Source: a virus. Taken from it: DNA of 64,000 nt. Both the position numbers and the translations under genes were made by a program. The notes beneath the pieces were generated by a model. That model saw nothing but the letters and a program-made list of their open reading frames with translations. It was not told where the DNA came from and did not search any database. The stretch is taken from the IMG/VR virus record IMGVR_UViG_3300027963_000040; one strand, 5' to 3'. Below are positions 1-64,000 of the stretch, one piece after another. Each line of letters opens with the position of its first letter. The stretch's first letter is position 1.

Positions 1-119
1 TCAGCCCCATTATCAGAAAGCCAGGTTTTGGCCATAGTTTCAGCCTCATCAAGAGAGCGCGCAAGCGCCACGCTATAAGAGGCATCATCAACGTAGTAGA
101 TAACCAGGTAGAGCTTCAT
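1..119 (-). CDS. small early hypothetical protein, 5' part (runs off window)
   Basis: Manual translation MKLYLVIYYVDDASYSVALARSLDEAETMAKTWL...; AGGAG RBS and its own promoter upstream. Confidence 0.75.
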   Translation of the reverse strand, partial: MKLYLVIYYVDDASYSVALARSLDEAETMAKTWLSDNGA

Positions 120-143
120 CGTTTTCTCCTTCATCATAAAAAC

Positions 144-172
144 ATCATAGCCTGTTTTTGAAAATAAGTCAA
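144..172 (-). promoter_or_regulatory. sigma70-type early promoter
   Basis: TTGACT-17 nt-TATGAT. Confidence 0.8.
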
Positions 173-194
173 GCGAAAAAACATTAAGATTTGT

Positions 195-347
195 TTATTC
201 GTCGCAGTCGATGATCACGGCGCATCCCGGATCGTCACCAACATCGACGACGGGATTGACGTGCATCCCGGAAATCCAATTCAAAACATACACCTTGGCA
301 TCCGGATCTTGGTCGCGGAGGATATCCATCAGTTGAGAAACGGTCAT
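195..347 (-). CDS. 50-aa early hypothetical protein (below ORF-track cutoff)
   Basis: MTVSQLMDILRDQDPDAKVYVL...IIDCDE; AAAGGAAAG RBS and its own promoter. Confidence 0.75.
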   Translation of the reverse strand: MTVSQLMDILRDQDPDAKVYVLNWISGMHVNPVVDVGDDPGCAVIIDCDE

Positions 348-374
348 TTTCTTTCCTTTCGATCTTATAAAAGC

Positions 375-403
375 ATACTAGCTTATTTTTGAAAATAAGT
401 CAA
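375..403 (-). promoter_or_regulatory. sigma70-type early promoter
   Basis: TTGACT-17 nt-TAGTAT, spacer nearly identical to that at 144-172. Confidence 0.75.
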
Positions 404-873
404 GCACTTTTTTTGAGGCTGTCAAGGAATTTTTGAGCCTTGACGTGCTCAACGAACCGAACGTACAACCCTCGCTCGCGACCGTATGCCTCAATCTCCC
501 AGGGCAGGTCCCAGTACTCAACCTGAGACCAGTCGCGCTTCTCATTGCGCCAACGCTGCAGCTTAGAATCGCTCATATAGTCGCGAAGCTCGCCAGTAGC
601 GTACTGCTTGACGTGCACCATTTCATGAGCTAGGGAAATGAATGTTTCACGCTTACTCATCCCTTTCTCAAGAGTGATAGTAAACTCGCGCGGACGAGCA
701 ATATCGTCTTCCCACGTAGCGCTATTACCTTGAGTTTTACTGAAGAACAACCGAACCTTCAGGTTCTTGATGAGGTTCTTACCCATCAATAGTTCGCCGT
801 AGAACTGTGCGGCAGCCTCAAGCTCGTCGATAACCAGAGAAACTCCGGTAATATCAAACGTTCGAATCTGCAT
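400..873 (-). CDS. HExxH zinc-metallopeptidase-like phage protein
   Basis: LAHEMVHVKQ plus PWEIEA motif; start at 873 chosen from AAAGGA RBS. Confidence 0.65.
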   Translation of the reverse strand: MQIRTFDITGVSLVIDELEAAAQFYGELLMGKNLIKNLKVRLFFSKTQGNSATWEDDIARPREFTITLEKGMSKRETFISLAHEMVHVKQYATGELRDYMSDSKLQRWRNEKRDWSQVEYWDLPWEIEAYGRERGLYVRFVEHVKAQKFLDSLKKSA

Positions 874-898
874 CTTCAATCCTTTCATCACATTACTG

Positions 899-926
899 AT
901 TATACCGGGATCGGTGAAAAAGTCAA
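899..926 (-). promoter_or_regulatory. sigma70-type early promoter
   Basis: TTGACT-16 nt-TATAAT. Confidence 0.75.
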
Positions 927-935
927 GCAGTATTT

Positions 936-1151
936 TTACATATCACGGGGAGCCCAGCACCCCATTTCAAAAATATATTCATCACCGTCATCATCAACAA
1001 AAATAAAATCAAAACCCGGCATAAACTCAGCTTCAGGGTAACATTCAGCTTCAGCCTTCAAAATATATTCATAAGCCGATTCAAACGTAAAGCCCGAACC
1101 GAACTCAAAAACAGCGGCATTTTCAGCATTCACAGCGAAAAAATGGGTCAT
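936..1151 (-). CDS. small acidic early hypothetical protein
   Basis: 71-aa ORF with AAAGGA RBS and its own promoter. Confidence 0.75.
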   Translation of the reverse strand: MTHFFAVNAENAAVFEFGSGFTFESAYEYILKAEAECYPEAEFMPGFDFIFVDDDGDEYIFEMGCWAPRDM

Positions 1152-1179
1152 CAGTTTTTTCCTTTCGTCTTATAAAATC

Positions 1180-1208
1180 ATATTAGCCTATTTTTGAAAA
1201 AAAGTCAA
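1180..1208 (-). promoter_or_regulatory. sigma70-type early promoter
   Basis: TTGACT-17 nt-TAATAT. Confidence 0.8.
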
Positions 1209-1226
1209 GCACCTTTTTCAAAAATG

Positions 1227-1301
1227 TTTTAGGTCCTGACGTTGGGTTAGAAATCTCGAATCAGGGGATTATAGGGTCTAACCCAACGTCAGGACCTAAA
1301 A
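1227..1301. repeat. perfect 25-bp inverted repeat with 25-nt spacer
   Basis: ttttaggtcctgacgttgggttaga / tctaacccaacgtcaggacctaaaa. Confidence 0.95.
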
Positions 1302-1307
1302 AACACT

Positions 1308-1375
1308 AAACCGTTGATTTACCTAGATTTTCGTGATTATCTTATAGCTGAAAAATCTAGGTAAATCAACGGTTT
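1308..1375. repeat. perfect 24-bp inverted repeat with 20-nt spacer
   Basis: aaaccgttgatttacctagatttt / aaaatctaggtaaatcaacggttt. Confidence 0.95.
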
Positions 1376-1380
1376 GTAAA

Positions 1381-1608
1381 TCAGGTAGGTTTCACCGTTG
1401 ATGGGCGAGCGACGATTGAGCCTTTTTCAAAAAGCTCGCCAGCCGCGCATTTAGAACGGTACAAAAGCCCAGATTCGTAAGATCGTTTTCCGCCAAACAG
1501 TCCACGGAATTTTAATCCGTAGAGGTCTTTAGGGGTGCCAGGGCGGCACCGTTTCACGGCACCACCACGGGCGAAAAATTCGGCGATCAGCTTTTCATCG
1601 TTCGTCAT
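1381..1608 (-). CDS. small basic hypothetical protein, probably on a leaderless mRNA
   Basis: 75-aa ORF; ATG is 6 nt after the predicted -10 box. Confidence 0.6.
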   Translation of the reverse strand: MTNDEKLIAEFFARGGAVKRCRPGTPKDLYGLKFRGLFGGKRSYESGLLYRSKCAAGELFEKGSIVARPSTVKPT

Positions 1609-1614
1609 ATTGTC

Positions 1615-1643
1615 AGCTTACCCTAAGACTGGAAAAAAAGCAA
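1615..1643 (-). promoter_or_regulatory. divergent promoter (leftward)
   Basis: TTGCTT-17 nt-TAAGCT; shares cttagggtaa..tgacaatat with the rightward promoter. Confidence 0.6.
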
Positions 1644-1823
1644 GATTTTTCTTTTTGAATGAAATCAATGACTTAATAATCGGCGTTTCACAACCCATTG
1701 AAATCGTTAGGGATTATTTTTTTCGAAAAAAATAAAAAAATCGGGAAAAATAATGTTCTTAGTTTTCAACGTCTTAGCTTCTTAGAATTCTTAACCCACT
1801 GCTATCGTTCGTTTTTATTTCTC

Positions 1824-1852
1824 TTGCCTTTTTATCCTTCTTAGGGTAATAT
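1824..1852 (+). promoter_or_regulatory. divergent promoter (rightward)
   Basis: TTGCCT-17 nt-TAATAT upstream of the ATPase gene. Confidence 0.65.
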
Positions 1853-1880
1853 GACAATATAACGTGAAGGGAAAAATCTG

Positions 1881-2759
1881 ATGCCTCGTGGTGTTCCTAA
1901 GTCTGGTTTTCGTGCTCCCCGTGGCGCTCATGGCGCTGCTAAGATCGCTAAGATCCTTAACGTCGTCCCTGCTCAAATTCCGGTGGTCGTTGAGACCGAT
2001 GCCGAAATCGAAGCCAAGCTGGCTGACCGTTTTGAGATTCTTGAGACGATGACCGATGCAGCGATCTCGGGTGATGCCCGTGCGCTGATCGTGTCCGGTC
2101 CTGCCGGTCTCGGCAAGTCCTACACGGTTGAGAAGGCTCTCAATGCATGGGACCCTAACGCGATCAACTACAAGATCGTGAAGGGTTATATCAAGGCTCC
2201 GGGTCTTTACAAGCTGCTGCACTCGCATCGTGGTGCCGGTCAGGTTCTGGTGTTCGATGACGCCGATGAGGTGTTCCTTGATGACACTGCTGTCAATCTG
2301 CTGAAGGCAGCTTGTGATACCAGCGAGCGTCGCGTGATTTCTTACATCACCGAAGGCACTCTTATTGATGAAGAGACTGCTGAGCGCCTGCCCAAGAGCT
2401 TCCAGTTTGAAGGCACGATTATCTTTATCACCAACTATGATTTTGACGCGATGATCGAGCGTGGCAGCAAGCTTGCTCCGCACCTGCAGGCTCTGGTTTC
2501 TCGTGCACATTACATGGACTTGGCGATGAAGACCAAGCGCGACTACCTGATCCGCATTCGTCAGGTGATTCGTCATGGTCTTCTGCGTAACATCGGTCTT
2601 ACCGATGAAGCGCAGCTTGATGTGGTTGACTTCATTGAGGACAACCAGGACCGCCTGCGCGAGCTTTCCCTGCGCATGGCGCTCAAGATTGGTGCGATCC
2701 GCCGCAAGGGTGCGGCTAACTGGAAAAAGGTGGCACGGGTCACCTGCTGCAAGAATTGA
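1881..2759 (+). CDS. P-loop AAA-type ATPase
   Basis: Walker A GPAGLGKS, Walker B VLVFDDAD, IFITN sensor-1, SR arginine-finger-like motif. Confidence 0.85.
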   Translation: MPRGVPKSGFRAPRGAHGAAKIAKILNVVPAQIPVVVETDAEIEAKLADRFEILETMTDAAISGDARALIVSGPAGLGKSYTVEKALNAWDPNAINYKIVKGYIKAPGLYKLLHSHRGAGQVLVFDDADEVFLDDTAVNLLKAACDTSERRVISYITEGTLIDEETAERLPKSFQFEGTIIFITNYDFDAMIERGSKLAPHLQALVSRAHYMDLAMKTKRDYLIRIRQVIRHGLLRNIGLTDEAQLDVVDFIEDNQDRLRELSLRMALKIGAIRRKGAANWKKVARVTCCKN

Positions 2760-2773
2760 GAGGAGAAAATCTG

Positions 2774-3034
2774 ATGTTTAAGTTTGACCTTGGCGATGTA
2801 ATCTATTATCTCGGGGACAATATGATTTGTTCCGCGCCTGTTCTTTCGCGGATGCGGGTTGAAAATGCCCACCCGGACTGGAATGCTACAGCTGGACAGC
2901 AAAAGCTTTTTCAGATGTTCGGTCCGGATCGCGAAGTTTACGCGACGTGTCACGGTAATATTTTAGCCGAAGAAGCGTTCAGATCAGCTCGCGAGCTGGC
3001 TGAATGGCTGATAAAGGATGCTGAAGGGGAATGA
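2774..3034 (+). CDS. hypothetical protein
   Basis: AGGAG RBS before ATG 2774; MFKFDLGDVIYY start. Confidence 0.7.
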   Translation: MFKFDLGDVIYYLGDNMICSAPVLSRMRVENAHPDWNATAGQQKLFQMFGPDREVYATCHGNILAEEAFRSARELAEWLIKDAEGE

Positions 3035-3084
3035 TACGCTAGGTTAATTGATACACTAATACAGAAATGATGAGAGGTGGAAGC

Positions 3085-3438
3085 TTATTCGGCTTCCACC
3101 TCTTTTTTGTTTTGGTCTGGCGTGTCAACGATGACGTACTTGGCACGTTCATCTAGTTGGGGATAGGCTCTTAGTATCTTACGAACTTCAATCAGTTGAT
3201 CAATCGCCTTTCTGATTGTGTTCTGAACAACCTTATCGTTGTTCCCTTCTTCAAGATCATACAGAGCGGATTGTAGATTGCTGTCTACAGAATAATCCAC
3301 CTGAATCACCAAACCCTCGTCTCTTTCAACTGTTTCAAGAGGCGGAAAAAGAAGCTCGGTGACTTGCTGAAGCTCCTCTGATCTTAGGATGATGGGTTTA
3401 GGTTTCAGCCACTTTAACATTGTTTTTTCGCTTTCCAA
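3085..3438 (-). CDS. hypothetical protein
   Basis: ORF overlapping the regA 3' end; start uncertain. Confidence 0.6.
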   Translation of the reverse strand: MESEKTMLKWLKPKPIILRSEELQQVTELLFPPLETVERDEGLVIQVDYSVDSNLQSALYDLEEGNNDKVVQNTIRKAIDQLIEVRKILRAYPQLDERAKYVIVDTPDQNKKEVEAE

Positions 3439-3817
3439 TAGAGTACTTGGACTCTAAAATCCATTCTGACTTTTCTTTGTGTGGTAAAATCTTAATATGA
3501 CTCATAGGAGCCATTGGCTCTTCGAATCTTTCATTATGCACAATCTTAACCAAGTTCCATTCTTGAAGAAGATTTGCTATGGAGTTTCTGCGTCCCTTAT
3601 CTTCATCACTGAAGTCGGACTGTTTTCCATCTAACAAAAACAACTCTTTGAAGTGAACGATGTAGTATTTGCCACGTTTGTGTAGGATGTGACAGGACTG
3701 GTACAGTTTCTTTTCTTTCTTGGAGGCAACGCCGATACGAGTAAGAGTTTCCTTAATCTTTAGGAAATCTTCTTCTTCAGCTATGTTCACCTCCAATAAT
3801 GTATCTAACAAAGTCAT
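3398..3817 (-). CDS. regA: translational repressor RegA
   Basis: DFLKIKETLTRIGVAS...LYQSCHILHKRGKYYIVHFKELF; follows gp62. Confidence 0.95.
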   Translation of the reverse strand: MTLLDTLLEVNIAEEEDFLKIKETLTRIGVASKKEKKLYQSCHILHKRGKYYIVHFKELFLLDGKQSDFSDEDKGRRNSIANLLQEWNLVKIVHNERFEEPMAPMSHIKILPHKEKSEWILESKYSIGKRKNNVKVAET

Positions 3818-3858
3818 AAGTTACCTCACAAAAGCAGTTTTTGCTTTTATTTAGGTAA

Positions 3859-4380
3859 TTACTTTCTTTTCAGCTTCAAGTCTTTTGTTTCCAGGTAAAC
3901 ATACTTTGCGAGGAACTCTTTACGCTGATCTTCTGACAGAACCTTCCAAAATGCTCTGGTCTTATTGAAGTTGTAGCCTATCACCTCAGCCACATCTTCA
4001 AGAAGCTTGATTTCTCGCTTCTCCTCATCGCTCTTCTTCAGCCACTTCTTACGGCGAACCTTCTTAGGAAGCGCGTAGAAAAGATAGTCATGCTGCATCT
4101 TCTTTTCAAGATTGTAACACTGGTTCATAAGCGAAGCATGATGCAGTGTATCAATATGGATAGAGAACGCACGATTGATGGTGAATGGTGTGTACTCCTT
4201 GGCAGTTTCATCGTCAAAGAGATAGCTCTTTTCCTCTGAGATGGAGTTGACGAAGGACCAGATGTTAGTGCCTGTTCCCCATTTTTCCTCTTCAACTTCG
4301 GGTTTGATTTCAATCTGACCGAAGAGAGTTGAAAGAGTCTCCTTGTCTGAAGACTCCTTCTTTTTGGGCTTTACTGCCAT
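3859..4380 (-). CDS. gp62: clamp loader small subunit
   Basis: YTPFTINRAFS...MN...MQHDYL motif; lies between gp44 and regA. Confidence 0.85.
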   Translation of the reverse strand: MAVKPKKKESSDKETLSTLFGQIEIKPEVEEEKWGTGTNIWSFVNSISEEKSYLFDDETAKEYTPFTINRAFSIHIDTLHHASLMNQCYNLEKKMQHDYLFYALPKKVRRKKWLKKSDEEKREIKLLEDVAEVIGYNFNKTRAFWKVLSEDQRKEFLAKYVYLETKDLKLKRK

Positions 4381-5309
4381 TCAAGTTCCATCATCAGCTC
4401 GACGAAGAATGCCAGGAGGTTGATTTCCTGATCGACAACGAAGGCTGCCTTATATTGATAGTCGGCGATCTTCAAAACCAAGAGCGGGATAGTCTTCTTT
4501 GCGACATAGGCATCAGATGCTTCGTAAACAGAACGGAAGATGGTGTTCTGATCCTGATCCGAGTTATCGTGAACCCACTTACGAACGTCTTCAAACTTCT
4601 TCGCCTTGCAAGCAGCAAACAACTCCTGCATTGAGACATTCTGAAAGCTGCTCAGGATACCGCTATCAATCTTACCCAGGGCTGAGTAGCGTTGAAGCTC
4701 GTTGAGAACTCGACGCCAATCCGGGAAGAAAGATTCAATTACGGAAACCACCACAACCTTTTCGTACTCAACGTTCTCGTTCTTGAGAATGCACTCAGTG
4801 CGCTTCAGGAACTGAACAGCGAGCTTCGCCATATCCTTTTTACCGATCTTAAAATCGATGACAGAGCACCGAGAATGAAGAGGCTTGATGATACGGTTCT
4901 TGAAGTTGCAGGTCAGAATGAACCCACAGTTCTTAGAGAATTCCTCCATGAAGTTACGGAGGGCTGGCTGGGTTGAGTTTTGATTCAGATAGTCAGCCTC
5001 ATCAAGGATGACATACTTTCTCCCACCAGTCATTGAAACAGCTGAGGCGAAGTTGAGGATATCGTTACGGAGCGTATCAATGTTGCCATTCATAGATCCA
5101 TTGATCACGATATAATCGCAGCCGAGCTCTTCAAGCATGGCTCGAGCGACAGTGGTCTTACCAACTCCGGCAGAACCAGAGAGGATAAGATTAGGAACAT
5201 TCTTTTGATCAACGAACTGCTGAAACGTCTGCTTCAGGTCCGCTGGTAAAATAGTCTCTTCGATCTTCTTAGGACGATATTTTTCGACCCAGAGGAATTG
5301 TTCAAGCAT
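4371..5309 (-). CDS. gp44: clamp loader large subunit (RFC-like AAA+)
   Basis: LWVEKYRP, GSAGVGKTT, ILDEAD, HSRC. Confidence 0.95.
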   Translation of the reverse strand: MLEQFLWVEKYRPKKIEETILPADLKQTFQQFVDQKNVPNLILSGSAGVGKTTVARAMLEELGCDYIVINGSMNGNIDTLRNDILNFASAVSMTGGRKYVILDEADYLNQNSTQPALRNFMEEFSKNCGFILTCNFKNRIIKPLHSRCSVIDFKIGKKDMAKLAVQFLKRTECILKNENVEYEKVVVVSVIESFFPDWRRVLNELQRYSALGKIDSGILSSFQNVSMQELFAACKAKKFEDVRKWVHDNSDQDQNTIFRSVYEASDAYVAKKTIPLLVLKIADYQYKAAFVVDQEINLLAFFVELMMELEWQ

Positions 5310-5311
5310 TA

Positions 5312-5632
5312 TCAGTTTCCTTCGCATAGAAAATTGGAAAGTGTTGAAGTCGGCTGTTTATTCAATCGCGAATGCCTTGTACGTTTCCTTTCATCGAAAC
5401 AAATCTTACAAAATCCTTCTAGATCTTTAGCTTGTATATGTTCTGCTGGCATATTTTGAAGACCTGACTGCCTGTAGAAATTGGAATAGACTTGAGGCTG
5501 TAATGTCCAGCAGGTTTTGTTTGTGCAATATTTGACCCTAAGACCCTTCTTGCCAAACAAAGTTGATTCGTTTAAGTTAACAGCTGTTTTCGCGGTGATA
5601 ACCGGGATAACACCAGAACGAGCCCAACGCAT
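5312..5632 (-). CDS. hypothetical Cys-containing protein
   Basis: CTNKTC and CKIC pairs; fills the gp45-gp44 gap. Confidence 0.6.
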   Translation of the reverse strand: MRWARSGVIPVITAKTAVNLNESTLFGKKGLRVKYCTNKTCWTLQPQVYSNFYRQSGLQNMPAEHIQAKDLEGFCKICFDERKRTRHSRLNKQPTSTLSNFLCEGN

Positions 5633-5660
5633 AAAATTCTTTCCGTCGATTTATGCATAA

Positions 5661-5688
5661 ATCGGGGAGGATTTATGCCCTCCCCGAT
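5661..5688 (-). terminator. GC-rich hairpin after gp45 (weak terminator or processing site)
   Basis: atcggggagg / cctccccgat 10-bp stem, short U tail. Confidence 0.5.
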
Positions 5689-5693
5689 ATGCA

Positions 5694-6347
5694 TCAAAAA
5701 TTGCTAGAGGCTTCTACAGCAATCCAGTAAGTCGCTTCGAGACCAACAAACTTAGAGATGCCCTTAGAAGAAATCTGAACCTGATAGTCGCCATCCATAA
5801 TCTTCATATTCTCAGGACGGAAGATAGCGCGGAATGCCTTATCTGTTTCACCAACAGAGATCTTATATTCACCAGACGAACCAGACTTGGAGTCGATGGC
5901 ACAAAGATACATATTCGCACCATCACCAATAACAGCAATTTCAGGAAGGTTTAGAACGCCCAAACCCTTCATCACGCTCTGAATATCCTTGTTGCTGAGA
6001 TTGAACTCAGCATCCACGGAAGGAAGCTTGATTTCCTTCTCAGGAGGAACCATAATGTTGGAAACTTCGCAGAAAGGGTAATTCATAAACTGATTATTGG
6101 AATGAATCGCAATAGTTTGAACGCCGAATTCAACCTCCGGATTTTCAAACATAGACAACGCTCCAATAAAACGATTCAGCTCGAATATACCGGTAACTTC
6201 GGGGAACTCATCTGGTACAGTCGCCCTCGCCATAATGGTCTTGTTCGGGGAAATGGTCGCGACCAAATTCCCAGGCTTCAGGACGATCGAAGTGTTGATC
6301 GTCGAAAAGTTCTTGAAAACATTGATAGTCTTAGCACTAAGTTTCAT
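5694..6347 (-). CDS. gp45: sliding clamp
   Basis: MKLSAKTINVFKNFSTIN start, YWIAVE end; synteny. Confidence 0.95.
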   Translation of the reverse strand: MKLSAKTINVFKNFSTINTSIVLKPGNLVATISPNKTIMARATVPDEFPEVTGIFELNRFIGALSMFENPEVEFGVQTIAIHSNNQFMNYPFCEVSNIMVPPEKEIKLPSVDAEFNLSNKDIQSVMKGLGVLNLPEIAVIGDGANMYLCAIDSKSGSSGEYKISVGETDKAFRAIFRPENMKIMDGDYQVQISSKGISKFVGLEATYWIAVEASSNF

Positions 6348-6381
6348 TATATATCTCCATGTTTAATATCATAGTAACGTC

Positions 6382-6410
6382 ATTATAAAGCTAAACTTGG
6401 GAAAAGTCAA
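6382..6410 (-). promoter_or_regulatory. sigma70-type promoter for gp45
   Basis: TTGACT-17 nt-TATAAT. Confidence 0.8.
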
Positions 6411-7261
6411 GACTTTTTCTTGTTCTTACCCAACTGACTTGGGTCAGCTGTTGCAGGCGCTCCGATAGAAGCAAGATCAATAAGAGAACCGCCGAAGATG
6501 TAAGAACCTACGTGCTGCAGCTTCATCCATGGGCAATACCAAATCTTACCGCCAATCTCAATCATCTTCTGACAGAACCAATAGTCTTCCGAAAGATAAC
6601 GCTTAGAAACCGGATCGATCTCAGCCTGAAAGAACTGCATAATCTCACGCGAACCGTCAAAAGCTTCGGTGCGGACATGGTCAGGCTTGTAACTGTATTG
6701 TGGAAATGCCTTTTCAAATCTCTCGAAGGCAGAACGGCGAGTCATCATGAAGCCTGTACCAACTTCCATAACCTCAACTGGCTGATCAATACGAATGTTT
6801 CCGCCACCACCCTTCGGGTTGAATACGAAATCACCAACATACTTTTCAAGAACGTTCGGATCTTCGTCAGCAACACCCTTGTCAACAGCAAGCTTGATCT
6901 TTTCCCAGCTGATGCACTTCTTAGGATACGGACCGGCAAGAACGTCGTATTCTGTATCATCACCCTGTAACGCAAGCATCGCAAGAACGTCACGCGGATC
7001 AAATCCGATGTCTGAGTCAATGAACATCATATGAGTGCAGTCAGAACGCATAAACTCATCAACGCAGTAGTTTCGCGCGCGAGTGATGAGTGACTCGTTG
7101 AACAGGAAGTAAGAGCGTAGCTCGATACCGTTCGAGGTGCAGATAGACGACAAGTCTGCTACTGACTTAGCAAACATACCAGCGCATTGCCCACCATACA
7201 TGGGAGCCGCAAGAAACAGTTTACGCTTACGCAGTTCTTCAATTTCAATTGAGATTTCCAT
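6407..7261 (-). CDS. GT-A fold (GT2-like) glycosyltransferase
   Basis: ESLITRARN, FIDSDI (DxD), GTGFM, SEDYWFC motifs. Confidence 0.75.
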   Translation of the reverse strand: MEISIEIEELRKRKLFLAAPMYGGQCAGMFAKSVADLSSICTSNGIELRSYFLFNESLITRARNYCVDEFMRSDCTHMMFIDSDIGFDPRDVLAMLALQGDDTEYDVLAGPYPKKCISWEKIKLAVDKGVADEDPNVLEKYVGDFVFNPKGGGGNIRIDQPVEVMEVGTGFMMTRRSAFERFEKAFPQYSYKPDHVRTEAFDGSREIMQFFQAEIDPVSKRYLSEDYWFCQKMIEIGGKIWYCPWMKLQHVGSYIFGGSLIDLASIGAPATADPSQLGKNKKKS

Positions 7262-7547
7262 GATCTAATCCTTTTTGTTTGTAGTGATCATTATGCATCA
7301 TCAGTAAGATGTAATGCATTGCTTTTGTTAGGTCGGCTTTGTTGTTTCCGTTTTTCTTTCCGTAACGCCATAAATATTTTATTGCTGTGTCTCGGAAAGT
7401 AGTGGTGGCATCGCCTAATGCGATCCAAGCATCAAAACACTCAATGTTGTCAGATGCTTTGTAGTGCTCACCGTACGTCTTATCTATATAGGCAAGAAAA
7501 TCTTGAAGGATCAACCCTTCTTCGTACTTATAGTCAATTTTGCTCAT
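7245..7547 (-). CDS. DUF3310 / T7 gp1.7-like nucleotide kinase domain protein
   Basis: HY...IECFD...AIKYLWRYGKK...DLTKAMHY. Confidence 0.75.
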   Translation of the reverse strand: MSKIDYKYEEGLILQDFLAYIDKTYGEHYKASDNIECFDAWIALGDATTTFRDTAIKYLWRYGKKNGNNKADLTKAMHYILLMMHNDHYKQKGLDHGNLN

Positions 7548-8359
7548 AAAAAGAAACTTTCAATACTAGCTCCAGCTTCCTTACGAGTATCCTTCAGACG
7601 AAGCTCGGCATTGCCTGTAGTTTCACGAATATACATCGTGCAGTATTCAGGAAACATTTCGGCGATCTTAGAAATTGATTCGTGAACGTATTCCTTGGTT
7701 CTGATAGTCTGCAGACCACCATCTTCTTTGTAATAATTAGACTTCACAGTATAGTTGTCGAAACGGCAGAGAACGCCATTGTGAATGTACTGACGAATCG
7801 AGTACTCATAGTCTTCGCCGTGATTCGTAACCCTCTGCAGGTCATCATGATGTTCAACAACAACACCAAACATCGATGCAATGATATAGCAAAGCTTGGT
7901 GTAGACACGATCCTTCATGAAGTAGGCATTAGAGGCTGCATAGATACCAAATGTTTTAGAACCAATATTTTCACACTCATCAAAACCACGCTTGATGATT
8001 TCCTCGTACAGATCATCAATCGGTCCAAGCTTTTGTTCGCTGATTTTACGCTGTACTTCTTCAACGTCATCATCAAACATCATAAGCTTGGTTCCTTCAG
8101 GATACCAACGCTCGATGAAGTTTCGTTGCGCTCCGATCGTAGGAACACCAAGAACAATCTTATTGTGTGGCGTATCCTTTAGAGACTTACTGTAAATCTC
8201 GAACTCTTCTTCATTGGCAACGAAGATGTTAATTTTTTCTGGAGGAATATTATGACCCTCCAGAACCTTCAGAGTCTTCTTCTTGATAGTCTCAGGTCGT
8301 TTGTAGCTGGGAATCGCAATCTTATAATCAATCATATCAAACCTTTCAGAAAAAAGCAT
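7544..8359 (-). CDS. TET-associated glycosyltransferase-like (GT-A) protein
   Basis: IAIPSYKR, MMFDDD, EDYEYS, GGLQ motifs; directly downstream of the TET/JBP gene; start may be a few codons later. Confidence 0.75.
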   Translation of the reverse strand: MLFSERFDMIDYKIAIPSYKRPETIKKKTLKVLEGHNIPPEKINIFVANEEEFEIYSKSLKDTPHNKIVLGVPTIGAQRNFIERWYPEGTKLMMFDDDVEEVQRKISEQKLGPIDDLYEEIIKRGFDECENIGSKTFGIYAASNAYFMKDRVYTKLCYIIASMFGVVVEHHDDLQRVTNHGEDYEYSIRQYIHNGVLCRFDNYTVKSNYYKEDGGLQTIRTKEYVHESISKIAEMFPEYCTMYIRETTGNAELRLKDTRKEAGASIESFFL

Positions 8360-9647
8360 CCAGACTGGAAGTTGTCTTGCCGTATGGATCCTGCATATTG
8401 TGCTTCTTCATATAGTCATGCCATTCTTGTTCTTCCCACATAGAGGGCGAGACACCATTCCAGAGCGGACGATAATACTTATGATCACGATTAGCACGAC
8501 GTTCTTCGATGTATTGCTTACGAAGCTGCTCATAATCCCAAGCCTTCAGATCAGTCATCTTCTCTCGGAAATAAGCAACGATGGTCATACGATCATTGTC
8601 GTCGCCGATCAGCTCATCATTGCCGTGAATACCTGCATGATTGTTAACCAGAAGCATATCGCCAGGTTGAAGGTTAATAGCAATCCGATACTCAGGAAGA
8701 ATGAACTGACCACCTTTCCATCCTTTACCTTCCGGTCCAGTGACTCCACAAATATTGCTGAAACCAACAGTGAGATCGCCAGCATCGCGATGGCAGGCTG
8801 TGCGCCAATTATGATTGACAGTAAGAGTAGTAAAGACAGTGTCATCAATAAGAAATCGCGGATCAAGTTTGTCAGCTTCATTACGTTGAGCCTTCCATCT
8901 TTCGGGGATTAGTTCCTTGAATTGTTCATTAAGCTTGCGAAGGTAAGGATAGCAAAGCGCAAACTTTTCGAGATTCTTCTCGGTGTATGAGGTAGCACGA
9001 CCGTATGGGATACGCGGATAACGGTCGAAATAACCAGCGATACCAGACATAACCGACTGAGCATAGTTGGTCTCAGAAATGTAATTGCTCAGAACGTTGT
9101 TGGCTTCCTTTCGCTGATCTTCGCGTGACAGATTGTGAAGACCATCAACCCACTTATCAAACCAACCGTGGTATTCCGGATAGTGCTTGCAAACTTCGGA
9201 ACGAAGCCAAACGCGACCGCGAGTCTCTTCCTTCTTTGGGTTTGCTGCATGTTCCGCACGAATTGATTCGATTGATTCTTCTTGGTAGATAGCATTATCG
9301 GGGCGAAGGATAAAATCAAGAATGTCCTGATGATACTCTGTCACCCAATCTCGACCACTACGACCAGCAGCACCAAGCATATCGCCACGCGGTCCAGCAG
9401 CAAGACCACGGTTTTGCGACTCAGTTGCAGCTTCCCTCAGACCAGCATACGCGAAATCACACTCTTCCTTGGTGAAAACATTCCTGCGAAACTTGAAAAT
9501 GATATTGTCTTCAGTAAGATCGCCTGTTACTGTTTCGGCATACAGATCAGTATCTTCTTGAATCACCATATCGTATCGGTCGTTAGTGATGAAAGTGCCT
9601 AGGGTATCTTCGGCATCGATAGCTTTGATTACAAGTGTCTTAACCAT
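8346..9647 (-). CDS. TET/JBP-family 2OG-Fe(II) dioxygenase (5-methylpyrimidine oxidase-like)
   Basis: FTTLTVNHNWRTACHRDAGD (HxD), IHGN (distal His), RMTIVAYFRE. Confidence 0.85.
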   Translation of the reverse strand: MVKTLVIKAIDAEDTLGTFITNDRYDMVIQEDTDLYAETVTGDLTEDNIIFKFRRNVFTKEECDFAYAGLREAATESQNRGLAAGPRGDMLGAAGRSGRDWVTEYHQDILDFILRPDNAIYQEESIESIRAEHAANPKKEETRGRVWLRSEVCKHYPEYHGWFDKWVDGLHNLSREDQRKEANNVLSNYISETNYAQSVMSGIAGYFDRYPRIPYGRATSYTEKNLEKFALCYPYLRKLNEQFKELIPERWKAQRNEADKLDPRFLIDDTVFTTLTVNHNWRTACHRDAGDLTVGFSNICGVTGPEGKGWKGGQFILPEYRIAINLQPGDMLLVNNHAGIHGNDELIGDDNDRMTIVAYFREKMTDLKAWDYEQLRKQYIEERRANRDHKYYRPLWNGVSPSMWEEQEWHDYMKKHNMQDPYGKTTSSLDAFF

Positions 9648-9673
9648 TTGAGGTCTCCTTATTGACTAATTGC

Positions 9674-9702
9674 ATTATACTACGTATATATGGAAAAGTC
9701 AA
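9674..9702 (-). promoter_or_regulatory. sigma70-type promoter for the TET operon
   Basis: TTGACT-17 nt-TATAAT. Confidence 0.8.
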
Positions 9703-10064
9703 AACTTTTTTCCACCATCAGCCATGCGATTTTGTAATTGGTGATCTGCGCGATTTGCGTTGTAGCGATGTTTCTCGTCAAGAGCGCCAGCAACATCAAG
9801 ACCCTCGCGAGCAGCAAGATCAAGAATGCGAATGATAGTGTCAGCGAGCTCCACCTCAAGCATTGTGCGTTCTGTTAGATGATCGTCCATAAGGTTCTTA
9901 CGCGCACCTTCAAGAGCCTCGGAAAGCTCTGAGTGACAAAGAGCAATCATTGTGCCAATTTCGCGCGGATTCTTATGCCAACCCATCGCAGTAGCTTGAC
10001 CGTGTAGCTTTTTTTGAATGCTACGGAGAGCGTGAATTTCGTAATCTTGAATTTCGTATGTCAT
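9699..10064 (-). CDS. MazG-like NTP pyrophosphohydrolase
   Basis: HSELSEALE...EVELADTIIRILD. Confidence 0.8.
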   Translation of the reverse strand: MTYEIQDYEIHALRSIQKKLHGQATAMGWHKNPREIGTMIALCHSELSEALEGARKNLMDDHLTERTMLEVELADTIIRILDLAAREGLDVAGALDEKHRYNANRADHQLQNRMADGGKKF

Positions 10065-10073
10065 AATATAATC

Positions 10074-10286
10074 CTATCGGTTGTTAACGATGCAGGCACC
10101 ACCGCCTACAGTGGGAACCCAAGACCCGCGTGCCTCAAGACAAAGCTTTGCTTGTTCATGATACTGGCGAGAGCTTGACGTTGATCCAAAATATATTGCT
10201 GCAACCATCGCAATGAGCACAGAAGCAAAACAAATTGCAATGCAAAGCGGCACAATGTCGTCTTTATTCATAATCAAATAATCCAT
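10074..10286 (-). CDS. small membrane protein
   Basis: One hydrophobic segment, C-terminal Cys pair. Confidence 0.6.
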   Translation of the reverse strand: MDYLIMNKDDIVPLCIAICFASVLIAMVAAIYFGSTSSSRQYHEQAKLCLEARGSWVPTVGGGACIVNNR

Positions 10287-10810
10287 TCAGGAGGTTGACG
10301 GTTTTTCCAGGAGTGCATGCTTGCCTTCCCGATCTTGTAGTAATTACGGTAGTTGACGATTGGATCTTCGCTGACAACGTATTCGGGAGCCATAGCAGAA
10401 GGCATTGTCGTCATATGATAGTTAGTCAAATTCTTAGGAGGAGATTGCAGCTGGTAGCTGAGTTCCCCGAAACATTTATGAGTTTTACCATAGCGATAGG
10501 TGTATTCTTCGCCGAGAGCAAAAAAGTGCTCTGCAAGCCAGTTGTAGTTTTCAACCGACTTGCGCGCCCATACGGCAGAAGGATGGTTGATGTGTGTAGC
10601 TTGATACAGAACAGTATCGCGCGCATCATCAAGAACCCAACGTTTCACGTTGCGACCAGTCTTTGACTTACCAGCGATTTCTCTACCGTCTAGCACTCTA
10701 TGCGCAGTCGAAAGCAACTGCGCAGATTCTAAAATCATCTTTACAACGTGTTTATCGACCATCCACTGAGCAGCTTGCACAGGGTCAGGTGAGACATAGA
10801 AGATGTTCAC
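10274..10810 (-). CDS. pyrimidine-dimer glycosylase (DenV)-related phage protein
   Basis: MNIFY...DKHVVKMILESAQLLSTAH...THINHPS family signature. Confidence 0.6.
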   Translation of the reverse strand: MNIFYVSPDPVQAAQWMVDKHVVKMILESAQLLSTAHRVLDGREIAGKSKTGRNVKRWVLDDARDTVLYQATHINHPSAVWARKSVENYNWLAEHFFALGEEYTYRYGKTHKCFGELSYQLQSPPKNLTNYHMTTMPSAMAPEYVVSEDPIVNYRNYYKIGKASMHSWKNRQPPEWII

Positions 10811-11286
10811 TTACGTTTCCATTTCCTCAAAGCTTGTTGACGATGGATTGGGTTTGCTTTTTGATAGAAAACCTCGCCATCTAGAAAATCCATACATTGT
10901 TGAAAAGCACGCGCCGTCATACCGGTATATGTTTCAGTTCTAATTTCACCATTAGGAGTAGCGAAACGAACCTTACAATGCTGCGGACGCTTTATCTTAA
11001 CCTGTAATCCGGGATAAGTCAAGCTAATTTCATCAAGCCGAATTTGATCATTGCTTGGCATAACAATTCTTGGGTTGAAACAGACAAAATTCTCTGGAGC
11101 GCCGCGCATACCGAAGATCCTAAGAGGAATCCCGACTTGGGGGGCAGTAAGACAGATTGCGTTGTTATCGTACATGAATTTAATAAGATTTTGAGAGAAC
11201 TCGACTGGATCAAACGGTGGGTTCTTGAAATCAAAAGGTTCTGACTTCTCTTTCAGCTGAGGGTCTCTGTAATCGATGATTTTCAT
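10807..11286 (-). CDS. def: peptide deformylase homolog, catalytic motifs degenerate
   Basis: PDF architecture (APQVG, FNPRI, ARAFQ..DG); EGCLS appears as EISLT and HExDH as QCMDF. Confidence 0.8.
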   Translation of the reverse strand: MKIIDYRDPQLKEKSEPFDFKNPPFDPVEFSQNLIKFMYDNNAICLTAPQVGIPLRIFGMRGAPENFVCFNPRIVMPSNDQIRLDEISLTYPGLQVKIKRPQHCKVRFATPNGEIRTETYTGMTARAFQQCMDFLDGEVFYQKANPIHRQQALRKWKRK

Positions 11287-12989
11287 TCTGCAATCCTAGA
11301 AAAAGATTTTGTCTTGACGAACTTGATAACATTCTCGAACTTGTCGTGTAGAGTGTCTCTATGTGAGATAATGAACACGTTGGAATCCCTGCTGATATTC
11401 TGTAGAATCTTGAGCAAGTCTTCAGCCGAGTTACCGTCAAGAGAACTATCGAACACTTCATCGAGAATCAAAAGATTTGTGCTCAGAGAGTTACGAAGCT
11501 TGGCTACTGCTCTCCAGGTGAACAGAATAGCCAGGTCGATCTTCTGTTTTTCGCCTTCACTGAAAGATGCGTAGCTGAACTCATCGCGATAGCGAGACTT
11601 GATGACTTCATTGAACTGCTCGTCTAGATTGAATTCAACGAACAGATCAAACTCAGACAGATACTTATTGATCAGCTTGTTGATAACTGGTATGTATTGG
11701 TTCACGATACGAGTCTTGATACCTCCATCTTTCAACAACAAAGCTGCAGCATTGAGGACACGCTTGTCCTCCTGTAGTATATTATAATGATTTGACAGAT
11801 TAGTCAAGTCTTTTTCTAGGTCAACAACCTTCAAATCAGAATTTTCTTTTGAAGTCTTCTTAGCTTCATCAAGCTCTTTTGATATTGTTCTAACTTGATC
11901 GTTAAACATCTGAATCTTCAGAGTTTCATGAGATGCCTTGGTTCTAAGATCGTCGCATTCCTTATCAATTTCAAGTATCTTGCTGAGCTCCAAGTTGGTT
12001 TCTTCATACTTGTTCGCCAACTGCGACAGACCTGACTCAACTTCTTTGATTTCGTCCTCACGTTTTCCTACGATCTCGCAGCTAAACTCAGAACTGATTT
12101 CTTGTTTGCAAGTCGGGCAGTTGTCGTGATTATTGAAAAAATCAATCTCTTTCGAAAGAGAAGCAGTTTTGATCTCCATCTGCGCTCTCAGAGTTTTCAG
12201 TTTCTCAACTTTATTCTTAACGCTACCGAGGTTAGTAAGATAATCTGATTTTGATTTGATTACATCAGCTAACTCACTTTTAATCTGTCTAGCCTCTTCA
12301 ATCTTTTTTTCAACATCAGCAAGAGCAGTTTTCTTCTCTTGAATGAATTGTTCGTTCTTGAATTGAACTTCTTTCAGGTGCTCCCTGACCATCTTGATCT
12401 TAGCTTCAACGATCTTTCGGTCGTTTTCATTATCCTGAATGAGACTGGCATTGTCTTGCACTTTCTCTTTCAATAGAGTATTCATTATAGTGAACACTTG
12501 CAAGTCGAGTAGATCTTCAATGATCGTCCGACGCTGAGAAGCAGGAAGCTGCATGAAAGGAACGAAAGAAGCAGAACCAAGAACAACAACCTGACAAAAA
12601 GACTTGTAGTTGATCTTCAGAACGTTCTTTTCTAGAACTTCCTGGTAGTCTCTCATTTCAGCCGATTGGTTGACTAGGTTATCGTTACAGTAAACCTCGA
12701 AGACAGCAGGCTTGATGCCTCTGACGATTTTGTAATGATTTGATTGAATAGAGAACTCGAGCTCTACAACCAACTCTTTACGAGTGATTGTGTTGAGTAG
12801 CTGCGGCTTGTTAATGTTTCTGAAAGTCTTACCGAACAGAGCAAAAGTAAGAGCGTCAAGGATGGTTGACTTACCTGCTCCATTCTCGCCCACAATCAGA
12901 GTTGTTCCTGGTGTAGACAAGCTTAATTCTGTGAAGATGTTTCCTGTTGAGAGGAGATTTTTCCATCTTATTGTTTTGAAGTGAATCAT
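11283..12989 (-). CDS. gp46: recombination endonuclease subunit, Rad50/SbcC-like
   Basis: GENGAGKST, CPTC zinc hook, FSEGEK signature, LDEVFD. Confidence 0.95.
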   Translation of the reverse strand: MIHFKTIRWKNLLSTGNIFTELSLSTPGTTLIVGENGAGKSTILDALTFALFGKTFRNINKPQLLNTITRKELVVELEFSIQSNHYKIVRGIKPAVFEVYCNDNLVNQSAEMRDYQEVLEKNVLKINYKSFCQVVVLGSASFVPFMQLPASQRRTIIEDLLDLQVFTIMNTLLKEKVQDNASLIQDNENDRKIVEAKIKMVREHLKEVQFKNEQFIQEKKTALADVEKKIEEARQIKSELADVIKSKSDYLTNLGSVKNKVEKLKTLRAQMEIKTASLSKEIDFFNNHDNCPTCKQEISSEFSCEIVGKREDEIKEVESGLSQLANKYEETNLELSKILEIDKECDDLRTKASHETLKIQMFNDQVRTISKELDEAKKTSKENSDLKVVDLEKDLTNLSNHYNILQEDKRVLNAAALLLKDGGIKTRIVNQYIPVINKLINKYLSEFDLFVEFNLDEQFNEVIKSRYRDEFSYASFSEGEKQKIDLAILFTWRAVAKLRNSLSTNLLILDEVFDSSLDGNSAEDLLKILQNISRDSNVFIISHRDTLHDKFENVIKFVKTKSFSRIAE

Positions 12990-14044
12990 TCTACAGTTAT
13001 CGCCTGATTATACAGATCGACGATCACTCGTTCAAGTTTATCCCTGTTCAGATTAGGAGAGTTGACTTGATCGATATGTTTCATGAAGATGTCAAGAGTG
13101 CTTTCGGCTTCATTGACAATTTCGCTGTCTTCATCTAGATTCAGGTTTAGATGATCATCGACGATCTGAAGGTTGAGAATACCTTGCTTTTCAATACTCT
13201 CGCAAAACTTGTCAAACCAAAACGGATTCGTCTTGCTGGTGACGATCAGCTTTACGTAGGTTCCTTTGTGCTGAGTGAATTCGTAGTCGAGTAACTCTTC
13301 CATTGTTTTTGAAGAGTCATCATACCAGACCTTACTGAACATTATATATGGATTCTCAATAAAAGTCAAGTCTTTATTTTGAAGATCCAGTATGTGAAAC
13401 CCGCGAGAATCGCCATAGTCAGACCAAGTAAACTGACCGTGAGAACCAACATAACTAATGCTACCATCAGTGGACCGATGATGAAAATGACCAGAAAGTA
13501 CGCAATCAAACTTGTCAAAAAGTCTACGATCTTCGCCATGTGAACAGATACTCCCTTTGAACATTTGGAAACCTTGTAACTCAAGATGTCCCATACAGAT
13601 TGTTGATCTTGAATTTTCAATCATCTCCATCGTGTGTTCTTTGTTATCAGAACAGATCCAGGGGACGAACAAAATAGGTGTCTCGTGAATCACAACTTCG
13701 GTCGCGTTCTGGTAGATATGAACAGACTCATCACACAGTTCTTGCACCGAGTTGACTGCGTTCGTGTTCTTGTAATACGTGTCGTGATTACCCAAGATTT
13801 GATGCAGTTTAAAACCCATATGCTCTATCGGCTCGAGGAAGTCTTTACGGAGACGATTTGCAGTCTGAATATTGATGTACTTACGGCGATCAACTAGATC
13901 ACCAAGATGCACTATAGTCTCGATACCTTGTTTATGAATCTCAGGAAAGAACACATTATCAAGGAATTTCTTGAACATGTCCATAAATGCAACGTTATCA
14001 TTTCTGATGCCGGCATGCGAATCGCTTAATATAGCTATCTTCAT
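12986..14044 (-). CDS. gp47: recombination endonuclease subunit, Mre11/SbcD-like
   Basis: DSH, GDLVD, GNHD, GHFH phosphoesterase motifs. Confidence 0.95.
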   Translation of the reverse strand: MKIAILSDSHAGIRNDNVAFMDMFKKFLDNVFFPEIHKQGIETIVHLGDLVDRRKYINIQTANRLRKDFLEPIEHMGFKLHQILGNHDTYYKNTNAVNSVQELCDESVHIYQNATEVVIHETPILFVPWICSDNKEHTMEMIENSRSTICMGHLELQGFQMFKGSICSHGEDRRLFDKFDCVLSGHFHHRSTDGSISYVGSHGQFTWSDYGDSRGFHILDLQNKDLTFIENPYIMFSKVWYDDSSKTMEELLDYEFTQHKGTYVKLIVTSKTNPFWFDKFCESIEKQGILNLQIVDDHLNLNLDEDSEIVNEAESTLDIFMKHIDQVNSPNLNRDKLERVIVDLYNQAITVE

Positions 14045-14281
14045 TCAGCGACGCTTAAGATAACGGTTGCTGAAAGTAGAATGCTCCCTTTCGTTTGTTG
14101 TTTCTCTCTCGACCACTTCCATACGGTTGTTCAATACTTCTTCACAAAACTTTTTGATATTGTCTAAATGCATACGCGAGTTCTGTCTGACGTTAGTATT
14201 AGGATGAGACAGAGCGTTCATTGCAAAATCAATAATGTTTTGCGGCAGTATGTTGTACTTTGGATTGTTTTCATTGCTCAT
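14045..14281 (-). CDS. hypothetical protein
   Basis: 78-aa ORF between gp55 and gp47. Confidence 0.65.
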   Translation of the reverse strand: MSNENNPKYNILPQNIIDFAMNALSHPNTNVRQNSRMHLDNIKKFCEEVLNNRMEVVERETTNEREHSTFSNRYLKRR

Positions 14282-14810
14282 TAGAATTCCCTTCTACAAA
14301 CTTTTCTACTCCCTGTATAATACTACTCTTTTTGGTTTTTGTCAACTTTTTTTCAAAGCTGTCGATGATTCCATTCGTAATATCGTTGTAATGGGGATTG
14401 TTACCTGTTACAGTGTTGAAAGTTTCAGTATCAAGCTCTGAAATCATCATGCTATTGATCATGTTTTTATGCTTGATGTATTGCTGTTTCTTTTCTTTTG
14501 AGATTCTTCTAATGAAAGCATTCCAGGCGATCTGGGTGAAATAAGCGAACGGGTTGCTTGATTTTTCCGGGTTGAATCCGTTTACGGAAGCAATACAATT
14601 TTCTACACCATCTGCAATCATTTCATCTCTAAAAGAGTAACCAATGAAATTGGGTTTGGTTGACAGTTTGTTACAAATTGCTAAAATGCATTGACCGACA
14701 TAATCTGGAATTTTGGTATTAGGGTTCTCGATGAACTTGTTTTTATAAGCGACTAGAGCTTCATAAAAATCTTTGTTGTTCACGTAGTGGCGCTTGGGTT
14801 TTGCTGACAT
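14271..14810 (-). CDS. gp55: late-transcription sigma factor
   Basis: HYVNNKDF, NFIGYSFRDEMIADG, NPFAYFTQIAWNAFIRRI; start at 14810 after GGAG. Confidence 0.95.
   Translation of the reverse strand: MSAKPKRHYVNNKDFYEALVAYKNKFIENPNTKIPDYVGQCILAICNKLSTKPNFIGYSFRDEMIADGVENCIASVNGFNPEKSSNPFAYFTQIAWNAFIRRISKEKKQQYIKHKNMINSMMISELDTETFNTVTGNNPHYNDITNGIIDSFEKKLTKTKKSSIIQGVEKFVEGNSNEQ
14317..14345 (-). promoter_or_regulatory. internal sigma70-type promoter in the gp55 3' end
   Basis: TTGACA-17 nt-TATTAT. Confidence 0.65.
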
Positions 14811-14815
14811 AATGC

Positions 14816-14843
14816 TTGACTTCTCCATAAATGTAGGTATAAT
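14816..14843 (+). promoter_or_regulatory. antisense sigma70-type promoter overlapping the gp55 RBS
   Basis: gcTTGACT-16 nt-TATAATcactaatgtg, closely matching the early promoter at 899-926. Confidence 0.65.
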
Positions 14844-14866
14844 CACTAATGTGTGAATGATAATAA

Positions 14867-16315
14867 TTAGAGTAAATCTACAGTGTAGGTCTTGTAAGGA
14901 AACTTTTCCTCGCTATAGATCTTGATTCGCTCGACGAAATGAAGGATGGTATGATTCTTTTTAGACTTCCAAGTCAGGTCATCGGCAATGTCATACAGAG
15001 TAGCTTCCGATTTAGTATCAGAAGTTCTGAGACCTCTACCAATCGACTGGAGGTTCCTCACTCTGGACTTTGAAGGACTAGAAAATACAACGTTGTGCAG
15101 ATTACGAATGTTAATGCCGGTGGAGCTAGTTCCGTAGCTAGCAACAACAATAGCATTTTCTTCTGTTTCAATGATTCTCCGAATTTCTTCACGTTTCTCT
15201 CCATCAATAGCACCAGAAATGAAAAAGACCTTACGATCAACAGCTTCTTTTGATATAAGATCATATAGAGTTTTGCCGTGTTTTTCGACAAACTGAAACA
15301 GTAACAGAGTGTTACCATTCAAGGAAAGAGCAAGATTCTTGATGAATCTGTTGCGAGCTTCGTTTCTTACAATAAAGTCTATCTCGGTTTGATAGTCAGT
15401 TCCAGTCATAAGTTTTCTTACGTCTTCTGGATATTTGAGAACGATAGCCTTGATGCTGAAATCAGCTAGATGTTTTTGTTCAATCAGATCGGCAGTTGTT
15501 GTAATTTTACGAACTGCGCCAAACAAACCTTCGAGTACGAGCTTGTGGGTTTGAGTGCCGTCCAGAGTTCCGGTGAAACCGAATCTGTATTTACAACCAG
15601 TCATTTTGCTCATGATGGTTGAAAGAGACTTGGCTTTGAACAGATGCGCCTCGTCACCAATAACAACATCGAACTGATCGAACCACTTCTTCGGCTGTTT
15701 GTAGATTGACTGCCAGGTTGAAATGACGAAACGTTTGTTTGATTCTTTTTCTTCGCCAGACATTATCTTATGAGTCATTCCCTTCGGTAGACCATAATCT
15801 TCAAAGTCCGAAGCCATCTGATGAACCAGAGACGTTGTTGGAACGATTACCAGAGTTTTTGTTTGATACCAACAAGCAAGAAGGTAAATGATAAATGACT
15901 TACCAGAACCAGTCGGAGACAGTAGAACGCCTCTACGTTTTCTTACTGCATGCACGAACGCATCAATCTGATAGTCTCTAGGCTGATGTTTCGGTTGTAG
16001 TTTCTCTATGAATTGTTTTGCTTCAATGAGAGAGAATTCTGTATCAGAGAACGGACCTTCGTATTCTATCTCGTAATTTCTGCTCTTGCAGAACTGCTCT
16101 AGATGATGATTCAATCCTGCGTAAAGTAACGAAACAAGTGGATTGAAGAGTCTAATCTTTCCGTCCCAGACTTTGTTTCTGAAAGATGGCATAAACTTAG
16201 CGCCAGGTACTTCAAACGTGAAATGGTCCGCTAACTCCATGGCTAACCCGGAGTCGCAGACTATCTTGTTGTATACTTCATCGTAACGTGTCACTCTTAT
16301 AATATCAGTCATCAA
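14867..16315 (-). CDS. uvsW: SF2 DNA helicase UvsW
   Basis: SPTGSGKS, DEAH, QSIGRGLR; N-terminal WDGKIRLF. Confidence 0.95.
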   Translation of the reverse strand: MMTDIIRVTRYDEVYNKIVCDSGLAMELADHFTFEVPGAKFMPSFRNKVWDGKIRLFNPLVSLLYAGLNHHLEQFCKSRNYEIEYEGPFSDTEFSLIEAKQFIEKLQPKHQPRDYQIDAFVHAVRKRRGVLLSPTGSGKSFIIYLLACWYQTKTLVIVPTTSLVHQMASDFEDYGLPKGMTHKIMSGEEKESNKRFVISTWQSIYKQPKKWFDQFDVVIGDEAHLFKAKSLSTIMSKMTGCKYRFGFTGTLDGTQTHKLVLEGLFGAVRKITTTADLIEQKHLADFSIKAIVLKYPEDVRKLMTGTDYQTEIDFIVRNEARNRFIKNLALSLNGNTLLLFQFVEKHGKTLYDLISKEAVDRKVFFISGAIDGEKREEIRRIIETEENAIVVASYGTSSTGINIRNLHNVVFSSPSKSRVRNLQSIGRGLRTSDTKSEATLYDIADDLTWKSKKNHTILHFVERIKIYSEEKFPYKTYTVDLL

Positions 16316-16749
16316 CCACCCATTGTAAACTTCGTAAACTCAATAGCGTTCTTGATTATATAGCCTCTGGTTTGAAACGACTTGATGATGGACTCTAGGA
16401 ATTCAATCTTCTCTTGCTGCATACCAATCTTCAGCGAAAGATCGATTATGTCCTGGTCGCCTTCCATGTATAGAGGAATATCAGCCTTCAGGATCAATCC
16501 TCGCGCTGGCATGCGCCAGCCTTTTTCTTTCGTCTCTTCGGTTGGACCCTGAGTGTAAAACTCATGCTTCTCGAGCTTCAACTTCTTCATATCAGACTCG
16601 AGTTTTCTGAGGATCACTTTCTCGCCAACGTAGATAGTATAGTATTTGTGATGGAGCTTGGGAATCTTTAGGCTCTCATCAGCAAGTTCTGTTCTATCAA
16701 TAACGCTGTCTTTTTCCCAAGAAGCAAAAACGTCTTCAAACTTCATCAT
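16312..16749 (-). CDS. uvsY: recombination mediator UvsY
   Basis: WEKDSVID...ESLKIPKLHHKY...RGYIIKNAI; adjacent to uvsW. Confidence 0.9.
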   Translation of the reverse strand: MMKFEDVFASWEKDSVIDRTELADESLKIPKLHHKYYTIYVGEKVILRKLESDMKKLKLEKHEFYTQGPTEETKEKGWRMPARGLILKADIPLYMEGDQDIIDLSLKIGMQQEKIEFLESIIKSFQTRGYIIKNAIEFTKFTMGG

Positions 16750-16773
16750 TACACCTTGCTATATCAAAGCTTT

Positions 16774-16802
16774 ATATTACTATAGAAGGTGACAAAAGTC
16801 AA
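16774..16802 (-). promoter_or_regulatory. sigma70-type promoter for uvsY-uvsW
   Basis: TTGACT-17 nt-TAATAT. Confidence 0.75.
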
Positions 16803-17323
16803 GCAATAACTTTAGAAATTTCGTATTTTGTGTACTTGAAAGATGCCGAAGCTTCTACGTAAGCAACGTCTTCATTCGTTGTATTCATTTCAAACCCTGA
16901 TAATCCGGTCGGGAAACAATCTTCAAAAACAATTTCGTAGTTGGGTCTTTTGGCGCTTGACAGAATAGTCAAAGAAATTTCAGACGTTGTAGATTCACCG
17001 GTGATTTTTGATTTTGCAACTAAATTCGCATACGCACTGTAAGATTGTTGACCGACTGCTCTTATCCAGTTATCGATCTCGAGATAGTTTTGCATATCTT
17101 CATCAACTCTGAAAGTTATAGAAAGATCCCCGAACTCCAAGTGATCACCAAACTGAGGAATGCGAATCAGAGGAGTTGGAATGTTAAATGCCGGCAATGT
17201 AAGCTCTGGCAGTGTAACTTTCTGTACGAAAAAATTGATAGTTGGCGCTCTCTTCATAATGAACTTGAAATTGAGAGGACTCAAGAAATTCTTGTTTGTA
17301 GGTGTGTTATCAACTGCTGACAT
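16799..17323 (-). CDS. gp3: tail completion / tube terminator protein
   Basis: NFLSPLNFKF...FFVQ...FRVDEDMQNY; synteny between gp23 and uvsY. Confidence 0.85.
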   Translation of the reverse strand: MSAVDNTPTNKNFLSPLNFKFIMKRAPTINFFVQKVTLPELTLPAFNIPTPLIRIPQFGDHLEFGDLSITFRVDEDMQNYLEIDNWIRAVGQQSYSAYANLVAKSKITGESTTSEISLTILSSAKRPNYEIVFEDCFPTGLSGFEMNTTNEDVAYVEASASFKYTKYEISKVIA

Positions 17324-17332
17324 ATGGTTTGC

Positions 17333-17650
17333 CTATTCTGAATGTTTCAATAGTTTCCATTCGTTATCACCTACTTTTCGGTGAATCTCGTGGTTTAGAA
17401 TCTTACCTTGTTTTGTTATAGCTACAGTCATAGTATGTTTTTGAGCAGCGTTTGCCATCACAACATTTCTTACTGCAGATTTAGGATCGTCGCGTTTGTG
17501 AGGTCTCGCGTAGATTTTGTGCTCGTGACTGTCAACATATGTTTTGTAATCGGGATGACTCGCAATAGATTTCATCTGACGTTTGTTAAAAATTTCACCA
17601 GGTGAAGAATAAGATTCGTTGATAAACTGTTTGAATGAAAGCATTGTCAA
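17333..17650 (-). CDS. putative internal head protein
   Basis: N-terminal MLSFKQFINE resembles the T4 capsid-targeting sequence; TATAAATA upstream. Confidence 0.6.
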   Translation of the reverse strand: MTMLSFKQFINESYSSPGEIFNKRQMKSIASHPDYKTYVDSHEHKIYARPHKRDDPKSAVRNVVMANAAQKHTMTVAITKQGKILNHEIHRKVGDNEWKLLKHSE

Positions 17651-17662
17651 TTCCCTTTCAAA

Positions 17663-17670
17663 TATTTATA
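17663..17670 (-). promoter_or_regulatory. T4-type late promoter
   Basis: TATAAATA. Confidence 0.75.
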
Positions 17671-17671
17671 T

Positions 17672-17699
17672 AAAAAAAGGGGAGCCGAAGCTCCCCTTT
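17672..17699 (-). terminator. rho-independent terminator
   Basis: GGGGAGC-TTCG-GCTCCCC followed by T7. Confidence 0.9.
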
Positions 17700-17731
17700 C
17701 TAGTCTGCGGCTTGAAACCGTCTTCTGGGTC

Positions 17732-18370
17732 TCAGATTTCAACTGACTGAGATTCTTTTGTATTTAGTTGTTTGTTTTTTCTAAACTCTTCCCAGCGTTT
17801 TTTTGCCGCTGCAGATACTGATTGTTTTCTCTTAGAATCCGCAGACCATTGGTCTTTCATGCGTTCGGAATTGGCTATTTTCCATTCTTCAGTATGCGGT
17901 TTCTTTTTGATACCTCTTAGAGCAGCTTTATGCTCTTCAGTCATACCACCTCGTTCTGCAAACTTTTTTTTCTTTGCCTCCGAAATAGCTTTAGCCTTTT
18001 CAGGTGAACAAGGACCGGTTGATTTGCCTTTCTTTGCTGCGGAAATCTTTTGACCAATCGTTTTTATGTGGTCGTCGTACTTGTGCCAAACTTCGTTGTT
18101 TTTAATGTTCAGGTTGTAATAACGAGTTTTGATTTCTTCCGGTTTGATCATATCAAGATAACGCTGTTCTTCTTCGTACAACTCTTTTCTTGATTGTATG
18201 TTTGTTTTTATTATTCTTCTTTTAAAATCTTCTGGGCGACGTTTGAAAGCTTTTCTCATCCATCTAGAGCTACAAATGTAGCTATCATTTTCACGCCCCC
18301 ACCTACAACCAACGTAGTAACGTTCGTGTTTGCGGTCAAACCAAATGTAAATAAATCCGTGCTTTACCAT
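17732..18370 (-). mobile_element. free-standing GIY-YIG (Seg-like) homing endonuclease gene
   Basis: GFIYIW...YYVG...YICSS; basic NUMOD-like C-terminus; lies between gp23 and the strong terminator. Confidence 0.85.
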
Positions 18371-18408
18371 AAAAAAATACCTCCAAGATTTCTCCTGGAG
18401 GTATTTAG
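18371..18408 (-). promoter_or_regulatory. RBS-sequestering hairpin/terminator with overlapping late promoter
   Basis: 14-bp stem with GAAA loop containing GGAGG, then a T-run and ATG; CTAAATA overlaps the 5' arm. Confidence 0.75.
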
Positions 18409-18480
18409 CGCCTTTGAGGTTAGGTTATACACTATCAGCCACGCTATTACAGAATGGCTGATAATATAAAACGGGTCCAC

Positions 18481-19878
18481 TCACATAAGATTCGTGACGA
18501 TAACGCGACGATAGTAGAGGTTGCTGTTGAATGTCAGAGCGCCTGAACCAACTGTTAGACCCTGGGCGAATGGATTTGCTACCATGCCGTAACGAGTCTT
18601 GAAGCCGATCTTTGGCTGGAAGGTTGACTGGTCAACAGCGCGAACCATCTGCAGAGGAACGTATGGGCAGTAGAACAGACCAGCGTCGAAAGCAGAAGAA
18701 CCCTTATAACCGATCGTGATATAGTTGCCACCGATTGCATATGGATCGATGTAAACCTTTAGACGACCATTAAGAACACCAGCAAAAGTATTGCCTGTGT
18801 CATCAACGTTGAGGTTGTTTGAGTTGAGGGCAGGAGCGTAGTCAAGAACACCAGCCATCTGTAGAGCCGAAGCAACGTCGGACGAGCAGATAACGATGTT
18901 ACCCTTACCACGACGAGTTGTACGAGCGATAGCATTAGCTTCACGTTCCAGCTGGAACATTAGACCCTTGAACTTTTCGACTGACCAACGACCGTTTGAG
19001 TCGGTGTCAAGGTCGAAAATACCAGCAGTTGTAGTATTGTCCTGAGCGCCAGTTACAGCAGTGATATTGATCGTACGAACAACTTCACGGTTGATTTCAG
19101 CCATGATTTCAGCTGAAAGGATGTTAGCAAGTTCTGTTTCAGCATCAAGACCATGAATAGCCTTCAGATCCTGAGCCAGTTCCATTGTGTACTCAGCCTT
19201 CAGGGCACGTGACTTCGCAGTTACAGTTACCTTCTCGATTGAGAAGCCCATCTGAGCGAATGCAGTGTTACCGTCAGTTCCAAGTACTTCAGCCTGAGCT
19301 GTTGACATACCTGTGCCGGTGTTATAACCGTTAACAGCTGACATGATTGAAGTGTTTGTGTCACCTGGGATTGTACCAACAAACTTCTGACCGAACGAGT
19401 TAGCACCTGAAGTTACAGATGTGAACGACGAGTCAACTTCGTTGTAGAAAGTTTCTGAACCAAGTCTTGTGTTACCGATTGCAGATGTGTTACCAAGAGC
19501 AGCAGAGTTGCCGTACTTCGAACGCATTGCAAAGATAAGTCCTGTTGGACCTGTCATTGGCTGAGTACCAGCAATGTCATAAGCAATCAGGTTTGGCATC
19601 GCACGACGAACCAGTGAGATAAGTACTGGGTCGAATGTGTCGATTGGACCAGCGCCGGCAGTTGAGCTAGATGCTCCAATACCGTTGAATGCACCACCTG
19701 AAGTTGTTTCAGTAAGAGTTTGATATTGACCGTGAACGGCGGATTCGCGAAGAGCGCGCTCTGTGTTTTCTAGAAGAACTGCAGTTACCGAACGACGATG
19801 AGCGTCACGGATTGTTGGCAGTTCTGAGTGCTCTAGAATAGGAGCCCACTTCTTTTGGATTTCTTCCTGTAGAAACAT
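18481..19878 (-). CDS. gp23: major capsid protein
   Basis: LVRRAMPNLIAYDI, QPMTGPTGLIFAMR, SRALKAEYT, YCPYVPL, GFKTRYG. Confidence 0.98.
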   Translation of the reverse strand: MFLQEEIQKKWAPILEHSELPTIRDAHRRSVTAVLLENTERALRESAVHGQYQTLTETTSGGAFNGIGASSSTAGAGPIDTFDPVLISLVRRAMPNLIAYDIAGTQPMTGPTGLIFAMRSKYGNSAALGNTSAIGNTRLGSETFYNEVDSSFTSVTSGANSFGQKFVGTIPGDTNTSIMSAVNGYNTGTGMSTAQAEVLGTDGNTAFAQMGFSIEKVTVTAKSRALKAEYTMELAQDLKAIHGLDAETELANILSAEIMAEINREVVRTINITAVTGAQDNTTTAGIFDLDTDSNGRWSVEKFKGLMFQLEREANAIARTTRRGKGNIVICSSDVASALQMAGVLDYAPALNSNNLNVDDTGNTFAGVLNGRLKVYIDPYAIGGNYITIGYKGSSAFDAGLFYCPYVPLQMVRAVDQSTFQPKIGFKTRYGMVANPFAQGLTVGSGALTFNSNLYYRRVIVTNLM

Positions 19879-19908
19879 TTTAGTTATTCCCTTTCTTTAG
19901 GTTTTTTT

Positions 19909-19916
19909 TATTTATA
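19909..19916 (-). promoter_or_regulatory. late promoter of gp23
   Basis: TATAAATA. Confidence 0.8.
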
Positions 19917-19921
19917 AAAAA

Positions 19922-21250
19922 TTACTTCTTGACGGTTCTTGAGATTGCTTGTACGTACTTGTTAACCTGAGGATCAACATTTACGGTTTTCTCGCCGATT
20001 TCGCCTTCGAACGTTTCTTCCTCGATATTCGAAGACTGAGGCTTCGTTGCTGGGAAATAGTTTTCCTTTACAACCGAAAGTTTCTTCTTGTAAACATCGA
20101 GGTTGCCGTCAAAGCTGACTCCCTCGGCAAGTGAAAGAAACTTTTCGGACTGAGTTAGAGTGAGACCTTCCGCGATTTCATCGACAGTTTCCTGTCTCGC
20201 CGATTCCAGAATAGCAACTTTTAGCTCAGCATTTTCATTGATTGTCTCATCGAGAGCAGCTTCTAGTCTTTCAACCTTAGCAGCTAGTTCTTCAACAACA
20301 TTGATCTTTTCTTCTGGCATATCAATGTAATGCTCAGCAAATAGGTTCTTCAGACCACCAATGAATTCTTCCATGATTTCGTTACGTAGCGCCGATTCAA
20401 TCGCCACTTCGTTTTCCTGCATCCAGTTTTCAACAACGTAATCAAGGTATGTGTTTAGGTTATTTTCGACACCTTCAACGATAGAAGTAACTTCTTCTTC
20501 TAATCGAGTTTCGTACTCTTCCTCAAGGCGCGTAATTTCAATCACAGCACGCGCATTAACTGCAGCTTCGAATAGAGTTGAAGCTTTATCTTTAAACTCT
20601 TCTGAAAGATCTTCACCATCAAACATTTCTTCAACGTCTTCTTTAACGTCAATTTTTGGCATAGCGTCACGAGTCTTCGGACCCTTACCGGTCTTCATAT
20701 CGATACTTGATGCGTTAGAGTCAGACGAAGCTCCGGAAGGTAGTGAGCTTGCTTCCTTACCGATAAGAGCCATGGCTTGTGTATACCACTTTGTCAAATC
20801 GTCCTTACGCATAGAATGCATTGCGCCGATAACTGAAGTGATAGCTTCAATCTTCGACTTTGGATCTGAACCAACTGAACGAGAACCCGCCTTCAGAGTT
20901 TCTGAAGCGATTGATTCGTCTAGCTCGTCGATTGTTTCTTCTTTGATATTTTTAGTATGCCATTTGGTTTTAGCTACGCCGTCGATGAACGCTTTTGCGC
21001 CTTCGCCAGGACCGTTGTGTCTGTCATATGGAACCTTTTTACCATGGATAGTAGCTTCATAAGAATGACCGCCGTAATCGTTATGATGGTGAACTACGGA
21101 ACCGATTTTTTTATCGCCCTTGTGGATATCGTAATGCTTTTCAACAGCTTTTACGGGATGATCTTCGTCGTCGGTTACATCCTTGGGATGCGTTGTTTTA
21201 GTTAGTTTTAAATCATAGTTTTCTTGAAGTTCGTAATTTTCTTCAGACAT
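19922..21250 (-). CDS. gp22: prohead core scaffold protein with N-terminal extra domain
   Basis: LSEEFKDKASTLFEAAV, YLDYVVENW, LKNLFAEHYI; start at 21250 from GGAG RBS. Confidence 0.9.
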   Translation of the reverse strand: MSEENYELQENYDLKLTKTTHPKDVTDDEDHPVKAVEKHYDIHKGDKKIGSVVHHHNDYGGHSYEATIHGKKVPYDRHNGPGEGAKAFIDGVAKTKWHTKNIKEETIDELDESIASETLKAGSRSVGSDPKSKIEAITSVIGAMHSMRKDDLTKWYTQAMALIGKEASSLPSGASSDSNASSIDMKTGKGPKTRDAMPKIDVKEDVEEMFDGEDLSEEFKDKASTLFEAAVNARAVIEITRLEEEYETRLEEEVTSIVEGVENNLNTYLDYVVENWMQENEVAIESALRNEIMEEFIGGLKNLFAEHYIDMPEEKINVVEELAAKVERLEAALDETINENAELKVAILESARQETVDEIAEGLTLTQSEKFLSLAEGVSFDGNLDVYKKKLSVVKENYFPATKPQSSNIEEETFEGEIGEKTVNVDPQVNKYVQAISRTVKK

Positions 21251-21279
21251 TAAAGGTCTCCCTTCCAATTTGTTTAGTT

Positions 21280-21287
21280 TATTTATA
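21280..21287 (-). promoter_or_regulatory. late promoter of gp22
   Basis: TATAAATA. Confidence 0.75.
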
Positions 21288-21960
21288 TTAGATTTGTTTT
21301 TGACGAGAGAGACTTTAGGAAGCTCTCATAGATACCGAACTTACCTTGCTCGATCTCATCCATACGCATTTTCTTCATTTCTTTACGTGTTTCATATAGT
21401 TTCTCTTGATACCAAGATTCTGTAGATGCATCATAAACCCACTCAGCTCCTTCCATAATACCTTTGACAAAAGCATTAGGAGCAGAAGGATCAGCTACAA
21501 TATCCGCAGCTGTAGCAAGATGAAAATCATCCTGTACTTCCATGATACCTTGTTTGTTCGGCTTCAAAGAACCAAGACCACGAGAAGAAACGCCAAGATT
21601 AGCACCAGACTTCAGCAGACCCTTAGCAATATTACCCATTGGTGTATCTATAAGTCTAGCTTTACCAATGAAATTTGAACCATCACGCTTTAGTTCTGTA
21701 ATCATATGAGAAACACGATCAAGATTAATCTGAGGTCCGGCTGGGTGACCGAGCTCGCCATAAGCTCTTTTCTGATTGATATTGTTCTCGATGTATTTAT
21801 TGACTGCGGTTTCTAAAACAGGTAGGCTGTAAATACGACCATTGCGGTTAGGAGTATCAGCTTGCATGAAGATACCATGGATGTAATGGTCTTTAGAACC
21901 ATCTTCTTTAGCTTCGTAGAGGTATTCGACCTCTTCGGTTAGTTCTGTAATGAGTTTCAT
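21283..21960 (-). CDS. gp21: prohead protease
   Basis: NRNGRIY, GELGHP, GVSSRGLGS, DIVADPSAP. Confidence 0.97.
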   Translation of the reverse strand: MKLITELTEEVEYLYEAKEDGSKDHYIHGIFMQADTPNRNGRIYSLPVLETAVNKYIENNINQKRAYGELGHPAGPQINLDRVSHMITELKRDGSNFIGKARLIDTPMGNIAKGLLKSGANLGVSSRGLGSLKPNKQGIMEVQDDFHLATAADIVADPSAPNAFVKGIMEGAEWVYDASTESWYQEKLYETRKEMKKMRMDEIEQGKFGIYESFLKSLSSKTNLI

Positions 21961-21969
21961 TTTTATAAC

Positions 21970-22248
21970 CTAATTCGTGAATGCAATAGGAACAGCCACT
22001 AGTGTTGTCGCTGTATTATTAGAAGTTAATATATCAGTTGGACTTTTTTGAACAATCAAAGTTTCGCCACCAATAATAGACATTGTCCATTTAGTAGTAG
22101 TATTGGTTGAATCTTTACACGTTATTAAAGCCAAAGATGTGACTGCAGAAGCATGAGAAAGCTTGACTAATCCGCTATTACCATATGAACTAAATGTTGT
22201 GGTGTTACAAACAGATTCAACACCAAGAGGTTTGATTATTGCACTCAT
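21970..22248 (-). CDS. hypothetical protein (head region)
   Basis: 92-aa ORF within the head operon. Confidence 0.65.
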   Translation of the reverse strand: MSAIIKPLGVESVCNTTTFSSYGNSGLVKLSHASAVTSLALITCKDSTNTTTKWTMSIIGGETLIVQKSPTDILTSNNTATTLVAVPIAFTN

Positions 22249-23843
22249 ACGTTTCTTCCTGTATTAACGTCGACCGAGTAATTCGGGAATGTGTTTCTTG
22301 GAGCTCCGGTCATATCGATACCACCATCAACAGGTGCCGTTTGCTCGTCTTCTTCTTTGTCTTTTGAATGATCGCCGTAGACCATGTAATCATGAACTGC
22401 AGATACGTGATCTTTAGCAACTGCAATCTTTGCTTGCACCCATGGTTCAATCATTTGTTCATCACCCAGTTGCATAGCAAGATGCAACGCTTTATTTGCA
22501 AGAGCACGCAGTTGCGTTTTTGCCATTTCAGCGGATTCATCGCCGTCTGAACCGCCAAGTAGAGGAACTGCTAGGTCTTCCTTGATCGACGCTTGATGAT
22601 GTCTGATTACACTATTAGCTACGTGTGCAGCTGTTGTATCATTTAGTTCCGACGTTTTTCTACCGGGTAGACTTGCGCTGTATTTTGTGATGTCTTTACG
22701 ACTTGCGACTACGCGAGAACCAGGCGTTTTTTTATCTTTATACGCCGAATAAGGATGAATAGAAGTTAACTTTTCGCCTTTGTAATGAAGATCGTATGTC
22801 GGTTTGCCGTCAGGGTGCGCAGTGGTTGATTTCTTACCAGTTTTGACCAGTTTGTAGTCTGGATGTAAATCTGTTGCTTCGACGATTTCGGTGGAGCCAA
22901 CTCCGTGTAGAGCTCCTGAATTAAAACCCTCTGTTTCTTCTCCGAGGTGTGGAGTTACAGTAAACTTGTGGGTTTTACCGAGAGTTCCGGTTCTAGCCTT
23001 TGATCTAACATGAACTGTTTTACCGTCGTTCTTTGTTACCATACCGTAACTTTTGTCGCCTGTACCATGCTGATAGAAGTCAGTGTGCATACCAACATCC
23101 ATACCCTTCGCCATGTCTGGGTGCATCTTACCCTTGGCGCCATATTCGCGATGGTTTACTTCGTTGATTGGCTCAACTTCTTCGTTAGTCTTCTTTGATT
23201 TTTCTGGGTGCATGCTGTAATAAGCACCAAGAGCCATACGCTGACGTTCTTCGCCTGACTTACCAGCGAACTTCTGATCCTTTGACTTGCGGAAATCCCT
23301 GATTATGTCGCCAGCTGAAGTATTTTTTGTGAGAACTTCTTTGAGAGTCTTTTTTGGCTTAGAACAGTCAGCCATTTCGTGGACTGGGCAAGAAACACCT
23401 TCCTCGGTCATGTTGCACTTTGCGACTTCATTAGCTTCGTGCTTTATCGTGTATTGTTTGCCGGACTTATCTTTAGCTACAGAATAACCTTTACCAACAA
23501 ACTTTACGGTGGCTTTGGATTTGAAATCCGGATTGTTTTTGCTAGGGGAAACGTCGACCTCGTCACCAACCTTCTTAGCTTCATTTACACTTTCTGAATC
23601 TTTGATATTTTTACGACCATGTTTTGTTTCTTTAGCAAGAGCAGGCTTGATGTTCGTAGCCTGATACAACTCATCGGTATTACCAACGCGATCTGAATGC
23701 TTCTCAGTCTTGTGCAGTTTTACGAATTCTTGTTCGTTCGGAGCCTTCGGTTCGTAATCAACACCAGGATCCTTACCAGTTGAACCTGGTACGACTTTGG
23801 AGGTTTTTACGCCGTTTAAGATATCTTTAAGCGTCTTCGCCAT
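22245..23843 (-). CDS. large prohead-core/internal protein (gp68 position)
   Basis: Position between gp67-like and gp21; many hydrophobic-x-E sites; His/Lys-rich modules. Confidence 0.6.
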   Translation of the reverse strand: MAKTLKDILNGVKTSKVVPGSTGKDPGVDYEPKAPNEQEFVKLHKTEKHSDRVGNTDELYQATNIKPALAKETKHGRKNIKDSESVNEAKKVGDEVDVSPSKNNPDFKSKATVKFVGKGYSVAKDKSGKQYTIKHEANEVAKCNMTEEGVSCPVHEMADCSKPKKTLKEVLTKNTSAGDIIRDFRKSKDQKFAGKSGEERQRMALGAYYSMHPEKSKKTNEEVEPINEVNHREYGAKGKMHPDMAKGMDVGMHTDFYQHGTGDKSYGMVTKNDGKTVHVRSKARTGTLGKTHKFTVTPHLGEETEGFNSGALHGVGSTEIVEATDLHPDYKLVKTGKKSTTAHPDGKPTYDLHYKGEKLTSIHPYSAYKDKKTPGSRVVASRKDITKYSASLPGRKTSELNDTTAAHVANSVIRHHQASIKEDLAVPLLGGSDGDESAEMAKTQLRALANKALHLAMQLGDEQMIEPWVQAKIAVAKDHVSAVHDYMVYGDHSKDKEEDEQTAPVDGGIDMTGAPRNTFPNYSVDVNTGRNV

Positions 23844-24063
23844 CTTCCTGGTCCTCTACTTCTTCTGTTTCTAGTTCTTCTTCAGTTTCATAATCGTCAG
23901 AAGGGTTTACGAACATGTTCATTGCCATTTGTTGTTTCTTACCTTCAATCGCCGAAGCAACCCTATCCTGAAGAATAGCCTTGAAAGCGTCTTCAAAATC
24001 GATAGGCTTCTGAATTGAACTGAACTTGATAAGATCTGCTACCCGAGCTTCAATTTCCGTCAT
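23827..24063 (-). CDS. gp67: prohead core protein, gp67-like
   Basis: Small protein with acidic tail directly after the portal gene. Confidence 0.6.
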   Translation of the reverse strand: MTEIEARVADLIKFSSIQKPIDFEDAFKAILQDRVASAIEGKKQQMAMNMFVNPSDDYETEEELETEEVEDQEDGEDA

Positions 24064-24074
24064 GTCTATAATCC

Positions 24075-25781
24075 TTATTTATTTCTTGATAATATTTGCA
24101 CTGCTGATCTATATTTAGATTCATCCTGTATAGAACGTTTATCTTTTTTACTTAACAGATTAACCGTTGCTTCGGCTTCTCTTATTTTTTTAGCTTGCGC
24201 ATCATCTTCGGGTGGTGACTCTTCTTCATCAGGAGGTTGTTCGCTCCCATCAGATATTTGATCGTCCATTCCATCCATAGGAGAAGGAGGATTCCAGCGA
24301 GGATCATCCTGCTCTTCTTCAATTTGCTTGTCATGTTCTTCAATATCATCATCTGACTGCTGAAGGATATTTTTACGTGCCCACTCGTGCGAGTAGTACT
24401 TACCAAGTAGACCACCCTGATCCATAGTCATCATGAGCTGAGCTCGATTCTGAACCACTTCGGAATTCTTCAGCTCGGTGAAGTAGTTGTCTTTAGCGAA
24501 ATCGAATCGAATATCCGGAGCAATATTCTGCCAATCCTCGATCGACATAATACCTTTCAGAACCAGCTGCTTTTCTAACAGTGAAGTGAATAGTGTGCTG
24601 AAACGACCGCGAAGTCTTGAAATAAACTTAGAGAACTTCAGTTCGTCTCTTGTAACTTCTGTTGCTCTACCAAGAGAGAACAGAGCATCAGAATTTAGGC
24701 GATTCACAGGCACGTTTAGAGTTTGATACATCTTTTTCTGGAAGTAAAGAACATCATCCATCTGACCGAGCGTTTGACCGCCTGGTAGTGTAGTTACTTC
24801 CGTACCACGTCCGCCTTCTCTACGAGGCAGCCAGTAGTCTTCAAGCATCGTCATGAACTTTCTGTCGTCGCGAACTTCACCGGTGGCGCCATCGTAAATC
24901 AAACGATTTTTGTGCTTGACCATAATGTCGCGAACATACTGCTCAGCCTTCATCTTAGGCAAGTTACCAACATCGATATACCAGATACGACGCTCAGGAG
25001 CGCGCGCGAGGCGGTAAATGACTAGAGCATCTTCGAGAGTGCGAAGCTGATTTAGTGCTTTGATTGCTTTGTGAAGATATGAGAGAACCATTGTTCCCTG
25101 AGTGTCAGACAATCCGGATGTAATATACACAACCGAGTCTTTGGCGATCTTCATACCAGTTGTTGAAGGACCAACTACCTTATTACCGTAGTTGAAACCC
25201 TTGTCGTTGAAGATGAAGTATTCGTTTTGAACTTTTGGAACGACAGCCTCATGACCGTCTCCACCAGGAACTTTTCTTTTTGCCACTTCACGAACTTTAC
25301 GGATTTTTCTAGGATCAACGTATCTTACTTCTTTGATACCAGCACTTACGTTCTTTTCATCAATAACAACGTGGTAATACAATCTACCATCAATGTACCA
25401 GCGACGGTAGATATCGTATGCTCTTGATTGGAAATCTAGAATGTTCAAAACGTTTTGGAATTCGTCTCGAATGGCTTTCTTGACCTTGTCTGTGACTTCA
25501 AGGTTGTCGAGAACAATACTGACGATATTTTGTTCGTCGATTGATATTGATTCGTTAACGATTTCATCTACAGCCGAATCAATTTCAGGCTGTAGAGACA
25601 TTTCTCTGTACTTAGTTACTAACTCGGCTTCGGTTCTTACCGTCCCGTCTAGGTCAATATAAGTGCCGTAAGCACCACCTGCGGCAACGATAACTGCTCC
25701 GTCGTCTGCTTCTTTCGGAGCAAAAGACGGAGCTGTATCAACAGGAACTTTACGTTGGAATTCGAATCCGAATAGTTTCAT
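24075..25781 (-). CDS. gp20: portal protein
   Basis: YRLARAPERRIWYIDVGNLPK, MLEDYWLPRREGGRGTE. Confidence 0.98.
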   Translation of the reverse strand: MKLFGFEFQRKVPVDTAPSFAPKEADDGAVIVAAGGAYGTYIDLDGTVRTEAELVTKYREMSLQPEIDSAVDEIVNESISIDEQNIVSIVLDNLEVTDKVKKAIRDEFQNVLNILDFQSRAYDIYRRWYIDGRLYYHVVIDEKNVSAGIKEVRYVDPRKIRKVREVAKRKVPGGDGHEAVVPKVQNEYFIFNDKGFNYGNKVVGPSTTGMKIAKDSVVYITSGLSDTQGTMVLSYLHKAIKALNQLRTLEDALVIYRLARAPERRIWYIDVGNLPKMKAEQYVRDIMVKHKNRLIYDGATGEVRDDRKFMTMLEDYWLPRREGGRGTEVTTLPGGQTLGQMDDVLYFQKKMYQTLNVPVNRLNSDALFSLGRATEVTRDELKFSKFISRLRGRFSTLFTSLLEKQLVLKGIMSIEDWQNIAPDIRFDFAKDNYFTELKNSEVVQNRAQLMMTMDQGGLLGKYYSHEWARKNILQQSDDDIEEHDKQIEEEQDDPRWNPPSPMDGMDDQISDGSEQPPDEEESPPEDDAQAKKIREAEATVNLLSKKDKRSIQDESKYRSAVQILSRNK

Positions 25782-25801
25782 TTATTTTATTTTTCCAAAA
25801 C

Positions 25802-25823
25802 GGAGAGGAGTAATCTCCTCTCC
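25802..25823 (-). terminator. hairpin terminator after gp19
   Basis: GGAGAGGAG-ATTA-CTCCTCTCC followed by GTTTT. Confidence 0.65.
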
Positions 25824-25847
25824 TTCACAATATATATTATTTTACAA

Positions 25848-26420
25848 TCAGCCGCCAGGCTCGCCGGTGTCGATAGCAGCACCAGTTCCACCAAACTGAA
25901 TCGGAATCCAATAATCGTAAGAGAATGTTACATCGAACGTCTGAATAGCGTTTGTGTTATCCCAGTCCAGAGCCATATTAGAAACGGTTGTCGGAAAAAT
26001 ACCAACAAACTGATAAGATCTAATAGCGGTGCCTTCCTTAGAGAACTGTGTTACATAAGCATCTGTATTCTTGTAACTGTTTGCCGCAAGAAGCTTTACG
26101 TTTCCGACAAACTGATTGATCTGATTTGACCAATCTTCAAACATATTTCTTACTAGATAATCTTCATCATTCATAACCGTGACGGACCAATCGGCGAAAG
26201 TACGATCGCCAGCCAACTTAATCTGACGACCAAAATACGGAACGTTTACTGGATCGATAGTTGCTGCCGGAACTTCGGAAGCGCGACAAGTAAAAACAAA
26301 CTTATCGATTGTCGCTTGATCTTCGCCGATATTTGGATTGATCTGAACTTGAAAAAGACTTGGTCTTGCGCCACCTAACGTAAGACCGCGACTTTTGAAG
26401 TCATTGATATTAAAAGCCAT
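25848..26420 (-). CDS. gp19: tail tube protein
   Basis: GGARPSLF, GRQIKLAGDRTFADW, FDVTFSYDYW. Confidence 0.95.
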   Translation of the reverse strand: MAFNINDFKSRGLTLGGARPSLFQVQINPNIGEDQATIDKFVFTCRASEVPAATIDPVNVPYFGRQIKLAGDRTFADWSVTVMNDEDYLVRNMFEDWSNQINQFVGNVKLLAANSYKNTDAYVTQFSKEGTAIRSYQFVGIFPTTVSNMALDWDNTNAIQTFDVTFSYDYWIPIQFGGTGAAIDTGEPGG

Positions 26421-26448
26421 GTTCGTTACTCCTGTTTTTCTTTATTTA

Positions 26449-28560
26449 TTAGAACTGACCGATGATTGTTGAGAACTGAACGCCAGTTCGAACAGCCACG
26501 AAATTCAGCTGAATAAAGTTGATTGAACGATTTGGCTTGATGTAAATATCACCCCAGAACTCATTTCGATCAATTCTTTCTGCTGTGTTATTTGTGGAGT
26601 CGCAAACAACCAGGAAGTCAGTTATACCACGACGAGCCTGAACGTCACGCAGATAAGGAACGACTAGGTTCTTAAACTGCGATCTTGTAAATTCATCGTT
26701 GAACTCAAACAGAGAGAATCTTGAAGCATTAGAGATTGATTTTTCAAGATTGATGAATAGACGACGAACATTGATATGATCGAATGCAGAAGGCTTCTTT
26801 GTTCCAGTCTTATCACCGAACAGAACGGTTCCTTGACCTGGGAATGTTACAATCGGATTGATCGAGTTTTTGTAAAGGAGATCTCTTTCGAGCTTTACTG
26901 GATTATAACGAAGCTTTACAATGTTTTTAATCTGACCGCGATTGAAACCGGCTGGAGAAAACCAAGCATCGTTTGTTGCTTCTGTTCTTGCTGCAAGACC
27001 AGCGATATCGCCGTTCAGAGGAACATAACGATAAACGTCGTTATAACGATCGTACATATACTTGTAACTTGAGTCGTACACAGCGTATGTAGAATCAGAA
27101 AGAGCGCCAAACCAGTTAACAAGCGAAGTAGCTTCCGCCCCAACGTTGCTCTTTACAAGAGAATCATCTGGAGAGATGAATGCAACGCAGTCTTTACGAG
27201 CTTCGGCGATATTCTGAATCAGATAATTCGCAAGCTGAAAGTTATTTACAGTCTGACCATTTACAGTTGTAGAACCGCCAGTTGGTTTACCCTGCATCAG
27301 TAGAGCAATATCGACTGTCTCTGTAGATTTATAAAGATCATACGCAGAAGCAAGAATGTTTAGAGGGGCTGTTGATTCTGTATAACCATCAGTTCCACCA
27401 GCGAACGATAGAGACAGAGGAGACATGTTAGATGAACTTGCGATATTCAGAGCAACATTTGAAACAGCACCGGTACGATCGTTAGCCCACCATACGTAAG
27501 CAGAACCATCGTTGATTACTGTTTTATAGTAAAGTGAAGCGCCTGCCTGAGACTTAGCATCAGTAGCACGGGAAACGTTCTCGTAAACTTCTAGAACTGC
27601 GTTAGGAATTCCAGTGAACATACCGTCTTGGTCAACAACCACTACGTGCATAGTATCAACGGCTGAAGTGTTACCGAAGTTTGTATTATAGTAAGAAGAT
27701 ACAGGAGCTCCATCGACTCTGTCGAAGAATTCCCAGTTTCTTGTCAAACCGATAACCGTGGTATTACCGTTAGTTGTAGTATTAGCGGTGAAATCGGTTG
27801 AAAGCTTGTAACCGCTATCGAAGTTTAGTGCAAAAGTTGCTACTGAAGCATTGGCAGTAACTGATCCAACAGAAGTAACTTTCAGATACTGAGTTCCGAT
27901 AGAACTGTTTCCTACAGTTACAGCATCACCGACTATTAAACCATTCGCGATTGTATTTGCATAAGTGTTAGCTGCGCCAACAACGCCATCAGAAGTGAAC
28001 GAGAAAGTACCTGTGTTCGAACCAATGCTTAAAGAGAAAGAACCAGTAATCGTGTTACTTGTTACGGTTCCAACAAGAGCGAGGTTTGAGCTGTATGCGT
28101 TAACGCTGTCGCAAACCGAGATCTTCAGCGATGTTCCAAGATAACCAGGATACTTTGCGATATAAACTGCATTTGAAGAAGTGTTACCATCACGAACGTT
28201 TAGATAATCATTTCTGTTCTTTACAACGTTAGCCGCTACGTTTGCTACGTTCGTATTTGCAATCGCGTTAAACGCGCCTTGAGCAGCATTTGAGCTAGTC
28301 GTATTGGCAGCACGAACTACGTAAAGAGAAGAACCGTAACCAAGAAAGTTAGCGGCAGTGAAAAAAGTCTCGTAGTTGTTTGATGTTGGTTTACCGAATG
28401 TGTTAACGAGAACGTTTTCATCGGTTACCAAAAATCTTTCGCCAACCGGACCCCAGCGAAAAATGCCGGCAACTGCACCGGTTGAAGTGGCTACGCCTGG
28501 AACAACTGTAGTAAGGTCGACCTCAGTTACGTTTACGCCAGGACTTATTTGATATGGCAT
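26449..28560 (-). CDS. gp18: tail sheath protein
   Basis: SPGVNVTEVD, WFSPAGFNRG, INVRRLF, YIKPNRSINFIQLNF. Confidence 0.97.
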   Translation of the reverse strand: MPYQISPGVNVTEVDLTTVVPGVATSTGAVAGIFRWGPVGERFLVTDENVLVNTFGKPTSNNYETFFTAANFLGYGSSLYVVRAANTTSSNAAQGAFNAIANTNVANVAANVVKNRNDYLNVRDGNTSSNAVYIAKYPGYLGTSLKISVCDSVNAYSSNLALVGTVTSNTITGSFSLSIGSNTGTFSFTSDGVVGAANTYANTIANGLIVGDAVTVGNSSIGTQYLKVTSVGSVTANASVATFALNFDSGYKLSTDFTANTTTNGNTTVIGLTRNWEFFDRVDGAPVSSYYNTNFGNTSAVDTMHVVVVDQDGMFTGIPNAVLEVYENVSRATDAKSQAGASLYYKTVINDGSAYVWWANDRTGAVSNVALNIASSSNMSPLSLSFAGGTDGYTESTAPLNILASAYDLYKSTETVDIALLMQGKPTGGSTTVNGQTVNNFQLANYLIQNIAEARKDCVAFISPDDSLVKSNVGAEATSLVNWFGALSDSTYAVYDSSYKYMYDRYNDVYRYVPLNGDIAGLAARTEATNDAWFSPAGFNRGQIKNIVKLRYNPVKLERDLLYKNSINPIVTFPGQGTVLFGDKTGTKKPSAFDHINVRRLFINLEKSISNASRFSLFEFNDEFTRSQFKNLVVPYLRDVQARRGITDFLVVCDSTNNTAERIDRNEFWGDIYIKPNRSINFIQLNFVAVRTGVQFSTIIGQF

Positions 28561-28606
28561 TTGTTATCTCCTTTCGAAAGTATATAATAATCGAGCGTTT
28601 CAAACT

Positions 28607-28614
28607 TATTTATA
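28607..28614 (-). promoter_or_regulatory. late promoter of gp18
   Basis: TATAAATA. Confidence 0.75.
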
Positions 28615-30253
28615 AAAACCCGTGTTCTGGCTCGTCGCTCATCCATCCTCTAATAGTCGGAGCCTCGACTATCTCTGCATGCGTCATGCCATTATCAACA
28701 AATCCAAACGGAGTAAGATCCTGTGAAATTTCTTCATCTGTTTTTTCGCGGAGCCTCGAAAGTGTATTTATCGATGTCAATTCTTTGAAATACATCTGAT
28801 CCGAAAGCCAGGCGAACAGAACCAAACCCATAACCATATCATCATGTTTGCCGGACTCAGCTTCGTAGGACAATCCTTTTCTGGAAAAAGTAGAGAGTTC
28901 GCTAATAGTTTCAAAATCATTTATTACAAACTGATTTTGTTCGATGAGAAGCTTCAAGATTGAACAACCGACAGATTTTACTGATTTTGTTGTTCTGATA
29001 CCTTTGTCGATATTACCGCCGAAACCTGAAGTGATTCTCTTGCCGTTTCTGCCAGCTGATTCTGTGAACAGAACGTTATCGTATTCAAAATCATAATGTA
29101 ATGAATTTGCTACCTGACCACCCATGTTATTGATTTCAACAAGAACAACAGCGCTGTTATACGATTTGCAAACTCTGAAAACAATCTCAGCATAGTCAAT
29201 TGGCGACACTAGATTGTTACGGTAAGTGCAGACCTGTTTGTAAGGCATAGAATGAACGTCTATTATACTGAATGCCGAGTAGTCTAAACCTTTGCCCTCT
29301 GAAACGTCGACGATACAGACGTAAGGGCGATCTTTCACAGGTTGTTCAAATAACTGTAACCCATTGTTTTTATGCATTGGTATTTTGTATACGAGCTCTT
29401 TTAGTTTCCAACCAGCGATAAGAGTACCAGAGCTACCTTGGAATTCTACACAGTATTCTTGATCAAACTTTTCTGTATCAAAATTCATCGCGGAAAGAGT
29501 GTCTTTTCTCCAGGCTTCGTCTCTTCCTGGAACGTCATGCCACATGACTTTGATTGGCTTGTAATTGTTTTTACCTTCGGACGAGTTCTGCCAGATTTTG
29601 TAGAAGTGATTTAGACCGTTTGGAGTTGAAACCAAAACGATCTTTGATTCGGTGCCGGATGAAATTGTAGGATAAACGGATGTGAAGAATTCGTCCCAGT
29701 TCTCAATGAACGCAGCTTCGTCGATAAACAATAGGTTGATAGAGTAACCACGAATGTTATTAGAAGAAGTAGCAGCTGCTATGACTCGGCTATTATTCTC
29801 TAACTCAAACGATCCTTTGTTCCATTCTTTTACACCCTGTTGCAACCATTTAGGAAGATACTGATACGCCAGCTGAATACGCCCAAGGATTTCGCGTGCT
29901 GTATCACCTTTATTTGCAAGTAAAGCGACGGTTTTGTCGGCATGGAAAATGATATACCAAAGAATGAATCCACAAGTAGTAGTTGACTTACCAGCCTGTC
30001 TAGCCGTAGCGATGACAGTGTATCTTTCTTCTGCCATCGTCTTGAGCATTTGTTCTTGATATGTATAAGGAACGAAGTTAACCAGACCACGGTTGATGTT
30101 GATGATCTTCATGTAAGTTGTAACGAAGTATACAACATCGTTTTTGCACTTCATGTATTCTTGCACTAATTCCGGAGTCCAGTTTACGGAGACTCCGCTG
30201 CGCTTTAGATTAGGATTACCAAGATAACTTCTGAAATTGTTAATCTCATTCAC
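28610..30253 (-). CDS. gp17: terminase large subunit
   Basis: YLGNPNLK, ARQAGKST, FIDEAAF, STPNG, HDDMVM. Confidence 0.97.
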   Translation of the reverse strand: MNEINNFRSYLGNPNLKRSGVSVNWTPELVQEYMKCKNDVVYFVTTYMKIININRGLVNFVPYTYQEQMLKTMAEERYTVIATARQAGKSTTTCGFILWYIIFHADKTVALLANKGDTAREILGRIQLAYQYLPKWLQQGVKEWNKGSFELENNSRVIAAATSSNNIRGYSINLLFIDEAAFIENWDEFFTSVYPTISSGTESKIVLVSTPNGLNHFYKIWQNSSEGKNNYKPIKVMWHDVPGRDEAWRKDTLSAMNFDTEKFDQEYCVEFQGSSGTLIAGWKLKELVYKIPMHKNNGLQLFEQPVKDRPYVCIVDVSEGKGLDYSAFSIIDVHSMPYKQVCTYRNNLVSPIDYAEIVFRVCKSYNSAVVLVEINNMGGQVANSLHYDFEYDNVLFTESAGRNGKRITSGFGGNIDKGIRTTKSVKSVGCSILKLLIEQNQFVINDFETISELSTFSRKGLSYEAESGKHDDMVMGLVLFAWLSDQMYFKELTSINTLSRLREKTDEEISQDLTPFGFVDNGMTHAEIVEAPTIRGWMSDEPEHGFL

Positions 30254-30675
30254 TTTTTCATATCCTCGATCATCTTCTGAAGCTCGGATGTCGAACCTAC
30301 AAAAAGATTGTTCGTAACGTGTTTTTTCGCTTCTTCATCCTGAGGAACATCCGCCTTGTCAATCGTTCTGATCTGCTGCTGTATGTCAAGCAACTGTTTA
30401 GATGCGTTTGTGACTGTATCCATAAGTTTAGCGAGGACCTCGAACGCTCTTGGATTTTGAGACTGATCTGCGATAGTTGCAAGTTTTGCGATAGCGTCAG
30501 TACCATTTTCTATAACCTCTCGAACGTTCGCGCGCGCGAAGGTAAAATCTTCTTTAGCCGAATCATTTCTCGCCGTGTTAACGATAGTAGAAATTGATTT
30601 ACTATAGTCTGGTGGAACAATTGGTCCCAGATTCAATGCCCTGTCGATTGGGCTCTCATCATCATTATTGTCCAT
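30250..30675 (-). CDS. gp16: terminase small subunit
   Basis: NPRAFEV, NNLFVGSTSELQK. Confidence 0.93.
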   Translation of the reverse strand: MDNNDDESPIDRALNLGPIVPPDYSKSISTIVNTARNDSAKEDFTFARANVREVIENGTDAIAKLATIADQSQNPRAFEVLAKLMDTVTNASKQLLDIQQQIRTIDKADVPQDEEAKKHVTNNLFVGSTSELQKMIEDMKK

Positions 30676-31501
30676 AATCCCGTTCCGTGATGTTAGTTAC
30701 GTAGCCAAAATCGTCTGTTGCAACAATATTAGCAACTGGTATCGAAAGGCTAGAGTTTGAAGTTGGTTTACCATTTGCAGTCAATCCAGGCTGCACCTGG
30801 ATGTATGATACAACTGGATTGGATGTATTTGCGACAATGTCACCTTTTACGACAAAGAATTCTGTATTCGAAAACTTGATAACTTTGGAAGTTTTTACCG
30901 GACCGTATAGATAAGCTTTCATAGTGAAATCAAGATTCCAAACCATCGATCTGCGTTCTTTGAAATCGCCTTCGTATACGTCTTCAAGATTAACTCTATT
31001 CAGAACGACCGGTATGTCCATGGTCACATTCATCTCGGGAATAAGATGAACAGTAGTTGTCCAGTCTGGTGTGAAGTAAGGTAGAATCTGCTCTACGATT
31101 TTGTTACCATCTTCGGCATTCTTTACAAGCACGCTGAGTTGAAAGTTGATGTTGTAGGGAACTGGCATATACTGATATTTGTTCTTCGACTTATCATCCG
31201 GGTCTACTACTGCAATACGATTAATCGTCTGGAGTTTTCTAGAACCATCATAGTCGAAGCCAGTCATTTCGAACGCCATCATCGGTAATGGATACGTCGC
31301 TGTTGGGCGATCAATATTAGGATCCTGAACCACACGAGACAGCATTTTGTCTTTTGGTCCGTATGTAATCGGAACTCTTTCGACAAGATTCACGTTACCA
31401 TTTTTATCTGTTCTGCTGATGTAGATACCGTTGAACAAAGTTCCGAACAGGATAATGTATTTACGGATCGATGAGAAGTAGAATGGTGTTGATGAGAACA
31501 T
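30665..31501 (-). CDS. gp15: tail sheath stabiliser / terminator
   Basis: FGTLFN, VPITYGPK, EQILPYFTP. Confidence 0.93.
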   Translation of the reverse strand: MFSSTPFYFSSIRKYIILFGTLFNGIYISRTDKNGNVNLVERVPITYGPKDKMLSRVVQDPNIDRPTATYPLPMMAFEMTGFDYDGSRKLQTINRIAVVDPDDKSKNKYQYMPVPYNINFQLSVLVKNAEDGNKIVEQILPYFTPDWTTTVHLIPEMNVTMDIPVVLNRVNLEDVYEGDFKERRSMVWNLDFTMKAYLYGPVKTSKVIKFSNTEFFVVKGDIVANTSNPVVSYIQVQPGLTANGKPTSNSSLSIPVANIVATDDFGYVTNITERDYGQ

Positions 31502-32243
31502 CAGATTTTGCCCTCACTGAAAGGATCTTTTTCGGTAAAGTCAATAAAGTCATCCGATCCCAGCGGGAAGTTATCAGTTCCTTGCTGAATCGTATCGTTT
31601 TCAGACGCTGGATTGATAGTTTCAGGTTTGTAACCCTCTACAACCAGATAATTACTATCTTCATCAGTCAAATTGACACCCTCTTCATTCATAATAGCAT
31701 AATCAAGAATATTAACAGAGTAATTTTGCTGAATTGCATCGATCTCAGGAATACCAGTGTTGAATTGTTCGTTGCTGTATTCGAAGAGCTCACAAATCAG
31801 TTCCCAAGTCTGCAAAGCACCGAACTGATAAAACATCTCGAACTTATTGACGAACTTGATCTGGAAACATTTGCGATTCAGTGGGAAGTAAATCAGATCG
31901 CCTTCGTTCGGTCTTACCTGATCAGTTACAATAGCAACTTCCTGATTGAACGTTCTCTGGGCAATGCTGAATACAACCTGATCGCGAATCTGCAGTCCAA
32001 ACTTAGACATGAAGTTACCATCGCCAGTAAATCCATCAATTGATTTGATGTAGAGCTCTACCATGATAGCATGATTGTATTGTGATGAATCGTCTTCGCC
32101 GAGAAGCTTATCATAGTTGGTGATAACGCGAGGAATGTAATACATATCCTCGCCGTAGATTTTGATAGACTCTATGATCAGATCCTCGTAAAGGTTCTGT
32201 TCGTTACTAGCAGCAAAATTATTGAAAAAAAATTGGTGGCCAT
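31501..32243 (-). CDS. gp14: neck protein gp14; start codon out of frame by one base at a T8 run
   Basis: Body has YYIPR, SKFGLQIRD, RPNEGDLIYFP, DFTEKDPF. The conserved EQNLYEDLIIESI segment lies upstream of ATG 32145 and joins ATG 32243 only through a -1 shift at 32225-32232. Confidence 0.85.
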
Positions 32244-32902
32244 TAGGCTATACCTCCTGCGGTCTTTGACTTGTTAGCTCTTCTTTTTTCCCAACCAAGT
32301 CTAACTTTTTCTTTCCACTCTTCTGACTGATAATAGCCGGATTCAACACGTTTCTTTTGAGAAACTTTACCAGCGTCAGAAGCTAGTTTTTTTGTGTTTG
32401 GGTTTGACGATCTGGACTCGCTCATTTTTTTTCTCGACTCTTCGCTGTGTTTGCTTCCAACTCTAGAAGCAATAACAGCAGCCGCATGTTCGGCACTATT
32501 TTTAGAGTTTTTTCTTCCGGCGTGAAGTTTAGCGGCATGCTCTTTCGATATACCATTAGGAAATCTTTTTTTGTACGCTTCTCTCAATTTTTTTCTGTGT
32601 TCCTCGGTCATTTGACCTTTAGCCCAACCATCAAAATAAAAGCCATCGTTGTTATGTCTGTTGTAAAATCCCTCATTTAGTTTAGCGTCAACAGATTGAA
32701 GAATTTTTGCTTCCAATTTTCTTATGTCCGCATGTTTCCCTCTAGCAACGATCTGCCTCGAGAAATCTTGAGGTCTCCGATTATACTCTTCCATCATGTA
32801 TTTACTAGAACAAACGTAACCGTCATCCGTCGAACCTTTATGAGATCCGACATACAACTTGTTATTAACTTTATCTGTCCAACAGTACACGAAAGCTTCC
32901 AT
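32243..32902 (-). mobile_element. free-standing GIY-YIG (Seg-like) homing endonuclease gene
   Basis: AFVYCW...LYVGSHKG...YVCSS; NUMOD3-like HSEESRKKMS; inserted between gp13 and gp14. Confidence 0.85.
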
Positions 32903-33708
32903 TAGGCTGCTCCAACAAAACCGAGAACGGTTTGCAGTAAAGGAACAGAAACGGCAAGACCGAATAAAATTCCGATCATATCCGTAACTGGAAGTGAATA
33001 GCTAATGATCATCTCGCGTTCTAGCTCTCCACGCTCGCGTATGGCATCATCGTAGATTCTCTGACCATTAAACTGAATACCACCTGGTAGAGTCATGCCA
33101 GTAAACTTAGAAAGGTTTGCTCCCCACTGCTGCTTGATCAAGCAAGTAGCATAGCGAAGAAGCCAACGATCTTTCCATACGTCAGGAAATAATGCCGGAT
33201 CGACAATCTGATAAGCCTCTACAATGATGTAGTCACCAGTATTGACAATCTGCCAGTCCATATCAATGTAAAGGCGATTGATGTTTCTGTTATAACGAAT
33301 AGGCTGCTGACCGACGAGCATCTGTTCTAAGAACTGAACGTGAGTCAGCGCCATGTAATAAGGAACCATTGATACAGAAGTAAGAGTGTAAAGATCGTTC
33401 AGAGCGATCTGATAACGAATGTTGAACAGGTTGTTGGTGTTCAAGCCTTGACCAATTGGAAATAAGTTAACAGCACCAATAATATTCTCAGGCATTGTAA
33501 TATATTTGTTAATCTTATCAGCATCTGTAATCTGATACTTGTAGAAGGTTCTTTCGGAGCCATCGAAGTGATAATCCCAGTAATACTTCAATGCTTCATC
33601 AATACGATCATCAACCTGATCATCGTCAACGTTGATTTCGATTACAGGTTTACCAAGAGTTCTTAGGCAATACTCTTTGAACTGGTCTTTTGTTGTCGGC
33701 GTTGCCAT
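32902..33708 (-). CDS. gp13: neck protein
   Basis: YCLRTLGKPVIEINVDDDQ, KQQWGANLSKF...LPGG; start at 33708 after GGAG. Confidence 0.95.
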   Translation of the reverse strand: MATPTTKDQFKEYCLRTLGKPVIEINVDDDQVDDRIDEALKYYWDYHFDGSERTFYKYQITDADKINKYITMPENIIGAVNLFPIGQGLNTNNLFNIRYQIALNDLYTLTSVSMVPYYMALTHVQFLEQMLVGQQPIRYNRNINRLYIDMDWQIVNTGDYIIVEAYQIVDPALFPDVWKDRWLLRYATCLIKQQWGANLSKFTGMTLPGGIQFNGQRIYDDAIRERGELEREMIISYSLPVTDMIGILFGLAVSVPLLQTVLGFVGAA

Positions 33709-33745
33709 TAAAGCTCCTATATACAAGAAAATCGCGTGTTACTGT

Positions 33746-33753
33746 TATTTATA
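33746..33753 (-). promoter_or_regulatory. late promoter of gp13
   Basis: TATAAATA. Confidence 0.75.
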
Positions 33754-33764
33754 AAGGATGAAGT

Positions 33765-34412
33765 ATGAGCTTACAAAAAATAAGATTTAGCGAACTTGAT
33801 TTTAAATATGATACCGACAGATTATTAAAAGAACTCAATATATTAAAATTTGTTCAATATTTGACTGATGCATCAACTCATACTAATCACTATAAAATGC
33901 CCATATTCAATCAATCACAAATAAAAAATTGTAAAATTTGGAAAGGTATTAATTTAACAAATCCGCCCGATTCAGTTTTTATAAAAAATTCTAGTTTGAG
34001 CAAAATCCGTAATGAGAATAGCGAACTAGAGTGGGTTTGGGTCAAAGAATTTCCTTACATGCAATATATAGTCAAGAGTCTAGGTTTTTTAAAAACAAAT
34101 CTTGTAAGAGTTCTTGTTTTAGAACCCGGATCTATCGGTCCCGTTCACAACGATAACTCTACTGGATCTTACTATAGTGTTAACAGAACGTCGATAACTC
34201 TTAACATAAGCGATGGCGGAAGCCCATTGGTTTTTTTGAACGGAAACGAAATTCATAGTAAGATGCCTGGTCCTACATTTCTATTTAGAGATGATTGTTG
34301 GCATGGGATTCCGGAAACCAAAACACAAAGGTTTCAAGTGAGAATAAACGGAATGATTAACGAAACTGTAAATAAATTGTTATTACAAAATACAATTATG
34401 GAGATTATCTAA
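33765..34412 (+). CDS. 2OG-Fe(II) oxygenase, aspartyl/asparaginyl beta-hydroxylase-like
   Basis: VRVLVLEPGSIGPVHND (HxD), WHG (distal His), downstream Arg. Confidence 0.7.
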   Translation: MSLQKIRFSELDFKYDTDRLLKELNILKFVQYLTDASTHTNHYKMPIFNQSQIKNCKIWKGINLTNPPDSVFIKNSSLSKIRNENSELEWVWVKEFPYMQYIVKSLGFLKTNLVRVLVLEPGSIGPVHNDNSTGSYYSVNRTSITLNISDGGSPLVFLNGNEIHSKMPGPTFLFRDDCWHGIPETKTQRFQVRINGMINETVNKLLLQNTIMEII

Positions 34413-35272
34413 TGAAAATTTACCTTGATCAAGTTCCCGACTCTTTGACTGTTATGGGACACATAAAAGCGACAACGGATTGGAACAAAGCTTGCGAATC
34501 TGTTAAGCCGAAAACAAAAACACATCAATATGAATTCATTATACAGGATTTTGATCAACAATCAATCTTTAATGCAATTCAACATAGCCTTGCAATCTAT
34601 GGAGAACATGGCTGGAAATCTTCTGAAGGCGAATCAAAAGATTATGTCGGATTCAGTCTTGTTTACAATCCAGATCATCAGGAGTATTCGAATCTTCATA
34701 GTAGCACTCTTGGAACCTCTAAAAATCAAAAAAATCAATTTTTTTGGGGTAAAACAGAAACTCATACAAAATTAAAAAATAGTTATTTCGATACGCTCGG
34801 ATTTAATAAACAAACTCCTGCTAGTCAGTTTGATGCGCTCGGAAAGTTTCTTTCTAGAAGAAAATGTCAAATGATACGAGGAAGATTATCTTCTATAGAT
34901 GGTACACAAATAGAAAATACATCTGTTGGCTGGCACAGAGACGAACCCGTATTTGAAAATTTAAGATTGAACGTGCCAATTGTTACTACGAAAGATTACC
35001 TATTTCAGATGGAAGGTAAAGAACCTTGTCATCTTGAAGTCGGTAAAGCATACAGCTGGGATACAAATACGCCTCATAGAGTTTTTAATACAAAGTGGTC
35101 CGAAACGAAACGGACACATCTTGTTATAGGTTTCAGCCCTTGGTTAAATTATAACGAAAAAGAACGTTATTGGGAATCAAATGAATTTTATGGAAAAAAA
35201 CATCCATTTGATATGCTGATAGATGAAGATGTGTTCGCCGGTCTAGATTATAATCAGATGTTCCATTCGTAA
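34412..35272 (+). CDS. 2OG-Fe(II) oxygenase, aspartyl/asparaginyl beta-hydroxylase-like
   Basis: WHRDE, RLNVPI, HLEVGKAYSWDTNTPHRV, RTHLV. Confidence 0.75.
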   Translation: MKIYLDQVPDSLTVMGHIKATTDWNKACESVKPKTKTHQYEFIIQDFDQQSIFNAIQHSLAIYGEHGWKSSEGESKDYVGFSLVYNPDHQEYSNLHSSTLGTSKNQKNQFFWGKTETHTKLKNSYFDTLGFNKQTPASQFDALGKFLSRRKCQMIRGRLSSIDGTQIENTSVGWHRDEPVFENLRLNVPIVTTKDYLFQMEGKEPCHLEVGKAYSWDTNTPHRVFNTKWSETKRTHLVIGFSPWLNYNEKERYWESNEFYGKKHPFDMLIDEDVFAGLDYNQMFHS

Positions 35273-35682
35273 CGATGTGCTGTCGGTTCAATACCGAGGC
35301 TTTTAAAATTCTCAATCATTTCAGGTGAAGCGAGTAATGAAACGATAGTTGTCAAACGTTTCACACCAAGTTCTTTTAATGCGTCAATAGCCATCTGACG
35401 TGTCGTGATTGCAATTCTTTGTTCTCTATATTCCGGTTTCACATAAGTCAAATTAGAGTCGTAAAACTCCGACGTGATTTTATGATAAACCCTAATTCCT
35501 ACTGGAACATCATCAACTTTTAGTAGGAAAAAAATGCCATTCGTAACATTGATATGAGGAATTTCTGGAGCTAGAGCTCCTTTTTCCATTAATTCTTTCC
35601 AGGAATCTCCCCAAAAACCAGCAACAATACCGAAACGTTCTTTATTTTCTTCTGGTTTTACTTGTTCAATTGTAATATTCAT
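35254..35682 (-). CDS. GNAT-family acyltransferase
   Basis: YVKPEYREQRIA motif-A-like segment, LKELGVKRL, size 142 aa. Confidence 0.65.
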   Translation of the reverse strand: MNITIEQVKPEENKERFGIVAGFWGDSWKELMEKGALAPEIPHINVTNGIFFLLKVDDVPVGIRVYHKITSEFYDSNLTYVKPEYREQRIAITTRQMAIDALKELGVKRLTTIVSLLASPEMIENFKSLGIEPTAHRYEWNI

Positions 35683-35695
35683 TTAAATCTCCAAT

Positions 35696-37108
35696 TTACT
35701 TTTTTGCAACTGTTGGAATTGCTTCTTCTCTAATCTGCGGTACTAATTGCTCAATGCCTCTAATTTTACCCCACAAATCTTGTCTATCTTCTGGTAGCTG
35801 ATAATCTTCATCAATAGCAGTAATCTTGTAAGGAAGTGCTCCGGTAGCGGCTTCTAACGCAATAGCAAAGAATGGAAGATGATCCGAGTAAGCTGCATCA
35901 CAAGACAACTTGAAATACTCTCCTTCAAGAAACATACAGGAACCTTTACATACCTGTAATAGAGGACACTTGGCGCAATCATCTCTGAACTTCCAATGCG
36001 TCGATGTATTCAATTTCACATTGGCTAATTGATTAACATGCCCAATTCTATGAGACTTACCATTCGGAGCTTTTGAAACAGCCGTGACATTCTGACAGGT
36101 GAGCACATTGCCCTGAAGATCAACAGCCATGGTATCTTCTTGATCCATACCACACTTCTGACCTAAAGTGTCGGCTGATCTGTAATTACCCCAGCTATTA
36201 AGCCATTCTTGAACTCTTTGTTTGACAATGATGAAACGATTAATATCATTATTACGGATCGCCATCAAAGTAGTCATTCTATGACCTACATGTTCTTCAT
36301 CACCTTGTGGCACATTTTTTTTACCACCTTCATCATATACATCGATGAATCCACCTTCACCGATCATGAAATTGCTCTGTGGATTTAAATTAAACAGATC
36401 CTCAAAGAATGTCTGAATACTAGCGCGATCCATGTTTTCGCGATGCACCATTGAATTGATGCTGATTCTACCTTCAGGAAGGAAGCGATTGAATAATTTA
36501 AACAAGATTTTTCTTTGAACTGGATCTTCAAACGGATCTGGACCTCTTACATTCTGACCTGGACCATCGTGAGATACAGCCATGCTAAAACCCATGTCAT
36601 ACAACCAATCAATGATTTCTTCTGTGATCAAAGAGCCGTTAGTAATAACCGAAAATTTTGTTTTTGGATATTTTTCACGAAGACGTTCAGCCAATGGCTT
36701 CATGATCTTCCAATACACAAAAGGTTCACCACCCCAGAATTCAATTTTCTCTGGTGGGATCTTAAGCCAACTGTCCATGTTATTGATAAATCGATCCATC
36801 AATTTTGTATTCGAATGATCGATGTTCGGTACAAATCTTTGAGAACAATATTCACAAGAGTAGTTACAAGAAAGACCCATCTGAATCTTCAGAAGTTTAA
36901 TGTCCGACTTACTACCTGGAGTATTGACTGAGATTGGCTTTACAGCATCGTTTGACTTTTGAGACCATACCGGTTTGATGTTAACCAATTTGTTCTTAGA
37001 ATCAAAAATCTCAGAAGTCATATTATCGTAAATATAACTTACTTGATCCAATTTTTCAATTTTGTTATCAACAAAAACTGGTTTGGTACATTCTAATAAA
37101 AATTTCAT
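35696..37108 (-). CDS. radical SAM/SPASM-domain peptide or protein maturase
   Basis: CNYSCEYC, WGGEP, ITNG, SHDG; seven-Cys SPASM (KCG, TCQ, CAKCPLLQVCKGSC, SCD). Confidence 0.92.
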   Translation of the reverse strand: MKFLLECTKPVFVDNKIEKLDQVSYIYDNMTSEIFDSKNKLVNIKPVWSQKSNDAVKPISVNTPGSKSDIKLLKIQMGLSCNYSCEYCSQRFVPNIDHSNTKLMDRFINNMDSWLKIPPEKIEFWGGEPFVYWKIMKPLAERLREKYPKTKFSVITNGSLITEEIIDWLYDMGFSMAVSHDGPGQNVRGPDPFEDPVQRKILFKLFNRFLPEGRISINSMVHRENMDRASIQTFFEDLFNLNPQSNFMIGEGGFIDVYDEGGKKNVPQGDEEHVGHRMTTLMAIRNNDINRFIIVKQRVQEWLNSWGNYRSADTLGQKCGMDQEDTMAVDLQGNVLTCQNVTAVSKAPNGKSHRIGHVNQLANVKLNTSTHWKFRDDCAKCPLLQVCKGSCMFLEGEYFKLSCDAAYSDHLPFFAIALEAATGALPYKITAIDEDYQLPEDRQDLWGKIRGIEQLVPQIREEAIPTVAKK

Positions 37109-37136
37109 TATATATTTCCTTTATATCATTCACTAT

Positions 37137-37556
37137 TTATTTACACTGACAATTACAATCACATGCACAATCGCATGCACAAGCACAATTACAATTACAG
37201 TTATTGGTAACAACACCATATGGATTGCAATTATAAGTGCAAGCACAATTGCAATTGTATTGAAGCCAATATCTACCGTCACAATTTGCACAATTTACAT
37301 TATAACAATTTAGACAATTAACACAATTAGTTGGAAAATCGCATGCACAATTACAATTACAGGCACAATTTCCATTATTACAATTACCGTCATTGTTTTT
37401 CTGATACCATTCTTTATTATGAGAAGTGTTCAAATCCCAACCACGTTGACCATCTTTTGTATTATAATAGATGTCTGACATAGCAAACTGACCACCTGCG
37501 CCAATAACAGAGCGCACGTCACCAAAAGATATTGTTCCTGAAGTAGGTGTTCCCAT
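37137..37556 (-). CDS. Asn-Cys repeat protein B (candidate rSAM substrate or fibre-tip protein)
   Basis: 25 Cys in the last ~81 aa; GGA RBS; paralog of 37578-37985. Confidence 0.85.
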   Translation of the reverse strand: MGTPTSGTISFGDVRSVIGAGGQFAMSDIYYNTKDGQRGWDLNTSHNKEWYQKNNDGNCNNGNCACNCNCACDFPTNCVNCLNCYNVNCANCDGRYWLQYNCNCACTYNCNPYGVVTNNCNCNCACACDCACDCNCQCK

Positions 37557-37577
37557 ATCAATTTATTTCCGAATTAT

Positions 37578-37985
37578 TTATTTACACTGACAATCACAAT
37601 TACAATTACAATTACAATTGTTTTGAACACATTGTGAAGCATTGCAATTATACGGTCCGCAATTTCCATCATTACAGTTATTTTGTAACCCATAACCACC
37701 GCAATTGATACAATTAACATTTCCTGCATAAACACAATTTTGACAATTTTGTGGGAAATCGTAGCAATTACAGTTGAAAGTACAATTGCCGTTATTACAG
37801 TTGCCTTCGTTGGTCTTGTTGATATAAGCTTTACCGTAATAGTTACTCATAGCATAAGATTGTTGACCAGGTCTGGTGTTATTGTAAACATAAGCCATAT
37901 CGATGATTGTACCACTGGCGCCACCGCCATTGATTTCAACGTGAATATCATTTAAGCTTAAAGGACCACTGCCCGGTAACGTCAT
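37578..37985 (-). CDS. Asn-Cys repeat protein A (candidate rSAM substrate or fibre-tip protein)
   Basis: 18 Cys, 15 preceded by Asn; starts 1 nt after the stop of the S74 fibre gene. Confidence 0.85.
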   Translation of the reverse strand: MTLPGSGPLSLNDIHVEINGGGASGTIIDMAYVYNNTRPGQQSYAMSNYYGKAYINKTNEGNCNNGNCTFNCNCYDFPQNCQNCVYAGNVNCINCGGYGLQNNCNDGNCGPYNCNASQCVQNNCNCNCNCDCQCK

Positions 37986-37986
37986 G

Positions 37987-39252
37987 TTAAATTCTCTTTT
38001 CTAGTTCTTCAACTTTAGCGGAAAGCTCTTTGATGGCTTCAATTAACAACGGCACAATCTTTTCATACTGAACCGTTTTATAGTTTTCGCCTGATTTAGA
38101 GACATATGTATCCTCATCTATATATTCTCTATCAAATGGAGCCATCTGCACTGCTTCGGGAAGAATTGCTTCAATTTCGTGAGCAATAACACCAACTTGT
38201 TTGCTTTGATCTTTATAACCAAAACCTGCGGCAGTATCATTGCTATTGAATGTCACACCACGAATTGCTTTGACTTTATTCAGAGCATCTGGTATTAGAG
38301 TGATATTGGTTTTTAATCTTACATCAGAGTAATAAGCAATGATGTTACCCGAAGTATGTGTTTCACCTGAAGTGTAAGTCGAGCGAGTGAGAACAATATG
38401 AGCGCCATCCCAATAACTTGCAACCGCAAGGGTACCTTCGTAATATACTGGACCAACAACACCGCTTGATTGCACATAGCCATTGAAATCAAACCTGTCA
38501 CCACCATTGAAGTATAATCGCCTGTCGCCATTTCCAAATACTACTTGTCCTGTGCTACCACTACTTATGTAGGTACGAATTGACCCCGTTACCCCGATGT
38601 CAGAGGTAAATGTATCACCTGCTCTATTTGCAGGTGTATAACCCAATCTTGCTGGAATGTTTGTATAATAAGATGATAGCTGTCCGCTAAAATAAGTTGC
38701 ATTGTTAACAGTGCCATTAATTGCATTAGAATAAGCAGTTGCAGAATTGCCAGTGATTTGACTTTGAATTGTAGCAAGAGTTACGCCGCCATGATATGTG
38801 CTATTATTAGAAGTTAACGTTGCAACGTTAGCCGATAAACCAGCTGTAGTTTGATAGAGTGCAGCAGAATTAGCAACAGCATTACTGTAGGCAGAAGCAG
38901 CATTACCAGTGATCTGACCTTGAACCGTTGTTAATGTCAACCCACTAAAGTTATTTGAATTATTAGCAGTACCTTGATAGATTGTGGAATTGACTGTAAC
39001 ACCAGAAAGTGATAATTGTCCACCAGTAATACTTGTGTTAACAGTAGCATTACCAACAAAATATGATGATGTACTTATTGTGACGTTAGCACCAACCACA
39101 ATTGATGTGGTAGCATTAGCTGTTGCTGTATTAACGGATGTTGCATTGAGTGATGTTGCAGTGATGACTGATGCATTGACTGCAGTTGAATTAGCTGTGA
39201 AGTTTCCGTTGACGGTTAGCCCGTTCTTTACTACGAAATTGTTATTTGCCAT
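37987..39252 (-). CDS. tail fibre with C-terminal peptidase-S74 intramolecular chaperone
   Basis: YSDVRLKTNI, VGVIAHE, YEKIVPLLIEAIKEL. Confidence 0.9.
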   Translation of the reverse strand: MANNNFVVKNGLTVNGNFTANSTAVNASVITATSLNATSVNTATANATTSIVVGANVTISTSSYFVGNATVNTSITGGQLSLSGVTVNSTIYQGTANNSNNFSGLTLTTVQGQITGNAASAYSNAVANSAALYQTTAGLSANVATLTSNNSTYHGGVTLATIQSQITGNSATAYSNAINGTVNNATYFSGQLSSYYTNIPARLGYTPANRAGDTFTSDIGVTGSIRTYISSGSTGQVVFGNGDRRLYFNGGDRFDFNGYVQSSGVVGPVYYEGTLAVASYWDGAHIVLTRSTYTSGETHTSGNIIAYYSDVRLKTNITLIPDALNKVKAIRGVTFNSNDTAAGFGYKDQSKQVGVIAHEIEAILPEAVQMAPFDREYIDEDTYVSKSGENYKTVQYEKIVPLLIEAIKELSAKVEELEKRI

Positions 39253-39285
39253 CTCAGTTCCCTATCCCTTGAGATTGTTTTTTAC

Positions 39286-39293
39286 TATTTATA
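39286..39293 (-). promoter_or_regulatory. late promoter of the fibre/Cys-protein/rSAM operon
   Basis: TATAAATA. Confidence 0.75.
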
Positions 39294-39663
39294 CCCAAGG
39301 TAAAGCTTTAGGCAATATAGGATTTTTTAAAAGATTTAATTTTTTTTGCAATAATTCATTAATTTTATCATCCGGAGACAATGCATATTTTTCGCCAGGC
39401 ATTTGTCCAGGTATAGTTTTTGCTGTAATTATACTTTTAATCCATGACACAATAAGATCTTTGTTTAGTTCGTTAAATGGTACATAATCTTGCGGTAGAA
39501 CATCGACAGCGGTGAATTCAGTTTCGCCATCAAAAACGACTGTATTACCATCTTCGTCGATTGCAATTTTTTTCCAATGAATTAACACAACAGCATCAGG
39601 ATGATCCGGTGATTCATTTCTTACATATAAATTAGTAATTTCCCAATCATATTTTATCGTCAT
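39289..39663 (-). CDS. tail-fibre-associated hypothetical protein
   Basis: 124 aa, between two S74 fibres, ends LPW. Confidence 0.7.
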   Translation of the reverse strand: MTIKYDWEITNLYVRNESPDHPDAVVLIHWKKIAIDEDGNTVVFDGETEFTAVDVLPQDYVPFNELNKDLIVSWIKSIITAKTIPGQMPGEKYALSPDDKINELLQKKLNLLKNPILPKALPWV

Positions 39664-39666
39664 TGT

Positions 39667-41496
39667 TTATTCTTTCTGTAAGAGTTTTAACTGTTTTTTC
39701 AAATCCTCAACTTCACCAAGTAGACCTTTTACAGCCTCAACCAAAACTGGTATTAGTTTTTTTTCATCTACTGTTAAGTATGGGTCTTCTGGATCATAAT
39801 TGATGTCATCTTTCGGTGTGAGCGTCCCATCAGCTTCTTTATTTTTATATTGTAACAACTGAACTGAAGCTGCTTGAGGTAATACTGCTTTGACTTCTTG
39901 TGCAATAAGACCTATCTGCACACCAGGCTCGGTATTCTCTAATATTTTGTTGCCAATATCATTCCATTCGAAACGATAACCGTTAAGACCATTAATGATA
40001 TCACGCCAATCATCAATCTTTTTTATATTCTTTTTGAGGCGTCTATCTGACCAATAAGCTATGATATTACCTGTGGCATATATATTACCGCCTGCTTCAA
40101 ATAGCCAACGTGTTACATCGTCTTGTGTACGAAAACCATGAGACCACTGATTTGACGCACCACCTCTATAATACGAAGTGTCACCATAAACAAAATTCAA
40201 TCGTGCCCAGCCTTCAGAAGAATAATTCCAAGTTCCAGTATTAAGGTTTAAATAATTTAATCGTGACTGTCCATTTGGATTGCAATAATACCCAGTGTCA
40301 TCACTATCGTAGAATATAGGAGCTCTTAATGAACCACCCGCCTGAAGAAAAGCGCTCGTCTCAAAGTTAGTGCCATTAAAGTATAGATAGTTACCGCCGT
40401 TACCAAAATAATAAACACCAGTAGTTGGCGAGCCAGGTCTATAAGCATTTACATCGCCTGCAACATGAAGCTTATATGTCGGTGAAGTCACACCAATTCC
40501 CGTGTTACCATTAGAATCAATACGCACGCGTTCAGCATTATTTGTAGCAAAAACCAATGTTCCATCAGCTGGTGAAAACATTCCACCGTCAGTATCATTG
40601 GTGCCAAAAGAATATCCAGCAACACCCGTTCCATAAGTTGCACCACCCAAAGCCCTGATACCACCATTCACATCAAGTCTTGCGGTTGGTGAAGTTTGAT
40701 TGATTCCCATATTACCACTAGAATCAATACGCACACGTTCAGCTGATGATGTATACAAACTTATGATTCCATTGGCAGCACTTCCAAGTTGCCCAATATG
40801 CATTACCATATTATTTGCAATAGAAAACATTCTGGGATTATTTGTACCAGCAACATCAACATATAAGCCCACGGTTGTATTGTCTGGGTTTAGAAAATTT
40901 ATTTCTCCACCTTCGCTGCTGCCGCCATTTAAGAATGTACCAACACCATCAGTTTTACTACCACCAACTACATGCAATTTACCAGTGGGAGATGCCGTAC
41001 CAATACCTACGTTACCATTAGCAACAAAATAAGCTGAAGTTCCAATAGTGAATGTGTTAGTAGAAGAGCTATTAGCAAATGTGGCAGTGCCTTGGTAAAT
41101 TGTAGAATTAACGGTTACACCTGATATAGAAATCTGACCTGCAGTTATATTTGTATTTACTGATGTATTGCCGACATAATGCGTTGTAGCATTGATAAAT
41201 GAATTTGTACTAACATATAAAAATGAGCTAGAAGATAAAGTGACATTGCCAGACACATTAGCGGCGCCAACAATATCAAGTTTTGCTGTAGGAGATGCAG
41301 TACCAATACCTACGTTTCCATTAGCAACAAAATAAGCTGAGGTTCCAATTGTTGCAACATTGGTCGTTGTGGTCAAATTAGCCGAATTAGCAGTACCAAC
41401 AGACATCGATGTAATAGCAGTCGCATTAGCGGTTATGCTATTATACATAGCATTTGCTATAAAACCAAAATTTGAGAGATCATTTGTAATAGTCAT
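39667..41496 (-). CDS. tail fibre with peptidase-S74 chaperone
   Basis: GNVGIGTASPT repeats, ERVRIDSxGN, WSDRRLKKNI, GLIAQEV. Confidence 0.9.
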   Translation of the reverse strand: MTITNDLSNFGFIANAMYNSITANATAITSMSVGTANSANLTTTTNVATIGTSAYFVANGNVGIGTASPTAKLDIVGAANVSGNVTLSSSSFLYVSTNSFINATTHYVGNTSVNTNITAGQISISGVTVNSTIYQGTATFANSSSTNTFTIGTSAYFVANGNVGIGTASPTGKLHVVGGSKTDGVGTFLNGGSSEGGEINFLNPDNTTVGLYVDVAGTNNPRMFSIANNMVMHIGQLGSAANGIISLYTSSAERVRIDSSGNMGINQTSPTARLDVNGGIRALGGATYGTGVAGYSFGTNDTDGGMFSPADGTLVFATNNAERVRIDSNGNTGIGVTSPTYKLHVAGDVNAYRPGSPTTGVYYFGNGGNYLYFNGTNFETSAFLQAGGSLRAPIFYDSDDTGYYCNPNGQSRLNYLNLNTGTWNYSSEGWARLNFVYGDTSYYRGGASNQWSHGFRTQDDVTRWLFEAGGNIYATGNIIAYWSDRRLKKNIKKIDDWRDIINGLNGYRFEWNDIGNKILENTEPGVQIGLIAQEVKAVLPQAASVQLLQYKNKEADGTLTPKDDINYDPEDPYLTVDEKKLIPVLVEAVKGLLGEVEDLKKQLKLLQKE

Positions 41497-41687
41497 TGAT
41501 TATTACTTTCTTCTGCTGGCTTGATAATAAGATCGTCAGATTCAACTAATTGCATGATGTTGGCGTAGTCAGTGTTGGCTGGGTCGATGGGCACAGATGA
41601 AGTAACGCCATTGATATCGACCCTTATGCCGCCAATTGTTGACGTGCCTAAAATGCAATAATATTGCGCGTTTGTGTATTTCTGCAT
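41493..41687 (-). CDS. small fibre-associated protein (copy 2)
   Basis: 64 aa from ATG 41687, VPIDPANTDY; paralog of 42712-42906. Confidence 0.8.
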   Translation of the reverse strand: MQKYTNAQYYCILGTSTIGGIRVDINGVTSSVPIDPANTDYANIMQLVESDDLIIKPAEESNNQ

Positions 41688-41689
41688 TA

Positions 41690-42715
41690 TTAAAGCTCCG
41701 CTGCAAAAGTTAAATAAGTAGTCGAATCTATTGTAGAAAATGCAAACCCGGCTGGAACAGACACTGCCGCAAATCGCATTGCCATTGAACCGCTGCCCGC
41801 AAATATTGATGGAGTTCCAGATATATTCCCTGCCGTCCATGTACCAACAATTGTTGCAGTTGGATTTGCTCTCATTGTTGCTGGATAAGTCAATGTTAAA
41901 GTGCCGTAGTTACCCGAAGTGGCATATCCAGCAAAATAAATATCAGCAGCCGTGTTGCCGCCAAGCTTTAAAAAATACCGCTGGCACAGCATCAACGTCT
42001 CGCCAATCGGCAGCCGCTCAAATGGAGTAGCTACACTACCAGCTTCTAGTTGAACATTGCCAATTGTCCAGGTTCCGGAAGTCTGCGCGCCCACCGTCAG
42101 CACAATCTCAATCCCGGTTGTGGCTGCGCTCGGGACGCTGACAGAAGCTGTGTAGTTAGTGACGGTGCTAGTCACGGTAAACGTGCCGGTGGCAATCTGC
42201 GTGCGCGTGGGGCTTGCTAACGTGCCAAAGGTATCAGCCGTATTGGCGTAGTAAGCCGTCCATGTCACTGTAGTCAGCAGCGAGTTTGCCAGATCAACGC
42301 TAAAGGTTGCCGTGCCGTTGTTTAGATCATAACTATTGATAGCCTCAACTCGCTGACCAAAACCGATTGCAGTAACGCTCGCCGCTCCTGTGAACCTGTA
42401 ACGATACTGATCGATACCAGAACCAGCAACACGTTGCCCTGTTACGTTAGCTCCAGTACAATAACCATAGAAACGATCCACGCTGTAGGCTAGAGCAGCT
42501 GCAGCAGTAAATGTTTGCGCCGATCCAGCATTGCGCTGGTCAACAGCCATACCGCCATTAATGATTCTATTACGGCGATATCCATTTGTTAATGTTGGTA
42601 ATACCGTAGTACCATTGATTGTCATTCCAGTCACTGCAGTATTATTAGCAGTTATGCTATTATATACAGCATTAGCTATTGTAGCTACCTTGGAAAGACC
42701 TACTGAATCAGTCAT
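41690..42715 (-). CDS. tail fibre / receptor-binding protein
   Basis: RNRIING...QLEAGSVATPFE...LCQRY module with variable C-terminus. Confidence 0.8.
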   Translation of the reverse strand: MTDSVGLSKVATIANAVYNSITANNTAVTGMTINGTTVLPTLTNGYRRNRIINGGMAVDQRNAGSAQTFTAAAALAYSVDRFYGYCTGANVTGQRVAGSGIDQYRYRFTGAASVTAIGFGQRVEAINSYDLNNGTATFSVDLANSLLTTVTWTAYYANTADTFGTLASPTRTQIATGTFTVTSTVTNYTASVSVPSAATTGIEIVLTVGAQTSGTWTIGNVQLEAGSVATPFERLPIGETLMLCQRYFLKLGGNTAADIYFAGYATSGNYGTLTLTYPATMRANPTATIVGTWTAGNISGTPSIFAGSGSMAMRFAAVSVPAGFAFSTIDSTTYLTFAAEL

Positions 42716-42906
42716 TGATTATTGCTTTCTTCTGCTGGTTTGATAATAAGATCACCAGATTCAACTAGTTGCATGATGTTGGAATAGTCAGTATTGGCTG
42801 GGTCAAGTGGGACAAACGAAAGCACTCCATTGATGTCAACAGAAATACAAGTCACGATACCGCTGTATTTATCTGTAATATATTGAATATTAGTGTATGT
42901 AATCAT
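42712..42906 (-). CDS. small fibre-associated protein (copy 1)
   Basis: VPLDPANTDY; paralog of 41493-41687. Confidence 0.8.
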   Translation of the reverse strand: MITYTNIQYITDKYSGIVTCISVDINGVLSFVPLDPANTDYSNIMQLVESGDLIIKPAEESNNQ

Positions 42907-42908
42907 GA

Positions 42909-45029
42909 TTATAACTCCGCTGAAAGAATACCAGGACCTGAGTAAACTAGAGGTTGACCAATTGTACCAGCATTGGATGTTGAAGTACCGTCAAATTTTA
43001 TTCCTTGATTGTTTATAGAAATATTTGCAACAGTTGCTGTCACACCTCCAAAACCAATAAGTTGAAAAGATGTTGAAGTTCCACTAAGAGTTGGAGCTGC
43101 GCGCATTGTCCCAGGAAACTTAAAAAATGTTGCCCCGGCATTAGTACTATACATGGTTCCCACCGGACCAAACTCCCCAGAATTAGGCAGCACATTGCAA
43201 TATCGCTGACATAACATTAGCATCTCACCAATCGGCAACCGTTCAAATGGTGTGGCTACACTACCAGATTCTAGTTGAAAATTACCAATAACCCAAGTTC
43301 CAGAAGTCTGAGCACCTACGGTAAATACAATCTCGATACCAGTTGTGGCTGCAGCTGGAATACTAATTGAAGCGGAATAATTTGTCACTGTGCTTGTGAC
43401 AGTAAAAGTTCCTGTTGCAATTTGTGTGCGTGTAGGACTTGCTAGCGATCCAAATGTATCCGCTGTATTTGCATAATAAGCAGTCCACGTCACTGTTGTT
43501 AATAATGAATTTGATAAGTCAACACTTAAAATGGCTGTGCTATTATTTAAATCATAGCTATTGGAAGTTTCGATACGCTGCGCAAAACCAATTGCTGTAA
43601 CACTTGCTGCACCAGTAAACTGATAACGATATTGTGTTGTACCAGAACCAGCAACACGCTGACCTGTTACGTTAGCACCAGTACAATATCCATACCATCG
43701 ATCCACACTATATGCTAAGGCTGCTCCTGCAGTAAAAGTCTGTGCTGAACCAGAATTGCGCTGGTCAATTTGCATTGCACCATTGATGATTCTATTACGT
43801 CTGAATCCACCAGTACTTGGATATACAGAATTGCCATTCATTGAAATAGCAGCTGCAGTAATATTTGTGTTTACAGTTGAATTGCCAACAAATGCAGAAG
43901 TTGCATTGACAACAACATTTGATCCAACTAAAAGAGAAGCATTGCTGACTGATAAGTTAGCAGTGAAACTTAGTGTATTAGACCAAGTGTATTGAGCTGT
44001 TGTATTGATTGCAGCAAGTGAAACCGAATTATATCCAACAACATCGACGATATCATTTGATAAAGCTGCAGCAGCAAGAACAACAGTTGAACCATTTGTT
44101 GCTGTTACTTCAGTACCATTGATTAGCTTCACACCATTCTTGTATACGTCAATATAGTTAACAGTATAACCGCCAGTTATAGTAAATGATGTATTGACAG
44201 TGGAGTTAGCCGTGAATGTTTGTCTGACATAAGTTGCTCCACTTATAAGTGATCCAACACCTTGATAACCAAACACATCAACAACTTGACCATTCAATGG
44301 AGCAGTAGTAAAGTTAACAGTTGAACCTGAAGTGACAGTCACATCAGATCCGGGAACTTGTTTTACACCACCGACAAAAACTTCAATAGCAGAAGGTATG
44401 TAACCGCCAGCTATGGTGAAAGTATTACTAGTGCCGTTAGCTGTAAACTGTTGAGATATGTAAGAAGAATAGCTATATGATCCGGTACTAAGTGTACCAG
44501 CATTGAATGCAACAACATCAATAACTGTATTACTTGGTGCAGCAGCAGCTAAAGTAACAATGCTACCACTTGTTACATCAACATCGGTGCCATTGATTAG
44601 TTTTACACCGTTCTTGTAAACATCAATATAACCGGGACTATATCCACCCACTATTGTAAATGTCGTATTTACCGTAGCATTAGCAGTGAATGTTTGTCTT
44701 ATAGAACTAGCACCCGATGAAGAGCCCCAATAAACACCAGATCCATTTGATGTTAAAATCTGATTAGCTGTTCCAGTAGAACCATTTGCAATCAATCTTT
44801 GCGAATTACCGATAGCAACTGTTGTTGTATTAACCGTAAAACGCGAAGTTGCATTACCAACAGCAATAGTTGTATTGTTCGATCCAATTTCGAAAATACC
44901 AGTAGCGTTAGCCGAGAATAAAATTCCGTCAGTAGTATTGATAGCAAGCTCTCCGGAAGACACTGTTGTTGTCGTTGGACGAGTACCACTTACTGCATTT
45001 CTTCTTAGCTGAAAGACTGTATTAGCCAT
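42909..45029 (-). CDS. tail fibre protein with three beta-repeat domains and an LCQRY module
   Basis: N-terminal QLRR...GELAIN; three QxFTAN...V(Y/F)xxGVK repeats; C-terminal module shared with 41690-42715. Confidence 0.85.
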   Translation of the reverse strand: MANTVFQLRRNAVSGTRPTTTTVSSGELAINTTDGILFSANATGIFEIGSNNTTIAVGNATSRFTVNTTTVAIGNSQRLIANGSTGTANQILTSNGSGVYWGSSSGASSIRQTFTANATVNTTFTIVGGYSPGYIDVYKNGVKLINGTDVDVTSGSIVTLAAAAPSNTVIDVVAFNAGTLSTGSYSYSSYISQQFTANGTSNTFTIAGGYIPSAIEVFVGGVKQVPGSDVTVTSGSTVNFTTAPLNGQVVDVFGYQGVGSLISGATYVRQTFTANSTVNTSFTITGGYTVNYIDVYKNGVKLINGTEVTATNGSTVVLAAAALSNDIVDVVGYNSVSLAAINTTAQYTWSNTLSFTANLSVSNASLLVGSNVVVNATSAFVGNSTVNTNITAAAISMNGNSVYPSTGGFRRNRIINGAMQIDQRNSGSAQTFTAGAALAYSVDRWYGYCTGANVTGQRVAGSGTTQYRYQFTGAASVTAIGFAQRIETSNSYDLNNSTAILSVDLSNSLLTTVTWTAYYANTADTFGSLASPTRTQIATGTFTVTSTVTNYSASISIPAAATTGIEIVFTVGAQTSGTWVIGNFQLESGSVATPFERLPIGEMLMLCQRYCNVLPNSGEFGPVGTMYSTNAGATFFKFPGTMRAAPTLSGTSTSFQLIGFGGVTATVANISINNQGIKFDGTSTSNAGTIGQPLVYSGPGILSAEL

Positions 45030-45484
45030 TAGCTCCAATCATCTTTCTTTTTATTTACTTTTTTCTCTTCGCTTGGAATTTTTTGATGTGAATCAAGTAG
45101 TGTTTGATATTCAACTTGAAGTTTTTGATAAGCATCATTCACCAAATTATAATTATTCATATGCTCTTCATAGTTCTTTTCGATCTTGTCACATTTTTCT
45201 TTCAGATCACCAAGAGCAATGATTTCATCTCTATACCTTGCATGTTCATCACGATAGGTATCTCTTTGAATAGTCGTAGCTTCAAGACCAGCTAGAAGTT
45301 GTGTGACTTGTTCAGATAGAGTAAAATTTTTATCTGTCTCTTCTCTGATGGAAGTATCTTTTGCTTTTAATGAATCATTAAGCAGAGAGATTTTAGCCTC
45401 AGCTTCAAGACATCTTCTCATAACATCAATGATAAATGTTTCTTGACATTTCATGTAAGACAAAGTAAATTTTTCATCAGTCAT
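45029..45484 (-). CDS. coiled-coil hypothetical protein
   Basis: Charged heptad-like sequence. Confidence 0.7.
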   Translation of the reverse strand: MTDEKFTLSYMKCQETFIIDVMRRCLEAEAKISLLNDSLKAKDTSIREETDKNFTLSEQVTQLLAGLEATTIQRDTYRDEHARYRDEIIALGDLKEKCDKIEKNYEEHMNNYNLVNDAYQKLQVEYQTLLDSHQKIPSEEKKVNKKKDDWS

Positions 45485-45499
45485 AATAAAATTCTCCTA

Positions 45500-48463
45500 T
45501 TAGAAGGAACCACCATCAAGTGTTCCATAAACGAGCGTTGAGCCATTGGATTGTAGAACATAACCATTTGTTCCAAGATTTAGTTTTGATAAAGATGTAG
45601 ATCCACTTGCAACAATAATATCACCAACAGCAAACGAAGTCAAACCAGTACCACCAACGTTTGCAGACAAAGTACCAGTTACAATATTCGTGGCGTCAGT
45701 ATAGTAAGTGGCTGGTTGACCATTTAGATTTGTAGCATTACTAGAAGTACCACCATAGCTAGTCGAGTTAATCGTGACACCGGATAGTGATATCTGACCT
45801 GCGGTAATATTGGTGTTGACCGTAGAGTTACCAACGAAGTGCGACGTTGTATTTATGTAAGAATTTACACCGGCATATACAAAGCCGAAGTTCGTGTTCG
45901 TGCCAGTGAAGTTAATATTACCGGAAACTGTAAAGTTACCAGATGTATTAACAACGGCGGAACTCAATCTAGCATCGGGTAATGTACCAGTCGTAAGATT
46001 GGTTGCATTAGTATAAATGGCTAAACCATTTACAAAGAAACCATTCGTATTAACTACAGCATTGACTGTAGCATTACCAACTGCTAGAGACGAACCATTC
46101 AGAATCGCTGTATTACCGGCATTGATTGTAATCGACGAATTTGTAGTCGATACATTGATTGTAGAGTTACCAACAATTAGATTTGCCTGGAATGTTTGAG
46201 TTCCAGTTATTGTAAATGCTGCTGATGTATTAACAACATTGGCGCCAAGCTGCGCGTAAGGAAGTGTACCGGTCGTAATGTTAGTTGCGTTAGTATAGTA
46301 AGACGCAGGCTGACCATTCAGATTATTGGCGTTATTCGCCGTTCCTTGATAAATCGTAGAGTTAACAGTTACACCAGAGATAGAAACCTGACCAGCGGTG
46401 ATGCTTGTATTTACAGTTGTGTTACCTGTAAATAATGCCGTAGTACTAACTACTGTATTCGCACCGACATACACCGCACTGAAATAGTTGTTAGTACCAG
46501 TGAAATTGATATTACCAGCAACTGTAAAATTAGCCGAAGTGTTTACGTATACAGAAGCTGCAGCGCCAGCAAGATTATTGGCATTGTTAGCGGTGCCAGA
46601 ATAATTGGTCGCAGTGATTGTCGCACCAGAGATGCTAATCTGACCTGCAGTGGTGTTTGTATAAACTGTGGCATTACCAACCGCAACCATGGTTGTATTG
46701 ATAACAACATTTGCACCAACAAACAATCCGTTATTAAAATAATTATTTGTTGATGTGATATTTAAATTACCGCCAATAACAAAATTACCAGAAGTGTTTA
46801 CGATGGCTGAACTATGTCTAGCATCAGGCAATGTTCCGGTAGTAATGTTGGTAGCATTAGTATAATAAGAAGCGAGTTGCCCATTCAGGTAAGTTGAATT
46901 ATTTGACGTACCGCTGAAATTCGTAGCATTAATCGTACCGTAAGTTGTAGTGTTACCTACGTAAAGATTATTTGCTTGGAACGGAGCGATATTGAACGAA
47001 TTGTTTGACTGATCAATGTAAACACTTGCATCTGGTTCTGGAATATAACCATCGAATACTTTCCAAACACCAGTTACGTGGTCTCTGAAGAAACCAGTAT
47101 GGTGATATGTTCCGTCATTATAAGCAGCAGCAAAACCAAGATCCGGATTTGTATCTGACTGACCTCTAGCAAGACCACCTGATGTATAAGCAGCTGAGTT
47201 AGTATTAGCAACTTTAAACGTAGTCGAATTAGCTACCGTAACAACATAAGTGCCATTATAGGACGAAGGTGTTACATTAGTTACTAGAACAGACCAAGTA
47301 GGAGCAAAATTATTATTTGCAGTGAATGTAATAACACTACCATTTCCGCTGATATTACTGATGTTTGTCAGAACACCTTGGTTCAAGAATAGCATGTTAT
47401 CGGTATACGCTACGGTATTACCATTGATAACATTATAAGAACCACTAACCGTTAAGTTACCTGTGATTACTACAGAGCCACCTAGATTAGTATTTCCAAG
47501 TGTTGAAAGAGTTCCAGTGTTTACGGCAGTAGAGTTTACAGTCGTGTAAACGCTGGTATTACCAACAGTGATTTGAGTTGTGTTAACAACGACATTTGCG
47601 CCAACAACAAGACCGGAAGCATAAACATTTGTAAACTGATTATTCGCACCAGTAAAATTGATATTGCCTGCTACGGTATAGTTACCCGAAGTATTAACAT
47701 AAGAACCAGAAGAAGCGCCGCCAAGATTATTAGCGTTATTCGCCGTACCGGTGTAAATTGTAGAGTTGACTGTCGCACCAGAGATTGCAATCTGCCCAGC
47801 CGACATATTTGTATTGACTGTAGCATTACCAACAAACGCAGAAGTTGTGTTAACAGTTACATTGGCACCAATGTATAAACCCTGGGTGAAATAATTGTTG
47901 GCTGCAGTTAGATTAAGATTGCCACCAACCGTAAAGTTACCAGATGTATTGACGTATACAGATGCCGCAGCTCCGCCGAGATTATTGGCATTGTTGGCTG
48001 TACCGGAATAATTGGTTGCATTTACAGTACCAGCGCCGATACCGACTGTATTCGTGGTTTTATCAAACGTGAAACCAGCCGAAGCGTTCAGAGATATAGA
48101 ATCGTTAAACTGAATTTGAGTATTAGAACCAGCAACTCCTGGTAATGGAGTGTACCAATAAACGTTTGCTCCATTGGTTGCAAGTAATTGCCCAGCACTA
48201 CCTAAAGATCCATTTGCATAGACAGATCTGACGTTTACCGTAAGGACTTTAATCTGATCTAGGAAACCGGTAGAGTTTGCTACAAGAGCTTGATTGGCGG
48301 TTAATACGCCTGGAAATCTAGCACCACCAATAGCAACAATTGAACCGTTCGGGCTACCAATAAAAAGTTGATCGCCATTAGAAGTATAAGCAAGCTCGCC
48401 ATTGGCCAATCCAATAGGATTAGCATTGGTAGTACTACGCTTGATTTGAATCTGATTAGCCAT
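45500..48463 (-). CDS. long repetitive tail fibre protein
   Basis: QIKRS...GELAY N-terminus, repeated YYTNATNITTGTL and GTANNANNL units, ends LDGGSF. Confidence 0.85.
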   Translation of the reverse strand: MANQIQIKRSTTNANPIGLANGELAYTSNGDQLFIGSPNGSIVAIGGARFPGVLTANQALVANSTGFLDQIKVLTVNVRSVYANGSLGSAGQLLATNGANVYWYTPLPGVAGSNTQIQFNDSISLNASAGFTFDKTTNTVGIGAGTVNATNYSGTANNANNLGGAAASVYVNTSGNFTVGGNLNLTAANNYFTQGLYIGANVTVNTTSAFVGNATVNTNMSAGQIAISGATVNSTIYTGTANNANNLGGASSGSYVNTSGNYTVAGNINFTGANNQFTNVYASGLVVGANVVVNTTQITVGNTSVYTTVNSTAVNTGTLSTLGNTNLGGSVVITGNLTVSGSYNVINGNTVAYTDNMLFLNQGVLTNISNISGNGSVITFTANNNFAPTWSVLVTNVTPSSYNGTYVVTVANSTTFKVANTNSAAYTSGGLARGQSDTNPDLGFAAAYNDGTYHHTGFFRDHVTGVWKVFDGYIPEPDASVYIDQSNNSFNIAPFQANNLYVGNTTTYGTINATNFSGTSNNSTYLNGQLASYYTNATNITTGTLPDARHSSAIVNTSGNFVIGGNLNITSTNNYFNNGLFVGANVVINTTMVAVGNATVYTNTTAGQISISGATITATNYSGTANNANNLAGAAASVYVNTSANFTVAGNINFTGTNNYFSAVYVGANTVVSTTALFTGNTTVNTSITAGQVSISGVTVNSTIYQGTANNANNLNGQPASYYTNATNITTGTLPYAQLGANVVNTSAAFTITGTQTFQANLIVGNSTINVSTTNSSITINAGNTAILNGSSLAVGNATVNAVVNTNGFFVNGLAIYTNATNLTTGTLPDARLSSAVVNTSGNFTVSGNINFTGTNTNFGFVYAGVNSYINTTSHFVGNSTVNTNITAGQISLSGVTINSTSYGGTSSNATNLNGQPATYYTDATNIVTGTLSANVGGTGLTSFAVGDIIVASGSTSLSKLNLGTNGYVLQSNGSTLVYGTLDGGSF

Positions 48464-48822
48464 TAAAAGCTGCCCCCGTCTAGGTCCATTTGTCTAATGA
48501 CATATTTATTGTTTGTTGTATTGAACACCAGCGTGCTGTTATTTGCCGGAGGATTTTGTGAAAGCTGAACGTCGGAAATCGAAGACACGGTGATATTCGC
48601 TATACTATTAGCTACAAGATTTGATGCATAAACTATCGCGTTCGCGTAAGTCGTGGCATCATTAGCCAACATAACAGTCGAATTAGAATACCTACTAAGA
48701 TCAGAAATGGCTGAAGTGGTTACAACAGGAACACTGGATGGCACTGTCAAAAGCGAGCCGTTTTGATTGACTACCTTAACTTTATATTGGTTATTCGTTA
48801 TCGATTTAACTACGAAAGCCAT
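48463..48822 (-). CDS. virion structural / fibre adaptor protein
   Basis: ISDV...STLVFN motif, ends LDGGSF. Confidence 0.7.
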   Translation of the reverse strand: MAFVVKSITNNQYKVKVVNQNGSLLTVPSSVPVVTTSAISDLSRYSNSTVMLANDATTYANAIVYASNLVANSIANITVSSISDVQLSQNPPANNSTLVFNTTNNKYVIRQMDLDGGSF

Positions 48823-48824
48823 GA

Positions 48825-49151
48825 TTACCTCGTCACTTGTGGAGTGACCGTTACAATTCCTTCAACAATACGCGATCGAACCCCAGTAAGATCTTCGACC
48901 TCAACATCATATACATAACGACCTGCAACAATACTTCCCGTTGTTGCAGCGCCCATAGAAAGAGTTACTTGTCCATTACTATTCAATCCGACATTGAATG
49001 TGTAAGCGCTCGACGAAGAATATGTTTTTCTAATCTGAGAATTAGCCGTATAGCCTGTGAAATCGATTGGCTCGTCTGATATGTTGTGGATTGTATACGT
49101 TGTATTGAACGTAGCTCCCTGGTCGATTACAATGTTTATTTTAGCTGCCAT
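48825..49151 (-). CDS. conserved T4-like virion structural protein
   Basis: IDQGATF...GRYVYDVE...RIVEGIVTVTPQVT. Confidence 0.75.
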   Translation of the reverse strand: MAAKINIVIDQGATFNTTYTIHNISDEPIDFTGYTANSQIRKTYSSSSAYTFNVGLNSNGQVTLSMGAATTGSIVAGRYVYDVEVEDLTGVRSRIVEGIVTVTPQVTR

Positions 49152-49160
49152 GTCAACCTC

Positions 49161-50768
49161 TTATGGAACTATAGAAGTTCTGATGAATTTAGCAACAACA
49201 TTTGCTGTAGATGGTGTTAGCTGTAATGCAATATTACCACCGTTAATAATAACGTCAAAAGTTCCAAGAGAAACGATGTTGAACAGAGTCCCGTATTCAG
49301 TTAGGTAAGGAGTTGTTCCGTCGTGTATAATTGAAATTTTTGTGATGTGGTAATAAGGATTTGGCGTCACCGTAGAGTCCGAAAGCTGCACGGTGTATTC
49401 GTATGAACGATATGTGGATGCCGAGACGCTGTCTATATTAGCAGCTGCTGTGCTATTCGTGAATGTATAACTATTTGCGAATTGATGACTGATACCGTTT
49501 AGTAACATTCTACCAGCCACAGCAACATTGGAAGATAATGTTGTCACACCAGCAACAGCCAAAGTATTTGAAAGCGTTGCGTTGCCTGTAACGACGATCG
49601 TGTTAGTAAACGTTGCGTTGCCCGTCACAGCTATTGTATTCGAAACAGTTATTGCCGAATTTACAGCAACTACGGTTGTGTTTACCGTTAGTATTTGCGA
49701 CCCACCTGCAGTTATTCCAAAAGTTGCTGTTGCAGGTCGATAAATTCCCGTGTCAGTGTTACTAGTGAACGTAATCGCAGGAGCTCCAGCAGTGCCAGCT
49801 GGAACGAAAACATTATTTGAAATTATTACATTATTAGGATAAGAATTTGAAACGTATATTGAGTTCCAATACGCGGTCGTATTACCTAAACTGTAAACAG
49901 CATTTGACGAAGGAAGCAAAGAATTCGCGAAACTGGTCGTTCCAGTAACGATAAGATTTACTGTATTCGTGGTAGTTCCGTAAATGCTATTCGCATATAC
50001 GACGGACCACCAACTGTTGGCATTACCGAGTTTGATAAAATTGTTTGAAAAAGGTATAATATCTCCACCACTAGTACCGGCATATGCTAGATTTCCGCCA
50101 ATTGAAACGCTACCCTCAATTCTCAAATTACCAGCAATATTACTCGTCACTGCTCCAGAAACGTTCAGCTGGTTTACATTAGCAAGACCACCAATCAAAA
50201 CAGAATTAGCAAAAGTTGTATTGCCGACAATCGTAGTATTTGTTGTGTTTGCTAATAGCGTATTGCCGTTAATTGTAAGAACGGAAAACGAACCGTTTGC
50301 TTTTATTGCCGTATTACCGGTTATTGTAGCGATAGCATTAACGTTGAAGGAGGTAGAGGTTACATTTGTTACAGATGAATTGACGTTCAGGTAATTACCA
50401 CCAAGCGTAGTATTGCCGCCTGTCGGAACGATATAAACAGCATTAGACGTGATTACAACATTCGAAAACGTAGAGTTAGCGTTGAACGATACTAGATTTG
50501 ATCCAACGTAAGTGAAAGCTGTATTTGTTATTAGATTGAGCGTATTACCGACAGCAAGAGTTCCTCCGGCAATACCCGTATAAGCCACGAGAGTGTTCGC
50601 TCCGAAATAACCATTTACATAGCCATTACCGGTCGACAAAGAACCGGCAGTAGATGTGTCTATGGTAACTGCGTTTTGAGATGCGATACTAGCAAGAGTA
50701 TTTGTTACGGTTATCCAAGTACCGAAGGTATCTGTATTCGATACGACGTTGGCTACTGCAATAGTCAT
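49161..50768 (-). CDS. virion structural / fibre protein
   Basis: TDTFGTW N-terminus, DTGIYR, C-terminal IHDGT..YLTEYG domain. Confidence 0.75.
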   Translation of the reverse strand: MTIAVANVVSNTDTFGTWITVTNTLASIASQNAVTIDTSTAGSLSTGNGYVNGYFGANTLVAYTGIAGGTLAVGNTLNLITNTAFTYVGSNLVSFNANSTFSNVVITSNAVYIVPTGGNTTLGGNYLNVNSSVTNVTSTSFNVNAIATITGNTAIKANGSFSVLTINGNTLLANTTNTTIVGNTTFANSVLIGGLANVNQLNVSGAVTSNIAGNLRIEGSVSIGGNLAYAGTSGGDIIPFSNNFIKLGNANSWWSVVYANSIYGTTTNTVNLIVTGTTSFANSLLPSSNAVYSLGNTTAYWNSIYVSNSYPNNVIISNNVFVPAGTAGAPAITFTSNTDTGIYRPATATFGITAGGSQILTVNTTVVAVNSAITVSNTIAVTGNATFTNTIVVTGNATLSNTLAVAGVTTLSSNVAVAGRMLLNGISHQFANSYTFTNSTAAANIDSVSASTYRSYEYTVQLSDSTVTPNPYYHITKISIIHDGTTPYLTEYGTLFNIVSLGTFDVIINGGNIALQLTPSTANVVAKFIRTSIVP

Positions 50769-50771
50769 TTG

Positions 50772-50987
50772 TTACTTCTGCCCTATCAGTTGTCTCAGCA
50801 GAGATTTGATCTCTTCTATATCATTTTTCATTTGTTGATTTTCGTCGACGATCTTCTTTAGTTTCATTTTCTCTTCGCGTTCTTCTTTGTATTTATTTAA
50901 CTCTTTTACATTAGTGTTGAGAATCGCATTGCTTTGTTTTTCTCTGATTAAATTTTTATTGTCTTTTACTTTTAAAAATTCCGTCAT
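50772..50987 (-). CDS. small conserved hypothetical protein
   Basis: SNAILNTN followed by a coiled coil. Confidence 0.7.
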   Translation of the reverse strand: MTEFLKVKDNKNLIREKQSNAILNTNVKELNKYKEEREEKMKLKKIVDENQQMKNDIEEIKSLLRQLIGQK

Positions 50988-50988
50988 G

Positions 50989-53487
50989 TTAGACCTGCAG
51001 AGCCAAACATCTCATATCGGACATTTTGGGAACGATTTGATACGTGTCGGACACGAGAACGATTTTAACGGCAAACACTTTAAACGTATCAAACACGCCG
51101 TCTGCAGAAGTTATGTAACGCGCAATACTGTTATTGTTGGCGTATTTGAACGCTCCAGCCTGAGACTGCATACCAGGAATCAAACCAACAGCGCAGTTAG
51201 AAGAAACGAACGAAAGGTTAGAAGCCAATACCATCGAAGTTGAATTTGCGATTTGATTTACCTTTCGTACGTTAATTTTTCCGGTTGTATTGTCTGTGAT
51301 ATAGATAAAATCACCAGCATTGAAAGGATCGGTTGATCCGACCGAAACATTAGCTGAAGTCGCGTTAACACTAGCCGAATTGGCGACGATCTGAACAGAA
51401 GTAGGAAGATCGTATACGAGTTCTACATAGTCTTCTTTGTTCACAAGACTGCTTATGAGAGCCGTACTTGTCGTTTCAACTAATGCAGACCAATCTTTAG
51501 CTTGAAATGTATCGCTGTCAGAACCAGCAAGGAATTTACCATACACTTTTAAATCAGTGCCTGGGGGTCTATATGCAGTTACGTAACAAACCAAATCTTC
51601 AGCATCTTGCTGTTCGGCTAGAATAACATTTTTTGAAATATAACGAGTCGCGCTCGAAGAAATATTGCCCGTCTCTCCGAATGTGGCGACAGCCGTTATG
51701 TTAGCCGTAATAGCCTGCGTGGCGTTATAAATGCTGGTGTTTGAGATATTGAAAGTCGAGATCGAAGAAACATTTGATGACACTACGTTTGTAACGTGCA
51801 GTATAGATGAGTTACTGAAGAATACAGTACCGTTGGACGTAACGGTAGAATTAGCCTGTTGAACGGCATCGCCAATTGCGAAATTACCAGCAGAGTTGCT
51901 GTAAGATATGACGAAACCGTTTATTGAAGTATTCGGATAAACAAGATTATGTGTGGTCGTTACAGAGTTTCTGATTGTGTCAATGTACGGAGTGATTTTT
52001 GTATTCGATGTTTGAAGAGTCGCTGTTACAGTTAGAGAACTGTTTCCTACACCAGCTGATGGCGGATTAGCGAATTCGCTACTTCTTGACATAATTATTC
52101 TAGTTTTATCTATGAAATCATATGGAATTTCGTTGGCGATTGAATAGCTCGCGCTATCGCTTGTTCTTCCGGTATTATTACCTGTGCCAGAAAAATTCCA
52201 ATATGTTGCTGTCATATTAGGCTCAACATCTGGAATCGTAGTCGTGATACCTTCATACATCAAATCGTAAACGTCGCTAATTACAACGGAAGCTCCAGAA
52301 GTTCTACCTATCAACAGAGCGCCTTGACAATTAGCAAAATTAGACGTTGCATTAACAGCGACCGAAGTCATTGTTAAAAACATATTGTCCCCACCAGTTA
52401 TGCTTGAAAAGTTACCGGTAAGATTGGCATCATTTTTTACTCTACCAATGATAGCTGCAGGATCAGTAAACTTTAAAGCTCCAGAAAGAGTTAGCGTTCT
52501 AGAAGCAGCCGAAGCGCTGTTAACTTGTAAAATCTGAAAGTTAGTTTTTGCGCTCGTACCAACGTAGATAAAATTGCCTACGGCGAAATCTGTTGTCAAA
52601 GAAGTGTTTGCGTCGGGAACTGTTATTACGTTACAAGCTGAGGTTGTTGCAACGTTTGCGTAAACAGCAGAAGGAGCGGTTGTTATAGTATTAGATGTAG
52701 CCCCTCTCAGACCGCTAACGGCATCAAAAGATCCGTAAGTATTGCTCAATAATACTTTGGTGTTGCTTGCGTAATAAACAGTACCATACGCGGTGGATTG
52801 CGCGAGGTTCGCTGTTGAAGTTCCCAGAGGTTGGAATACCATTTCGCCGTTCGCAAAGGTATTGGAACCGGAGATTGTAAGAGATGTATTACGCATATAG
52901 TTGTTTGAGACTACCAGCTTCTCTTGTTTTAAAAAATCACCAATTTTATCAGTTACAACCAGGTGATCCGTCAACGCATTATTAAACACCGCTGTCGCCG
53001 AAGAAGAAGTAAAATTAGCGATATATGCGGTGTACTTTAAACTTTCGTTTTGCGCTGGAGTGAAATTTAAATCGTTTGAAGAGATAAACAGAGAACCAAG
53101 TTGATTGTTGTTGGTGATAGGAACGTTCGAAGATACGTCAGTTCCTCCGAGAGCACCAACCCAAATTTGATATTTTGAATCATTGGCAACTGGAGCAACA
53201 ATAATCGCGTACTGCTCATTCGTTCTCAACATTACTGGAGTATCAAATTCAAATGTCGTCGCACGAGATGCGTCCGCGCTTGTAGTCACTGCCGATGATT
53301 CGATAGTCTTTGATCCATATGGAACCACTATGTTTGTCGGAACACCATTATTCGTTTCTCTAATCTGAACTTCAACTCCAAAAATAGTCGATTTTTGCTG
53401 AAAATAAAGATCAAGCTTTGTTAGAAAAACTGCTTCGACGCCAGTAGAAGGCTCATTAATGATGAATGTTTGTGCAATTGGTTTCAT
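50989..53487 (-). CDS. virion structural protein (C-terminal half of VrlC/DUF4815-type protein)
   Basis: PIAQTF...LDLYF start, FAVKIVL...DMRCLAL end. Confidence 0.75.
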   Translation of the reverse strand: MKPIAQTFIINEPSTGVEAVFLTKLDLYFQQKSTIFGVEVQIRETNNGVPTNIVVPYGSKTIESSAVTTSADASRATTFEFDTPVMLRTNEQYAIIVAPVANDSKYQIWVGALGGTDVSSNVPITNNNQLGSLFISSNDLNFTPAQNESLKYTAYIANFTSSSATAVFNNALTDHLVVTDKIGDFLKQEKLVVSNNYMRNTSLTISGSNTFANGEMVFQPLGTSTANLAQSTAYGTVYYASNTKVLLSNTYGSFDAVSGLRGATSNTITTAPSAVYANVATTSACNVITVPDANTSLTTDFAVGNFIYVGTSAKTNFQILQVNSASAASRTLTLSGALKFTDPAAIIGRVKNDANLTGNFSSITGGDNMFLTMTSVAVNATSNFANCQGALLIGRTSGASVVISDVYDLMYEGITTTIPDVEPNMTATYWNFSGTGNNTGRTSDSASYSIANEIPYDFIDKTRIIMSRSSEFANPPSAGVGNSSLTVTATLQTSNTKITPYIDTIRNSVTTTHNLVYPNTSINGFVISYSNSAGNFAIGDAVQQANSTVTSNGTVFFSNSSILHVTNVVSSNVSSISTFNISNTSIYNATQAITANITAVATFGETGNISSSATRYISKNVILAEQQDAEDLVCYVTAYRPPGTDLKVYGKFLAGSDSDTFQAKDWSALVETTSTALISSLVNKEDYVELVYDLPTSVQIVANSASVNATSANVSVGSTDPFNAGDFIYITDNTTGKINVRKVNQIANSTSMVLASNLSFVSSNCAVGLIPGMQSQAGAFKYANNNSIARYITSADGVFDTFKVFAVKIVLVSDTYQIVPKMSDMRCLALQV

Positions 53488-53499
53488 TTACTTCCTACT

Positions 53500-56400
53500 T
53501 TATCTTCTTGGTGGTCCGAAGCCTTGACTGATCTGTGAGATATTTGGTGGTTCATTTTCAGGTGGGCAATGCGGATTTGGAATGCTTGTATCAAAATACT
53601 GCCAAGTGTCAGTCATCACTTGATTTTGATAAACAGTTCTCGTTTGTTTTTCTTCTTCTATATTTATCGTTCCAGATCTCACCTGTAGATTTGTTTTGCT
53701 TTTTTGGACAGATAAAGCAGAACAGAATAGCTTGGTTGAACATTGAGTTTCAACTGCGCCTTCGCCTACGGTTAGATTACTAATGTCAGTAATGCGGAAT
53801 TCAAGTTCGCCTTGTTTGAACAATCCAGCTGGGATAGCCAGAATACCATAGGCATTACCTGATGCATTGCTGTATAAAGCTTTACCCCAATCTGTAATAC
53901 CAGCGTACTGGAAATTACCAGAAGCTTTAGAAATATAAACTAAATTTCCTGCGTCAGTGAAATTATTACCACCGGAAGGAACTAAAGCTCCGGAGTAAGG
54001 AGCAAGAGGAAGAACGTCTTGATCAAGAGCAATTCCGTCTAGAAAGACGTGCAGCCTTGTATTCGGTTTCATACCTCTCGCGTAGAAAAAAATCTGCCTA
54101 GCTGGAACAAACTTCTGAACCGATACATCCGTAACATAATTTCCGATTTCTACATTTGTATCAGAAACGGCTGTGCTAAATCTTTTGTTGATCTGTTGCT
54201 GTTGTTTAGAAAGAGTTGTTGTAACATTAGTTTGCCAAGTTTGAAGCTGACCAGCTGCATAGTTACCACCGCTATTTCCGATTTGATTGTCACTAGATTG
54301 TTGACCAACAAATTGCGCTGACCCATAATCAGTCCAGTTACCGTATTGCGTTCCAAACATAGAGTTTAGAGAATTTGTAGCGTTAATAAAGTTAGACGAC
54401 AAATCTAGATTACTATTGATCACCGGACCTTGTGTGATATCCGAGTCAAGAATACCAGGGGGATCAAGAACAACTGTGCCGCGATACGTATATTCACCTT
54501 GTGTGCATTTTAAATATTTCGAAGCGAAAGGCTGTTGTTGAATTATGTTGTTTGAAGTATGAGGAAGCATTACGACATAACCCTTTATAACCGCAGTAGA
54601 AGCGGAAGGATTAAATTTCATACCAATAGTCTGCTGACGGAAATAAGGTCTAGCCTCAGATTTAGTTTCATCAATCGCGATCATATAATTAGGATCGTTT
54701 GTATTACCGATTGAATGGTTCTTAAACGGATCAACAAGGATACCATTTTTAAAACGATTCTGACCTGTATCGCCGCTACGAACAAGAAGCGAAGATGTTG
54801 CTTGTTCAAGCAGAGATAAAGAGGTGTAGTATTCTAGTCTGTCAATACGCGTATTGATTTTATTGATATCAGCCATCGTATAACGTTTTGTTTGTAGAAT
54901 GCTGGTCTGAACAGCATAATCATAACGATTATATGTCTTGGCTTCTGCTGGAGTTAGCGAAGGATAAGGTGCAACAGTAGCAATACCAATGGTCATCGAT
55001 CCAGGAAGTTCCGGAGGCGGTGCCGGGTTGATTGCTGGCGTTCCCTCGGTTACGAGAATCTCACCGGAAGTTGCTAAGGAGATTCTATCTTTTCTTGGGA
55101 GATAATATTGAATTGTTGACTGGTAGTTTGTTCCCGGAGTTGGTAGATACGAACCATTCGCGCCATAAGAATAAAGAGTCAAAGTGCCCGAAGGATTGAT
55201 CGTAGCAGACCCAACAGAAGAAGCGTTCGCGACTGCCGTATTAACAGCGTAAGGGCGGAAATCGACGCTATCTCTCAGATCAAACAAAGAACCGATTGTT
55301 GAAGTGTACTGAGGAATCTGATAAGTTTGAATAGCCGAAGTATTTGATGTGTTTGCATCATCGACAGGGTAAGAAGCTGCGTTGAAGAAACCTACACCCT
55401 GAGAAGGGGACGCAACAAAATTATCTACAGAAACAAGTAGCGTTGCGTTTGGAGCAATTGGAGCTGTTGTTGTAAGATAAGCAAACCCATAATAACTATC
55501 TCTTTGACCATTATCGATTCTGAAAGATGTAACTCTATCCGGATTTGATGTCGAATACGTTCCGCCGCTGTTATCAACGTAAACAGAATTCAATTTTAGA
55601 ACATCAGGGATACCAAGGCACCAAGGACCAGTTGTTCCTCCGGAGTTTGTATTAGCCTGGATTTTTACGTAAGTCGATTTATTGATAATTTTGTCAATAG
55701 GTTTAGTGCCAGAACGAAGAATATCAAAGTAAACAGATGCATCGAAGTTAGCATTGGCTGTTTCACCAAGAGCGATGTTTGCTGTCGTTGTTGAAGTAAT
55801 ATTGATTGTTCTGGTTGAAGTCTGAAAGTTTAAAGGAGATCCAGCTGGCCAAGTCTTTTGATGATTAAGACCTGAAGAAACAAAAACGAATGCCGAATCA
55901 ACAACCATAGACGTATTGTTAGAAATCGACTTGATAAGTTTCGTTGCTGTATTACAATACAAATAATCACCCACACCGTAATCGGTCAAGAACGTAGTAG
56001 AAGAACCAACGACGTTTGGAGAAGAATTACTTACAGAAACCGTTCCAGTTTTGTTATTACTATAGCCAGTTGTTACAGGAATTACAATGAACGTATTTTC
56101 TGCAGACTCTGTCAGATATCCTGTTCCGTAATTAAATGTTTCTGTTCCCGATCCAACCGCAGAAGCTAGAGTAAGAGATAGAGAACCACTTGTCGCTAGG
56201 AATGTAGCGTTTGCTCTGTTTCTGTAAGCATACTGAGCTGTCGAAGAAAACCCTTCGCGGCGAATAGCTTTTTGTCCAAAAGGAAATATCGCTGTTTCAC
56301 CAGCAGATTCTTGAATCTTAGCAATAAAATTTCCGTTGAAATTTTTATCTAGAATGATATCAGCTACTGCCTTTAAGCTTCCATTATAGTAGATAACGCT

Positions 56401-57792
56401 TCTAACATCATCAATTTTCTGACCAGCAGACATAGAGATATTGAAAACATAAAGGGAGTATTCAGCGTCGACTCCAGGCACACCAGAGTAATATTCAACG
56501 CCTCGTACGTAAGCTGTACCAATTTTTGTAGAGGAAGAATAAGATGTACTTAGAAACGTCTTTCCGGCTATGGCTGTTTTTGCGACGCTGTGTAATTCGA
56601 CTTGCGCAAGTTGATCATTATTGAAATCGCCAACAAACTGATTTACATTAAAGTAATATCCGAAATTGGAAGTGACAAGCTGATTTGTTAGTGTTACATA
56701 ATCAGTTGCTTTACGTAGGTCGGCTGCATTGTTGTTGATAAACTCTACTCGATAACCCTTGACGTAACCAATACCTGGAGAAGAAATAATACTGAGATAA
56801 GTTGAATTAGCCGTGTTCTCTGTGTAGTTGTATTTTTTGTCAGTGCTCAGAAGAAACGGATTTACAATATAGTCACCGTTCGTTTCAAACGTGCGGCGAG
56901 CTGTATCTTTTGCTATAGCAGCATATTGAGGATCATTCTTAATTGAAACTGGCAAACCATTCTTAAAATCACAAAGCGAAAAGAAAGTTGCCGTATTAGA
57001 TACAGAGTTTGATGCTCTTGAAACCAACATAGGGACGAGCTTTAAACGATGAGCTCCGGGAGCGTCGTAGTTTGGAGAGCCAGCAGCATTATCAAGAAGC
57101 GATGTGTCAATTTCCGGTGTAACGATTTCCTCATCAGCTTCAAATCCGACAGAAACCCCATCAGGTATATTATTGTATCTGTTAACAACCAAAGTTTGAG
57201 GTTCGACGCGAATGAAAAATCCTTTTTTGAAGATTACACCCTCGGTTGTAGTGAAGGCATAACCTTTACCAGTTGAATTTGTAACAGTCGCTACAACTAC
57301 ATTACCAACATTAACAGCGGAGTCAGTTTTGATCTGAACAGTCTCATTGTTGGCGAATACGGTTTGCTGAAATCCATTCGCATACGTTGATGAATTCAAA
57401 TATTTAAGATAAAGCGTATTCAGATTAGGATTTTCTGATTCGTAACCACTCAGAGCGTTTACAACGCGAGCTTGAAGACCGTTTGTGTTAATTGCAATTT
57501 TACCGACGAAATCGTTAATGTTAGAAATAGCGGAGTTGTTTGCATAGTTGTCTTTGATTTTTACGTAATTGTAAGAATTGTCGAATGTGAACGCGCAACC
57601 TTCAACGACAGAACCTTCTTTGAAAATATGACGACCGAACTTGTCAATCTGATCTTGTAGAATAGTCTGCATCTGATTGAGTTCGCGTGCCTGAACAGCC
57701 GAAGCTGGACGATAAAGTACGCGGTAAAAATTCTTTTTTACGTCGTAATCGTCGAAGTAAGGCTTGCGCGAAAGATCTGTGTCTAGTTCCAT
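53500..57792 (-). CDS. large virion structural protein (VrlC/DUF4815-type)
   Basis: PYFDDY...FYRVLYRP...VQARELNQMQ, APGAHRLK, RYTMADI...RLEYYTSLSLLE, RFKNGILVDPF. Confidence 0.8.
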   Translation of the reverse strand: MELDTDLSRKPYFDDYDVKKNFYRVLYRPASAVQARELNQMQTILQDQIDKFGRHIFKEGSVVEGCAFTFDNSYNYVKIKDNYANNSAISNINDFVGKIAINTNGLQARVVNALSGYESENPNLNTLYLKYLNSSTYANGFQQTVFANNETVQIKTDSAVNVGNVVVATVTNSTGKGYAFTTTEGVIFKKGFFIRVEPQTLVVNRYNNIPDGVSVGFEADEEIVTPEIDTSLLDNAAGSPNYDAPGAHRLKLVPMLVSRASNSVSNTATFFSLCDFKNGLPVSIKNDPQYAAIAKDTARRTFETNGDYIVNPFLLSTDKKYNYTENTANSTYLSIISSPGIGYVKGYRVEFINNNAADLRKATDYVTLTNQLVTSNFGYYFNVNQFVGDFNNDQLAQVELHSVAKTAIAGKTFLSTSYSSSTKIGTAYVRGVEYYSGVPGVDAEYSLYVFNISMSAGQKIDDVRSVIYYNGSLKAVADIILDKNFNGNFIAKIQESAGETAIFPFGQKAIRREGFSSTAQYAYRNRANATFLATSGSLSLTLASAVGSGTETFNYGTGYLTESAENTFIVIPVTTGYSNNKTGTVSVSNSSPNVVGSSTTFLTDYGVGDYLYCNTATKLIKSISNNTSMVVDSAFVFVSSGLNHQKTWPAGSPLNFQTSTRTINITSTTTANIALGETANANFDASVYFDILRSGTKPIDKIINKSTYVKIQANTNSGGTTGPWCLGIPDVLKLNSVYVDNSGGTYSTSNPDRVTSFRIDNGQRDSYYGFAYLTTTAPIAPNATLLVSVDNFVASPSQGVGFFNAASYPVDDANTSNTSAIQTYQIPQYTSTIGSLFDLRDSVDFRPYAVNTAVANASSVGSATINPSGTLTLYSYGANGSYLPTPGTNYQSTIQYYLPRKDRISLATSGEILVTEGTPAINPAPPPELPGSMTIGIATVAPYPSLTPAEAKTYNRYDYAVQTSILQTKRYTMADINKINTRIDRLEYYTSLSLLEQATSSLLVRSGDTGQNRFKNGILVDPFKNHSIGNTNDPNYMIAIDETKSEARPYFRQQTIGMKFNPSASTAVIKGYVVMLPHTSNNIIQQQPFASKYLKCTQGEYTYRGTVVLDPPGILDSDITQGPVINSNLDLSSNFINATNSLNSMFGTQYGNWTDYGSAQFVGQQSSDNQIGNSGGNYAAGQLQTWQTNVTTTLSKQQQQINKRFSTAVSDTNVEIGNYVTDVSVQKFVPARQIFFYARGMKPNTRLHVFLDGIALDQDVLPLAPYSGALVPSGGNNFTDAGNLVYISKASGNFQYAGITDWGKALYSNASGNAYGILAIPAGLFKQGELEFRITDISNLTVGEGAVETQCSTKLFCSALSVQKSKTNLQVRSGTINIEEEKQTRTVYQNQVMTDTWQYFDTSIPNPHCPPENEPPNISQISQGFGPPRR

Positions 57793-57806
57793 TCTATCCT
57801 CTTAAA

Positions 57807-60800
57807 CTAAAATTTAATAACAATACGTATTTCTTCTTTGGAAGTCGCCGAACGAGTAACTGGCGTGAAACTTTCAGTATAAATCATTTTTCCAGAATCT
57901 CTAACTAGATCTGGGTTTGTAATCAGTAAGTAATTATTGCAAGTGCCAGCAGCGCCCGAAGTTTGTCCGTTAATAGCGTTCGAACCAGCCTGAAAATTAT
58001 TTACGTCAGATACATCATTCAATACGAGTACTGGATACACCCCAGTAACGTTTGCTGTTGCAGCAACTCCATTATTTATAGTGCGACCCGAGCCGAATGA
58101 CAGGTTTGCGCTTACAGAAGTCAATTTTAAGTAAGTCGAATTCGCAAAAGTGCAAATACCGTTAGCGTTGGTTGTCGTGTCCGTGACTGTTTGACCGATC
58201 GTAAAAGCACCGCTGATTATTGAAATAGACAGATCTTTTTCGTCGGTCGCTGAAACGATTCTACCACTAGCCATCGAAATATCTTGCTGAACATACTCGT
58301 TTTTAGAGAACGCGCCAGTATTCGCAGTGAGAGTTACTCTCGCAGTTTGATTGAAACGATTACCGAAATTCGAAGATACATCGATAGTTCCGTTTGAAGC
58401 GTAGATACTAGAAACCGTAGCGTAAGCATTTACGATGGCGTCGTACATAACATCGCCAGTAGCAAACTGACCAACAACGTTGCTCATGAAGTATACAGTA
58501 TTGCTTATTACTGAAGTGATTACACCAACAGAGCCTGAATTCGATTGCGTAATGATCTCAGCCGAGTTTCCGACAGGGAAGTAGATTGTATTAGCGGTAA
58601 CAACATTTGACGTTGTGTTCGAATAATAACCTTGAACTGTGTTAGAAATATTGAACGTTCCCTTTACATTCTTTAATTGAAGGAACGTAGAGTTACCATA
58701 TACAACAATTCCTGCAGCATTTGTACTTGACTGTAAAGCGACCTCGCCATTCGCCCAAGTTCCAGAAGTGCTGTTTAAAGTCAAATTAACACGATCAAAA
58801 TCGGTAAGAGTTATTTTAATGTCTCTGAATTGTGGATTTTGTAAGATACCTACTTTTCTGTAAGAACCATAGCCAAGGATCTTATAGCTCTCGTTTGTAA
58901 TTGTGTCAAACTTAGCGTCAACCCCAACGTATCTTCCGCCTAGTTCGGTTACAGAATCGTATCCATGCCCGTACAATGGAGAGATAATTGCTCTGGCTTT
59001 AGCTCCGATACCGTAGTTTGTGTTGGCGTAAATTGAAACGTTAGCTTGAGTGTATCCGGTGCCTGGATTTACAATGTTAATACCAACAACGTCGTAGCTA
59101 GAATTAGCTGCAGTGTTGACAACAGCAATAGCAATGGCATTCGAACCATCTCCAGTTATGCTTACGGTCGGTCCGATCTGATATTCGGTCTGATCGTTCG
59201 GGAGGTTTAATTGAGAGACTAGAGTCGCATTACCACTCGACGCGCTGTTCGCTGTCGTTTTAAAAAATACTGGGTAACCGAGTTTAAACGTTCCGTTGGG
59301 CTTGTTGATTGTAATATTCGGATTACTTTGCACAGACACAATCTGCGAAAGCTGTAGCGAAGATTCTCCATTTACGTAAAATTGAGTTCCTCCGCTGTTA
59401 GCCTGCCAGGATCCCGATACGCTCGATAAGATTACAGTCGAAGAGTTTGAATACGCGATAATTGCATTTGCGCCTTGGTTAACAAGACCGGAATTGGTCA
59501 TATTAACTTTCTCACCCACGGAGAAATACACTCCAGCAATAGAAGAATTTGTAATAGAAACCTGCACAGAAGTTAGGTTAGTGTTCGAAACGTACCCATT
59601 CGTTCTTTTAATTACAATAGATGCAGGCTGCGCCGCTACATTCATTTTATAGTGAGAATTGTTAGAGGCTGTAAAGGAAACACCAAAAGGTAGATCTGTA
59701 ATCAAAACAGTGGTGTTTACGTTGTTTGCAACCCTACGAATATTACTTACTGTATTAGCACCAACTCGAATATATTCTCCGTTCGCATAACCATTAGCTG
59801 AATCATTCAGCTGAGTTCCGTATCCGCGAACAATCTGATTGTCACAATACATAATAGCTGTAGCGGTCTGACCTTGAAGAGTATGCCCAGTTGAACCTAC
59901 ACCTTTGGTTAAAGCTATGCGGGAACCTGTTGCAGTTGCTTTTAGAGCAACAACAGTTGAGTTTGCAAATTCAATATAATAAGTTGTACCAGATGTAAGA
60001 CCGGCTATTGCCGTATTACCAGCAGAAACTGTATAGGTAATTAGATCGTTGGCAGTATAAAAAGCTGTGGCAGAAGCTACGTTTGCGACCAAATAAGTTA
60101 CGGTCGTATTACCAGTAGCTGTTCCACCGGTTGAGTTAGTGATAGCTATATTTGATACTGGAATAGTTCCAGATAAATCAAAACCTACTCCAGTATTCGC
60201 GATTGTAAACGCGAGACTACCACCTGTTGAGTTTGTCGTAAAAGTGACAGTGGCATTGGTTGTTGCCGATTTAACTGTTATGATATCATTATTGTTATAC
60301 CCAAGAGCGATTCCTCCAGACAAAGAAATATTGTCTAAACGAGTAAGATTAATAACGTTATTTGAACCACCACCAGTTCCAGCAGTGACCGCAGTGTTAG
60401 AGTTGAATGTCTGAGCAGCAGGAGCGGATATTGTAAGAGTTGGAGCTACGAAATAAGAATTACCCACAGCTGTAATATTGATAGCTGAAATCTTACCACT
60501 AGCATTAGCCTGAGCATTAGCAGTTGCTCCGGATCCAGTTCCATTGGCTGTGATTGTTACTGTAGCGTTAGCTGTATAACCGGAACCAGCAGTTGTAACA
60601 AAAGCAATATTACAAGATCCAACGTTACCGACAGAGACGTTTCCGGTCTTTAAGGTTCCTGAGTACGCTGCGTCAACGATTGGAAACCCATTCTGGAAAA
60701 GTGTGTTCGCTGCATATCTTGTTATCTGCACGACAGAACTATTGGTTGCTAATACCTTACCAGAAACGCCGGTATCAGACTGCGACACCGTAGAATTAGA

Positions 60801-61706
60801 ATTAAAGTAGCCTTGCGCATACAAGTAATTAACTTCATCCACAGGCTGTTCGATGAAATATCCCGTCGCGACAGTTCCAGACACATCGGCGAGATCTAGT
60901 CTTGTGTAAGTATCAAACGGTTCGTTTACGTATATCTGCTTTGAAGTTCCATTAGACGAAGAAATTTCGCGAATCTGACCTGCTCCGAACCCTGATTTTA
61001 AATATATCGAAGATTTTACATAATAATCGTCTGTGTTAGAAGACGATTGAGGAAGCTGAATTACGTAATTACCGACCGTTCCGCCGATATAGCCAGTTTC
61101 ATAAACGAAGTAACTATTTCCTCCATCGGTAATTTTAATAACATCAATAGAACCCGGAGTTGTGTTTCCTTGAACAGCAGCGTTCGTGCTAACTGGAATA
61201 TAATTTGCGGTTGTGAATTTAGAGTTTGATGATGCGTCGATCGTATACATGTATTTCCAGACGTAACCATCGCCAGTTTTAAACGTCCCGGAAGTGGACG
61301 TAAGAGTTGGTTTTACGTAGGATGTAGTGCCGTTGTTATTGTCGATACACTTATACACTTCGTATTTGTCGGTTACAACGTAGAATTTTTTTGAATAGAG
61401 ATCGGTAACCGTCTGATCGTAAACGTCGTACTTGGTGTTGATAACCCAGTCGTAACGCGGAATCAAATTACTAACGTCTGAATCAGTAAGAAGTTTACCG
61501 TAAAGCAGATCGTCATATACGGTTTGTTCCACCTGAGCAACCGAATTGTTAGTTCCTAATACTGCATAATCGTCATCACCACCAGAGCTGTTAGCCCAAG
61601 GTTGTGGTCTAGACGCAAACATGTAATAACCATTTCTGTTATTACGAATGTCAGTGATGAAACCGTTTGCCTGATTTATGTAATGGTTAATCGTAAGTGT
61701 TGCCAT
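57807..61706 (-). CDS. gp8: baseplate wedge subunit, gp8-like with large insertions
   Basis: VYKCIDNN, DGYVWKYMY, ISPLYGHG, SGKMIY...RSATSKEEIRIVIKF. Confidence 0.8.
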   Translation of the reverse strand: MATLTINHYINQANGFITDIRNNRNGYYMFASRPQPWANSSGGDDDYAVLGTNNSVAQVEQTVYDDLLYGKLLTDSDVSNLIPRYDWVINTKYDVYDQTVTDLYSKKFYVVTDKYEVYKCIDNNNGTTSYVKPTLTSTSGTFKTGDGYVWKYMYTIDASSNSKFTTANYIPVSTNAAVQGNTTPGSIDVIKITDGGNSYFVYETGYIGGTVGNYVIQLPQSSSNTDDYYVKSSIYLKSGFGAGQIREISSSNGTSKQIYVNEPFDTYTRLDLADVSGTVATGYFIEQPVDEVNYLYAQGYFNSNSTVSQSDTGVSGKVLATNSSVVQITRYAANTLFQNGFPIVDAAYSGTLKTGNVSVGNVGSCNIAFVTTAGSGYTANATVTITANGTGSGATANAQANASGKISAINITAVGNSYFVAPTLTISAPAAQTFNSNTAVTAGTGGGSNNVINLTRLDNISLSGGIALGYNNNDIITVKSATTNATVTFTTNSTGGSLAFTIANTGVGFDLSGTIPVSNIAITNSTGGTATGNTTVTYLVANVASATAFYTANDLITYTVSAGNTAIAGLTSGTTYYIEFANSTVVALKATATGSRIALTKGVGSTGHTLQGQTATAIMYCDNQIVRGYGTQLNDSANGYANGEYIRVGANTVSNIRRVANNVNTTVLITDLPFGVSFTASNNSHYKMNVAAQPASIVIKRTNGYVSNTNLTSVQVSITNSSIAGVYFSVGEKVNMTNSGLVNQGANAIIAYSNSSTVILSSVSGSWQANSGGTQFYVNGESSLQLSQIVSVQSNPNITINKPNGTFKLGYPVFFKTTANSASSGNATLVSQLNLPNDQTEYQIGPTVSITGDGSNAIAIAVVNTAANSSYDVVGINIVNPGTGYTQANVSIYANTNYGIGAKARAIISPLYGHGYDSVTELGGRYVGVDAKFDTITNESYKILGYGSYRKVGILQNPQFRDIKITLTDFDRVNLTLNSTSGTWANGEVALQSSTNAAGIVVYGNSTFLQLKNVKGTFNISNTVQGYYSNTTSNVVTANTIYFPVGNSAEIITQSNSGSVGVITSVISNTVYFMSNVVGQFATGDVMYDAIVNAYATVSSIYASNGTIDVSSNFGNRFNQTARVTLTANTGAFSKNEYVQQDISMASGRIVSATDEKDLSISIISGAFTIGQTVTDTTTNANGICTFANSTYLKLTSVSANLSFGSGRTINNGVAATANVTGVYPVLVLNDVSDVNNFQAGSNAINGQTSGAAGTCNNYLLITNPDLVRDSGKMIYTESFTPVTRSATSKEEIRIVIKF

Positions 61707-61738
61707 TAGTTCGCCCAATTACCTTTATGCTATTTATT

Positions 61739-63970
61739 TTAAGAATAAGCGCGAATTTCGATAATGTCACCAAGAGCAGCTGCCGAATTCAACGCTACTG
61801 AAACCCCATTTGTTGCAGTAAATTCAGAATTTGATAATTTGATACCCTTGAACTCATGAATTTCTCCAGCTCCAGTTCTTGTTTCCAAAATATTTGCATT
61901 GGTTCCTCCTATAGTGGTTGACAGCGCAATCGAGCTCGAATTTGCAAATGTAACGTAGTAGTATGTATTGCCTGTTAAATTAGAAATTGCCGTATTACCG
62001 ACAGGAACGCTATAGTAAATCGGATCATTCACATCGATGTAAGTGTTTGCATTCGTAACTGATAATACATCTGCGGTATTATTTGCATATGATGTGTTCG
62101 CTATAATTTTATAATTTCGGTAGACATCTAAATTACCAGCTGTATAACCAGTTTGTGGAGTAAACAAAGTCTGATTGGCTGAAGCGACGAATATATCGTA
62201 TTTTGTTTTTATAAAAGCTTCTGCTTCAGATTGCTCGGACGTAAATTCATTTTTTAATCTGAAACTTCCAAACAAAGCAATACCGGATGGGTGTATCAAA
62301 TCCTCGACGATGGTTTTGTATACGTTCAACATTCTGTTAACTAAAATATCGTACGAGAAATCTTGATAGTAATAGCTATCTTGTATTTTCATAATATCGC
62401 TTACGAATCCTTTATTGCTTCTCCAGTAACCAGTTCCTTTTCCTTCCGTGTCGATAACAGCTGCACCCGTCACAACAACTCCTTGATTTACAGGCGTCGA
62501 AAGGAAAACCGTGTCTCCGGGAGAGAAACCGAAACCAGAATCAACAACTTCTACAGCCGTAGCCACACCTTGAGAATTAGCAACAGTTGAAGTGATTAAA
62601 GCATCTCGACCTTTGATTCCGCCGAATCCATCCGGATATCTTTGACTGGCGACTTTAGGTTCCAGTACATTGATATACGGATTTGAAGAATAACCAACTC
62701 CGGGATTAATCTGAGATAGGAATGCAATGGTGCCGGCTTCAATAGTCTCGAACGATAACGTATCGTTAATTACAGAGTTTAAATTAGCCACAGGATTTTT
62801 TGGAGCAAAAGACCAATTGGCATTCAAATTTGCGTTAAGATAATTGTTTATGTAATCCGTATTAACATATAAAATTTCTTTGTTAACGAGACCGCCAACT
62901 TTAAATGTCGCTCCTGTTCCACCACCACCAATGACGCTCAAGACAGTTCCTGAAGCGCCATTCGAGTTGGTTACTGTATCACCAACGTAAAAATTTAGAT
63001 TAGAACTAAAATTGATCATCTGAACGAACGTTGTGTTAGAAAACGTGATAGTGCCATTCGCTGCAGTGTTCGAACTAACTAGCTTATCTCCAATCGCAAA
63101 AGACCCAATCGTATTTGAAACATTTAAATATAGAGACGTCGCGACTGTCACTACTGCATTAACACTGTAACCGCTACCGCCGTCAATCAGGTTGAACTGA
63201 ACCTTACCATTCTCGTCTCTTATACCTGCGATTCTAGCCTTACCATTAACGCCTGTTCCGGATATATCTACCAAATCGCCTTTTTTGAACCCCAAACCGC
63301 CATTTTCAATAGCAACTGCAGTAAGCGAACCAAGAATTACAGGAGCATTATTTAAATTTATTTCAGGAACTGATTCAGAAAGAATTCTCTCTCCGTATTT
63401 GAATCTACCGTCAATCGTTGAAAGATAAAGCACATGCATAAAACGATTGTTAACGATTTTTTGATTAACTGATTCAACAACAGCAGTCGCGTTTCGGCTA
63501 CTATTGTAAATTTGTTTACCAATCAATTTTTCCAAGTATTTACTGTCAGACACTTCAATGTATCTTGGAATGACCCATTCGCCATCTGATGGTTTAAAAA
63601 GAAAATCACCGGGAATGTATATTTCAATTGATTCATTATAAAGAATTCTGAACAGCAACTCGTACGCGCGCGGAGTTCCTTTTGATCTGTAAAGATCAAG
63701 AATATGCTTGACGAGTAGTCGTTTGTCCGCTATAATAGACTCTGGAAGTGATTGAAGATAAGTATTCTTAAAGTACTTAACGAAGTTTGCTTCCGTTGAA
63801 TCAACGTCGACATAGTCAAGTAGAGACCTAGAGTGATACAGAGCATTACCGGGTGATTCGAGCCACTCATAATACGCTTTCACGAACGCAATGAAGTTCG
63901 GACCTTCTTCTTTATAAAAAGCAGGAAACTGCTGGGGAATGAAAGGGGATACAAGCTTCTCAATAGACAT
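61739..63970 (-). CDS. gp7: baseplate wedge subunit, gp7-like
   Basis: FIAFVKAYYEWLE, LYRSKGT, IQDSYYYQDFSY, HPSGIALFG. Confidence 0.75.
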   Translation of the reverse strand: MSIEKLVSPFIPQQFPAFYKEEGPNFIAFVKAYYEWLESPGNALYHSRSLLDYVDVDSTEANFVKYFKNTYLQSLPESIIADKRLLVKHILDLYRSKGTPRAYELLFRILYNESIEIYIPGDFLFKPSDGEWVIPRYIEVSDSKYLEKLIGKQIYNSSRNATAVVESVNQKIVNNRFMHVLYLSTIDGRFKYGERILSESVPEINLNNAPVILGSLTAVAIENGGLGFKKGDLVDISGTGVNGKARIAGIRDENGKVQFNLIDGGSGYSVNAVVTVATSLYLNVSNTIGSFAIGDKLVSSNTAANGTITFSNTTFVQMINFSSNLNFYVGDTVTNSNGASGTVLSVIGGGGTGATFKVGGLVNKEILYVNTDYINNYLNANLNANWSFAPKNPVANLNSVINDTLSFETIEAGTIAFLSQINPGVGYSSNPYINVLEPKVASQRYPDGFGGIKGRDALITSTVANSQGVATAVEVVDSGFGFSPGDTVFLSTPVNQGVVVTGAAVIDTEGKGTGYWRSNKGFVSDIMKIQDSYYYQDFSYDILVNRMLNVYKTIVEDLIHPSGIALFGSFRLKNEFTSEQSEAEAFIKTKYDIFVASANQTLFTPQTGYTAGNLDVYRNYKIIANTSYANNTADVLSVTNANTYIDVNDPIYYSVPVGNTAISNLTGNTYYYVTFANSSSIALSTTIGGTNANILETRTGAGEIHEFKGIKLSNSEFTATNGVSVALNSAAALGDIIEIRAYS

Positions 63971-64000
63971 TAAATTGGCACTACCGTAATGTTTAGATTA
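63970..64000 (-). CDS. 3' end of upstream gene, probably gp6
   Basis: ...NLNITVVPI* overlapping the next ATG (TAATG); assignment by synteny only. Confidence 0.4.
   Translation of the reverse strand, partial: NLNITVVPI

What the first reader, a model, noticed from the sequence alone, without database searches (positions are those of the whole stretch)
33765..39293. Phage-encoded RiPP-like maturation system attached to the tail-fibre operon (radical SAM/SPASM, Asn-Cys repeat proteins, GNAT and two hydroxylases)
Seen: behind a TATAAATA late promoter the order is S74 tail fibre, Asn-Cys protein A, Asn-Cys protein B, rSAM/SPASM (CxxxCxxC plus seven-Cys SPASM, with an N-terminal extension that could be a peptide-recognition element) and GNAT. 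Two AspH-like 2OG-Fe(II) oxygenases lie convergently. AATAAATA late-like boxes also precede protein B and the rSAM gene. The block is visibly AT-rich and sits between the fibre genes and gp13. Known: SPASM rSAM enzymes install thioether crosslinks in Cys-rich peptides (sacti/ranthipeptides; NxxcB links Cys to the Asn beta-carbon), and AspH-type enzymes hydroxylate Asp/Asn in Cys-rich domains. Inference: the phage builds heavily crosslinked or modified small proteins late in infection, most plausibly virion fibre-tip components and otherwise a released peptide or metal-binding product. I know of no described system of this kind.
Basis: partly seen in the sequence, partly recalled or inferred. 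Interest (0 to 1): 0.92.

Follow-up and report, generated by a model that had tools for sequence, protein, structure and literature searches.

The report
Radical-SAM maturation of phage fibre tips
This T4-like phage encodes two small asparagine-cysteine-rich proteins next to a tail-fibre gene and a dedicated radical-SAM enzyme, a pairing that recurs in hundreds of unrelated phages and prophages and points to an undescribed enzymatic (probably cross-linking) modification of the fibre tip that recognises the host.

Summary
In detail: every gene is at the stated coordinates. Behind a TATAAATA box lie an S74 tail fibre, two paralogous Asn-Cys proteins, an rSAM/SPASM enzyme and a weak GNAT. Two AspH-like oxygenases lie convergently.

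- Of 93 loci carrying an rSAM homologue, 72 also encode a CxCxC protein, usually a tail fibre ending in (Asn-Cys)n.
- In the reverse direction, 56 of 72 viral contigs chosen only for a C-terminal NCNCNCNC tail carry this rSAM. Fourteen others are cut too short to tell, and the last two are spurious ORFs.

The Asn-Cys end is always C-terminal, or is made so by a Hint or S74 self-cleaving domain. Short Asn-Cys proteins follow S74 fibres in myo-, podo- and siphovirus contexts.

Best reading (0.6): the enzyme cross-links, probably by thioethers, a fibre-tip module, and oxygenases hydroxylate it.

Oxygenases recur across the family, but this pair is absent from the closest relatives. The GNAT is clade-specific. 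The chemistry is unproven.

This scan found the same system earlier on other DNA. I found no paper describing it. The closest known systems are QhpD/QhpC, CrpC/CrpA and NxxcB/PapB.

The parts
39286..39293 (-). TATAAATA late-promoter-like box upstream of the S74 fibre gene
   Evidence: Exact match. All 7 matches in the window are on the minus strand.
37987..39252 (-). Tail fibre (421 aa) with a C-terminal Peptidase_S74 intramolecular chaperone. Self-cleavage is predicted before Ser309.
   Evidence: PF13884, E 1.5e-13, residues 309-368. Tail-fibre PHROGs. S309, D310, R312, L313 and K314 are invariant in 15 homologues.
37578..37985 (-). Asn-Cys protein A (135 aa). It has a folded N-terminal domain (about residues 1-57), a conserved Asn-Cys domain and an (xC)n tail ending QCK.
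   Evidence: Family of 27 similar-length and at least 104 longer relatives, with no Pfam assignment for this domain. AF2 pLDDT is about 80 for residues 1-57 and about 30 for the rest. 15 of 18 Cys are preceded by Asn.
37137..37556 (-). Asn-Cys protein B (139 aa), a paralogue of A with a longer tail
   Evidence: BLASTP against A, E 2e-14. 25 Cys, 16 preceded by Asn. Present in L297 and L298; absent in L003, L295 and L299.
35696..37108 (-). Radical SAM/SPASM enzyme (470 aa), phrog_1802 family, with a conserved N-terminal extension of about 70 aa
   Evidence: PF04055 and TIGR04085 are above their cut-offs. phrog_1802, E 2.5e-58. CxxxCxxC and 7 SPASM Cys are invariant. 548 clusters (50% identity) score E<=1e-30.
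35254..35682 (-). GNAT-like acetyltransferase (142 aa), restricted to this clade
   Evidence: PF00583 at 19.3 bits against a cut-off of 20.7; phrog_1249, E 6e-6. Found only in the window and in L003 and L295-L299.
34412..35272 (+). AspH-like 2OG-Fe(II) oxygenase (286 aa)
   Evidence: PF05118 at 21.6 bits against a cut-off of 22.6. A profile of orthologues that lie beside the rSAM in RSP15, L045, L049 and L066 hits it at E 4.9e-57.
33765..34412 (+). Second, divergent AspH-like protein (215 aa)
   Evidence: No Pfam, PHROG or NCBIfam hit. The Atlas places it with viral PF05118 clusters (score 0.96) and gives structural TM 0.66-0.78. An HxD...H pattern is visible in the sequence.

Best explanation
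This is the local form of a widespread phage system that chemically matures the distal end of tail fibres.

The phage makes two paralogous proteins of about 135 aa. Each has a small folded N-terminal domain, an Asn-Cys-rich domain and an (x-Cys)n C-terminal tail. The radical SAM/SPASM enzyme encoded immediately downstream acts on them. It most likely converts Cys thiols into thioether cross-links to carbon atoms of neighbouring Asn, Asp, Ala or Gln residues (ranthionine-type, as made by NxxcB, PapB, QhpD and CrpC). The two AspH-like oxygenases probably beta-hydroxylate Asn or Asp in the same domain.

The product would be a covalently stapled module that resists reduction and proteases. It would form part of the fibre tip, either capping the S74-processed fibre encoded just upstream or forming a short fibre of its own. 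There it would serve receptor binding or tip stability.

What is shown: the gene identities, the near-obligate genomic pairing of rSAM with the (Asn-Cys)n tail, the fibre context, and the requirement that the tail be C-terminal.

What is inferred: that the enzyme modifies these proteins (about 0.9), that they are virion fibre components (about 0.7), and that the modification is a thioether (about 0.55). A role for the GNAT is unsupported.
For: 1. Forward association. The rSAM has homologues at 43-50% identity in Ralstonia phage RSP15 and Achromobacter phage JWF. Both sit just downstream of tail-fibre genes whose products end in, or contain, NCxC runs. Of 93 loci with an rSAM homologue, 72 encode a same-strand CxCxC protein, mostly 170-560 aa proteins ending in runs such as NCNCDCNCC. 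The same holds for 59 of 80 bacterial (prophage) loci.

2. Reverse association. 120 viral contigs were chosen only by a DNA pattern encoding NCNCNCNC. 72 have a C-terminal tail ORF, and 56 of these carry the rSAM family on the same strand (median 1.1 kb downstream). 14 of the other 16 have under 4 kb of flank, and the last 2 are spurious ORFs. Only 1 of 20 internal runs has the rSAM.

3. Fibre identity. Tail carriers hit tail-fibre PHROGs and contain collagen repeats; the JWF carrier is annotated as T4 gp36-like in its record. Short Asn-Cys proteins directly follow an S74 fibre in myovirus, SU10-like podovirus and GpJ siphovirus contexts (15 of 25 distinct proteins). One member is itself fused to Peptidase_S74 (29.2 bits, cut-off 22).

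4. The C-terminus matters. The tail ends at the stop codon, or is followed directly by a Hint domain (Pfam Hint families appear in many of at least 104 longer relatives) or by an S74 domain.

5. Asn-Cys is the unit. Asn precedes 325 of 459 Cys in the family and 246 of 364 in fibre-type carriers, against a 9% Asn background. The other residues at that position are mostly Asp, Ala and Gln. This is the same set NxxcB accepts as beta-thioether acceptor (PMC9389541).

6. Enzyme class. The SPASM motif is complete. The top NCBIfam hits are PapB, geopeptide, nif11, QhpD and CcpM maturases. CteB and anSME are among the best PDB hits.

7. Precedent. CrpC installs ranthionine links on a Cys-rich protein. 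Its two paralogous substrates share an N-terminal domain that aids binding (PMC13692751).

8. Oxygenases. 2OG oxygenase genes of several families sit between the tail gene and the rSAM in many loci.
Against: - There is no biochemical or proteomic evidence for any modification or for virion incorporation.
- All matches to characterised maturase families fall far below their curated cut-offs (PapB 65.9 against 340; QhpD 55.5 against 453; TIGR04463 33.4 against 525).
- The best PDB sequence match, 8VPO, is cited in a paper on rSAM cyclopropyl synthases, which form C-C bonds. Sequence therefore does not fix the chemistry.
- The Asn-Cys domain could not be modelled (pLDDT about 30).
- The closest relatives lack the oxygenase pair and protein B, so hydroxylation is not essential.
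- The x positions of the tails drift between Asn, Asp and Ala among near-identical phages. That fits a loose acceptor requirement but also fits a purely structural or metal-binding role.
- The oxygenases are on the opposite strand with no recognisable promoter.
Confidence: 0.6

Rival explanations
1. The enzyme modifies the Asn-Cys proteins, but with other SPASM-type chemistry. Candidates are Cys oxidation to formylglycine (as by anSME), epimerisation, C-C or C-O cross-links, or a link between adjacent Asn and Cys that gives backbone thiomorpholine rings (by analogy with the TqqB morpholine).
For: anSME gives one of the few full-length alignments (NCBIfam residues 76-391; PDB 4k37 residues 74-387). 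The top PDB hit, 8VPO, is cited in a cyclopropyl-synthase paper. YydG epimerase is also hit. TqqB links adjacent residues (PMC9389541), and Asn-Cys adjacency is the conserved feature here.
Against: The substrates are extremely Cys-rich, and Asn, Asp, Ala and Gln occupy the acceptor-like positions, as in thioether systems. The anSME substrate motif CxPxR is absent from both proteins. The highest NCBIfam scores go to thioether-forming families.
Confidence: 0.2
2. The (Asn-Cys)n tail is mainly a metal-binding or Fe-S-binding needle at the fibre tip, like the His-Fe needle of T4 gp37 (own knowledge). The rSAM plays only an accessory role.
For: An alternating CxCxC strand would put all thiols on one face. 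The fibres are trimeric, as the S74 chaperone fusion implies. Cys positions are invariant while the x positions drift. AF2 cannot fold the domain on its own.
Against: This does not explain the near-obligate pairing with a SPASM rSAM, the recurrent oxygenases, or the strong preference for Asn before Cys.
Confidence: 0.1
3. The Asn-Cys proteins are precursors of a released product (a bacteriocin-like or metal-scavenging RiPP). The N-terminal 57 aa would act as a leader, and the product would not be a virion part.
For: The layout is leader-like: a Cys-free N-terminal domain followed by a Cys-rich core, with two paralogues, as in CrpA/CrpB. The rSAM has an N-terminal extension that aligns partly with the pre-core region of RiPP maturases. 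A shared SGxIS(F/L) motif precedes the tails.
Against: No protease, exporter or immunity gene lies in the block. In most loci the tail is part of a 170-560 aa fibre protein. There are S74 and Hint fusions. The genes sit inside the late structural block.
Confidence: 0.07
4. The adjacency has no functional meaning, and the rSAM acts on something else such as a nucleotide, DNA or host metabolite.
For: Phage rSAM genes with other roles exist. The N-terminal core also matches viperin-like enzymes weakly.
Against: The association holds in both directions across myo-, sipho- and podovirus contexts and prophages. Substrate architecture clusters on the enzyme tree (35 changes against a shuffled mean of 56.8).
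Confidence: 0.03

Closest known systems
QhpD/QhpC (with QhpG) of quinohaemoprotein amine dehydrogenase
   Same: An rSAM/SPASM enzyme installs several Cys-to-Asp/Glu thioethers in a small Cys-rich protein, which then becomes a subunit of a larger assembly. A separate oxygenase also modifies it (own knowledge). QhpD is among the top NCBIfam hits.
   Different: The score is 55.5 bits against a cut-off of 453, and only the N-terminal core aligns. There is no dehydrogenase context. The substrate here is an (Asn-Cys)n fibre module of a virus, and the oxygenases are 2OG-type.
CrpC/CrpA of Methanococcus voltae (Dieter et al. 2026, PMC13692751)
   Same: A SPASM rSAM puts ranthionine cross-links on a Cys-rich protein rather than a short peptide. 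Two paralogous substrates share an N-terminal domain that helps enzyme binding. The Cys-rich part models poorly.
   Different: CrpC belongs to TIGR04463, which the window enzyme hits at only 33.4 bits against a cut-off of 525. Crp is archaeal and has no link to virions. Its motif is C-x-x-Q/D in 17-residue repeats, not Asn-Cys dipeptides. The paper does not mention phages.
Ranthipeptide maturases NxxcB/NxxcA and PapB/PapA
   Same: They form a beta-thioether between Cys and Asn (NxxcB) or Asp (PapB). NxxcB also accepts Ala, Gln and Asp, which are the residues found before Cys here. An (NC)n run is a dense overlapping NxxC array. PapB is the top NCBIfam hit.
   Different: The score is 65.9 bits against a cut-off of 340. 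Those substrates are short leader-plus-core peptides from bacteria. Here the substrates are fibre proteins or 135-aa proteins, and the modified end must be C-terminal.
AspH-type beta-hydroxylation of Cys-rich EGF domains, and the beta-hydroxylase operons predicted to act on tail-collar and collagen-like proteins (Iyer et al. 2010, PMC2938197)
   Same: AspH-family 2OG oxygenases are encoded next to Cys-rich or phage-fibre-like proteins that are proposed as their substrates.
   Different: Those operons pair the hydroxylase with sulfotransferases, not with an rSAM. Both proteins here fall at or below the PF05118 threshold. The EGF consensus is not present.
Fibre-tip maturation in known phages: the S74 intramolecular chaperone, gp38-type adhesins of T2/S16, and the His-Fe needle of T4 gp37 (own knowledge)
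   Same: A small protein or special C-terminal structure finishes the distal tip of a trimeric fibre. A self-cleaving C-terminal domain exposes the mature end.
   Different: None of these involves a dedicated modifying enzyme. No sequence or fold similarity to the Asn-Cys proteins was found.

Membership tests
Radical SAM / SPASM subfamily | CxxxCxxC cluster motif and the radical SAM core | tested here: met
   PF04055 at 42.6 bits against a cut-off of 29.5. C81, C85 and C88 are invariant in 11 homologues.
Radical SAM / SPASM subfamily | C-terminal SPASM domain with seven Cys for two auxiliary clusters | tested here: met
   TIGR04085 at 33.2 bits against a cut-off of 27, residues 319-394. C319, C338, C378, C381, C387, C391 and C403 are invariant.
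Ranthipeptide maturases (PapB NF047865; NxxcB) | Score above the curated family cut-off | tested here: not met
   PapB scores 65.9 bits against a cut-off of 340, covering the N-terminal core only.
Ranthipeptide maturases (PapB NF047865; NxxcB) | Substrate with Cys and nearby Asn/Asp acceptors | tested here: met
   7 (protein A) and 11 (protein B) NxxC motifs. Asn precedes 71% of family Cys. Acceptor set as described in PMC9389541.
Ranthipeptide maturases (PapB NF047865; NxxcB) | Thioether product | not testable with these tools
   Needs mass spectrometry of co-expressed proteins.
RiPP system in the strict sense | Short precursor with a leader that is bound by an RRE and then removed | tested here: inconclusive
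   The N-terminal 57 aa form a folded, conserved domain. The rSAM N-terminal extension aligns only partly with the pre-core region of RiPP maturases. No protease is present. Most substrates are whole fibre proteins.
QhpD (TIGR03906) | Family score, and a quinohaemoprotein amine dehydrogenase context | tested here: not met
   55.5 bits against a cut-off of 453. No such genes appear in the ORF list or Pfam scan of the block and its flanks.
CrpC family (TIGR04463) | Family score | tested here: not met
   33.4 bits against a cut-off of 525.
Anaerobic sulfatase maturase (TIGR03942) | Family score, and a C/S-x-P/A-x-R substrate motif | tested here: not met
   38.8 bits against a cut-off of 349. The motif is absent from both Asn-Cys proteins.
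Peptidase_S74 tail fibre | C-terminal intramolecular chaperone domain with the conserved Ser-Asp..Lys cleavage motif | tested here: met
   PF13884, E 1.5e-13. S309, D310 and K314 are invariant.
Asp/Asn beta-hydroxylase (PF05118) | Pfam gathering score | tested here: inconclusive
   286-aa protein: 21.6 bits against a cut-off of 22.6. 215-aa protein: no Pfam hit, but Atlas score 0.96 to PF05118-bearing viral clusters and TM 0.70.
GNAT acetyltransferase (PF00583) | Pfam gathering score | tested here: inconclusive
   19.3 bits against a cut-off of 20.7. phrog_1249, E 6e-6.

The most novel reading that the evidence does not exclude
Many phages use a dedicated radical-SAM enzyme, often with oxygenases, to turn an (Asn-Cys)n tail at the distal end of their receptor-binding fibres into a ladder of thioether, and perhaps hydroxy-Asn, cross-links. 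This would be the first radical-SAM post-translational modification of a virion structural protein. It would also be a new motif chemistry centred on adjacent Asn-Cys, carried on a cassette (S74 fibre, Asn-Cys module, rSAM) that moves between myo-, sipho- and podoviruses.
Probability: 0.5. Interest if true: 0.9.

Novelty: new variant of a known kind. Interest (0 to 1): 0.85.

Why it matters
Tail-fibre tips decide which bacteria a phage can infect. So far they have been understood as products of folding, chaperones and self-cleavage only. A dedicated enzymatic cross-linking and hydroxylation step would add a new layer to virion assembly.

The step appears to be common. The enzyme family has 548 clusters at E<=1e-30. 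At least 560 viral stretches and 159 stretches in the species-representative bacterial genomes encode relatives, many of them prophages of freshwater Betaproteobacteria.

If confirmed, it would:
- extend rSAM thioether chemistry from small peptides to structural proteins of viruses;
- define a new substrate motif, (Asn-Cys)n at a free C-terminus;
- provide a simple sequence signature for annotating fibre-tip modules;
- offer robust, reduction-resistant protein staples for engineering.

Tried and rejected
- The AF2 model of protein A gave confidence only for residues 1-57. Foldseek against the PDB found nothing.
- AF2 plus Foldseek on the accessory 'fam2' protein of relatives gave only a generic Ig-like beta-sandwich. 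This protein is absent from the window.
- Megablast and tblastn of the block and of protein A against 50,697 phage records found nothing.
- No whole genome is held for this window.
- Ten literature searches found no description of the system.
- The sigma-70 promoter scan did no better than shuffled sequence.
- BLASTP shows no similarity between the 215-aa and 286-aa proteins. Calling both 'AspH-like' therefore rests on separate weak evidence for each.
- I first took the phage for a cyanophage and dropped the idea. The large terminase is closest to Sinorhizobium phiN3/phiM12 (56%) and to pelagiphage Mosig (48%).
- The GNAT was rejected as a core part of the system, because it occurs only in this clade.


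Full report
**Observation**

- An S74 tail fibre lies at 37987-39252(-) (PF13884, E 1.5e-13).
- Two Cys-rich proteins follow, of 135 aa (37578-37985) and 139 aa (37137-37556).
- Next comes a 470-aa radical SAM enzyme (35696-37108). PF04055 and the SPASM model TIGR04085 both score above their cut-offs.
- Next comes a 142-aa GNAT-like protein, just under the Pfam threshold.
- Two genes converge on this block from the plus strand. One encodes a 286-aa protein that just misses the PF05118 cut-off. The other encodes a 215-aa protein with no family hit; the ESM Atlas places it among viral PF05118 clusters.

Other details also hold. TATAAATA lies at 39286-39293(-), and all seven copies in the window are on that strand. 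The low GC is real and partly reflects AAT-TGT codon runs. The Cys counts are exact: 18 Cys with 15 after Asn in protein A, and 25 with 16 after Asn in protein B. The block sits between the fibre genes and gp13, gp14 and gp15 of a T4-like myovirus. The large terminase is closest to phiM12-like and pelagimyophage terminases, so the host is unknown.

**Forward association**

The rSAM belongs to phrog_1802 (E 2.5e-58). It has homologues at 43-50% identity in Ralstonia phage RSP15 (Ackermannviridae) and Achromobacter phage JWF (annotated with a lambda-J-like central tail fibre). In both it lies a few genes downstream of tail-fibre genes.
- JWF gp028 is a gp36-like fibre that reads NCNCDCNCNCS immediately before a Hint domain.
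- The RSP15 side tail fibre ends NCQCGN.
- RSP15 ORF046 is an orthologue of the window's 286-aa oxygenase.

IMG/VR scans gave 14 and then 80 loci. At least 560 stretches encode relatives. In 72 of 93 loci a same-strand ORF carries CxCxC. This is nearly always the extreme C-terminus of a 170-560 aa protein lying 1-3 kb upstream of the rSAM. Most loci without it are truncated contigs. These carriers hit tail-fibre PHROGs or contain collagen repeats.

GTDB species genomes gave 159 relatives. They are mainly prophages of Limnohabitans, Polynucleobacter, Comamonadaceae and Burkholderia, and 59 of 80 loci have tails. In 1.84 billion representative proteins the family has 548 clusters at E<=1e-30.

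**Reverse association**

I picked 120 viral contigs solely by a degenerate DNA pattern for NCNCNCNC.
- 72 have the run within 12 residues of an ORF's end. Of these, 56 carry an rSAM-family gene on the same strand, at a median of 1.1 kb downstream.
- 14 of the remaining 16 have under 4 kb of flank.
- The last two are spurious ORFs.
- Only 1 of 20 internal runs has the rSAM. These are mostly spurious ORFs or ORFs on giant-virus contigs.

The pairing is close to obligate in both directions.

**The Asn-Cys proteins**

Protein A has 27 similar-length relatives, all from unannotated metagenomes. It also has at least 104 longer relatives of 306-466 aa, many with Hint-domain Pfam hits.

The alignment shows three parts:
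- a Cys-free N-terminal domain starting MTLPxSGxISxS;
- a domain with fixed spacing and invariant Asn-Cys pairs;
- a variable (xC)n tail.

AF2 models the first 57 residues at pLDDT about 80 and the rest at about 30. A profile of the N-terminal domain finds it only in front of Cys-rich regions in the DNA I hold. A similar SGxIS(F/L) strand sits about 10 residues before the tail in many short and fibre-type carriers (42 of 80). It is a candidate recognition element.

Asn precedes 71% of family Cys and 68% of Cys in fibre-type carriers, against a 9% background. Asp, Ala and Gln make up most of the rest. Between near-identical phages the tails differ only at the x positions.

**Link to fibres and to a free C-terminus**

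The tail either ends at the stop codon or is followed at once by a self-cleaving module. That module is usually Hint. In L212 it is a Peptidase_S74 domain, scoring 29.2 bits against a cut-off of 22, with the sequence reading ...NCNCNCNCAC-FW-SDDTLK. S74 is the intramolecular chaperone of trimeric fibres and spikes (own knowledge), so the Asn-Cys protein behaves as a fibre-type protein.

Short stand-alone members follow an S74 fibre gene directly, often with overlapping stop and start codons. This holds in T4-like phages, in an SU10-like podovirus contig and in a GpJ siphovirus contig. All fibres that share the window's tip domain are followed by the Asn-Cys gene and the rSAM.

My reading is this. 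This last step is inference.

**Accessory genes**

2OG oxygenases of several families (PF13759- and PF13640-like, and the AspH-like fam29) lie between the tail gene and the rSAM in many loci. So does a protein of 250-340 aa ('fam2', 46 loci). Its model shows only an Ig-like sandwich, and it is absent from the window.

Within the window's own clade:
- L297 and L298 have the same architecture as the window.
- L003, L295, L296 and L299 have one Asn-Cys gene and no oxygenases.

The oxygenase pair and protein B are therefore optional. The GNAT occurs only in this clade, whose tails end in Lys (QCK or QCGK). That is a lead, not evidence.

On an rSAM tree the substrate architecture is clustered (35 changes against a shuffled mean of 56.8). 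Related rows share labels, so this shows only consistency.

**Mechanism**

The enzyme has every SPASM feature. Its best NCBIfam hits are thioether-forming maturases (PapB, QhpD, CcpM and SCIFF maturases), all far below their cut-offs.

Several published findings bear on the chemistry.
[quoted passage not shown] That is the residue set seen before Cys here, and an (NC)n run is a dense NxxC array.
- CrpC shows that SPASM enzymes can cross-link Cys-rich proteins, helped by a shared N-terminal domain (PMC13692751).

I therefore commit to thioether cross-linking of the Asn-Cys module, with hydroxylation by the AspH-like enzymes, giving a stapled fibre tip.

The caveats are real. The best PDB sequence hit, 8VPO, is cited in a cyclopropyl-synthase paper. 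anSME aligns over its full length. Conserved Asn-Cys adjacency could also mean links between neighbouring residues, as TqqB does for Thr-Gln, or metal binding.

**Novelty**

Ten full-text searches found no description of this system. The large rSAM-RiPP compendium paper does not mention phages. Iyer et al. 2010 predicted that beta-hydroxylase operons modify tail-collar proteins, but without an rSAM.

This scan has met the same system on other genomes and reached similar conclusions. One of those notes gave me the CrpC paper, which I read myself.

I class the finding as a new variant of a known kind. The enzyme class and the likely chemistry are known. The substrate (virion fibre tips), the motif and the coupling to self-cleaving domains are new.

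Noticed in passing
window 32243-32902 (-) and 31501-32145 (-): A NUMOD3-containing protein, which looks like a homing endonuclease, sits between gp13 and gp14 (PF07460, 24.5 bits). The gp14 ORF aligns to the T4 neck-protein profile only from profile position 62, so its N-terminal part is missing from this ORF.
   Followed up: partly
L004 8440-9670, L005 2820-4062, L017: A RimK-like ATP-grasp gene (PF08443, E 3.6e-11) and a protein of about 100 aa lie next to Asn-Cys-Hint genes in T4-like relatives. This may be a further modification of the peptide.
   Followed up: partly
L009 4378-5819, L011 13158-13856, L045, L049, L066: Proteins of about 240 aa rich in His boxes (HRxLxHRQF-type motifs, no Pfam hit), often paired and membrane-like by eye (not tested), recur beside the rSAM. 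They may be another class of O2-dependent enzyme in the module.
   Followed up: no
L104 11426-11671, L156, L112, L172, L198: A second class of 67-82-aa proteins ends ...FYDDYST(A/N)CNCNCNC plus a few residues. In three of these five loci, up to four more distant rSAM-like genes lie nearby (E 1e-11 to 1e-51 against my profile).
   Followed up: no
L009 5855-6742, L011 8209-9102, L111, L275, L278: Long Asn-Cys family members carry an uncharacterised C-terminal domain of about 170 aa. It starts CSKIIC and ends in a hydrophobic stretch. It has no Pfam hit, and it could be a third kind of processing or anchoring domain.
   Followed up: partly
L007 4791-6107 and 7001-8443; L021 4437-5858 and 9086-10492: Two rSAM paralogues occur in one locus. 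In L021 each lies next to its own tail-bearing protein.
   Followed up: no
window 37137-37985 compared with L298 3212-4056: Between near-identical phages the tails keep every Cys but swap Asn, Asp and Ala at the x positions (NCNCNCNCDCQCK against NCNCNCDCACQCK). The AAT-TGT hexamer arrays may promote such change.
   Followed up: partly
window 35254-35682; L003, L295-L299: The GNAT gene occurs only in the clade whose Asn-Cys tails end in Lys (QCK or QCGK). These loci all belong to one lineage, so the correlation is weak.
   Followed up: partly
L100, L103, L106, L113, L121, L136, L167, L169 (giant-virus MAG contigs): The DNA pattern for NCNCNCNC also occurs in giant-virus contigs. There it is mostly out of frame or lies inside unrelated ORFs, and no rSAM is present.
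   Followed up: no
window 39289-39663 (-): A DUF7936 protein (PF25590, E 2.2e-9) lies between the two S74 fibre genes. The same arrangement is conserved in L297 and L298.
   Followed up: no

Follow-up and report, generated by a model that had tools for sequence, protein, structure and literature searches.

Fibre tips determine the host range of phages, and those of T4 gp37 and gp12 hold metal sites, with His/Fe in T4 gp37. [quoted passage not shown] Salmonella phage S16 is an example of the T2-type arrangement: its gp37 carries a Peptidase_S74 domain at residues 638-698 and is followed by the gp38 gene.

Other close systems are found among the radical SAM/SPASM enzymes. QhpD of quinohaemoprotein amine dehydrogenase makes thioether cross-links from Cys in a small protein that is kept as a structural subunit, and the Nif11 and NHLP leader families combine a conserved leader with a variable core. 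In ranthipeptide and sactipeptide systems, such as PapB/PapA, CteB/SCIFF and NxxcB/NxxcA, the enzyme stands beside a Cys-rich substrate, and NxxcB has been described to form Cys-Asn beta-thioethers in NxxC motifs (PMC9389541). No description of a phage fibre combined with a radical SAM/SPASM system, or of a viral RiPP of such kind, was found in the literature.

The window analysed here, the whole stretch of 64,000 nucleotides of the IMG/VR virus record IMGVR_UViG_3300027963_000040, comes from a T4-like myovirus and encodes a portal, a major head protein, a sheath, a terminase and a gp13-like adaptor. On its minus strand, a 609-aa S74 fibre is followed by a DUF7936 protein, a 421-aa S74 fibre, the Cys-rich proteins A and B, a 470-aa radical SAM/SPASM enzyme and a GNAT-like gene, and on the plus strand two oxygenase-like genes converge with these (Table 1). 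Both fibres had been taken for S74 fibres in a first-pass annotation, and Peptidase_S74 was found above the Pfam cut-off of 22 bits in each, with 51.3 bits in the 421-aa fibre and 59.6 bits in the 609-aa fibre; the SDxRLK motif lies at residue 309 (SDVRLK) of the former and at residue 483 of the latter. The processed end of the 421-aa fibre would accordingly read ...GNIIAYY, ahead of SDVRLK. The junction of the 421-aa fibre and protein A reads TAA-C-ATG, leaving 1 nt between stop and start. As in T2-type gp37/gp38 (S16, PDB 6F45), the gene of a small protein stands right behind that of an S74-bearing fibre.

Table 1. Features of the fibre and Cys-protein region, with positions in the window
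Feature	Position	Strand	Basis
ORF of 215 aa, coupled with the cupin gene; a possible second oxygenase	33765..34412	+	HxD...H pattern by eye
AspH-like cupin oxygenase, 286 aa, possible Asn hydroxylase	34412..35272	+	Asp_Arg_Hydrox 21.6 bits, below cut-off
GNAT-like acetyltransferase, 142 aa, behind the radical SAM gene	35254..35682	-	Acetyltransf_1 19.3 bits, below cut-off; phrog_1249
Radical SAM/SPASM enzyme, 470 aa, candidate for maturing the Asn/Cys cores	35696..37108	-	Pfam, TIGR04085
Protein B, 139 aa; module residues 1-56, core 57-139	37137-37556	-	ORF
Protein A, 135 aa	37578-37985	-	ORF
Protein A Asn/Cys-rich core, residues 61-135 + stop, proposed radical SAM substrate/tip knob	37578..37805	-	Composition, enzyme adjacency
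Protein A N-terminal module, residues 1-60, MTLPGSGPLSLNDI..., proposed fibre-tip adaptor	37806..37985	-	AF2, hhalign, profile search
421-aa tail fibre, C-terminal S74 self-cleaving chaperone domain	37987..39252	-	Peptidase_S74 E 1.5e-13
DUF7936 protein, next after the 609-aa fibre	39289-39663		Pfam
Second S74 tail fibre, 609 aa	39667..41496	-	Peptidase_S74 E 3.7e-16

Proteins A and B consist of a Cys-free N-terminus and an Asn/Cys-rich core, and the composition and motifs reported in the first-pass annotation proved exact. Of the 18 Cys of protein A, which also has 29 Asn, 15 stand in Asn-Cys pairs, and so do 16 of the 25 Cys of protein B; the resulting Cys content of 13% and 18%, respectively, compares with a median of 0.4% and a maximum of 1.9% in 16 other window proteins. 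The first Cys is residue 63 in protein A and residue 59 in protein B. In both proteins the core extends from GNCNNGNC (from residue 61 in A and 57 in B) through DFPxNCxNC (at 76 and 73), NVNCxNC (at 89 and 86) and CxC runs to a (xC)n-QCK tail, with protein A ending in ...NCNCNCNCDCQCK and protein B in ...CDCACDCNCQCK. NxxC motifs number 7 in protein A and 11 in protein B and, given the precedent of NxxcB/NxxcA, fit a Cys-Asn beta-thioether chemistry of the NxxcB type (PMC9389541). The sulfatase-type CxPxR motif is absent from both sequences, as established by reading them.

Neither protein has a Pfam match, hence no GP38 domain (PF05268) was detected in them. The AF2 model of protein A predicts a small folded domain for residues 1-60, with pLDDT of 70-87, and no confident fold for the core beyond residue 60 (confidence <50). 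When this model was compared with BFVD by Foldseek, only weak N-terminal matches were obtained, one of them to a Gp38-domain protein (E 0.75); a wide search on the fold with VIA-align gave no match, and the protein atlas returned unnamed viral clusters only. Among cultured phages, tblastn with protein A and megablast with the 9-kb region gave no match, for which the low-complexity filter is partly responsible. Proteins A and B share 51% identity, and other phages have proteins that match B no less closely than A does; a recent tandem duplication was ruled out on these grounds.

As a check on its claim that the N-terminus is an anchor, the first-pass annotation had proposed a profile search with this part alone. 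A 59-position profile of the family N-termini was searched against 1.84 billion representatives, and it matched at least 2,880 clusters with a threshold of E<=1e-3, 150 of which also pass E<=1e-10; in all 150 matches listed, the module begins at residue 1. Among the best 148 matches, 48 carry the NCNNGN core and about 100 lack it, having unrelated C-termini instead. These non-Cys module proteins, of which there are at least 100, range from 150 to 675 aa, and by hhalign the N-termini of the Cys family (about 55 aa) align with the non-Cys module profile with prob 99.3 and E 7e-21. Pfam analysis of 70 non-Cys members revealed Gly_rich_2 (7), GP38 (3), fn3 (3) and Lcl_C (2), along with PA14, GLEYA, Fibrinogen_C and NPCBM_assoc in one each, all of them domains of adhesin or lectin type. 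P0169 and P0089 have a complete GP38 profile behind the module (E 2.4e-20 and 7e-18), and the GP38 part of module proteins aligns to the solved gp38 chains 9V85 and 6F45_D. The MTLPxSGxIS module family, which was previously undescribed, corresponds to PHROGs 26817 and 26746, whose matches to protein A are weak. By its sequence distribution, the N-terminus is a widespread module heading adhesin-like phage proteins and not a leader private to this family. The N-terminus of S16 gp38, which the module resembles by eye, was also considered as its relative and rejected, with prob 0.1 in hhalign and no match of the module in a PDB profile search.

The first-pass annotation had also stated that a PxSGxIS..DI start occurs in small proteins behind S74 fibres, and this is a real pattern. 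Eighty further viral loci were picked for non-Cys module genes, and 36 of the 79 unique genes that they contain start between -14 and +13 nt from the stop of an S74 ORF; three more stand in tandem behind another module gene. In the reverse sampling, where 80 loci were picked for the S74 domain alone and the module was disregarded, 17 of the 80 S74 fibre genes are directly followed by a module gene. Module genes therefore stand directly behind S74 fibres far above chance (36/79; 17/80). In cultured phages, a module gene behind an annotated tail-fibre gene is found in Alteromonas phage AD45-P1 (gp019), Vibrio phage vB_VpaP-MS02, PhiImVa-1, BUCT194 and Rhizobium phage Pasto. The radical SAM enzyme was found in none of the 80 non-Cys module loci.

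Taken together, the gene order of module and S74 fibre, the GP38 partners and the layout of S16 make the analogy with gp37/gp38 well founded. Like T2-type gp38, some proteins that share the module of A and B carry a full Pfam GP38 domain. Unlike T2-type gp38, A and B themselves have no GP38 domain, and no similarity was detected between their module and the S16 gp38 N-terminus; in place of the polyglycine sandwich of T2-type gp38, they have as putative knob a core rich in Asn and Cys, with a radical SAM enzyme as its partner. The further suggestion of one tip protein per fibre found no support. The Cys proteins are present only behind the 421-aa fibre, and the 609-aa fibre is followed by the DUF7936 protein instead; among 72 loci, two Cys genes occur in the window only, and the other 71, including the closest relative (L004), have one each. 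Given that module genes stand in tandem in another locus (L135), two alternative caps for one fibre are at least as likely.

The enzyme encoded behind protein B matches Radical_SAM (PF04055) with 42.6 bits (cut-off 29.5) and the SPASM model TIGR04085 with 33.2 bits (cut-off 27). Its CX3CX2C motif is invariant in 67 homologues, as are all seven SPASM Cys. The best NCBIfam matches are the thioether-forming maturases PapB, QhpD, CcpM and SCIFF, although all 25 families listed score far under their cut-offs: the best, PapB, reaches 65.9 vs 340 bits, the QhpD model 55.5 bits vs a cut-off of 453 (E 3.7e-15), and TIGR03942 (anSME) 38.8 vs 349 bits. The AF2 model of the enzyme has a pLDDT of 92; residues 1-35 fold into a helix-free beta-hairpin, and the RRE, a PqqD-like winged helix, is absent from this model of the enzyme alone. 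Foldseek gave as best matches anSMEcpe 4K37 (E 6e-13, TM 0.53-0.66) and then CteB 5WGG (8e-12), followed by ChlB, TigE and SuiB, and the match to CteB begins downstream of CteB's RRE. Judging from the model, the enzyme looks leader-independent. It resembles anSMEcpe in being an RRE-less SPASM enzyme, and anSMEcpe acts on protein Cys, not on a leader-tagged peptide; unlike that of anSME, the phage locus has no sulfatase and no CxPxR motif. That the family cut-offs are far missed, and that the closest fold is a formylglycine-forming enzyme, speaks against a firm assignment of thioether chemistry.

Through homology search, 27 metagenome relatives and 71 viral loci of the Asn/Cys family were collected. 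Of 73 family members, 72 have no Cys in the N-terminus, and the aligned cores show conserved Cys columns. In 70 of the 71 viral loci, an enzyme homologue (40-94% identity, E <1e-100) is encoded on the same strand as the Cys gene, directly 5' or directly 3' of it; at the one locus without it, the contig ends there. Because of this pairing, it is almost certain that the adjacent enzyme acts on the Cys core. In the enzyme tree, a small clade holds the window enzyme together with those of L004 and L006 and the second one of L024, and most other partner enzymes of the Cys family form one well-supported clade.

With ranthipeptide and sactipeptide systems, the locus shares a radical SAM/SPASM enzyme beside a Cys-rich substrate. 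In contrast with them, the phage enzyme falls below all family cut-offs, its model has no RRE, and the neighbourhood shows neither a protease nor an exporter; the "leader" is a module of adhesin type, and the putative substrates of the enzyme clade include whole tail fibres. QhpD/QhpC is similar as well, in that a radical SAM/SPASM enzyme is combined with a small Cys protein, and the QhpD model is among the best matches of the phage enzyme; here, however, the context is a phage fibre and not a periplasmic enzyme, and the likely acceptors would be Asn and not Asp/Glu.

The family takes four forms. The first, as in the window, is stand-alone and about 125-140 aa long; in the second, the core is fused to an S74 domain (L020 with 32.1 bits and L063 with 29.1, above the cut-off of 22); in the third, to a Hint domain (L006, L036 and L037); and in the fourth, to an uncharacterised domain of about 170 aa with a hydrophobic end. 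After self-cleavage by S74 or Hint, the (xC)n run would become the mature C-terminus, matching the stand-alone proteins. S74 domains (PF13884) work on trimers, which argues that the core can end a trimeric fibre-like assembly. The domain of about 170 aa of the fourth form also terminates a fibre-module protein of Synechococcus phage SynMITS9220M01.

Ralstonia phage RSP15 and Achromobacter phage JWF also encode homologues of the enzyme (43-50% identity), in both cases within the tail-fibre module. In JWF, gp028 is a 483-aa fibre with NCNCDCNCNCSC directly before a Hint self-cleaving domain, and in RSP15 the side tail fibre ORF048 has the C-terminus NCQCGN. In addition, 84 loci were picked by the enzyme alone, mostly from bacterial genomes and MAGs of freshwater Burkholderiales and probably prophages. 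An (NC)n ORF lies upstream on the same strand in 61 of these, the module-plus-Cys family is present in 4, and neither is seen in 19, mostly on contigs too short to reach the upstream region. In the 61 distinct tail-bearing proteins, the (NC)n run stands 0-11 residues from the C-terminus in 58 and before Hint in 3; collagen repeats and a weak match to CBM_5_12 are seen in two of the (NC)n-tailed proteins. The window enzyme falls inside the clade that accompanies (NC)n-tailed proteins in the radical SAM tree. With their (xC)n-QCK ends and an enzyme of this clade adjacent, A and B fit, at the level of sequence, the system of (NC)n-tailed fibres and radical SAM enzymes.

The two halves of A and B have different partners, S74 fibres for the module and the radical SAM enzyme for the core, and the simplest model is an adaptor joined to a matured knob. 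In this proposal, the S74 chaperone domain would cut itself off and expose the trimeric end of the fibre, on which the N-terminal part of about 55 aa would dock the protein, by analogy with T2-type gp38/gp37. The adjacent radical SAM/SPASM enzyme would modify the Asn/Cys core, presumably in the cytoplasm and late in infection. The likeliest reaction would be the formation of several Cys-to-Asn thioether cross-links of the NxxC type; AspH-type or 2OG oxygenases probably assist, and Asn may be hydroxylated. The cross-links would yield a rigid knob, resistant to proteases and redox change, at the distal tip. A and B are, in our judgement, fairly likely to be such fibre-tip proteins, in which an adaptor module carries an Asn/Cys knob that is modified by an enzyme and probably cross-linked by thioethers, where both the location and the chemistry are putative; the phage would thus probably modify chemically the host-binding tip of a fibre. 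The wider version, in which MTLPxSGxIS is a general plug by which diverse binding domains cap S74-processed trimers, in the manner of gp38 and across environmental phages at large, here with a Cys-Asn thioether knob made through RiPP-type chemistry, is put forward tentatively, with somewhat less than an even chance of being right.

Were A and B instead the precursors of a true phage RiPP, their N-terminal 55-60 aa would serve as a leader, directing the enzyme and being cut off afterwards, and the cross-linked Asn/Cys peptide would be freed at lysis as a toxin, signal or metal binder. The strict linkage of substrate gene and enzyme (70/71, same strand, adjacent) is what is expected of a classical RiPP locus, RiPP maturases are the best family matches of the enzyme, and a conserved, Cys-free N-terminus followed by a variable core recalls the Nif11 and NHLP leader families. 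Moreover, in about half of the family loci no fibre gene is seen beside the pair of Cys gene and enzyme; these loci lie in islands where genes for oxygenases, halogenase-like proteins and second radical SAM enzymes abound, with desaturase-like genes also among the neighbours in many of them, and they resemble biosynthetic clusters. However, the other hallmarks of such loci, namely an RRE on the maturase, a leader private to the precursor and a protease or exporter nearby, were not found: the enzyme model has no RRE, the supposed leader is common to at least 100 non-Cys adhesin-domain proteins in whose loci the enzyme occurs in 0 of 80 cases, and neither a protease nor an exporter or transporter is among the recurrent neighbour families of the family loci. 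The enzyme clade also stands beside fibres that have (NC)n tails but no such N-terminus, and a core fused to S74 trimerisation and cleavage domains ill fits a secreted peptide, which leaves a released RiPP unlikely. The original reading of the N-terminus as an anchor rather than a RiPP leader stands as far as the module is concerned, which is common to adhesin-like proteins, linked to S74 and accompanied by the enzyme, whose model has no RRE, in 0 of 80 non-Cys loci. The opposition that it drew does not stand: the core is almost certainly a radical SAM substrate (70/71), and RiPP-type chemistry and a structural role would coexist.

A position directly 3' of the fibre gene, the small size of A and B and the example of T4 gp38 (PMC12892980) would also suit an assembly factor, whose module binds the nascent fibre, aids its folding or trimerisation and then leaves. 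This is quite unlikely, as S74 fibres have their own intramolecular chaperone (PF13884), the PA14, GLEYA, Fibrinogen_C and T2-adhesin GP38 partners of the module suit receptor binding rather than chaperoning, and a dedicated modifying enzyme is hard to square with a transient helper. The closest solved fold of the enzyme, anSMEcpe (E 6e-13), and the name of anaerobic sulfatase-maturating enzyme given to the JWF homologue by its depositors point to yet another tip, one that binds metal or bears an aldehyde (formylglycine, through anSME-like oxidation of Cys) without thioether cross-links. The 13-18% of Cys, the CxC runs and the metal in the fibre tips of T4 gp37 and gp12 agree with it, yet the CxPxR sulfatase motif is in neither protein, CteB is nearly equal to anSME in the fold match (8e-12), thioether formers are the top sequence-family matches, and simple metal binding needs no radical SAM partner at 70 of 71 loci; a tip of this kind is judged very unlikely.

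If the proposal of a thioether-cross-linked fibre tip is true, the consequences extend to several fields: many environmental phages and prophages would swap tip domains on self-cleaving fibres via a common adaptor, in hosts that include freshwater Burkholderiales and in carriers that include T4-like and N4-like phages; in one branch of these, radical SAM chemistry, hitherto known only from peptide natural products and a few enzymes, would build the fibre tip, and a virion would for the first time be known to have a receptor-binding scaffold cross-linked by an enzyme; RiPP enzymology would be joined to phage adsorption; and binding-protein engineering would gain a new, very stable Cys/Asn scaffold. 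No virion proteomics was found in the literature for carriers such as JWF and AD45-P1. Cultivable carriers are at hand in Achromobacter phage JWF and Ralstonia phage RSP15, and candidate prophages with the module-plus-Cys form occur in Paraburkholderia sp. BCC1886 (L212) and Polynucleobacter sp. JS-Safj-400b-B2 (L222).

Around the Cys genes and the enzyme, further genes may belong to the same cassette. The GNAT-like gene was ruled out as a conserved part of the system, a homologue being seen only in the closest relative (L004). The 215-aa ORF, which has no Pfam or NCBIfam match, would be a member of the cassette by its position. Next to the radical SAM enzyme, both Ralstonia phage RSP15 and L051 have a homologue of the AspH-like cupin. 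Oxygenases of PF05118 and PF13759 recur in 28 and 45 family loci, respectively, and oxygenases are found in the prophage loci too; in the enzyme-picked loci, 2OG oxygenase genes lie between the (NC)n-tail protein and the enzyme.

The Cys-free N-terminal module of about 55 aa, which heads proteins A and B of the window as well as many non-Cys, adhesin-like proteins, begins with a near-invariant Met-Thr-Leu-Pro across the module family, and it was never seen at an internal position in that family (A3, A5). Both features of the sequences suggest that its free N-terminus matters in itself. In comparison locus L135 (4470-6113), three genes lie in tandem behind an S74 fibre gene, and every one of their products is headed by the module; the arrangement has the look of a repertoire of alternative tips. 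Three tandem small genes were also observed in L160 (3587-4499), where the products, of 92-109 aa, each end in an (NC)n run, and the trio is flanked by an S74 fibre gene and by an oxygenase and radical SAM pair.

In the window, a small ORF also comes after each of the two fibre genes that lack S74 (products of 341 and 709 aa), and both small products end in ...DPANTDY..IMQLVES.DLIIKPAEESNNQ. These ORFs represent another, distinct type of small partner for fibres within this phage.

Small ORFs behind the non-S74 fibre genes of the window
Feature	Position
Small ORF after non-S74 fibre gene	41493-41840
Small ORF after non-S74 fibre gene	42712-42906

The neighbours of the Cys gene were tallied over loci L004-L074. 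PF13759 2OG oxygenases were present in 45 loci, often in multiple copies, followed by AspH-like hydroxylases (28), flavoenzymes resembling Trp halogenases (19), a second radical SAM enzyme of about 505 aa that differs from the first (12) and proteins resembling fatty-acid desaturases (9). On the 162-kb viral contig L024, the only Cys gene precedes two radical SAM/SPASM genes (8421-9680 and 10595-12034); the second enzyme shares 70% identity with the window's enzyme, the proposed maturase, and falls inside its small clade.

Contigs L167 and L180, from an Akkermansia muciniphila MAG bin, carry radical SAM and (NC)n-tail loci near-identical to Limnohabitans counterparts. A binning error or a contig of phage origin seems a better fit here than a gene native to a gut bacterium.

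In about 20 loci (e.g., L005, 8001-8903) the Cys core is followed by a C-terminal domain of about 170 aa that starts near SKIICAKLYEFG, finishes in a hydrophobic segment and has no match in Pfam. The same domain ends the 616-aa fibre-module product of gene 028 of the cultured cyanophage Synechococcus phage SynMITS9220M01 (L157, 2669-4519), where it is preceded by a stretch made up of 33 Pro and 8 Arg.
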